From the human T2T-CHM13v2.0 reference genome, Homo sapiens: a stretch of DNA of 64,000 nt. The DNA is taken from assembly GCF_009914755.1 (NCBI RefSeq), contig NC_060948.1. One strand, written 5' to 3'. Within the stretch, counting starts at the first letter, position 1; each line of letters begins with the position of its first letter. Shown here in pieces: positions 1-64,000 of the stretch. Position numbers and translations under genes: made by a program. Below the pieces are notes generated by a model that searched no databases, was not told the DNA's origin, and saw only the letters and a program-made list of their open reading frames with translations.

Positions 1-780
1 TGAAAAAGTGCTCATCATCACTGGCCATCAGAGAAATGCAAATCAAAACCACAATGAGATACCATCTCACACCAGTTAGAATGTCAGTCATTAAAAAGTC
101 AGGAAACAACAGGTGCTGGAGAGGATGTGGAGAAATAGGAACACTTTTACACTGTTGGTGGGACTGTAAACTAGTTCAACCATTGTGGAAGTCAGTGTGG
201 CGATTCCTCAGGGATCTAGAACTAGAAATACCACTTGACCCAGCCATCCCATTACTGGGTACATACCCAAAGGACTATAAATCATGCTGCTATAAAGACA
301 CATGCACACGTATGTTTATTGTGGCACTATTCACAATAGCAAAGACTAGGAACCAACCCAAATGTCCAACAATGATAGTCTGGATTAAGAAAATGTGGCA
401 CATATACACCATGGAATGCTATGCAGCCATAAAAAATGATGAGTTCATGTCCTTTGTAGGGACATGGATGAAATTGGAATTCATCATTCTCAGTAAACTG
501 TCGCAAGAACAAAAAACCAAACACCGCATATTCTCACTCATAGGTGGGAATTGAACAATGAGATCACATGGACACAGGAAGGGGAACATCACACTCTGGG
601 GACTGTTGTGGGGTGGGGGGAGAGGGGAGGGATAGCATTGGGAGATATACCTAATGCTAGATGACGATTTAGTGGGTGCAGCACACCAGCATGGCACATG
701 TATACATATGTAACTAACCTGCACAATGTGCATGTGTACCCTAAAACTTAAAGTATAATAATAAAAGAAAAAAAAGAAAA
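1..780 (+). mobile_element. Young L1PA (L1PA2/3-like) 3' end: ORF2 C-terminus, 3'UTR, poly(A)
   Basis: ORF 36..554 is the L1 ORF2 C-terminus ([16 protein letters not shown]...SLIGGN). It is followed by the G-rich 3'UTR and an A-tail at ~755-780, and interrupts the older antisense L1 that follows. Confidence 0.93.
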
Positions 781-3700
781 TAGTGCTGCAATACACATAC
801 GTGTGCATAGGTCTTTATAATAGAATTATTTATATTCTTTGGGTGTATAAACTGTAATGGGATTGCTGGGTCAAATGGTATTTCTGGTACTAGATGCTTG
901 AGGAATTGCCACACTGTCTTCCACAATGGTCAAACTAATTTACATTCCCAAAAAGAGTGTAAAGGCATTCCTGTTTCTCCACAGCCTCACCAGCATCTGT
1001 ATTTTCTTGACTTTTTAATAATTGCCTTTCTGACTGGCATAAGATGGTATCTCATTGTGGTTTTGATTTGTGTTTCTCTGAGATTAGTGATGTTGACCTT
1101 TTTTCAATGTTTATTGGCTGCATAAATGTCTTTTTTTGAGAAATGTCTGTTCATATCCTTTGCCTACTTTTTGATGGGGTTGTTTGTTTTTGTCTTGTAC
1201 ATTTGTTTAAGTTTCTCATAGATTCTGCATGTTAGCCCTTTGTCAGATGGATAGATTGCAAAGATTTTCTCCCATTCTGTATGTTGCCTGTTCATTCAGA
1301 TAATAGGTTCTTTTGATATGCAGAAGCTCTTTAGTTTAATTAAATCCCATTTGTCAATTTTGGCTTTTGTTGCAATTGCTTTTGGTGTTTTATTCATGAA
1401 TTCTTTTCTCATGCCTATGTCCTGAATGGTATTGCTTAGGTTTTCTCCTAGGGTTTTTATGGCTTTAGGTCTTACATTTAAGTCTTTAATCTCTCTTGAG
1501 TTAATTTTTGTATAAGGTGTAAGGAAGGGATCCAGTTTTAGTTCTCTGCATATGGCTAGCCAGTGTTCCTAACACCATTTATTAAATAGAGAATCCTTTC
1601 CCCATTGCTTGTTTTTGTCAGGTTTGTCAAAGATCAGATGGTTGTAGATGTGTAGTATTATTTCTGAGATCTGTGTTTTGTTCCATTAGTCTACGTATCT
1701 GTTTTGGTACCAGTACCAAATTTTGGTTACTGTAGCCTTGCAGTATAGAAGTCAGGTAGTGTGATGCCACCAGCTTTGTTCTTTTTGCTTAGGGTTGTCT
1801 TGGCTGTACAAGGTGTTCTTTCATTCCATATGAACTTTAAAGTAGTTTTTTTTTTTTTTATTCTGTGAAGAACATCAATGGTACTTTGATGGGAATAGCA
1901 CTGAATCTATAAATTGCCTTGGGCAGTAAGGCCATTTTTATAATAATGATTCTTCCTATCCATGAGGATGGAATGTTTTTCCATTAGTTTGTGTGCTGTC
2001 TTATTTCCCTGAGCATTGGTTTGTAGTTCTTCTTGAATAGGTCCTTCACATCCCTTGTTAACTGTATTCCTAGGTATTTTATTCTCTTTGTAGCAACCGT
2101 GAATGGGAGTTCATTCAAGATTTGGCTCTCTGCTTGTGTATTGCTGATGTAAAGGAATGCCTGGGATTTGGGCACATTAATTTTTGTATCCTGAGACTTT
2201 GCTGAAGTTGCTTATCAGCTAACGGAGTTTTTGGGCTGACATGATGGAGTTTTCTAAATGTAGAAATATCTCATCTGTAAACAGAGACAATTTGACTTCC
2301 TCCCTTCCTATGTAAATCTCTGGCCTGATTGCCTTGGCCAGAACTTCCAATATCATGTTGAGTAGGACGGCTAAGAGAGAGCATCCTTGTTTGTAGCAGG
2401 TTCCAAACTGAATGCTTCCAGCTTTTGCCCATCCAATATCATACTGGCTGCAGGTTTGTCATAAATAGCTCTTTTTATTTTGAGATATCTTCCATCAACA
2501 CCTAGTTTACTAAGTGTTTTTAACATGAAAGGATGTTGAATTTTATTGAAGGCCTCTTCTGCATCTATTATTGAAGGCCTCTTCTGCATCTATTGCTATA
2601 ATCATATGGTTTTGCTTTGGTTCTATTTATGTGATGGATTATGTTTATTGATTTACATATGTTGAACCAGGCTTGCATCTCAGGGATTAAGCTGACTTGA
2701 TCATTGTGGATGGATAAGTTTTTTGATGTTCTGCTGGATTTGGTTTGCCAGTACTTTATTGAGGATTTTCACATCAATGTTCATCACAGATATTGGTCTG
2801 AGGTTTTCTTTTTTTGTAGTGTCTCTGCCAAGTTTTGGTTATCAGGATGATGCTGGACTCATAACATGAAGTTAGGGAAGAGTACCTCCTTTTTAATTAT
2901 TTGGAATAGATTCAGAAGGAATGGTACTAGGTCTTCTTTGTACCTCTGGTAAAATTCAGCTGTGAATGTGTCTGGCCCTGGGCTTTTCTGGGGTTGGTAA
3001 GCTATGAATTATTGCCTCAATTTCAGAACGTGTTATTGGTCTATTCAGGGATTTGATCTCTTCTTGGTTTAGTCTTGGGGAGGTTCATGTGTCCAAGAAT
3101 TTACCCATTTCTTCTAAATTTTGTAGTTTATTTTTATAGAGGTGTTTATAGTACTCTCTGATGGTAGTTTCTATTTCTGTGGGGTCAGTGGCAATACCCC
3201 TTTATCATTGTTTATTGTGTCTATTTGATTCTTCTCTCTTTTATTGATCTAGCCAGCAGTATATTTTGTTAGTTTTTTCAAAAAAAAACAGCCCCTGCAT
3301 TCATTGAATTTTGGAGTGTTTTTTGTGTCTCTTTCTCCTTCAGTTCTGCTCTGATCTTAGTTATTTCTTGTCTCATGCTGGCTTTTGAATTAGTTTGCTC
3401 TTGCTTATCTAGCTCTTTTAATTATGATGTTAATTTCATTCGTATCACTCCTGTCTGTGTGAAGAGACCACCAAACAGTCTTTGTGTGAAGAACAAGGCT
3501 GTTTATTTCACCTGGTTTCAGACAAGCTGAGTCCAAAAAGAGAGTCAGTGAAGTGAGATAGGGATGGGGCCATTTTATGGGATTTGGGTAGGTAAAGGAA
3601 AATGAGTCAAAGGGGATTGTTCTTAGGCGGGGCAGGGGCGGGGTCACAAGGTGCTCAGTGGGGGAGCTTTTGAGCCAGGATGAGCCAAGAGAAGGAATTT

Positions 3701-6700
3701 CACAAGCTAATGTCATCAGTTAAGGCAGGAACAGGCCATTTTCCTGTCCTTTGTGGTGGAATGTCATCAGTTAAGGCAGGAACAGGCCATCTGGATGTGT
3801 AGGTGCAGGTCACAGGGGATATGATGGCTTATCTTGGGCTCAGAGGCCTGACAGTTAGGGTGTCATTTCAGATTTTTCTAGCCTTCTGATGTAGCATTTA
3901 GTGCCATAAATTTCCCTTTTGACACTACTTTAGCTGTGTCCCAGAGATTCTGGTATGTTGTCTCTTTCTTCTCATTGGTTTCAGAGAACTCCTTGATTTC
4001 TTCCTTAATTTACCCAGGAGTCATCCAGGAGCAGACTGTTCAACTTTTATGTAATTGGGCAGTTTTTATTGAGTTTCTTAATCTGAGTTTTAATTTGATT
4101 GCACTGTGATCTGAAGGACTGTTTGTTATGGTTTTACTTCTTTTGCATTTGCTGAGGAGTGTCTTACTTCCAATTACATAGTCAATTTAAGAAATAGTGC
4201 CATGTGGCACGGAGAAGAATGTATATTCTATTGATTTAGGGTGGAGCACTCCATAGATATTTATTAGGTCCACTAGATAATCAGAGTTGAGTTCAAGTTC
4301 AAGCTGATTATCCTTGTTAATTTTCTGTCTCATGGATCTGTCTAATGTTGACAGTAGGATGTTAAAGTCTCCCACTATTATTGTGTGGGAGTTTATGTCT
4401 CTTTGTAGGTCTATAGGAACTTGTTTTATAAATCTGAGTGCTCCTGTATTGGGTGCATATATATTTAGGATAGTTAGCTCTTCTTGTTGAATTGATCCTT
4501 TTGCTATTATGTATCGTTTGTCTTTTTTGATCTCTGTTGGTTCAAAGTATGTTTTTTTCAGAGGCTAGGATTGCAACCCCTGCTCTTTTTTTGCTTCCTA
4601 TTTGTTCATTTGCTTGGTACATTTTCCTCCATTCCTTTATTTTGAGACTATGTGTGTCTTTGCATAGGAGATGGTCTCCTAAGTAAAGCATACTGATGGG
4701 ACTTGACTCTTTATCCAATTTGCTAGTCTGTGTCTTTTAATTGGGATATTTAGCCCATTTACATTTAAGGTTAATACTCTTATGTGTGAATTCGGTCCAG
4801 TCATCATGATGCTAACTGGTTATTTTGCACACTAGTTGATGCAGTTTCTTCATAGTGTCATTGGTCTTTATATTTCAGTGTGTTTTTGCAGTTGGTGTTC
4901 TGGTTTTCCTTTACATATTTAGTGCTTCTTTCAGGAGCTCTCGCAAGGGCAGGCCTGGTGGTGATGAAACCCCTCAGCATTTGCTTCTCTGGAAAGGATT
5001 TTATTTCTCCTTCACGTATGAAGCTTAGTTTGGCTGGATATGAAATTCTTAGTTGAAAATTTTTTCTTTAAGAATGTTGAATATTAGCCCCTAATCTCTT
5101 CTGCTTTGCAAGGTTTCTGCTGATATGTCTGCTGTTACTCTTATGGGCTTTCCTTTTTTAGGTGACCTGGCCTCTCTCTCTGGCTTCCCTTAACATTTTT
5201 TCCTTCATTTCAACCTTGGAGAATCTGATGATTATATGTCTTGAGGTTGATCTTCTTGTGGAGTATCTTAGTGTTGTTCTTTATATTTCCTTAATATGCA
5301 TGTTGGCCTGTCTTGCTAGGTTGGGAGATTTCTGCTGGATAATGTCTGAAGTGAGTTTTCCAGTTTGATTCCATTCTCCCCATTTCCTTCAGGTACTCAA
5401 ATCAATCGTAGATTCAGTCTCTTTACATAGTCCCATATTTCTTGAAGGCTTTGCTTGTTTCTTTTCATTCTTCTTTCTCTAATCGTGTCTGCAAACCTTA
5501 TTTGAGCAAGGTGGCCTTCAAACTCATATCCTTTCTTCTGCATGGTTGATTTGGCTATGATACTTGTGTATGCTTCACAAAGTTCTCATGCTGTGTTTTT
5601 CAGCTCCATCATGTCACTTATGTAACTCTCTAAATTAGATATTCTAGTTAGCAGCTCCCCTAACCTTTTATCAAGGCTCTTAACTTCTTTGCATTGGGTT
5701 AGAACATGCTCCTTTAGCTCAGTGTACTTTCTTATTACCCATCTTCTGAAACCTACTTATATCATTTTATCCATCTCATCCTCCATCCAGTTTTGTGTCC
5801 TTGCTGGAGAGGCATTGCCATCATATGGAGGACAAGCACTCTGGCCTTCTGGGTTTTCAGCGTTTTTTTCATTGATTCTTTCTCATATTTATGGGTTTGT
5901 CTATTAACACTTTGAGGCTGCTGAGCCTGAACGGGCTTTTTGTGGGGACTTTTTGTGGTCATTGATGGTGTTGTTATTGGTTTCTGTTTGTATTTCTTTC
6001 AATGGTTTGATCCCTCGTCTGTAGGGCTGCTGTGATTTGCTGGGGGTTCACTTCACGCCCTATTCATGTGGTACACTCCCATGCTTGGAGATGTTACTCA
6101 AAGAGGCGGGGAAACAGCAAAGATGGGTGGTTGCTCCTTCTTCTGGGATCTCTGGCCTCTTGGGGCACCAACCTGATGCCAGTAGGACAGCTCCTCTATA
6201 GGGATCTGAAAACCCTTGTTGGTGGATCTTATCCAGTTGAGTAGCACAGGGAACAGGACCCATTTAATGAAGCACTTTGACTGTCTCTTGGTGTAGGGGT
6301 ATGCTTTGCTGGAGGGAAAATCACTCATCTGGGCTGCCTGGATTCTTCAGATCTGCCAGGAGGAAAGGCTAAGTCTGCTTGTCCCCAGAGACTGTGACCA
6401 CACCTCTAGGGGCTCAGAGCCAGGGAGACGAGGGTTCTGATATCTCCAACAACTGAGCCTCTGGCTGGAGTTGCTGGATTCCTCCAGGGAGGCCCACTCA
6501 TTGAGGAAGAATGGGTTGACCAGGCCTGAAGAGGTGCCCTGTCTGCAGTCTGCCACAGTTAGATTGTGTGGGACACCTCTTGGGACCAAGCTGTCCAGCT
6601 GTCCAGCCTCCCTGGCTCCAGCAGGGGAAAAGCATAGCCTGGGGCATAGAGATGGATGCCACCCTTCCCCAACTTGCGGAGCTTAGCGTGTTACGCAGCC

Positions 6701-7005
6701 ATCAGTCTCAGTGCTTGCTGCTGCCCCTCCCTCACAGACTACAAACTGCTTAGGCAGTAGGCAGCTGCAGCTGTGGTGCTGGTCAGCCCTCCCCCAAGGA
6801 ACTCAACAGGCTTAAGCAGATTCTAGCTGAGAGGCTTTTAAGAATCTTCAGGGCTCCAGAATTGGGACCCTAGGCCCCAGTGGCATGAGTTCATGAATGG
6901 CACTTTTCAATCTGTGGATTGCACTGTTCTGTGGGACATGGTTTCCCAGGCTGGGTATCAAGCTCACTCACCACCTCCCTTGGCTGTGGGGTGGGGGCTC
7001 CCCGG
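781..7005 (-). mobile_element. Older, near full-length degenerate L1 (ORF2, ORF1, 5'UTR)
   Basis: Minus-strand ORF2 fragments (1984..2175 [15 protein letters not shown], 2371..2589, 4187..4375 endonuclease GDFN), then ORF1-like and GC-richer 5'UTR-like sequence to ~7000. Many stops and frameshifts. Confidence 0.88.
3434..3853 (-). mobile_element. Solo HERV-H LTR (LTR7 family) inserted in the L1
   Basis: Minus strand begins TGTCAGGCCTCTGAGCCCAAG and ends ...GGTGGTCTCTTCACACAGAC...TGAAA. A 31-bp U3 repeat occurs twice (3709-3739, 3760-3790). 5-bp TSD GTTAA (3429-3433) / GTTAG (3854-3858); the L1 continues on both sides. Confidence 0.88.
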
Positions 7006-8256
7006 GGTAGCAAGGGAACTCCTCGCTCCTGAGCTCATGGAAGGCTGAATGCTGGGATTGATTCCAGTCCTGCCAGCAAGGAAGGAGTGCTGAGAAAAGC
7101 CAGAACATTTTGACTGTACTTCTGTCATAGTATTATTACTATGACAGAAAAGGCCATTTGGCATTTTTAGTTGTTATTTGTAGGCTTCTTTTATCCCTTT
7201 CGTAATTTCTAGATTCCTTAAGGATGTGGACCTAACTATTTTCAACAGCACATAGAGTAGTGCCCTGCCCTAGACTGTGCTTATGTGGACTCAATTGATT
7301 AGAATTGGTCCAGGCCAATTGATTAAAAGTTTTTCTACCTTTAAAAAATTTCTACCTTTAAAAAATTGAATCTAAGTTCTTTAAAATGAAGTTATTTGCT
7401 TGAATATTGACACCCTTCCAGTAAAGTTGTGTTTATCCATTCCAGAAAATGATTAAGGGGTCTTAATCATAAGGGTACTGAAATAAAGTTACCATGGGTG
7501 CATGTAATATAAACCCCGCAAAGACTGTTTACAATTCCGTGTGGGTGTAGGCAAAAAAAAAAGGGATTCAAATGTAAATATGAGTGGCACAGAAAACCTG
7601 TTTGGAGTCCATTTTATGCATCTGTTAACATTTTGAAGGCTGTGCAATACAATTTATCATCTTAAAGTTTATGAAGTGAAATAAATGACTTGTATATAAC
7701 ATAACTGCAATTCCCTATTTGAAGTTCCATTAATAACATCTCTTAAGAAAACAAATTACTTAAATAATTTTCAATTCAGTATATTATTATGCATATCACA
7801 TAATTTTATTTAAAAATCATTTTCTATAGAATGAGATCAAAAAACCAGATTTTGATTGCTGATGTGGTGTGAAGTACACAACCAGTATTCCATATCCTAA
7901 TTTGTTTTGTAATACAGTCTTCAAAAGTTTATCTTTTTAAATGCAAAGAAATTGTCATATAAACTTCCCTTCATTTGGTTCAGGTTTCAGTGATTGTATA
8001 TGTTCATACATTTTTATTTTATCAACGATTTTAACTGATGTGTAAACTTCATTTTTTAAAAAGATTTGACGTAGTATAATTTCAGTTTTCTCTAAAAAGA
8101 AATATAGTCCCTATTTGCTTGCCAAATGGTGAATTTGTATGAGTAAATGAGCAGTTCTTACCTTATTCAAGAATACTCATTCATAATATGTTGTCTCAAA
8201 TGATAGGAAAATTTAAGTTTCATTCAACACAAAGACATGAATGATTTTTAAAACAT

Positions 8257-8262
8257 TTTATT
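8257..8262 (-). terminator. AMELY: AMELY polyadenylation signal AATAAA
   Basis: TTTATT on the + strand, 135 nt after the stop codon, at the end of exon 7. Confidence 0.85.
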
Positions 8263-8396
8263 GTCTACTATTGGTACATTTTTAGTTACAGAATTTGCTA
8301 AGTTAAGTGATTGTAAGCAAAAATCATTGTGTGCTTGTGTCATCCCTGAAAGCAACTAAAGTGTTTACTTCAGTTCCTGTCTCATATTCTGGTCTT

Positions 8397-8402
8397 TTAA
8401 TC
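8397..8402 (-). CDS. AMELY: AMELY exon 7 coding part (Asp + stop); the exon continues as 3'UTR to ~8242
   Basis: Minus strand ttttgctatttttttcag|GAT TAA. Amelogenin exon 7 is known to encode only the terminal D. Confidence 0.93.
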   Translation of the reverse strand, partial: D

Positions 8403-8959
8403 CTGAAAAAAATAGCAAAAGGAACAATTAAATAATTTAATTGTTTCCAGTGAGTACCATTTACAATACATGTATGCCTTCGGTTTTGTCAAACCAATGT
8501 ACAACCACTTAAGTTGAACTCTATAATTTCCAAAGTTTCTTTGTTCATTCGTTGTCATTAGATATTAGGTGTCCATGAAGCCTTCTTCTACCTTTGGAAC
8601 ACTTAAAGCCTATTATTTTATAACAAAATAACAATTGCTACCTTTCTTTGAGTAATTCTTGCATGCCAGGTTCCAAGCTCACCATGCTATTTTATTTTTC
8701 TTAAAACAACTCTAAGAAACTATTATTTATACTCAAATTTTATACGAAAAGAAACTGAGTTTTAAAGAGTTCAAACTATCTGCCCAAAGTCACCTTTCCA
8801 TAAATAGCTTTGTCAAGGTGTGAGCACATTATAAATCCACGGTGTTAATTCTTAATAAGGAGATAAATAAATGCATTTTCTATGCACAGAGAGAACATGT
8901 GCTTTAGACTAGAATAGCCAATGATAGTCGTCAGATTACTTGGGATTCAATCAATTTCC

Positions 8960-9280
8960 TTTCTTTTTTTTTTTTTTTTTTTTTTGAGGCGGAGTTTCAC
9001 TCTTGCTACCCAGGCTGTAGCTCAATGGCACGATCTTGGCTCACTGCAACCTCCACTTCCTCGGTTGAAACAATTCTGCTGCCTCAGCCTCCCTTGTAAT
9101 TGGAATTACAGGCATCTGCTTCCACGCCCAACTAACTTTTTTTTTTCCCTTCGTGTTTTTAGTAGAGATGTGGTTTCACCATGTTGACCAGGCTGGTCTC
9201 AAACTCCTGACCTCAGGTGATCCACCTGTCTGGGCTTCTCAAAGTGCTGAGATTACAAGTGTGAGCCACCCCACCCAGCC
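8960..9280 (-). mobile_element. AluS in AMELY intron 6
   Basis: Full Alu dimer with T-tail. TSD TCAATCAATTTCC (8947-8959) / TCAATCAATTTTC (9281-9293). Confidence 0.92.
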
Positions 9281-10361
9281 TCAATCAATTTTCAAAAATT
9301 CTGCCCCATATTCTCTGTAAACATGCTCACAATTATTAAGCCATTTATAACATATATTATGATTTTTTAATTCAGAAGTTATCACATTTATACCTGGACA
9401 GAGGCTTGAAAATGATCTGATTTTGTCATTTTCCCCCATTTAAAAGAAACGAAAATACTCACACATTTGAAGTAACTTTTACAATAGTGCCTCCTTTTTG
9501 AGGGCAAAGCCAGAACTTGAACCTAGCTGTCCTGGCTGTCTATCCTGGTCATTTCCACCTCACTTTTCTCTGCTTCTCAGTAGTATATCATCAATAGCTT
9601 GTATAAATTGGAATTACAGTTGGATACATATAAGTGATAGATCACATAATCTTATATACGTAGAAATAAGATTTTATGGATGTGGATAAAGTTTTTTTAT
9701 TGATTATTCCCATTCATTTGTAAGTGCTTCTTGTAATGGGAGATTCAGTCATAAATTGAGGTAACTTCTTTTTAAAAGCTTAATCATCTATAGAATCTCA
9801 GCACTAAAAAGGACTCTAACAGCATGTTTAGTTTAGCCTCCTCCAAGTTAGACTGAAAACTACTGAAAATGGGAAACCTTCGTATAGGTTTTTTTAAAGA
9901 GATTTCCCATCTACCTTTCATAGCTTGTTCAAATATATGCACTCTAAAAATTACCCACCCCATCTTATCTTAAGCCTTCACTGCAATTCTAGCCTCTTCT
10001 TGTGAGTCAAATCTTTGAAATGAAAGAACTGATATTCCCTTATTGCTGTTGCCCTTAAAATTAAGAGGGTTTAATAATATATTTTTCTATTAATGGGTTG
10101 TCATAATATACAGTCTGGTAGAAATTCAATAATAATAAAATTTAAACCTATCATAAAAACTGTGTTCTTAATTACCAAGCCATTTAGATAAATTTGTTTA
10201 TAATGTAAAGATACAACATATTACTTGGACTAATAGAATCATAGATCTGTAACTACTACAACTCTAGACCCTGAGTTGTTGGACCCCTTAGAACTCTGGG
10301 GCCAACTTTGCTGCACCATTTTCACAGGATTTGCATTGTAGTGGCTTCAAGGTGTACTCAC

Positions 10362-10787
10362 CACTTCCTCCTGCTTGGTCTTGTCTGTTGCTGGCCAAGC
10401 TTCCAGATGCAGATCAGGAAGTATGGGGGGCAGGGGCCGCAGGGGGAACATTGGAGGCAGAGGTGGCTGTGGCAGCAGGGGCTGCATGGGTTGCACAGGT
10501 GGCTGGGGCTGCATGGGCTGGTGAGGCTGTGGCTGAACAGGCTGGGGCTGGAAGGGCTGCTGGGCAGGCAGAGGGAGGTTTGGCTGATGGTGTTGGGTTG
10601 GAGTCATGGATTGCTGGCCAGGAACAGGCATCAGTGCTTGCTGGCGGACCCTGGGCTGCTGAGCTGGCACCACTGGGATGTGGTGATGAGACTGCAGGGT
10701 GTGAGTCAGGGGGTGCTGTTGGGACACCACGGGGATGATTTGGTGGTGCAGCCATCCACCCATGGGCTCGTAACCATAGGAAGAGTA
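10362..10787 (-). CDS. AMELY: AMELY exon 6 (426 nt, 142 aa Pro/Gln/His-rich core)
   Basis: Acceptor tttctcaccag|TAC TCT TCC and donor GAA GTG|gtgagt. Encodes [19 protein letters not shown]...QPQP...[14 protein letters not shown]. Confidence 0.98.
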
Positions 10788-11056
10788 CTGGTGAGAAACA
10801 GAGATGCAGGTTTACCATTGGCTCACGTGACTCCAACCAGAGAAGCAGCAGTGTTGTCTTTGCCATTATGGCCATAGGAATATTGTATTTATCTTTCCTT
10901 TGCAAAAATTTGTAACTGTGTACACAGACATGATTTTTTACAAACTAAATTTCCCATTAGTGTCTGTATGTGGAGTACACATGGTATTTTCTTAAAATGG
11001 GAATTTAAATGCATGCCTAATATTTTCAGGGAATAAAGAACAAAATGTCTACATAC

Positions 11057-11101
11057 TGGTGGTCTTATCATGCTCTGGTACCACTTCAAAGGGGTGAGCA
11101 C
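11057..11101 (-). CDS. AMELY: AMELY exon 5 (45 nt, VLTPLKWYQSMIRPP)
   Basis: ctttctcttaag|GTG ... CCA|gtatgt. Contains the extra Met that AMELX (SIRPP) lacks. Confidence 0.97.
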
Positions 11102-11192
11102 CTTAAGAGAAAGATATATTAGAATCCATTTGATTTAATTTACTTTCATCCCATGCAGAAATTCACTGATGCGGTAGGAAATATAGACTCAC

Positions 11193-11234
11193 TAAAGCAA
11201 TCCTGTCAACATTGATAGCCTGAGAATGTGAGTT
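11193..11234 (-). CDS. AMELY: AMELY exon 4 (42 nt, NSHSQAINVDRIAL; usually skipped)
   Basis: ttctcttgtag|AAC TCA ... GCT TTA|gtgagt. In-frame cassette matching amelogenin exon 4. Confidence 0.9.
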
Positions 11235-12172
11235 CTACAAGAGAAAGAAGAAGGTAAAACATTTGTTGGGTACTTCCTGTGTGTCAGGCACTGTGTTTAC
11301 ATCCATCACACACATTCTTCATCTTTCCTTATATGCTAGGAGGCAAGTATTGTTACTCTCACTTTTTAGATAAGGTCATGGGAAGTTAAAGAGATTCATT
11401 AACTTGACTGAAGTTACAAAGGGAGTAAATCTGTTTATTTCCATAGGTCCTGCTTTTCATTGTAAGAGCAAAGCAAACATAAAATTATGCCGCAATAATG
11501 TGACATAATGTTAATTTCATCTTTCCTTTGATGTCACAATGGGGAAAAAAGCGGTGCAAACACTGTCCCTCAACCTAAAAACACAGATTTTACTGATCAA
11601 ATTTGTCAATCTTTTAGGTTTAACAGAAAACCTTGCCTCAGATTCTTATTAACATTTGTCAGCAGCTTGTGTAAGTAAATAAACTCACAGATTGTTACCT
11701 GAACCTATGAGAGAAGTAAGAATTTTATTCCTTTCTGAACAGTATACACACTTAGTTAACCTTAGGTTTGGGGATTCTTTATATGGTAATACAGCATGTA
11801 ATCAATAAAAAAAAATCAGTTACCTTGCTCATATTATACTTGACAAAGCAGTTTTTATAATTGTTAACTATATTATTCTCCAATATTTTGAAATGTGAAT
11901 ATTACAGTAATTTCCCTTGTCCAAATGAGAAAACCAGGGTTCCAAAGAGAGGAAATTATTTGCCCAAAGTTAGTAATTTTACCTAATCTTTACATTTTAC
12001 CGGATGGGATAGAACCAAGCTGGTCAGTCAGAGTTGACTTTTTGCCCTTTCATGGAACCTTCCTGAGCAGTGGTTCATGAATGAATAAACTTACAGCCAT
12101 ATTTAGGAGGAAAGAGTCAATCCGAATGGTCAGGCAGGAGGGTGCTGGAGCAACACAGGCTTGAGGCCAACC

Positions 12173-12284
12173 ATCAGAGCTTAAACTGGGAAGCTGATGG
12201 TAGGAACTGTAAAATTGGGACCACTTGAGAAACCACTTTATTTGGGATGAAGAATCCACCCACTATTCTTTACAGAGCCCAGGG
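12173..12284. other. AMELY: Forensic amelogenin sex-typing amplicon, Y allele (112 bp)
   Basis: Primer sites ATCAGAGCTTAAACTGGGAAGCTG (from 12173) and the reverse complement of CCCTGGGCTCTGTAAAGAATAGTG (ending 12284) span 112 bp. The AAAGTG hexamer (CACTTT at 12234-12239) is the segment absent from the 106-bp X allele. Confidence 0.93.
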
Positions 12285-12331
12285 GACTGCTAATGCAAAC
12301 AGTGATCAAAATTAGTAAAGAGAAAAATTAC

Positions 12332-12379
12332 CTCATAGCTGAAGTTGATATAACCAGGGTGCCCAGGATGAGGTGGTAG
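12332..12379 (-). CDS. AMELY: AMELY exon 3 (48 nt, [16 protein letters not shown])
   Basis: ccctataaaag|CTA CCA CCT ... TAT GAG|gtaatt. Includes the conserved phospho-Ser16 motif SYE. Confidence 0.97.
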
Positions 12380-14003
12380 CTTTTATAGGGAGGAGGGGAG
12401 GAGAAGAGAAAGAGAGAGGAAGGGAGAGTGTGAAGGAAGGGAAGAGAGAGTAAGAGATTAAGTCAATATGCAATTGTTAACATTAAGAGAGACTAAAATT
12501 ACTTTTAAAAAATCTATATAGTACAGAATATATTTGAGGTCTGTTTTTCGTTAAAACAAGTGTGCTATGTAGGAGAGGAGACTTCTTATTTTAAAGAGGT
12601 CTAGAATAGCTAAATGATTGTCCCTGGGGTTATAGTCTTAAAGTTGGAGACCTGGAAGCAGAAACCAGGACACATTTATTCTCCAGTGATCAAACAACAT
12701 CCTTCTCCCACCCCAGTGCTGTCAATGAATTCTACCTTATCCTGTCTAACAGTTTACTTGCTGATAAAACTCATCCCATGTTGGGGAGTGAAGTATGTTT
12801 CTTTTACACGGTAAAGAAATATCAACAAGCAGTTGTCTCACAAATGTTCCCTTGTAGATCAGGAGGTGGTCAAGTACTGTAAGTATCTAAGGGATTTCTC
12901 ATAATTGACAGGCAAAGTAAACAACACATCCATACAACAAAAGAAGCCACAAAAGAAACCACAAGGTGGAAATTAATGAATGCCAGAACAAGATGGGTGG
13001 AGAAAGTAGAAACATTATAAATCCAATGGAAAAATGAAAGAGTTTATTTAGGCCAATCTTTTTTATGATTCTCCCAGTGTTTTTATGGCAGAAAAAAATT
13101 TTTAAGTTAAAAATAAAAGGCCACATGAATGATAATCTGAATCAGGACTGTCTATCCTCTCAAAAGTGGAAGCCAAGTGTTTGGCGCCTGCCTTGTGGAA
13201 CTCTGGTTGCACCCGGGGTCCACGTGAAGAAGAGAGACAATCATGAAGAAAATCTCCCTCAGATATTGACCTCATTTAGGACTGGCTATATTATATTATT
13301 TCAAAATTCTCACATTTCATAGGAGGGGTTTATTCACTCTCATCTGCATGTGAATGGTTTTATTCAGGTCCTATACCCTTTTGATCGATACCATCTTAGA
13401 GAGCAGGAAAAGGGCTGAATTCGTAATGCCGGGACTCCTGAGAAGACTAGGGATTGCCACAGTGCAGGATTTCAGGAAGGCAGAGCACAGAATCTTGGTT
13501 TTGTGGGTGAGAGAGGAAGAGAGGAGGTAGGTGTGGAAGCTTGCTGGCTTCTGGTTGTATCAACTGCTCTTTATGCCACCAAAAAGTATATGCAGGCTGC
13601 TTGGCATGCATATGATCTAAGTTCTCTGCCTTTATGCACCTGTGTCCAGACAGAGTGAGAGTGACACCCTGGTGTTTAATACATTTAAATACAAAATACA
13701 TCACTATATATTGGGTGTAGGTGGGATCCTGGACAACCACAAGAAAGCCACATACTTATCAGATGCACCCAAAGGGGTAGGACTTCTGAGAATAGTCAAG
13801 ATGTTTCTAGAAGTGGATTCCTAACACAGAAATCTTACCCTTCAAGTGGTAACAGCAGTAATATGTGGAGGGCAAGAAGATATCTGGAAACTTGAGAGGA
13901 ATTAGGTTTTAGACCAAACGGGCATTTTGGTAATATTTTTATAAGGCTGATTAAGCACTTTCTCTGGAGACCTTTCAAGAGTCCCTTTCAAAAGCTTCCT
14001 CCA

Positions 14004-14775
<772 letters not shown>

Positions 14776-14880
14776 TTAGCTCAAACTGTTTTAAACCTTA
14801 AAGTTTCCCAGCTGGGGGACAAATTCTTATTTCCACGTTTGTAAATTGGACACAACTTATGCAAAGAATGTTTTACTCAC

Positions 14881-14934
14881 AGGCATGGCAAAAGCTGCTC
14901 CCACAAGGCAGGCAAACAAAATCCAGGTCCCCAT
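14881..14934 (-). CDS. AMELY: AMELY exon 2 coding part (signal peptide + MP); exon spans 14881-14946
   Basis: tttcatttcag|AACCATCAAGAA ATG GGG ACC TGG ... ATG CCT|gtgagt, giving MGTWILFACLVGAAFAMP. Confidence 0.98.
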
Positions 14935-16297
14935 TTCTTGATGGTTCTGAAATGAAAATCAGCAAGTGCTTTTCTCATCTCTTCTCAAACATGTGCACCA
15001 TAAAGTGCCTTAAAAAACATAATCTGCATTTGTCTGTGGGTAGCAAGTAGGATATTCTTTGCAAGGTTAATTTTTCTTATTTGATTTCAAGTTCTCAGTC
15101 CATTTTATTGTTTTGGAGTCACAGTAGTTAGCATAAAATCATTTTTCATTTAGGTTGGAAACTGAACAAGTTGAGGAAAATAAATCATGTTGTTATGTAA
15201 TTTGGAATGCCATATTCCTGTCTGTCTGCATGGTCCTGTAAAGCCATATAAGCTAAGTATAATTTTTAATTAATAATCAAAGGAACAAATTTGGCTCTTA
15301 AGGTTCAAGAGCCCGTCAAGGTAGGTATTTACCCATTACTACATAGCATTTTATTATTTTAAAATGAGGAGCTGAGAAATATTTCTTATATTATCCATCT
15401 AGGTATTGATATTGTTAAAAACAAAGACTGATGATTTGAGGGAAAAAAATCTAAGTTATTTGCCAAAACAGATTAAGAAATGACAGGGATTTCTAGCCTT
15501 ATAGAGCTTCAGGCAGGTAAAATGTCTGAGCTCAGGGGGTCTGCATAGCAAAAGATGAGGTTAAACAGAAAGGCAAAGAAAACAATAATCTGTGAATTTA
15601 TTGATTCTTCAGTAAGTTTTGGATTATTTATATCTCAAAGATTCTATTTTATTTCATGGTATCTTCCCTTTGATATATGTTCTAATTTAATTACTCTACA
15701 AATTAGAGATGTGAGATATGAATTAAAACTTGTTCACTTAAACACATGCACAATGCTTCATGGCTCAAATTATTGACTAACTTTAAAAATCTTTAAGTAA
15801 AAAGACATTAATTTTGGTAAAGACAGTGAATATAATATGTAGTAATGCTGATATGAGTACTACATTGATGTTGTATCCTAAATGTGTGTTATTAAACTTG
15901 AAATAATTTTTAAAAAGAGATAAAGTTTTAGATGATGGTTTTAGTATGAAATAAGGTATTATTTGATGTATTTAACAAAAAAAGTGTTAAAAGTAATAAA
16001 GATAGCCTTAAAGTATTATTTCAATTTAGTTTACAAGTGAGTTTGGCTTCCAGGAACTCCTTTTGGTTTCTAAAATTAAAATTTAAATACACATATAGAC
16101 AAATGCTTTGAAGCATTATAAAGTAAAAAAAAAAATTACATAATGAGAGTCAAATTTAATTATAATCCAACAGAAGTAACTGATTCTTAACAGCATAAAG
16201 TATTAGAAACATGGAATTTATTTGCATCTATTAAATATGAATTACAGAAAAGAAGCAGAATAAAAAGGACACAAAATAATATGTAAAATCCACATAC

Positions 16298-16353
16298 CTT
16301 TAAATATATTCAGAGAAACTTTCTTTGTGCTACACAGGGAGGCTTGGTCCTCT
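16298..16353 (-). other. AMELY: AMELY exon 1 (non-coding, ~56 nt)
   Basis: Ends at a strong donor TTTAAAG|gtatgt and starts ~26 nt downstream of a TATAAA box. TSS position is approximate. Confidence 0.82.
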
Positions 16354-16378
16354 AGATTTTCTTTAACTATGAGCTCAA

Positions 16379-16425
16379 TTTATATCCTTCAAGGTATCTA
16401 CAACAACCAATCAGATTTGTGAAGA
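16379..16425 (-). promoter_or_regulatory. AMELY: AMELY proximal promoter: TATA box, reverse CCAAT box, adjacent C/EBP-like site
   Basis: TATAAA on the minus strand at 16379-16384. CCAAT on + at 16407-16411 (about -54 to -58, inverted relative to the gene). TTCACAAATC on the minus strand at 16414-16423. This matches the layout known for the mouse Amelx promoter. Confidence 0.72.
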
Positions 16426-17877
16426 AAAAATGTGTTGAATATGACTAAAAATTCCTGTATCATCATAATTTTTTTGCAACCATGGCTAAATATAAGGTAG
16501 TATATTGTGATTAGTCCATATAGTTCTTCATTATAGTCAATAATATGTTTAACAGGCAAAAGGAACTTCATTGCACTGTTTTTAAGTCAGCAAATTTGTA
16601 GCTTGCACATGCCAAAACATTCAGACTTATGTTTAAGAGGATCTTATGTCATTGCCTGTGATCGATTAAAATTTTAAAATCACTACAACTGTATTTTTTG
16701 CTTTCCTTAAAGGTATGTCCTTTGTTCCCTGTTGCTACTCATTTGTCACCACTCTGGTGTTCAGAAAAGCGCCAAAAGTCTCTCTGGTGTGATCTGCAAC
16801 TATTTATTATCTAAACAAATTCAAGGTTATCATAGTAGCAAAACTTTTATGCATGATCTAAAAGGCAAGACAAGAGGGATTTTACACATTGGTCAGCACA
16901 CATCAAAATATATTTAAATACTTAGGAACACCTATCATAAGGCATATTGCCCTGGCTACTTCATCCTACATAGCGTATCAACCTTTCTAAGTATGATGGC
17001 CTTCTTTGCCCGTGTACTTCTAGCCCATTTCTGCTTTCTTTCATGCATGAAACAGATTTTCTTTTTCTTTAGTGTCTCTTTAGTTGCATTGTTTTCATAT
17101 TTTTAATAAGCTCTACTTTGCCTAAGCAAAAACAAGAAAAGTCTGTCCGTCTCTGAGGACTGTGATCTATTAAACGCATGCTTTTTTATAACACTTTCAT
17201 CTTAGTGAACCACAAACATTTATGATTTTATTTTATATCTGATCAATTAAAAATCTAGCATCGAGAGATAATGAATGATGTCTATCAATATTAAATTAAT
17301 AAAGGAAATAGTAATACCCAGATACAACTAATATTATAGCTGAATCTCTTTGAATACTTAGCTAATATTTATAAACTTTTTGCATATGAATATTATACCA
17401 TATACATGAGCCAAATTTGAAGAATTAAATTCAAGGACAAAATATGTATGAAAATCATGTGTATAATAGTTAATGCTATGATATAAATGCATGTGGGTTC
17501 ACCTTACCCAAGTTTCACCAAGGGACAACCTTCAAGTTATTTAGCCTGTCTGAGCCACAGTTTCTTCATATATAAACTGGGAACAGTAATAAAACCCTTT
17601 TAATAGAATTAGCATGAAAATTAGAGAGAGACATCCTTAGTAAATGGAAAGTTATTACCTGTCCTAATTCACCACATGGCACTTAGAAATTTTTTAAAGA
17701 TGAAAATAAGATTCTAGGATGATGTGGGGATATTAGCAAGAAATGAATAATTTTTATGAAGAAAGGTAAATCTTTCAAGCTAAAAGGAAGAAAGGTAAAC
17801 CTATCACCTTCTACTTCTTGCTATACAGAAAGATGTAGAAGATTATAAAGGGCAACACAGATGAGTTAAAGTGAACG

Positions 17878-17947
17878 TAGAATATAGTTCTAAATGCCAG
17901 CTGTACCCAAGATAGAATATAGTTCTAAATGCCAGCAGTACCCAGGG
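17878..17947. repeat. 35-bp tandem duplication
   Basis: TAGAATATAGTTCTAAATGCCAGC(T/A)GTACCCA occurs twice in tandem. Confidence 0.9.
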
Positions 17948-18644
17948 TGTATTTGTATTTATGAATATATTTATTGGTGAATTGTATATTGAAGGCAAGA
18001 ATACGCTTTGAAGGAAATTGTAACACTAAGTTTTAAGAAAACAGGCTTTAGCGTATTTGTAGAGAAGAGGTGAGAGAGTGAGGGAGTAAAAGGAGAGAGA
18101 AGGGAAGTATAATACATATTCTCCTTCAATTTATTTTATTTTATTTTATTTTTATTTCATTTTATTTATGTTTATTGAAGTTCCTAAAAGGATTAAGAAA
18201 TTTTTCTACAAAATTATGGGTGAGCTCTACTAAAGAAATGATTGAAAACAAAAAGTAGAGGTCTTTGGCTTTAACAATGTATTTTTTTATGTTGTCTCAT
18301 ATTTTTGAATGATAAGAAATTATATATTTGTTCAATGTAAACAACAGAATTCTTGTTTCTGATTCACTGTCGAGAATTATCCAGAGTTTGATGACCAGTA
18401 TCACAAAAACAGTATGATTCTATTTGTTTTTCCCAACTGAATATCCTAATTCATACAGTCTTAACATATGGATAACTCTGCTTGAAATCTCTCCATTTAG
18501 GTCTGCCTTAAACATTTAAAAATTATCAGCTGTTTTGGAAGAGAGGACAAAATTTCAGTAGAAAATTTTTTATATAAACAAAAATTTCATTTATGAATAA
18601 GTTGAATTTTAAAAAGAAAATATGTTATTGTATTGACTACTTCC

Positions 18645-20480
18645 TGAGGAAGAGGATCAAAATAGCTGATTAGATATTGCTAATATGTACAACTTCCATG
18701 GAGAGAAAACCCAATAGCCAGTGATATTCACACTTTAAACACATTGTCTAAGAGAGAATCCTAGGGTTGAACAGACAAGTGATAAGAATAACTGAAAGCA
18801 CATAATAAAAGGGCTTAAGGTAGCTTGCCCAGCCAGAGATTAAGAGAAGCTCCTAAATATGGAAAAAGAGTAAAAGAGAAATCCCCAGGGTTCCACTCTT
18901 CTGCAAGAGTGTTATTGACTATGGGAGATACCCTTGATCCATGTAAGCCTCAGGCCTAACATAGGGAGAGACCTAGACATTGCACAGAGACATTGCTCCA
19001 GAAAGGGAACACATCTAGAATCCCACAGACATGAGCCCAGAGCAGCTACAGCTTGGCACGATTCTAAGAATCTACATGCTGGGATCTACTCCTGCCCAGA
19101 GGCCAGAACTGAAATGGCTGCTGCCACTGGGCCAAAAAGGGAGAGGAGAGAAGGGACACTCCCACAGACCACTAGGACAATCCTTACCCTATTGCTACAG
19201 CATACTGTAGGACCAGGGTGTGATAAGTCAACAGTCCTCACAACTTCTTACTCATGCAACTCGCCAGAGAGAAACCCTGCCCTTTCTACTCATGGGTTCA
19301 TGGCACCATCTTGAGAATTTAAGGTTAGGATGTGCTCCACACTGGGGCTGAGTCCAAACAGACATGGCTGCAGCTACCATGTGACCAAGAAAGGACAGGT
19401 GAGACCAGACTGTTAGACAAACATAAGACAATTCCCACCACTCTGCTGTGGGCTACTGTGAGACTAGGGCATGAAAAGTCTTAACTCCCCACAGCTTCTT
19501 TAGCTTCTTACCCATGCTGTTCCACCTGAGAGGCCCCTCTCCCTGGTGGTAGGCTCACAATGCACCAACCATATCATCCCACACTAGAGCATTCCTCCAG
19601 TAATGCCTGTCTGTCACAGCCAGTGTGCGAAGATACTACCAGGGCCCTAAAGAGAAGCCCCAGACCCAGGGCTCTAATATGTTATCCAGGAGCCCGGAAA
19701 TATCCTGGCCCAGCCCATCACCAATCACATCTGATCACTTCTGCCAGGGTCTGTAGTCAGACGGAGCCAATCTATTGATATTGCCACAGATGACACTCAT
19801 CCATTCATGCCACCAGCAAGCTAGAGAACTATCCTAACCAATACATCACAGCTACCAGCAACACCAACATGGGCTTCTGGTTCCCTATGTGTTCCTCCAC
19901 CACTGGTACTGCTATAACATATATCATACCAGCTGGACGGGGACCTGAGAATCCACCTAGCCACCCAGATCATTGCTCTCACTACCAGTGTCTAAACAAG
20001 CCGTCCAGTGGTCCAAGAATTGACTTTCCAGGACCCAGTAACATTGGTGCCTGTTTAAGCTGCATTGATGGCTATGAACAGGGATGCTTGATGTACCACT
20101 GCTACTGGGGGCATTAACCTACCTGGTATCACAGTCCCCAGAAAAACTTCACCATAACGTCAACTAATAACCATACCTTAAGCCACTGAGCAAATCAGAG
20201 ACACCACTGAACTTGTTTAGTACTGAAGAAATCATACAGAGATTACACAACTGCAGGTACCCAAAATCAAAGCCAAATGTCTCAAACAATTGTGTGTGTG
20301 TGTGTGTGTGTGTGTGTACCTTCAGGAAAAAATTCTCCCCTATCAGAGCAATTTCAAAAACTTGTAAGAAGCATCTGTTATGGCAGATGTGTAGATCCTA
20401 ACATAAGGACACCAAAACAAGAAAAAGTAAGAAAATATGACATCACCAAAGGACCACAATAATTATCCAGCAACAAGTCC
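18645..20480 (+). mobile_element. Old L1 (L1M/L1PB-type) 5' region
   Basis: Degenerate L1 5'UTR-like sequence running into an ORF1-start-like region (AATATGACATCACCAAAGGACCACAATAATTATCCAGCAACA). Subfamily uncertain. Confidence 0.55.
20291..20317. repeat. (TG)13 microsatellite
   Basis: Perfect TG run. Confidence 0.95.
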
Positions 20481-21235
20481 TCTTTTCCCCTTTCAAGGAT
20501 TTCCACAGGGACTTTTTACTGAGGATAAGATTATGACATGGTGTCAGGTTTCCCATGCACAACCTTCATTTTGGGTGAGCATTCCTGCCATCCTTAGCTC
20601 AGGGTGTCCTTCCCAGTACAGCTGTATAACCCTTTGTCTGCCTGTTTATGACCACACAACAATGATACATTACCTTCCCTGAAGCTGATTTCTGGCACCT
20701 AGAGTTAGAATCAATTTACCTTCTTTGTTCGCTGAAACTTTCAGATGGCAGTGCTGGATCTCTAGGGAAGTAACATGACTTCCCAAAAAGAGACGTGGAT
20801 TATCTTGTCCGGGATCCTATCTGGGTTGCCAGTTCTGCTACTGTCAAAGCCTGTCCCCTAAAAAAGATGGGTCTTTCCCTGTTCTTGTCATGAAGCCAAT
20901 ACAAGAAATAAAAAATGAGTGTCAAGTATTTCAGGCTTTATAGCCAGGAAATTGAGAAATGAGAGCATGGTTCACAAATGAAATTCTCTACTAGTGAACA
21001 GAAGGGGGTTAAAATACATTATTTCTCTAATGAAAGGACTGACATTAAAAGTAAGGAGAAGAACATCATGTCTTTTCAGAAAGTGGGCTTTAAACTTCTC
21101 AGAACTGTAGTTTTGCCTCACTTGTGATTGGTTCTAGTCATTGCATGGGTGATTAGTCACCTGTTGTATCGCTGGTAGAAATGTAATTTTGCATTAAAAT
21201 GAGGTTATGATAAGGCTTAATCCAGTCTATCATTT

Positions 21236-22518
<1,283 letters not shown>

Positions 22519-22753
22519 CTAACAATCTAAACTTTATAAATGAAGGACAATTATAGTCTTTTTCAAATAAGCGAATACTGACAGAAATTATTACCACTAG
22601 ATCTGCCTTAGGAGAAGTCTGCAAGGGAGTGTTAAACATGGAAATAAAACTACCACAAAAACACACTTAATCACATTACATTAAAAAGCTGCTATACTAT
22701 CAAGTCTACATAACTACAAGCTAACAAATGACAGGATTAAATCTCACATATCA

Positions 22754-25700
22754 TGCAGTATTTATTTGAGGATTTTCCCATTGATATTCATCAGGGATAT
22801 TGGCCTGAAATTTTCATTTTTTGTTATATTTCTGCCAGGTTTTGGTATCAGGATGATGCTGGCCTCATAAAATGAGTTAGGGAGTATTCCCTCTTTTTCT
22901 ATTAACTTTAATAGTTTCAGAAGGAATGGTACCAGCTCCTCTTTGTATCTCTAATAAAATTAGGCTGTGACTCCGTCTGACCCTGGACTTTTTTTGGTTG
23001 GTAGGCTATTAATTGCTGCCTTAATTTCAGAATTTGTTGTTGGTCTATACAGGGATTCGACTTCTTCCTGGTTTAGTCTTGGGAGGGTGTATGTGTCCAG
23101 GAATTTATCCATTTTTTCTAGACTTTCTAGTTTTTTGCATAGAGGTGTTTATGATATTCTCTTGTGGTAGTTTATATTTCTGTGGGATTGGTGGTAATAT
23201 CCCCTTTATCATTTTTTAATGAATGTGTTTGATTCTTCTCTCTTTTCTTCTTTATTAGTCTGGCTAGTGGTCAATCTATATTGTTGATCATTAAAAAAAG
23301 CAGCTCCTGGATTCATTGATTTTTTTGAAGAGTTTTTTGTGTCTCTATCTCCTTCAGTTCTGCTCTTATCTTAGTTATTTCTTATCTTCTTCTAGCTTTT
23401 GAATTTGTTTGCTGTTGCTTCTTTAGTTCCTTTAATTGTGTTGCTAAGGTGTTGATTTTAGATCTTTCATGATTTTCCCTGTGGGTATTTAGTGCTATAA
23501 ATTTCCCTCTACACACTGCTTTAAATATATCCCAGAGATTCTGGTACATTGTGTCTTTGTTCTCTTTGGTTTCAAAGAACATGTTTATTTCACTGGGATG
23601 CAAGGCTGGTTCAACATATGCAAATCAAAAGATATATTCCATCATGTAAACAGAACCAATGACAAAAACCACATGATTATCTCAACAGATGCAGAAAAGG
23701 CCTTCGACAAAATTCAACAGCCCTTCATGCTAAAAACTCTCCATAAGCTAGGCAATGATGGAACATATCTCAAAATAATAAGAGCTACTTATGACAAAAC
23801 CACAGGCAATATCATACTGAATGGCCAAAAACTGGAAGCATTCCCTTTTAAAACTGGCACAAGACAAGGAAACCCTCTCTCACCACTCCTATTCAACATA
23901 GTATTGGAAGTTCTGGCCAGGGCAATCAGGCAAGATAAATAAATAAGGACTATTGAATTAGGAAAAGAGGAAGATAAATTGTCTCTGTTTGCAGATGACA
24001 TGATTGTATATTTAGAAAACCCCATTGTCTTAGCCCAAAATCTCCTTAAACTGATAAGCAACTTCAGGATACAAAATCATTGTGCAAAAATCACAAGCAT
24101 TCCTATATACCAATAATAGAGAAACAAAGAGCCAAATCATGAGTGAACTACCATTTACAATTGCTACAAAAAGAATAAAATACCTAGGAATACAACTTAC
24201 AAAGGATGAGAAGGACCTCTTCAAGGAGCACTACAACCCACAGCTCAAGAAAATAAAAGAGGACACAAACAAATGGGAAAACATTCCATACTCATAGAGA
24301 GGAAGAATCAGTATCATGAAATTTGCCATACTGCCCAAAGTAATTTATAGATTCAATGCTATCTATCCCCATCAAGCTACCAATGACTTTCTTCACAGAA
24401 TAGGAAAAAAACTAGTTTAAATTTCATATAGAACCAAAAAAGACTGTGCATAGCTAAGACAATCCTAAGCAAAAAGAACAATGTTGGAGGCATCACGCTA
24501 CCTGACTTTCGACTATACTGCAAGGCTATAGTAACAAAAACAGCATGGTATTGGTACCGGTACCAAAACAGATATATAGGCCAATGGAACAGAACAGAGG
24601 CCTCAGAAATACACCACATATCTACAACCATCTGACCTTTGACAAACCTGACAAAAACAAGCAATGGGGGAAAAGATTTCCTATTTAATAAATAGTATTG
24701 GGAAAACTGGGTAGCCATATGCAGAAAGTGGAAACTGGATTCTTTACTTACACCTTACACAAAAATTAACTCAAAATGGATTAAAGACTTAAACATAAGA
24801 CCTAAAACCATAGAAACCCTAGAAGAAAACCTAGGCAATACCATTCAGGACATAGGCAAGGGTAAAGCCTTCACTACTAATGCACTAAAAGCAATGACAA
24901 CAAAAGCCAAAATTGACAAATGGGATGTAATTAAACTAAAGAGTTTCTCCCCAGCAAAAGAAACAGTCGTCTGAGTGAACAGGCAACCTACAGAATGGGA
25001 GAAAATTTTTGCAATTTATCCATTTGACAAAGGGCTAGTATCTAGAATCTACAATCAATTTAAACAAATTTACAAGAAAAAAAAACAACCCCATGAAAAA
25101 GTGGGCAAAGGATATGAACAGACACTTCTCAAAAGGAGACATTTATGCAGCCAACAAACATATGAAAAAAAGCTCATCATCACTGGTCATTAGAGAGATG
25201 CAAATCAAAACCACAATGAGATACCATCTCACGCCAGTTAGAATGGTGATCATTAAAAAGTCAGGAAACAACAGATGCTGAAGAAGATGTGGAGAAATAC
25301 AAAGGTTTTTACACTGTTGGTGGGAATGTAAATTAGTTCATACATTGTGGAAGACTGTGTGGTGATTTCTCAAGGATCTAGAACTAGAAATACCATTTGA
25401 CCCAGCAATCCCACTACTGGGAATACACCCAAAGGATTATAAATCATTCTACTATAAAGACACATGCTCACGTATGTTTATTGAGGCACTGTTCACAATA
25501 GCAAAGACTTGGAACCAACCCAAGTGCCCATCAATGATAGACTAGATAAAAAAAATGTGGCACATATATGCCATGGAATACCATGCAGTTATAGAAAGTG
25601 GTGAGTTCATGTCCTTGGCAGGAACATGATGATGCTGGAAATCATCATTCTCAGCAAACTGACACAAGAATAGAAAACCAAACATTGCATGTTCTCACAC

Positions 25701-25932
25701 ATAAGTGGGATTTGAACAATGAAAACACAGGACACAGGGAGGGGAACATCACACATCGGGGCCTGTTGGGGTGGGGAATAGGGGAGGGATAGTATTAGGA
25801 GAAATATCTAATGTAGGTGATGAGTTGATGAGTGCAAAAAACCATCGTGACACGTGTATACCTGTGTAGCAAATCTGCACATTCTGCACATGTACCCCAG
25901 AACTTAAAGTATAATAATAATAAAAAAGAAAA
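22754..25932 (+). mobile_element. 5'-inverted (twin-primed) L1PA element
   Basis: 22754-23590 is antisense ORF2 ([14 protein letters not shown]...ISLMNI). From 23591 it is sense ORF2 starting at GMQGWFN, through the 3'UTR and an A-tail at ~25910-25932. Confidence 0.88.
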
Positions 25933-26230
25933 GCTGATGAAGTGAGGGAGATTTTTATAAGGAGAAACACTGATGGCTCTTTTAAAGATTTGCTTTTTCT
26001 TGATATAAATTATTCAGTGCATAATGGAGATTCGTTACTGTGAACTATTGCAATAATGATTGAACTCAGCAAATTCATTTACACCATTGTTCAAATAGGA
26101 ACTTAGAGTCAGGCTAATTTACCTTAAGATTTTTCTTCTTCCTCCTCTTTTCTATCCTTGAGTTTCCTCTGGGTAGTTCTTACACTGGGCCACTGTGTAG
26201 CGCTCCTGCTTGTGCAACTTGCCATATAGG

Positions 26231-26368
26231 TAGGGTTGCCAGATTAAATACAGGATGCCCAGTCACAAGTGAATTTCAGATAAACAATGATTTGTTCATT
26301 ATGTGTCAGATATTGCATGAGGATATGCTTATACTAGGAAATTGTTCTTTATCTGAAGTTAACATTAA
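26231..26368. mobile_element. MER53-like palindromic MITE, truncated
   Basis: TAGGGTTGCCAGATTAAATACAGGATGCCCAGT...GAATTTCAGATAAACAA...TTTATCTGAAGTT. The right terminal repeat is missing. Confidence 0.75.
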
Positions 26369-26379
26369 AAAAAACTTTT

Positions 26380-26790
26380 TCAGTGATAGACTGGATTAAG
26401 AAAATGTGGCACATATACACCATGGAATACTATGCAGCCATAAAAAAAGGATGAGTTTCTGTCCATGGATGAAGCTGGAAACCATCGTCTGCAAACTATC
26501 ACAAGATCAGAAAACCAAACACTGCATGTTCTCACTCATAAGTGGGAGGTGAACAATTAGAACACATGGACACAGGGAGGGGAGCATCACACACTGGGGC
26601 CTGTCAGGGGCTGGGGGGCTGGGGGGGGATAATATTAGGAGAAATACCTAATTTAGGTGGCAGGTCGAGGGGTGCAGCAAACCACCATGGCATGTGTATA
26701 CCTATGCAAAAAACCTACACGTTCTGCCCGTGTAATCCAGAGGTATAATATAAATAAATAAAGTAAATAAATAATAAATAAATAGAAATA
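26380..26790 (+). mobile_element. L1PA 3' fragment with A-rich tail
   Basis: Starts GATAGACTGGATTAAGAAAATGTGGCAC, continues through the 3'UTR and a (TAAA)n tail. Confidence 0.88.
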
Positions 26791-27523
26791 AAATCTTACA
26801 TGTCAATATTGACCTTGAATGCAAGTGGGCTAAACATCCCACTTAAAAAGCAGAGTCACAAGTTGGATAAAGAAGCAAGACCCAGCAGTATACTGTTTTC
26901 AAAAGACCCATTTTATTTGCCATGATACTCACAAGCTCAAAATAAAAGGATGGAAAAAGATCCAATAAGCAAGGCAAAATCTAAAAAGAAGAGCAGTTGC
27001 TATTCTTATTTTAGACAAAACAGACTGTAAACTCACAATAATCAAAAAGGACAAATAAAGGCTTTAAAATAATGATAAAGGGTTAAATTCAACAACAAGA
27101 CTTAACAATTCTAAATATATGTGCATCTAAACTCAGGCACCCAGAGTTATAAATCGTCCATCTGACAATGGTCTAATATTTAGAATCTGTAAGGAATTTA
27201 AACTAACCCATAAAAAAACAAGCAACTGTATTAAAAATGGGCAAAAGACATAAACAGAGATTTCTCAAAAGAAGATATATATGAGGTCAACAGGCATATG
27301 AAATAAAAAGTTCAGCATTTACTAACATTGGTGAAATGTGAATGGAAGCAACAGTAAGATAGCATTTCACATCAATCAGAATGTCTATCAGTAAAAAGTA
27401 AAAAAATAACAGACGTTGGCATGGTCACAGAGAAAGGAGAATGCTTACGGACTGCTGTTGGAATATAAGTTAGTTCAGCCACTGCAGAAACCAGTTTGGA
27501 GATTCCTTAAAGAATTTAAAACA

Positions 27524-27854
<331 letters not shown>

Positions 27855-28716
27855 CTACCCAAATGAATATAATTTGTTTTGCCATATAAGTCACATTTGC
27901 ACATATATTTATCACAGTACTGTTCATAATATCAAACACATGAAATCAATGTAGATGCCCACTGATGGCAGATTGGATAAAGAATATGTGATGTATATAT
28001 ACCCATGAAATACTACACAGTCAAAAAAATGAAATTATTCTTTGCAGCAACATAGATGAAGCAGATGGCTCTCATCCTAAGCAAATTAATGCAGAAACAG
28101 AAAACTAAATATCATATGTTCTCACTTATCAGTGGTAGCTAAATATTTAGTACACATGAACTCAAACAGGTGAACAATAGACATTGGGCTTACTTGATGT
28201 TGGAAGGTGGCATGGGAGTGAGAATAAAGAAAACCACCTATCAGGTACTATGCTCATCACCTGGGTGGTGGAATCATTTGTACATGAAACCCCAGGGACT
28301 TGCAGTTCACCTGTATAACAGACCTGCACATCTACTCTCTGAAAATAAAATGAAAGTTGAAGATTAAAAAGAAACAAAATGCATTCAGAGGGGAAAATTG
28401 ATTAATAGTCTGCTTCATAGAATGCCCTGACATTGAACTTACTAGACAAAGACTTAACATTATCTATCTAAAATATAACCAGAGGCCTAAAGAAAATCAT
28501 AAAGAAAAATACTGAATGAAACAAAAACAATGTATTATCAAATACAGAATATCTCAATAAAGGAATGAAAGTTATGAAAACAAACAAAAGTCAAGAGTTG
28601 AAATAAAAATTTCACCAGAATGATTCAACACCTTTTAACAGATCAAAGAAATAACCGATAAACATGAAGGTAGTCTTTGATATTGTTCATTTTGAAGAGC
28701 AGAAGGGAAATAGGAT

Positions 28717-29012
28717 AGCTGGGTGCACTTATTCATATCTGAAATCTGAACACTTTGAGAAACTCTGGTTAGAGGAGCATTTGAGCCCAGAAGTTCTAGA
28801 CAAGCCTGGGCGATATAGCAAGAACCCATTGCTACAAGAAATATAAAAATTAGCCAAGCATTGTGGTACACATCTGTATTTCTAGCTCCTAGAAAGGCTG
28901 AGACAGGAGGATCACTCAAGCCTACGGTTGAGGGTTACAGTGAGCTATAATTGCACAACTACATACCAGCCTGGATGACAGACTGAAACCCATCTCTTAA
29001 ATACAAAAAAAA
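28717..29012 (+). mobile_element. AluJ within degenerate old L1 sequence (~28380-29760)
   Basis: Highly diverged Alu dimer in A-rich, L1 ORF1-like sequence. Confidence 0.75.
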
Positions 29013-29849
29013 GAAAACCAGTATGGAATGAAGAAATATGAGCAAGGGCTGAGACACTTGTAATACCATTAAGAATACAACCACTCACATAATAAGAGTA
29101 ACAGAAGGAACATAACAATATAAACAGCCAGAAAATATTTCAAAAACAAAAGCTAAAAACTCTTCAGATTTCAAGAAATGCATAAATCTACAAATATACG
29201 TTCAATGAATCACAAAAAAGATGATGCTAAAGACAAAGAAACATTATACTCAAACTGTCAAAAGTCAATTAAGAAGAGTCTTGAAAGCATCAAACTGACT
29301 CATCGCACACACACAAAAATCCTCAATTCAATTAACAGACAGTATCACTTCATAAACCATAGAGGTCAGAAATCATTGGCATAACATATTTAAAATACTA
29401 AAACAAATTGTTAATATCAATGGAGAATTTAATAGTTCACAAAATAGTTCTTCAAATATGAAGGAGAAAAAGACATTACAGATTAAAAGAAAAATGAGTT
29501 TGTCACTGCAGACCTACCATATTAGAAATGCTAATGAGAAAATATACTAGACAGCAACTCAAAGCCACATGAAAAAATAAATAAAAATGAAGGAAAACAT
29601 CACCATGAGTAACTGCAAAAACATAATATTGCATTTTTTGCTTTTAATTTATTTTTTGTATTAAAAGCAAATGATTCAAACAATAATTACAAATTTATAT
29701 TGATGAACATACAATGTCAAATGTTTTAAGATGTAAATTTGTGATAATAGCAACATTAAGGAGTGCTGTGTTATAAAAGATTTTGTTGTTTTCTGCTATT
29801 GAAAGTAAGCTAGTATTACCTATTTTTTGTTTTTGTTTTTGGGGTGTTA

Positions 29850-30655
29850 TTCTTTTTTTTTCTTTTACTTTAAAATCTTTGATACATGTGCAGAACATGT
29901 TACACATGTGCCCTGGTGGCTTGCTAAACCTATTAACCCATTATCTAAGTTTTAAGCCCTGTATGCCTTAGCTGTTTATCCTAATGCTCTCCCTCCATTT
30001 GCCCCCGACTGGCCCCACTGTGTGTCTTCCCCTCCCTGTGTCCATGTGTTCTAATCGTTCAACTCCAACTTATGAGTGAGAACATGCAGTGTTCGATTTT
30101 CTGTTACTGTGTTAGTTTGCTGAGAATGATGATTTCCAGCTTCATCTATGTCCCTGCAATTCCTTTTTATGGTTGAATAGTATTTCATGGTATATACGTG
30201 CCACATTTCCTTTGTCCAGTCTATTATTGTTGGGCATTTGGGTTGGTCCCATGTCTTTGCTGTTGTAAATAGTGCTTCAATAATTATATGTGTGCATATG
30301 TCTTTATAGTAGAATAATTTTTATTCCTTTGGGTATATACCCAATAATGGAATTGCTGGGTCATATGGTATTTCTGGCTGTAAGGTATTTCTGCCCCACT
30401 ACACTGTCTTGCACAATGGCCAAACTAATTTACATTTCCTCCAATAATGTAAAAGCCTTCCTATTTCTCCACAGTCTCACCGGATCTTTTGATCTTGACA
30501 TTTAATAATCACCATTCTGACTGGCATGAGATGGTATCTCATTGTGGTTTTTATTTGCATTTATTTGCATTTCTCTAATGATCAATGATGTTGAGCTTTT
30601 TTCATATGTCTGTTGGTTGCATAAATATCTTCTTTTGAGAAATGCCTGTTCATAT
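29850..30655 (-). mobile_element. L1PA 3' end
   Basis: Antisense L1 3'UTR and ORF2 C-terminus with a T-tail. Confidence 0.85.
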
Positions 30656-30913
30656 AAACAAAATTCTGCGGGTATAAACAAGTTCACTAAGATTTGAAAG
30701 AAATTATTTAGCTTTTTTTCTGTAGGTTGAAGCATTAAAATCATACTGATATGGGGCCAGAATCTGGACCCATGTGTCTGAATAACAGAGTTTTCTTAGG
30801 AAATTGATCTGCTGTTTGATGGAAAATTGTAACGGGTTCTAAAAAGTTTATGAAAATTTTACCTTATGGTCAAACTAATTAAAACTCGATGGAAATATAA
30901 AATTTTATTTTAA

Positions 30914-32323
<1,410 letters not shown>

Positions 32324-33422
32324 GAGCATTCCCTCTGTTGTGGAAGAGTTCATTTCCTGTTGGCTGCAGGACTCAGGGCACTGGTTTCTTGCTAGCTGCT
32401 GGCTGGGGGGTTCCTGGGGCTGCCTTTTTTTCCTTGCTACATAGATGTTTGCTTCTTCAAGAGCATGTCTCTGGGAACCTTATCACGGGAGTGGCATCCC
32501 ATCTCCTCTGCCATATTCTCCTTGTTAGAAGCAAAACATAGGACCTACCCACAATTAAGAGGCCAGGATCCCACAAAAGGACAAGGATCATGAAGACCCC
32601 TGCCCAACCTGCCAAGCCTGTTCCATATACCTTGGGGTTGGGAGAAATGAGATAAGAAATAGTTAAAAAGCCAGCAGCATGGGAAATTTTGCTCCTTCAC
32701 AAGTTGGCCCACATTCACTCACCAATTCTCAGTCATCTGTTTAGACCTTTCATCTCAACAACCTGGAGCACTCACTGTTTCCCTAGAGCTTTAGGTGAAG
32801 ACCATGAAACAAGATCAAGAGAAAGACTGGTTTAAGTATCACTTAGTTATCTTCCTCCACTTGCAATTTTCAGCCCCAAAATAACTTTGAAGGAAAAAAA
32901 TCCCAGATTATTTACATATGCTCTCCATTTTTAACTACTGTTCTGTTTAAAACATTTAATATCCTCAGAAGCCTCATTAGAGTCGATTTAATTCATAGCA
33001 AGATATTGTATGTATTTTTGCAGCTATTAATGTCTGCTTAGGGAACTTTTGTTTTCACCTGAACTTTTAGAAGAAAGTTAAGCAAAATCAGTGTGCCTGG
33101 CTGACTTGTCACTGGTGGTGCTAGGTTCTTAATAATAAAATGGAGCTAAATGGACTTCCTCACATCAGCCAATAGGCTGGAAGACGAAACCAGAGACTTC
33201 CTTGAGGAGGTCTTTCCTTCTACGTGGCCTAATTGCGACCCAAACTCCTCATGTGAGAAGAGAGCTTTAGACAATTTTCACTGGTATCTCCTTGCAGGCA
33301 TCAAGAGAGCCGCTCGGAAACCCATAAACTTGTCTAAGATGACTGAAGTTGTCCAGGGGCCTGAAGAGTCACCAGGAGCATTTTAGAACAACTCCAGGAT
33401 GTTGAATGCTTGCATCCTGCAG

Positions 33423-33906
33423 TGAGGGAAGAGAGAGACCCTCTCATATTGTTTTATATTGCTTTATACTAGCACCTGTTTTAAGAAAAAAGCAAGGAAG
33501 TGAAATCAAAGGCAGCAGCCTGGTGCCAGGCACCAGACCCAAAACCAGGCCTGGGCCTGCCTGGCCTAAACCTAGTTATTAAAAATCAACTCATGACTTA
33601 GAACCCAATGTTATCCATAGATTCCAGACATTGTATAAAAGAACATTGTTAAACTCCCTGCTGTGTTCTGTTTCACTCTGACCACGAGTGCATGCAGCCC
33701 CATCGTGTATCCCCCAGATTGCTCAATGAATCACGACCCTTTCATGTGAAATCTTTAGTGTTGTGAGCCCTTAGAAGAGACAGAAATTGTGCACTTGAAG
33801 AGCTCAAATTTTAAGACAGTAGCTTGCTGATGCTCCCAGCTGAATAAAGCCCTTCCTTCTACAACTCCGTGTCTGAGAGGTTTTGTCTGTAGCTTCTCCT
33901 GCTACA
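33423..33906 (+). mobile_element. Solo LTR2-family (HERV-E/Harlequin, LTR2B-like) LTR inside HERV-T pol
   Basis: TG...CA termini (TGAGGGAAGAGAGAGACCCTCTC...CCTGCTACA), internal AATAAA, and a 4-bp TSD GCAG (33419-33422 / 33907-33910). Confidence 0.82.
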
Positions 33907-35681
33907 GCAGTATCAGAGTTTACTGTTAGATCAGCCTCTTTTGACTTTCTCTTCCATAAGGTGTTTAAATCTAGCTACTTTACTCCCTGATCCAAACTTC
34001 ACTACACCTGTCCATGACTGCCAGGAACTGTTAGAAACTAGGGAAACTGGCTGACCTGATCTCCAAGAAGTGTCCCTAAAGAAGGCAGATGCCAGCATGT
34101 TTATAAATGGTAGCTGCTTCCTCGAACAGGGAGTACGAAAGGCTTGTTCAGCCGTTACTACAGAGAGATAGTCTGTAAGCCCAAGCTCTACCAGCTGGCA
34201 CCTCAGCTCAGAGAGCTGAGTCGGTTGCCCTCACACAGGCTCTCTGATGAAGTAAAGACAAATGTATTAACATTTACACTAACAGTAGATATGCATTCGT
34301 TACTGTGCATTCGTTACTGAGCCTTCTATCAAGAGCATAGGCTACTCACCTCAGCAGGAAAGACTACCAAAAACAAAGAAGAAATTCTAGCCCTTCTTAA
34401 AGTTGTATGGCTCTGTCAGCAGGTGGCTGTAATTCACTGCAAAGGACATCAAAGAGAAGACACCGCCATTGCCCGTGGTAACCAGACAGCAGATTCTGCA
34501 GCATGTGAGGCAGTATGACTTCCAGTCATGCCTCTAACCTTATTGCCTGCCATATCTTTTCCACAGCCTGACTTACCGATCCCCTATACACAGCAGAAGA
34601 AATAAAACTGGCTTCAGATCTCCAGGCCAATAAAAATCAGAAAGGTTGGTGGATATTTCCTGACTCCAGAATCTTCATACCACAAGCTCGCCGGGAAACT
34701 TTAATCATTCATCTGCATTCTACCACCCATTTAGGAGGAGCAAAACTAGCCCAGCTCCTAAGGAGCCGTTTCAAGATCCCTCACCTTGAGAACGTAGCAG
34801 ATCAAGCAGCTCTCTGGTGTATGGTGTGCACTCAGGCAAAGCCCTAAACCCAGCTCAGGCCACAGCCTCTGAGGAAACTCACCAGGAGAAAGGTAGGAAA
34901 TTGACTTTAGAGAGATAAAACCATACCAGGCTAGGTACAAATACCTTCTGGTACTAGTAGACACTTTCTCCAGATAGACTGAGGCATTTGCTACCAAAAA
35001 TGAGACTGCCACCACAATAGTTAGGTATTTACTCAATGAAATCATCCCTCGATATAGGCTGCCTGCTGCCATAAGTTCCAATAATAAACTGACCTTCACC
35101 TTGTCCATAGCTCAGTCAGTCAGTAAAGCATCAAACATTCAATAGAAGCTCTATTGTGCCTATTGACCCCAGAGCTCTGGACAGGTAGAACGCATGAATC
35201 ACACCCTAAAAAGTACTCTTACAAAATTAATCTTAGAGACCAGTGAGAATTAGGTAAGACTCCTTCCTTTAGACCTTCTTAGAGTAAAATGCACTCCTTA
35301 CCAGGCTGGGTTTTTACCTTTTGAAATCATGTATGGGAAGGCACCGCCTATCTTGCCTAAGCTAAGGGACACTCATTTAGCAGAAATCTCACAAGCTAAT
35401 TTATTACAGTACCTACAGTCTCTCCAAAAAAGATGTGAGATATCATCCAGCCACTTGTCTGGGGAGCTCATTCCAATCCAGGTCCTGACAGGATGGGGCC
35501 CTGCCACTCATTCCAGCTGGGTGACCTGGTGTTTGTTACAAAGTTCCAGAAAGAAGGATACACTCCTGCTTGGAAAAGACCTCATACTGTCATCCTCACC
35601 ACACCTATGGGTCTGAAGGTGGATTCCAGCTTGGATTCATCACTCCCATATCAAAAAAGCCAGCAAAGGACAGCAGGAAAC

Positions 35682-37527
35682 ATAAGTTCCCAAGCCTAGG
35701 CCAAGCCCCTAAAATTGTGTCTAAGTCAAGTGAAGCCATTAGATTAATTCTTTTTATTTACCTCTCTTGTCTGTTTCCACCTGTTATGTCCTCTGCGCCT
35801 TCCTGTTCTTTTCTCCTCACTTCTTTCACAAGACGTGTATTTGCAAACCCTACGTGGAAGGCAGGAACCTCCAAGGAAGTTTCTTTTGCAGTTGATTTAT
35901 GTGCTTTGTTTCCAGAACCTACCCATACCCACAAAGACCAATGCAACCTGCTGGTCATAGGAGCAGGAAACTTCAACCTTGCAGCAGGATTTAGACACTC
36001 CAGGAGCCAGACTGGATGTGGGAGCTCCAAAGGTGCAGAAAAAGGACCCCAAAATGTTGACTTTTACCTCTGTCCTGGAAATCACCCTGACTCTAGTTGT
36101 CGAGATACTTACCAGTTTTTCTGCCCTGACTAGACATGGGTAACTTTAGCCACTTATCCTGGGGGATTAACCTGATCTTCAACTCTTTCCATAGCTTGTG
36201 CTTCCTGTCCTAGACTGTGTACTACAAAAAATTGTAATCCTCTTACTATAATCGTTCACAACCCTAATTCAGCTCAATGGTACTATGGCATGTCATGAGG
36301 ATTAAGGCTTTATATCCTGGGATTTGATGTTGGAACTATGTTCACCATCCAAAAAAAAATCTTAATCTCATGGAGGCCTCCTAAGCCAATTAAGCCTTTA
36401 ACTGATCTAGGCAACCCTATGTTCTAAAAACACCCAGACAAAAGCGATTTAACTCTTCTGCCACCATTCCTAGTTCCTAAACCCCAGCTGCAACGACATC
36501 TCCAACCCAGCCTGATGTCCATACTGGGGGGGTACTTCACCTCCTTAATCTCACCCAGCCTAAACTAGCTCAAGATTGTTGGCTATGCCTGAAGGACAAG
36601 CCCCCTTATTATGTGGGCTTAGGAGTAGAAGCCATGCTTAAAAGTGTTCCACTATCTTGTCATGCATGACCCCATGCCCTTATGCTAGGAGATGTGTCAT
36701 GTCTAGGAATGCTTCTTGTCTAATTAGCACTGGATATAACTTATCTGGTTCTCCCTTTCAGGCTACTTGTAATCAATCCCTGCTTACTTCCTTAAGTACT
36801 TCAGTCTCTTATCGGGCACCTAACAATACCTAGTTAGCCTGCACTTCAAGTTTCACTCGCTGCATCAATGGAACTGAACTAGGACATCTCCTGTGCACGT
36901 TAATTCCTGTACTTCCTCAGGTATTGTGTACAGTGGACCAGAAGGACAACTCCTCATCACTCCCACTGAATTGCATCCCAGGTTTCACTAAGCCGCCCTG
37001 CTCCTAGCTCCCCTCCTGGCCAGCCTTAGCATAGCTGGATCAGCAGCCATCAGCACAGCTGCCCTAGTTCAAGGAGAAACTAGACTAATGTCTCTGTCTC
37101 AACAGGTAGATGCTGATTTAAGCAACCTCCATCCAGCCATAGATATACTGCATACCCAAATAGAGTCTCTGGCTGAAGTAGTTCTTCCTCTCCCAAGAAG
37201 GTTTATGCACAGCCCTAGGAGAGAGTTGTTGCTTCTCTGCCAATCAGTCTGGAGTCATAAAAGATACTCTTCAAAATATTCGAGAAAATCTAGATAGACA
37301 CCAACAAAAGCGAGAAAATAACATCCCCTGGTATCAAAGCATGTTTAACTGGAATCCATGGCTAACTACTCTAGTCACAGGTAGCTGGACCCCTTCTCCT
37401 CCTGCTGTTAGGCTTAATCTTCAAGCTGTATATATTAAACTGGTTTCTTAATTTTGTAAAAACAGTGCATAGCTTCTGTCAAGCTTATGTATCTTAAAAC
37501 CCAATATGACTCCCTTGTTATAACTGA
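35682..37527 (+). pseudogene. Defective HERV-T env
   Basis: EAIRLILFIYLSC...GTSKEVSFAVDLC...FYLCPGNHPD, CWLC motif, fusion peptide LAXLSIAGSAA, SLSQQVDADLSNL, TM region. Start codon reads ATA; multiple stops and frameshifts. Confidence 0.88.
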
Positions 37528-37910
37528 GGAATCAACAATTTTATTCCACAAAAACACAAGTGAGGAATGTAATACCTAATCTTGTTTTTAACATGAATAG
37601 ACTCTCCATTAGCTATATAACCTTGTTTTAATATGAATAGACTCTCCCTTAGCTGAGAAAACCTGATGGACTCCATTTAGCTCCTTCATTTGCAAGACAT
37701 CAAGGACTCCTTACCCACCCCCTTCCTCAAGGAGTTAACTTGTGTAAGCTGACTCTTAGCATATCAAAGAGTCCAATTAACTGATAAGGTACTGTGGCAA
37801 GCAATGTCCCTAGTTCCCAGGAATTCACTCGAGAGATAGCACCATAAAGTCCCTGTGTTTCTGTCCAGCAGAACCCTCACACCTATCACTTTGTGATGAA
37901 TTTAAAGCCC

Positions 37911-38530
<620 letters not shown>

Positions 38531-38880
38531 AAGACACACTGATTATTTCTGCATTGGTATTACAGACCAAAATGCAAACTAGCCCAAGGCTGGTGCAATA
38601 GACACTGCAACTGAATATGAAATGAGTGACTAAAAGTTGAAAAGAACCATTAACTAGACCCACCAGCTGGAATATTCTGTTTTGCGCTCGTCCTTTTCTT
38701 CCCCACCCCACCATACCTTTGTCTTCCATGAGTTATTTCTGCTGCATGTTACTGTATTTTTTTCAACCAGCTTTGGCAGAAAGATGTAGTATTTCAAGTG
38801 CTTAATATAAGATTATTCATGTTTTCTTCTTGGTGTTTTCTAATTCCATCCTTCAGTGTTAGACAAAGACATACAAAGTG

Positions 38881-40533
<1,653 letters not shown>

Positions 40534-40559
40534 TGGAGCACAGTTTTGCTGACATCTTG

Positions 40560-41050
40560 ATATTACCCAATGTGTTTTTCTTTTCAGAAAAACAGAACCC
40601 ATATGATACATATAAAGGCATTCAGTTTTAAGGTATTGGCTCATGAGATTATGGAGGCTGAGAAGCCTATGATCTGCTGTCTGCAAGCTGCAAGACTAGT
40701 GGAATAGTTCAAAAGCCTGAGAGATAAAGAGCCAATAGTGTAGACTCCAATTTAGGTCTGAAGGCCTGAGCACCTCGAGCCCAGAGGACACTTCAATGTC
40801 CCAGCTCAAGCTGTCAGTCAGAAGAAGGGCAAATACAGCTATCCTCTCTCTATGTGCTCTGTTCCGGCCCTCAGTGGGTTGGGAGGGTGCCCACAACACC
40901 AGGGAGAATGATCTACTTTGCCCAGTTCAGCGATTCAAATGCTAAATGTCATCTGGAAACACCCTGAAAGAGACATCCAGAAAAAATGTTTAAGCAGTTA
41001 TGTGAACATCCTGAGGTCCAGCCAAGTTGACACGTAGAATTAACCATCAT
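40560..41050 (-). mobile_element. MLT2-family (ERVL) LTR
   Basis: TTGGCTCATGAGATTATGGAGGCTGAGAAG...CAAGTTGACACGTAGAATTAACCATCA is typical of MLT2. Confidence 0.75.
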
Positions 41051-41770
41051 CCCCAGTGACACTCTTTCAGGATTTTGGACCTCCAGAACTATCAGATAAT
41101 ACATGTGAACTGTTTAAACCACTAAGTTTGTGGTAATATATTACAGCAGTGACAGGAAGCTAATGCAGCCCCTAACCCAAAAATCAACTTTTCTCCTTTG
41201 TAAAATGATCATGATATTTCCCCAACCACCTCATACGTTACTATGACAATCAGTGACAGAATGTTTGAATATGTTTTGAAACTATAAAAGCCTTGCCAGA
41301 ACAAAATCTGCTGCCCCTTTTGATCTAGTACTTTTCCTATCCACTCAGTTCTTCCTTTGCTGACTAGTTTCTGCTCCTCTCAGCGTACATTTGATTTGGG
41401 CAAGTCTTTCCAATCACCTTCACCTTGTCTGAATGGGTGGCTGGGCCTGAGGCACTGGCCATTTCTGCTTTTTAGAATCCATCATCATCATCAAATACAG
41501 TAAGCTTTATTTAATATTTTGGTATTTTGTTCACAATGGAATATCTGCATAATTTTTGCCTTTTAAAATATGGCATTAAAGGACCATCCAAGCAACAGGA
41601 AGAGAGCTTCCTGTCCAGTGAGGCTTGAGCGACTGAAACAGTGGCCCAGAATGCATTGCGATGGCGGTAGGCATGTGGGAGGCGGAACCAGGGCCGGAAG
41701 TAGAACCGTGTGGCCACTGCCGCAGCTTTTGCAGCTGGGTACTGAGTCCACCTAATGTAAAATCAGCATG

Positions 41771-43457
<1,687 letters not shown>

Positions 43458-43935
43458 ACTGCAGTGGCATTTAATAAGAACTTGATCCTCTACAGAAACT
43501 CTTTATGGACAAGATTAGAGAATACAAATCTAAGCGACAGACATCTGGAGGACCTGTTGATACCAGTCCACAGTATCAGCAAGTGCTGGAGAGGGAGCTT
43601 TTAAGCTTGAGCAAATATATGATAAAGTAGACATGAATAGGTTCCCCACTTCAAATTTGAAGATCCCAAATTTGAAGTCATTGAAAAACCCCAGGCCTGA
43701 AGAGATAAAGTAAAATTAATCTGGTACTTTGTCATGAGTTACTTGTACAACTAGTTAGAAGTTTCAGAATAAACATACATTTCATAACTGTCAAAAATAA
43801 ATAAATAAAATATGGCATTATAATATTATATATCTTGATGACTGCATTTTTGGCACTCCCTTAAACTTGTTTCACCCTAGTGTCCCACCTTATATTTACC
43901 TGCCAAAGTTAAGGACACATGCCTGGGAGATTGGT

Positions 43936-44338
43936 TGTATTAAGGTTCTCTACACAGATAGAACTAATGGAATATATATGCATATAAAAGGGAGTTTATT
44001 AAGTATTAACTCACATGATCACAAGGTCCCACAATAGGCCCTTTGCAGGCTGAGGAGCAAGGATGGCCAGTCCGAGTTCCAAAACTGAAGAACTTGGACT
44101 TCCATGTTTGAGGGCAGAAACATCCAGCATGGGAAAAAGATGTAGTCTCGGAGGCTAGGCCAGTCTCTCCTTTCTGCCTGCCTATATTATAGTTGCACTG
44201 GCTGCTGATTACTAGTGCCTTTCCCAGTCCACTGACTCAATGTTAATCTCCTTTGGCAACATCCTCAAAGACACACCCAGGATCAATAATTTGTATCCTT
44301 CAATCCAGTCAAGTTGACACTCAGTATTAACCATCACA
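43936..44338 (-). mobile_element. MLT2A-type LTR (3' LTR of a HERV-L)
   Basis: TGTATTAAGGTTCTCT...CAGTATTAACCATCACA, directly adjacent to a PPT-like sequence and the HERV-L internal region. Confidence 0.85.
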
Positions 44339-48221
<3,883 letters not shown>

Positions 48222-48237
48222 TATATTCATGTTTATA

Positions 48238-48603
48238 TGCGATATGGTTTGGCACCCAAATGTCATCTTGAATTGGAACTCCCACAATTCCCATGTGTTG
48301 TGGAAGGAATCTATTGGGAGGTGACTTAATTATAGGGGCAGGTCTTTCCTGTGCTGTTCTAAGGAGAGTGAATGAGTTTCACAAGATCTGATGGTTTTCA
48401 AAAATGGGAGTTTCCCTATACAAGCTCTCTCTCTTTGCCTACTGCCATTCATGTAAGAGATGAGTTGCTTCTCCTTATCTTCCACTGTGACTATTAGGCT
48501 TCCCCAGCCTCATGGAACTGTAAGAGAAATTAAACCTCTTTCTTTTGTAAATTGCCCAGTCTTGGGTATGTCTTTATCAGCAGTGTGAAAATGGACTAAT
48601 ACA
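48238..48603 (+). mobile_element. THE1-type MaLR solo LTR
   Basis: GATATGGTTTGGC...AATTAAACCTCTTTC...AAAATGGACTAATACA. Confidence 0.85.
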
Positions 48604-48802
48604 ATGTGCATATATGTAGAATAATATATATACACACTATGTACATACCATATATATGTATGTATACATACATGTATATATACACAGAGATGCACACACA
48701 TACATATATACACATACATATACATACAATTATATATGCACATACATACACATACATATGTATATACACATACTTATATACATAATACATACACACACAC
48801 AG
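48604..48802. repeat. Degenerate (TA/CA)n simple repeat
   Basis: Alternating purine-pyrimidine tract. Confidence 0.9.
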
Positions 48803-48829
48803 ATAGTTAAAAAATTAGGACCTAACTAT

Positions 48830-50935
<2,106 letters not shown>

Positions 50936-52001
50936 CTAGTGCAGTGGGTATCTGTGGAAATTATTGTGGCTCGCTTTGTCAGAATGCACTAGCTCCTTCC
51001 AACTTTATTTTCTTGTTTTCTCCCACCTGGTAGGACTGCACATTTGAAAAATTCGAAGCATTAAATAACACAGTCTATCACTTATCTACCGCCCACCTAA
51101 CATTTCAGAAAGAGGAATTTTGGTGATTGCATGATAAATAGAGGAGTTCTGTCTTCCTGCCTTAGTGTTACAGTGTCCTTTGGTGTTCTATAAGCCTATG
51201 ATAAAAGCTATTGACTATAAGGGCAGTAAACCCGGTGGGATACAGGCAGGATGGATTCTGAGCTGTTTTGCAGTTAGCTACAGAAGATCAGCTGCAAAAC
51301 TTGGCTACCCTGTGCTCCCGTTTTAGAGTGAGGATTTCCATCACTTTCTCCTACTTTAAAAGATTGACATCTGCCAAGTAATTAGAACATACAAAGAGGT
51401 CTTTTAACCAAGTTCAGTTTGGAATTTCCAAGCGCTAAGCAGGGGTGGCAGGCTAGGAGGACGGTTTGGCTGTGCAGCTACTTGAGAGGGTGCGGTAGCC
51501 GAGGGCTGCGTCCTTGTTAAGTCCAGAGCTGTAAAGACTTCTACTCTTTACTTTCCAAAACTGAACGAGCAAGGCTATAGAAGAATCAATTAACCGCAAA
51601 GTGACCCTACAGGCGGAAAAAATACAGCGCTTCCACCAGAAGGCGGTGGGGGAAGGGAAGCACGTGTAGCCAGGGTAGGGTTGCATCATGAGCTCGCTTG
51701 GGTTTTCTCTTGCACCCTTCGTTTTTCGATTGCATGCAATACCTCAGCATCAGTTTACACAAGCCCAGGGAGTCCGGGAGCAATGAAGGGCAGGCTCAGT
51801 GGAAGGTCCCAAGTCTGTCTGGAGACCTTTGAATGGCAGCTGATAAGACATAATAAGACACAATCTGTTCTGCTGATTCACAATTATGGAGACTGTGTAT
51901 GTGTATTTTTTTATCGATGTGCTCTAATGATGGTGTAGCAACCGTGATTTCATATCATTGATGTTTTTACAGCAATATTTCGCAGGGTAATTTTCAGGTC
52001 T

Positions 52002-52131
52002 GCTTTTTTGTTGGAGGATCGACCCCTTAAAAATTCATCTCGGGTTCCCGTCCCCCCACAACCTGAGCTTTTTTGTTGGAGGATCGACCCCTTAAAAATT
52101 CATCTCGGGTTCCCGTCCCCCCACAACCTGA
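52002..52131. repeat. Perfect 65-bp tandem duplication
   Basis: GCTTTTTTGTTGGAGGATCGACCCC...CCACAACCTGA at 52002-52066 and 52067-52131, identical copies. Confidence 0.97.
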
Positions 52132-52299
52132 GCGTCTAACGCGGGAGGAGGAGCAAGTGAGGTTATAAATTGCTGAGTGTACTGGGATCTTAGCACAAAG
52201 CTCATCATATACTAAAAGGAGGGGCAAACTTATTTAAAAATATTCAACACGGCAGGCCTCAGAGGTGCTGGGGAGGGGGAGTGGAAATCTGTTTAACTG

Positions 52300-54320
52300 A
52301 ATTAAGGCCGCGCGCGAAGGGAGGAAGGAGCGCTGGGGACTTGAGTACACCAGGGCCCGTCCGTGTAAGCACTGGCAACGCAAAGCACCTTACAAACGCC
52401 CGAGGTCTGAAGCCTGGGAGTGGCGGTGGAGGTGAGTCTCCCAGCCTCCTCTTCAGTTCCTACACCCCAGCTCCTGGCTTTTACGCCAGTTTGTCCCTAA
52501 GAATTTCTGGCTCTTTTTCTGGGAGGTGTTTTGCAAAGGGGGGAGCCTCTGCCTGTCCCCTTTTTCGAGATGGGAAATGACAACTGGGGTGTCTTCTAAG
52601 ACGATTTTGACGGAGATACACCCTCGGACAGGTGACGGGAGTTCCGTGGGGGCAGAGGGCGGCTTCCTTTTTCGGTTGGGGGAAGGCAACAGTCTAGCAG
52701 TGGCCCAGGTTCCCCTCGCCCACCCTCGGCATAGGGGAGGGGCCGGTTCGCAGTTCCCCACCCTCCTTAGGGGAAGGGCTGGTTCCGGATCTAAACCACT
52801 GGGGCGCTGGAGCTGGGGCTGGTGGGAGGCGGGTTTCCCTCAGCTGGCTGTTGGGGAGGGGCGGGCCGCGGCGAGTGGGTGCCCTCTCGCTCTCAGTCCT
52901 CCCGGTCCGCGTTTGCATGCTAGCGGCCGCTCCCAGTGGTGGTCACCGCCAGTGCCAATCCCTTGCGCCGCCGTGCAGTCCCGCCCTCTGTCGCTGCAGC
53001 CGCCGCGCCCGCTCCAGTGCCCCCAATTCGCGCTCGGGAGTGAGGAGCCGCCAACACCCCAGCTCCGCTGCTGCCGCCACCGCAGTGCTCTCTAGTCGCC
53101 ATTGGTTACCTAAACTTTCCAGTACCCGCGACCTTTCCGGGACTCCGCGGCGGCGGGGCAGAGGCGGCCCAGGGGCGGCACGCGGCTGCTCCGGTGCGCC
53201 GGGCTCTTTTCGGCCGCCGCACGGCCGGGCCTCACAGGCTGCCCTCCTGAGAGAGGCTCAGAACACGGCCAGGTACGCGCCGCCGCCACAGTTGCGCTGC
53301 TAGCGACGAGGTGAGTGCTAGGTGTTTGGTGGGCCGGGCGCGGGGTCCGCAAACTTTTGCGTACGGCGCTGACTCCCTGCGGTCCTGCCGGCGGCTCCGG
53401 CCGTCCAGACGCTCCGCTCGCCACGAACTCCTGGAGACGCAGGGCCCCAGCTGTTACCGCAGCACTTGGACTAGGGTGCGGAGCGCTCCCTGGACTCAAC
53501 AATACCGGGAGGTTTCCGCTCCCCCAAAGTGCGTGCGCGCCGTGTGGGGAGTGTACGGAGGTTGGCGGGAGACGCTCCTTTGGGGAAGGGGGAGGCGGCT
53601 GCTAAGTTTAGGAAAGTACTCGGTTTCTTCCTGGTGCCCCTTTGTTTGCCGCTCTTGGGATCTGCTGGGCCCAGCGCCACTGCTGGTGGGCGGAAGGGGC
53701 AGGTGGCGGGATTTTTCACGCCCCGGTGGAGGGGAGTCCCTTTCATCCACGGGACTCGGGCCGGCCTGCCCCGACCTGGGTGGAAGCGCAGTCGCGCAGA
53801 GCGGGGCGACCGGCTGGCTAGGCGGCTCGGGCCCGCGGCGTCTGCTCAGTTTCTGAGTCGCAAAACCGTCAAGGAATTCGGAAGCTCCCCTCCCCCGCCC
53901 ATCTCTCTGGCCCCAGCGCGCAGTCAAGTCTGGGGGCAACCCCCCCCGCGCCCCCGGTCTGTTTGGGGTCTGCAGAGCGGCGCCAGGGTAAAGCGCAGAC
54001 CTGTTGATCCTAGGTTCTGGCGGGTCGGGGTCTGGCAGATCCTGGGTCCGGCCTTGCTTCCCAGTGGTACCTTCTCTCACGGAGGGGGCGGGGCCGTCCG
54101 CTTTCGGGAGTCAGTGATCGCCGGATATGTGACAACTGTGGGTCGTTGGAGTCCCGCCGGCGCTGGGCTAGGGCCTGGACTTCACGTACATCGACTGTGC
54201 GTGGTCATGCCGGAGGCAGGGGCTCACTCATTGCACCGACCTCATGTTGCTGTAGCAAGCTAAGTGCGTCGAAAATTCCACAAAGTTAGGGACCGATGTG
54301 ATTATTTTCGAATCGGTGGT
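52300..54320. promoter_or_regulatory. TBL1Y: CpG island / TBL1Y promoter
   Basis: Abrupt GC- and CpG-rich, repeat-free region with GC boxes (GGGGCGGG at 52858-52865). Gene identity rests on the known AMELY-TBL1Y order on Yp. Confidence 0.85.
53014..53310 (+). other. TBL1Y: Probable TBL1Y exon 1 (5'UTR)
   Basis: Strong donor GACGAG|gtgagt at 53310/53311 inside the island; a weaker alternative donor CCAG|gtacgc at 53272/53273. The start is approximate. Confidence 0.68.
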
Positions 54321-54415
54321 GTTCTGGAGCAAAACCTAGTAAGAAACAAAATCCCACCCTCTGTTTTATTTGCAACTGTTTTGCATGGTCATGAGTGGCT
54401 TGACCTGCCTTCTAG

Positions 54416-54500
54416 GTGTTTTCCTCTGCTGGCACGCCAGAATCCCTGGTTCAGCCTGGAAGGCGAGGGGCAGGACTCCCCAGACAGTGGCCTCAGTGTG
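54416..54500 (+). other. TBL1Y: Probable TBL1Y exon 2 (85 nt, 5'UTR)
   Basis: Branch point and acceptor cttgacctgccttctag|GTG, consensus donor GTG|gtaagt. No ATG in the exon. Confidence 0.68.
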
Positions 54501-54876
54501 GTAAGTGGCTCTTGACAATTTTATGAAAAATTTAGAAGTCCTTCCTAGAAAAGGTGCAATTAGGAAAAATAAAATACAGGAAAATGTTGAGTATGATGCA
54601 TTTATTTTAAAGAGTAATCATGTCTCACATATGCTACAGATTTTTGTGGAAAGCCGCCGAGCTGGGTAACTGACACAACAAAAGTTGTTCATCACTGGAT
54701 CCATTTATTAAAAGGGGACCTTAAGGCGATTGCAGGCCTAGTAGAACACACACCTGTAGGGCAAAAATGGAAATTTATGGTGTAGTTCTGCCACCCTGGC
54801 TCCCTCACTCCCAGGCATTTGGCCCCTTTACTGGGCTCCGAGGAGTCCTCTGCTAGCAGTTTTAAAGAGGAAACTG

Positions 54877-59060
<4,184 letters not shown>

Positions 59061-59169
59061 AACAAATGAATAAGTAAATAAATGAAGAAGAAGAAAGGAA
59101 TGAAGGTAGACAATATGCTTGCTTATTGGAACGATGTTTTCAACACTGAGTTCTGGAATGTTGCAGCCA

Positions 59170-59745
59170 ACCAGTGGCTCTTATTTGGGACACTTTTTTC
59201 CGTCACTTTTGAAGGGGGCATTTGCTAATGTCTAGAGACATTTTTGGGCTCCCACAGCTGGAAAAGGTAGAGGGAGCTCCTGGCATCTGGTGGGTGGAGC
59301 CCTGGGATGCTGCCCAGTGCCCTGTGTGCACAGGATGGCTCCACCACAGAGAATGGTTTGGCCTCAAGTGCCACCAGTGCCAAGGAGAACCTCAATTGTA
59401 TAGTCAGCTATACCAAGAGTCCCCAGCCTTGGGCCTCAGGCCGGAACAGGTCTGTTGTCCTGTTAGGAACCTCCAGGAGGTGAACAGCAGGCTAGTGAGC
59501 ATTGCCATTTGAGTTCTACCTCCTGTCAGATCAACAGTGGCATTACATTCTGATAGGAGTGAGAACCATGTTGTGAACTGCACATGCAAGGGATTTAGGT
59601 TTTGTGCTTCTTATGAGAGCCTAACTAATTCCTGATGATCTGAGGTGGAACAGTTTCATCCTGAAACCATTCTCCACCCCACCCCATGGAAAAGTGTATT
59701 CCATGAAAGTGTTCCTTCATGCTAAAAAGATTGGGGACCACTGAA
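59170..59745. mobile_element. MER20-like (~59170-59395) and MER1B-like (~59415-59745) DNA transposon relics
   Basis: GGGGGCATTTGCTAATGTCTAGAGACATTTTTG is MER20-type. CAGATCAACAGTGGCATTACATTCTGATAGGAG...GATTGGGGACCACTG is MER1-type. Confidence 0.7.
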
Positions 59746-60729
59746 CTGTTCAGTCCCGTTTTGGTCAAGGCCTGTGGGGGAGATGGGGAGGTGGATGCCA
59801 AGGAAAAATAAACATCAATTTCTGTAGTTGTCAAGACACACAAGTTTTAGGGTGACGTATTAGTAAATAAATCACCACAGCTGCTGATCAATACAGTAAG
59901 AGTTTCAGATGCTCACAGGAGAAAGCGAAGGAGGAGGTAGGAAGTGGATTTTGCAGAATGATCACAAATGAGGTCAGCGGGTGTCACAGTGGACAATGGG
60001 GAGGCAGTGGAGCGGGGGCATTGCTAGCTGTCCGAGCTCTGCTTCAGCACAGGTCTCCTAGAGCCCTACATGTAAGTACCCCCTTAGTGCATGTTTCTCA
60101 GCCCCTTCCTTTTGGCTTTATTAATATCATCACAGAGGTACTAGGTCTTACTTACAAGGAGGGTCAGCTCCTTGATACTTTGGAGTTGCTTATGAACAAG
60201 TTGCACAAGGTTTCTCTCTGTGCTCAGTGAATTGTGAGTGGTGTAGGGTCACTAAGAAATCTCAGAAGGGAGTTAGTGTGCCACCTTCATCTCATTCTCT
60301 TCTTACAGCTATTGAAATGAGACAGGGTGGGGCAGCTGGATACGGACCTGTATTATACTTAGTGGAGGCCCTCTTTGAAGTGTCTTTAGGAAAAAGGCTT
60401 CTAAAGTGAGGTCCTGCTGTGTGGCATGTTTCATCCTGAGCCAGCCTCTGGTCCCCATGTCCAAGTGAGCCCCAGAGCTGCCCCGAGTCATGCCTGTTTT
60501 CAGGGACTCTGTGTTTCGGCTGGACATGGGGGCCGGGTACAGCTATGAGGGAAACCTCATTTGTAGCCACTGTGCCATGCACTGTGTGCATCTTTGAGCA
60601 CATCGGAGAGTTTCTGTAGCATTAGTATTCTCATTGAGACAGAAGGTGGGTGGGGTGGGGGGTGTGGGGAGAAAGATTTCCCAGGCTTGTTATATTAAAT
60701 GAGCTAGAATTATATTTTCATGTATTTTG

Positions 60730-61509
<780 letters not shown>

Positions 61510-61773
61510 TTTCCCTCTTAAATTTTAGGACTATAACTGTATACTTTTATTTTTTAAATTACCATATAGTAAAATTGGCTCTTTGGTTGTGTAGCTTTAT
61601 GTGTTTTGATGTGTGTATAGATGGATGTCATAATCAGGAGAGAGAACATTCCCCTAAGCCCAGAGATGTCCATGGTGCTATCCTCCACAGCATGTTTCTC
61701 GGCAGTCACTCTGCCCCCAGCCCCAAACATGGGGCACCTGCCTGTAGGTGCCACAGAAGGCAACATCATGGCC

Positions 61774-62272
61774 TGTTAAATACAGTAAGACATTCTTCTT
61801 CAAAGGGTTAACTTGTTGAACTTTCCTTGTCCTTTGTTCCCTGCTTTCAAGGCCAGACTCCCTTACTCTCTGTGTTCCTTTGCCCTGGGAAACAACCTTC
61901 CTCTTGGTCTTTATCTATAGAGTCCACATTCCACATCTGCTCCTCACTCTGTAAATCATCCCTCCGGTCGAAACACTCTCTGTCTCCACTAAAACTGTTT
62001 TCTCACTATTGTAACCACATCCCTGCACTTCTCAAATTAGCCAATTGGGTTCAGCTTAGATTGTGCAGTCCAACTCTAGCCAACAGATACTGGACATGGC
62101 AGTAGGAGCCCAATGAATTAAAGATAAAGTGACTGCTTTCCTTTGTTCAGAGTGCTTTCATGGTGACCAAACTAATGAGCAGCACCCTTCTGCAGAGGTA
62201 AACTTTGCCTTGCTGAGAAACCAATTGTTGGCGTGTTTATTTCATTTATGACTTTGAGCTTTATTTCTAACA
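61774..62272 (+). mobile_element. Solo LTR10-family (HERV-I) LTR in the TBL1Y intron
   Basis: TGTTA...TAACA termini; 5-bp TSD TGGCC (61769-61773 / 62273-62277); AGCCAATTGGGTTCAGCTTAGATTGTG and CACCCTTCTGCAGAGGTAAACTTTGCCTTGCTGAGAAA motifs. Confidence 0.78.
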
Positions 62273-63353
62273 TGGCCCAAAGTAATCCTCTTTTCTTGAA
62301 CACATGGTAGAATGCCCTAGGTGAATCCCTCCAGTCTTCCAGTACCATCCTTGACTCCTCTCTCTGATGACACATGAACTTTATGCTTTTGCACACTTCA
62401 GGCAACACCAAAAGAAAGGAAAAGAACAGCTTAGCTTCTTAATGTGTGTAAGAAACCACAGTGAAAAAAAATCAGGTGTGTTGTTGAGGCTGCTAAAAGC
62501 TTTCCTTTTTTTTCTGTGCCAGTTCTCGCTGCCTCATTGGTTGAGATGGGATGTCTTTTTTGATGTCCTCTTTAGAGAGTGTTATCCTCACCTTTTTGCA
62601 TAGTCCTACCAAAAGACACCTCACATGCAAAGTGTAACAGAAAATTACAGTCATGACTTTAGTTTTAAAAACAGGACGTATATTCATGAAGAATGTTTGC
62701 TGTTTTCCCAGTGGGTTAATCATATGAATATAAAACAGACTAAAAATATCAAGTTGTTTTTGCATTTATTTATTGTAGAAATAAAATGGATTGCTACCTC
62801 TGAGCTTCTGAGAAGCTGTTAACCTGTGTTTTACTTTGGGTCATAATGTCGCTTTCTGTGATCTCATATGAAGTGACGTTTTCTAGAATAATCCTTATTC
62901 TGGTATTTCGGGGTCTTTTATTCTGCCTGAAGTGGTTGTGTGAAGTCACAGAATATGTGCATGTCCTCCTATGTAGAGTTAAAGGGCTGAAAGAGTGGCC
63001 TCAAGCCTTCCCCTCCCTCCCAGGTGTGAAAATTTGGATTTCAAGGTCTGGGAGGCCATGTTTTTTTCAGACCGGTTAAGGATGATCATTTTATGTTAAA
63101 TAAACATTGGGATAAACTTACAGTTGTTTATGTCCTGTGCCTAGATGAGCAGTTTTCCCATGATTAAAATAAGCAGTATTTTGGTAAACATTGGTAAGTT
63201 ACACATTTTAGTTTAGGAAGCCACAGCAAGTCAGAAGGCTCTTTGTGCCGCTGGGTGCCACTGAGTGATTCCTGGCAGTGCGGCAGTTCTCCAGCCCCAG
63301 GAGACCCTGTGAAAGCAGCACAAACAATGCTTATGGCAAAACTCACAGTGCTG

Positions 63354-63767
63354 TGCTGTGGACCTTGCTGGACCATAACAAAGGGGGACGTGGGAATAAA
63401 GACAAAAAAGAGTATATTTGGAAGAAGGGGTCAGGGGCTCCTTGCTTCTACTGAACTTCCTAGAGCCCTTCATATTTATTGAGTAAAGGAGATAGGGAGA
63501 AGGGGGTGGTTGTGGTCAGCTGCTTGACTGTGGTCATGCAGGTGTGCATGACTGCATTCTCTGAACAGTAGTCTCCAGATGTTCAAGTAGATAACTTCAA
63601 TGAGCCTGCTACCAGGGAGTGACTGCCCTCAGCAAACCTTCTGGCAGCAGGTGCAGATGTGAGTTTGCACACATCCTGCATTCATGATAAACAGTTTGCT
63701 GTTTGATCATATAGCCTCCACTGGAATGCTGAGTTCGTCACAATCCTCAGGCTTTTAGCTCCCAACA
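63354..63767 (-). mobile_element. Solo class II ERV LTR (LTR3/HML-6-like)
   Basis: Minus strand starts TGTTGGGAGC...CTCAGCATTCCAGTGGAGGCTATATGATCAAACAGCAAACTG. The left boundary is approximate. Confidence 0.68.
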
Positions 63768-64000
63768 GTGTTTATTCTTGACCTGGGTGTCTACCCTAAA
63801 TTCATGTCATTTTTCCTATCTTGGTGGATGTAACTGGAATGCTTTAAAGAAAATATGAGAGTTTTGTCTGCATGTTTCCCTTGAGCCTGGAACTGAGATT
63901 ATGACCCCAGACAGCCTGCACAGGGCTCTTTCCTTTCAGGAACACCTGCTTAGGCTAGAATACCAGAGGAGGGAGAAGGTTAGGCTCTCCCTGTCTTGGT

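What the first reader, a model, noticed from the sequence alone, without database searches (positions are those of the whole stretch)
33910..37570. HERV-T provirus carries an APOBEC3G-type GG>AG hypermutation signature
Seen: conserved Trp codons have become stops across pol and env. They are TAA 34176 (LWAQAL), TGA 34248, TAG 34894 (ERWEIDF), TAG 34975 (FSGWTEAF, with GGA>AGA next to it), TAG 35143 (IQWKL), TAG 35251 (ENWV), TAG 35697, TAG 36131 (CPDWT), TGA 36296 (MSWG) and TAG 36831 (NTWLAC). The env start ATG GGT reads ATA AGT (35682), several Gly codons read as Arg/Ser/Lys, and the PPT reads AAGTGAGGAA. Established: APOBEC3G deaminates minus-strand CC, giving plus-strand GG>AG, which is distinct from CpG decay. 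Inference: the provirus was inactivated by editing before integration and preserved on the non-recombining Y, a fossil record of innate restriction of HERV-T.
Basis: partly seen in the sequence, partly recalled or inferred. Interest (0 to 1): 0.8.

Follow-up and report, generated by a model that had tools for sequence, protein, structure and literature searches.

The report
APOBEC3G-edited HERV-T fragment on Y
A broken piece of the extinct retrovirus HERV-T inside an AMELY intron on the Y chromosome really does carry the GG-to-AG mutation scar left by the host enzyme APOBEC3G, but such scars are already known, including in HERV-T.

Summary
All ten stop codons and the altered env start are at the stated coordinates. 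Each stop sits in a codon column where 11-12 of 14 other human HERV-T copies have a Trp codon, and none is shared by more than 3 copies.

I compared the window copy with 14 near-full-length copies from the same genome, without building a consensus. It has 61 private non-CpG G>A changes (others 14-35), 13 A>G and 41 C>T. The excess is confined to GG sites: 37 of 138, against 24 of 390 at GA/GT/GC (OR 5.6, p = 1.2e-9). The mirror-strand control is flat at 13 of 218. GGG is hit most (12 of 26). The result holds for four different polarising sets.

The edits are independent of the published hypermutated HERV-T2 lineage.

The best explanation is APOBEC3G-type deamination of minus-strand cDNA before integration.

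The element is a fragment, not a provirus. The Y location is incidental. APOBEC3 hypermutation of HERV-T was reported by Blanco-Melo et al. 2017. This is a new member of a known kind, of modest interest.

The parts
33156..33399 (+). gag capsid fragment of the HERV-T element. It carries the same GG-biased G>A pattern.
   Evidence: Pfam Gag_p30, E = 1.4e-11. It is 79-85% identical to the gag of 11 relatives. Summed over those 11 non-independent pairs, GG is 57 of 194 against 54 of 410 at other G sites.
33423..33913 (.). Nested multi-copy LTR-like repeat of about 485 bp, sitting where relatives have about 2.25 kb of gag-pro-RT. It is not part of the edited virus and was used as a control.
Evidence: the 40 best-scoring of 2367 candidate places were scored, and the full-length matches are 86-89% identical; the flanks map to positions 4603 and 6855 of relative L003's upstream stretch; no GG bias (2 of 14 against 4 of 71), low power.
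33907..35681 (+). pol remnant (RNase H and integrase), with at least three frame changes and many stops.
Evidence: Pfam: RNase_H 34176-34512 split over two frames, Integrase_H2C2 34677-34844, rve 34876-35169, MLVIN_C 35505-35627.
35682..37557 (+). env remnant. The start codon is altered by two private G>A changes, and the reading frame is spread over three frames.
   Evidence: Pfam TLV_coat in three frames, 36442-37379. The private G>A at 35684 and 35685 are in the list. Four of the ten Trp-type stops lie here.
37558..37567 (+). Polypurine tract with one G>A inside its G-run (37563).
   Evidence: Short alignment of natural copies.
37568..37913 (+). Partial 3' LTR (346 bp), cut off by a young L1-like repeat that starts at 37911. 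The rest of the LTR is not in the window.
   Evidence: No G>A excess here (2 G>A, 5 C>T, 3 A>G over 274 polarised sites), but only 5 polarisable GG sites.

Best explanation
**Mechanism.** The HERV-T genome that gave rise to this insertion was deaminated by an APOBEC3G-type cytidine deaminase during reverse transcription. The enzyme is packaged into the virion. It converts C to U in CC motifs of the single-stranded minus-strand cDNA. Copying into the plus strand then fixes GG>AG.

**Outcome.** The edited DNA, already full of Trp-to-stop and Gly-to-Arg/Ser/Lys changes, integrated into the germline Y chromosome and was fixed as a dead copy. Ordinary decay followed: CpG and other substitutions, 13 frame-breaking indels, a 2.25-kb loss at a nested repeat, and an L1 insertion that cut the 3' LTR.

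**Shown here.** The strand-specific, GG-specific and copy-private G>A excess.

**Inferred.** The enzyme's identity (from context only) and the timing before integration (from the known mechanism).
For: **Composition.** Lowest G (0.190), highest A (0.287) and fewest GG (126, against 140-174) of 15 copies, with CC unremarkable.

**Direction.** Summed over 14 pairwise comparisons outside CpG, G>A: A>G is 1778: 1124 (1.58, the highest of 15 copies; others 0.68-1.27). C>T: T>C is 1.11.

**Private changes.** 61 G>A (others 14-35), 13 A>G.

**Context.**
- GG 37 of 138, GA 10 of 136, GT 10 of 118, GC 4 of 136 (OR 5.6, p = 1.2e-9).
- Mirror-strand CC is 13 of 218. GG against mirror CC gives p = 7e-8.
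- About 29 excess events among the polarised sites.
- Fine context fits APOBEC3G: GGG 12 of 26, TGG 16 of 52, and C at +1 the least hit. Compare the abstract of PMC3909203 in the listing.

**Robustness.** OR 2.8-4.3 and p from 1.6e-3 to 2e-7 with four polarising sets.

**Controls.**
- 11 of the 14 other copies show no bias (p >= 0.11), including the Y-linked L004 and L016.
- A Hypermut-style GRD test gives p = 0.0015.

**Coding consequences.** 10 of 21 Trp columns are stops. Gly first-position changes number 18 against 1 second-position change.

**Extent.** The gag fragment shows the same bias.

**No sibling copy.** The best relative is 86% identical. The edits are statistically independent of those in the T2 copy L050.

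**Enzyme availability.** Double-domain A3G exists in simian primates (PMC6955324, passages).
Against: - No 5'-to-3' gradient toward the polypurine tract. GG hits per bin are 7/28, 13/30, 7/28, 5/25 and 5/26.
- The LTR shows no excess, though it has only 5 polarised GG sites.
- 37 of the 63 G>A sites are shared with one or two other copies, spread over 13 copies. I read this as recurrent hits at favoured sites, but it also shows that the polarisation is imperfect.
- Direction was inferred from agreement among paralogous copies, not from a true ancestor or orthologues.
- The window copy also has a long terminal branch (0.096) and a highish C>T count (41), so part of its G>A load is ordinary decay.
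- Enzyme identity rests on dinucleotide context alone.
Confidence: 0.87

Rival explanations
1. The edits were made in an earlier replication cycle. On this view the insertion is a copy of an already hypermutated genome that was mobilised in trans, as proposed in print for the HERV-T2 clade. The scar would then be inherited, not made when this provirus formed.
For: Blanco-Melo 2017 states that T2 derives from one hypermutated element that expanded by complementation in trans. L050, a catalogued T2 copy, is heavily edited (GG 58 of 84) and has A at 21 of the 38 window-edited sites it covers. The catalogue lists 558 bp of this locus's pol under T2.
Against: At the 82 GG sites covered by both copies, 19 are edited in both, 5 in the window only, 38 in L050 only and 20 in neither (OR 2.0, p = 0.30), which fits independence. 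At non-G columns the window is 84.5% identical to L050, while L007 is 91.7%. No copy in this genome is more than 86% identical to the window copy. The tables against L003 and L009 also fit independence.
Confidence: 0.07
2. Ordinary post-integration decay produced the pattern, through chance, regional or Y-specific mutation bias, transcription- or replication-linked strand asymmetry, or nuclear deaminases acting on genomic DNA.
For: The copy is old (terminal branch 0.096). It has many non-G>A changes: 41 C>T, 45 transversions and 7 C>T-type stops. It lies antisense in an AMELY intron.
Against: The excess is confined to GG (27%), while other G sites (6.2%) match mirror-strand C sites (6.0%). The Y-linked copies L004 and L016 and the nested LTR show no such bias. 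Known strand asymmetries are small and not GG-specific, and the other human APOBEC3 enzymes and AID prefer other contexts (established knowledge, recalled).
Confidence: 0.03
3. Artefact of method: misalignment, or a wrong direction call from using paralogous copies chosen by similarity to the window.
For: Direction was set by 80% or greater agreement among 14 paralogues. Clades differ by 10-20%. Three of the reference copies show some editing of their own.
Against: The raw pairwise counts need no direction call and show the same asymmetry. So does raw composition. Four different reference sets agree. The identical procedure gives null results for 11 of 14 other copies and for the mirror strand.
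Confidence: 0.03

Closest known systems
Hypermutated founder of the HERV-T2 clade (Blanco-Melo, Gifford, Bieniasz 2017, eLife, PMC5388530)
   Same: Same virus family, same host lineage, and the same kind of scar. I reproduced heavy editing in one catalogued T2 copy, L050: GG 58 of 84 and GA 20 of 84.
   Different: - The window's event is separate and lighter (27% of GG sites against 69%).
- It is GG-only, whereas L050 also has GA hits.
- It left a single copy rather than a clade.
- The catalogue lists the Y locus only as 'pol' fragments, so it was probably not among the 49 gag-pol-env sequences tested.
- I could not see figure supplement 1B, which holds their results.
APOBEC3-inactivated endogenous gammaretroviruses of chimpanzee and rhesus macaque (Perez-Caballero, Soll, Bieniasz 2008, PMC2564838; abstract read)
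   Same: Fossil gammaretroviruses in Old World primates, with evidence of inactivation by APOBEC3 deaminases.
   Different: Those are different, younger virus groups that are absent from the human germline. The responsible deaminase varied by virus and host.
Genome-wide APOBEC3 footprints in human ERVs (Ito, Gifford, Sato 2020, PMC6955324, passages; Knisbacher and Levanon 2016, PMC4866542, passages)
   Same: Human ERVs preferentially show GG>AG or GA>AA changes, and some are hypermutated.
   Different: These are surveys. Neither main text mentions HERV-T, HERVS71 or LTR6. Their supplements were not opened and may list this locus.
Hypermutated HERV-K(HML-2) proviruses (Lee, Malim, Bieniasz 2008; Armitage et al. 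2008).
   Same: Single human proviruses with an APOBEC3G-type GG>AG load and Trp-to-stop changes.
   Different: These are betaretrovirus-like and much younger, and their editing was reproduced experimentally.

Membership tests
HERV-T (HERVS71) endogenous gammaretrovirus | Nucleotide similarity to catalogued HERV-T proviruses | tested here: met
   79-86% identity over 3.5 kb to 14 copies. L006, L008, L009 and L014 coincide by chromosome, strand and order with catalogued T3 proviruses, L016 with the T1 provirus on chrY, and L050 with a T2 provirus.
HERV-T (HERVS71) endogenous gammaretrovirus | Gammaretroviral gene content in gag-pol-env order | tested here: met
   Gag_p30, RNase_H, Integrase_H2C2, rve, MLVIN_C and TLV_coat occur in that order. 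Protease and RT are absent.
HERV-T (HERVS71) endogenous gammaretrovirus | Clade-specific LTR (LTR6A, LTR6B or the T1 type) | tested here: inconclusive
   The partial LTR is 84-90% identical to LTRs at L002, L003 and three solo copies. No named repeat library was available. In the tree the copy sits with L004 and L002, between the T3 group and the T1/T2 group.
APOBEC3G-hypermutated provirus | Plus-strand G>A excess over A>G and over C>T, outside CpG | tested here: met
   61 G>A against 13 A>G. 61 of 528 G sites against 41 of 714 C sites (p = 3e-4).
APOBEC3G-hypermutated provirus | GG dinucleotide context, absent on the mirror strand | tested here: met
   GG 37 of 138 against 24 of 390 at other G sites (p = 1.2e-9). 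Mirror CC 13 of 218.
APOBEC3G-hypermutated provirus | Trp codons turned into stops | tested here: met
   10 of 21 in the window against 22 of 289 in the other copies.
APOBEC3G-hypermutated provirus | Changes private to the copy, not inherited from the family | tested here: met
   No sibling copy above 86% identity. The edits are independent of L050, L003 and L009.
APOBEC3G-hypermutated provirus | Editing gradient rising toward the polypurine tract and low in the LTR | tested here: inconclusive
   No gradient over five bins. The LTR has no excess but only 5 GG sites.
APOBEC3G-hypermutated provirus | The same G>A states present in all orthologous copies, showing editing before integration | not testable with these tools
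   No ape genomes are held. The chimpanzee chrY rows of the T3 sheet show no matching fragment. That settles nothing.

The most novel reading that the evidence does not exclude
HERV-T was hit by APOBEC3G-type editing on several separate occasions in different lineages. Candidates are this Y copy, the T2 founder (L050 group), L003 on chr6 and probably L009 on chr7. That would make deaminase pressure a sustained companion of the virus over its roughly 25 million years of activity, alongside the env co-option proposed for its extinction. A corollary is that convergent G>A changes may mislead clade assignment of fragments. This locus's pol is listed under both T2 and T3.
Probability: 0.45. Interest if true: 0.35.

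Novelty: new member of a known kind. Interest (0 to 1): 0.25.

Why it matters
It adds one well-supported, independent APOBEC3G-type editing event to the fossil record of HERV-T. It also shows that the event can be demonstrated from copy-by-copy comparison alone, without a family consensus. It does not change what is known. APOBEC3 editing of endogenous retroviruses, and of HERV-T in particular, is already in print. Its main practical use is as a datable marker if ape Y orthologues are examined.

Tried and rejected
**Controls that were tried but lacked power.**
- Nested-LTR control: only 14 GG sites.
- LTR test with the copies in hand, then with three closer solo LTRs: only 5 polarisable GG sites.

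**Tests that found nothing.**
- Editing gradient: none seen.
- Search of the whole window for displaced 5' LTR, leader, protease or RT pieces: none, only Alu matches.
- Chimpanzee Y orthologue in the published catalogue: no matching row in the T3 sheet. The T1 and T2 chimpanzee rows were not all read.

**Work that had to be redone.**
- First alignment: unusable because minus-strand loci had not been turned. Redone.
- One search used a mistyped pooled count (25 instead of 22). Corrected.

- a literature search failed on a two-letter term.

**Rows left out.**
- L005, identical to L004.
- The partial copies L017-L020, left out of the main alignment and added only.
- Of the 84 matches, only 20 were cut as loci. 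14 of them plus the window formed the main set.
Full report
**What is at the locus**

The window is chrY:6510001-6574000 of T2T-CHM13 (hub note; one search places it at G000:C24).

I compared the window with related copies from the same genome and scanned read-through translations against Pfam with X at stops. The HERV-T material in the window consists of:
- a 245-bp gag capsid piece (33156-33399, Gag_p30);
- a pol remnant from 33907, with RNase_H 34176-34512, Integrase_H2C2 34677-34844, rve 34876-35169 and MLVIN_C 35505-35627;
- an env remnant (35682 to about 37557, TLV_coat in three frames);
- a polypurine tract (37558-37567);
- 346 bp of the 3' LTR (37568-37913).

Between the gag piece and pol lies a multi-copy LTR-like repeat of about 485 bp (33423-33913). 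The 40 best-scoring of 2367 candidate places were scored, and the full-length matches are 86-89% identical. It occupies the place of about 2.25 kb that relatives have. From 37911 a young L1-like repeat takes over, 94-96% identical to the 39 other best-scoring places. No 5' LTR, leader, protease, RT or LTR remainder is found anywhere in the 64 kb. So this is a fragment, not a provirus. It lies antisense in an AMELY intron.

**How the test was done**

None is held here, and building one is not mine to do. I therefore compared natural copies with each other.

One search found 84 matches to window 34000-37500 in the window's own assembly, and 20 were cut as loci. L002-L016 are near-full-length. 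L005 is identical to L004 and was dropped. The window copy and the 14 others were aligned.

Differences were counted in two ways:
- pairwise, which needs no direction call;
- as 'private' changes, where one copy differs from a base held by at least 80% of the others.

Sites in CpG were set aside. Every copy was put through the same procedure as a control. The complementary-strand equivalent (C>T after C) served as a mirror control.

**Results**

*Composition.* The window copy has the lowest G (0.190; others 0.197-0.217), the highest A (0.287) and the fewest GG (126; others 140-174). Its CC count (209) is ordinary.

*Pairwise counts.* G>A: A>G is 1778: 1124, a ratio of 1.58. This is the highest of the 15 copies (others 0.68-1.27). 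Against the nearest relatives L002, L004 and L006 the ratio is 2.2-2.5. C>T: T>C is 1.11.

*Private changes.*

| Class (non-CpG) | Window copy | Other 14 copies |
|---|---|---|
| G>A | 61 | 14-35 |
| A>G | 13 | 15-34 |
| C>T | 41 | 21-54 |
| T>C | 17 | 6-36 |
| Transversions | 45 | 23-65 |

*Context of the private G>A changes.*

| Context | Changed / available |
|---|---|
| GG | 37 / 138 |
| GA | 10 / 136 |
| GT | 10 / 118 |
| GC | 4 / 136 |
| Mirror strand, CC | 13 / 218 |
| Mirror strand, other three contexts | 8 / 186, 11 / 157, 9 / 153 |

- GG against the rest gives OR 5.6, p = 1.2e-9.
- GG against mirror CC gives p = 7e-8.
- The excess amounts to about 29 events among the polarised sites.
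- Within GG, GGG is hit most (12 of 26) and TGG next (16 of 52). This fits the published preference of APOBEC3G (abstract of PMC3909203 in the listing).
- GA is not raised above GT, so there is no sign of the GA-preferring enzymes.
- A Hypermut-style GRD test gives p = 0.0015.

*Robustness.* The bias survives four different polarising sets: the three nearest copies, the T3 group, the T1/T2 group, and unanimity of all 14. OR is 2.8-4.3 and p runs from 1.6e-3 to 2e-7.

*Other parts of the element.* The gag fragment shows the same bias: GG 57 of 194 against 54 of 410, summed over 11 non-independent pairs.

*Other copies.* Eleven of the 14 other copies are null (p >= 0.11). These include two other Y-linked copies, L004 and L016.

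**Coding consequences**

- In 1150 codon columns the window copy has 20 in-frame stops, the most of any copy.
Seven lie where the others have CAA/CAG/CGA. Three are of other kinds.
- 10 of 21 conserved Trp columns are stops, against 22 of 289 in the others pooled (p = 5e-6).
- Of 73 conserved Gly columns, 18 read Arg/Ser/Lys. These are first-position changes, which are always in a GG context. Only 1 reads Glu. The others pooled have 73 of 982.
- The env start carries two private G>A changes (one search list).
- The polypurine tract carries one.
- The copy also has 13 private frame-breaking indels.

**Results that do not fit neatly**

- There is no rise of editing toward the polypurine tract. 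The five bins give 7/28, 13/30, 7/28, 5/25 and 5/26.
- The LTR shows no G>A excess, but it has only 5 polarisable GG sites.
- 37 of the 63 G>A sites are shared with one or two other copies, spread over 13 copies.
- The copy sits on a long terminal branch (0.096) and has a highish C>T count.

**Is it the published hypermutated lineage?**

Blanco-Melo et al. 2017 (PMC5388530) define clades T1-T3. [quoted passage not shown] They ran Hypermut 2.0 on 49 gag-pol-env sequences. I saw passages and parts 2, 7, 16, 17 and 19 of supplementary file 1.

The catalogue uses HuRef coordinates. By chromosome, strand and order I infer the following:
- L006, L008, L009 and L014 are T3.
- L016 is the T1 provirus on chrY.
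- L050 is a T2 provirus on chr3.
- This locus is listed only as two overlapping 'pol' fragments on chrY, one in T3 (1,110 bp) and one in T2 (558 bp).

It was therefore probably not among the 49 sequences tested. Their figure supplement 1B could not be viewed.

L050 is massively edited: GG 58 of 84, GA 20 of 84, GT 3 of 68 and GC 3 of 74. It has A at 21 of the 38 window-edited sites it covers. The formal table shows this is not shared ancestry. At 82 shared GG sites, 19 are edited in both copies, 5 in the window only, 38 in L050 only and 20 in neither (OR 2.0, p = 0.30). At non-G columns L050 is nearest L007 (91.7%), not the window copy (84.5%). No copy in this genome is more than 86% identical to the window copy. 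The window's editing is therefore a separate event.

**Interpretation**

The pattern is strand-specific, GG-specific and private to one copy, and its consequences are Trp-to-stop and Gly-to-Arg/Ser/Lys changes. This is the accepted signature of APOBEC3G acting on minus-strand cDNA during reverse transcription (established knowledge; PMC6955324 passages, for human ERVs and for the presence of double-domain A3G in simians).

Both the timing before integration and the enzyme's identity are inferences. The test that would show the timing needs ape Y orthologues, and these are not held here.

The age is poorly constrained. There is no LTR pair. The terminal branch and the nested repeats suggest tens of millions of years.

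None of the 84 matches lies on the X. The Y location appears incidental, because edited copies also lie on chr3, chr6 and chr7.

**Novelty**

I found no paper naming this Y locus as hypermutated. The searches were:
- 'HERV-T' with 'APOBEC3G', 11 papers;
- 262 papers held at least 3 of the 4 terms, 20 listed;
-.

The main texts of PMC6955324 and PMC4866542 do not mention HERV-T, HERVS71 or LTR6. Their supplements, and those of Anwar et al. 2013 (recalled, not held), were not seen and may list it.

The kind of event is well known, and it is known for this virus family. This is a new member of a known kind.

Noticed in passing
L050 (G000:C3:128568912-128570996), and the other one search matches with the same pattern (query 1-359, 417-2475, 3254-3501) on chr3, 7, 8, 11 and 12: A multi-copy group with shared internal deletions. 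The one member examined is massively G>A edited (GG 58 of 84, GA 20 of 84, GT 3 of 68, GC 3 of 74). It coincides with a catalogued HERV-T2 provirus, which fits the published hypermutated T2 founder. Unlike the window copy, it also has GA-context hits.
   Followed up: partly
L003 (G000:C6:28641622-28645153) and L009 (G000:C7:135861820-135865383): Two further copies show a GG-biased private G>A load. L003 has 18 of 136 (OR 4.4, p = 8.6e-5). L009 has 15 of 135 (p = 0.026) and 7 of 22 Trp columns as stops. Both are statistically independent of the window's edits.
   Followed up: partly
window 33399-33913: The nested LTR-like repeat is not a simple insertion. Its two flanks correspond to HERV-T positions about 2.25 kb apart in relatives, so a deletion or a recombination between two nested elements accompanied it. 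23 bases (33400-33422) are unassigned.
   Followed up: no
window 37911-38450 and beyond: A young L1-like repeat, 94-96% identical to the 39 other best-scoring places, cuts the 3' LTR. The LTR remainder is nowhere in the window, so the insertion came with a loss or a rearrangement.
   Followed up: no
window 33907-34051: This 145-bp stretch is 95% identical to L003, while the element as a whole is 83% identical to it. Unexplained. It may be local conservation or an old exchange between copies.
   Followed up: no
Catalogue of PMC5388530, HuRef chrY 4318881-4319990 (T3) and 4319394-4319951 (T2): The same stretch of this locus's pol is listed under two clades. A possible cause is that convergent G>A changes make an edited fragment resemble the edited T2 reference. 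Not tested.
   Followed up: no
G000:C24 25029607-25033126 and 26649560-26653079; 17108152-17110515 and 17287919-17290282: Two pairs of Y-linked HERV-T copies in opposite or matching orientation with identical scores. L004 and L005 are 100% identical, as expected for Y palindrome arms.
   Followed up: no
window 30900-32330: Four Alu-like copies in the same orientation lie close together just upstream of the HERV-T fragment.
   Followed up: no
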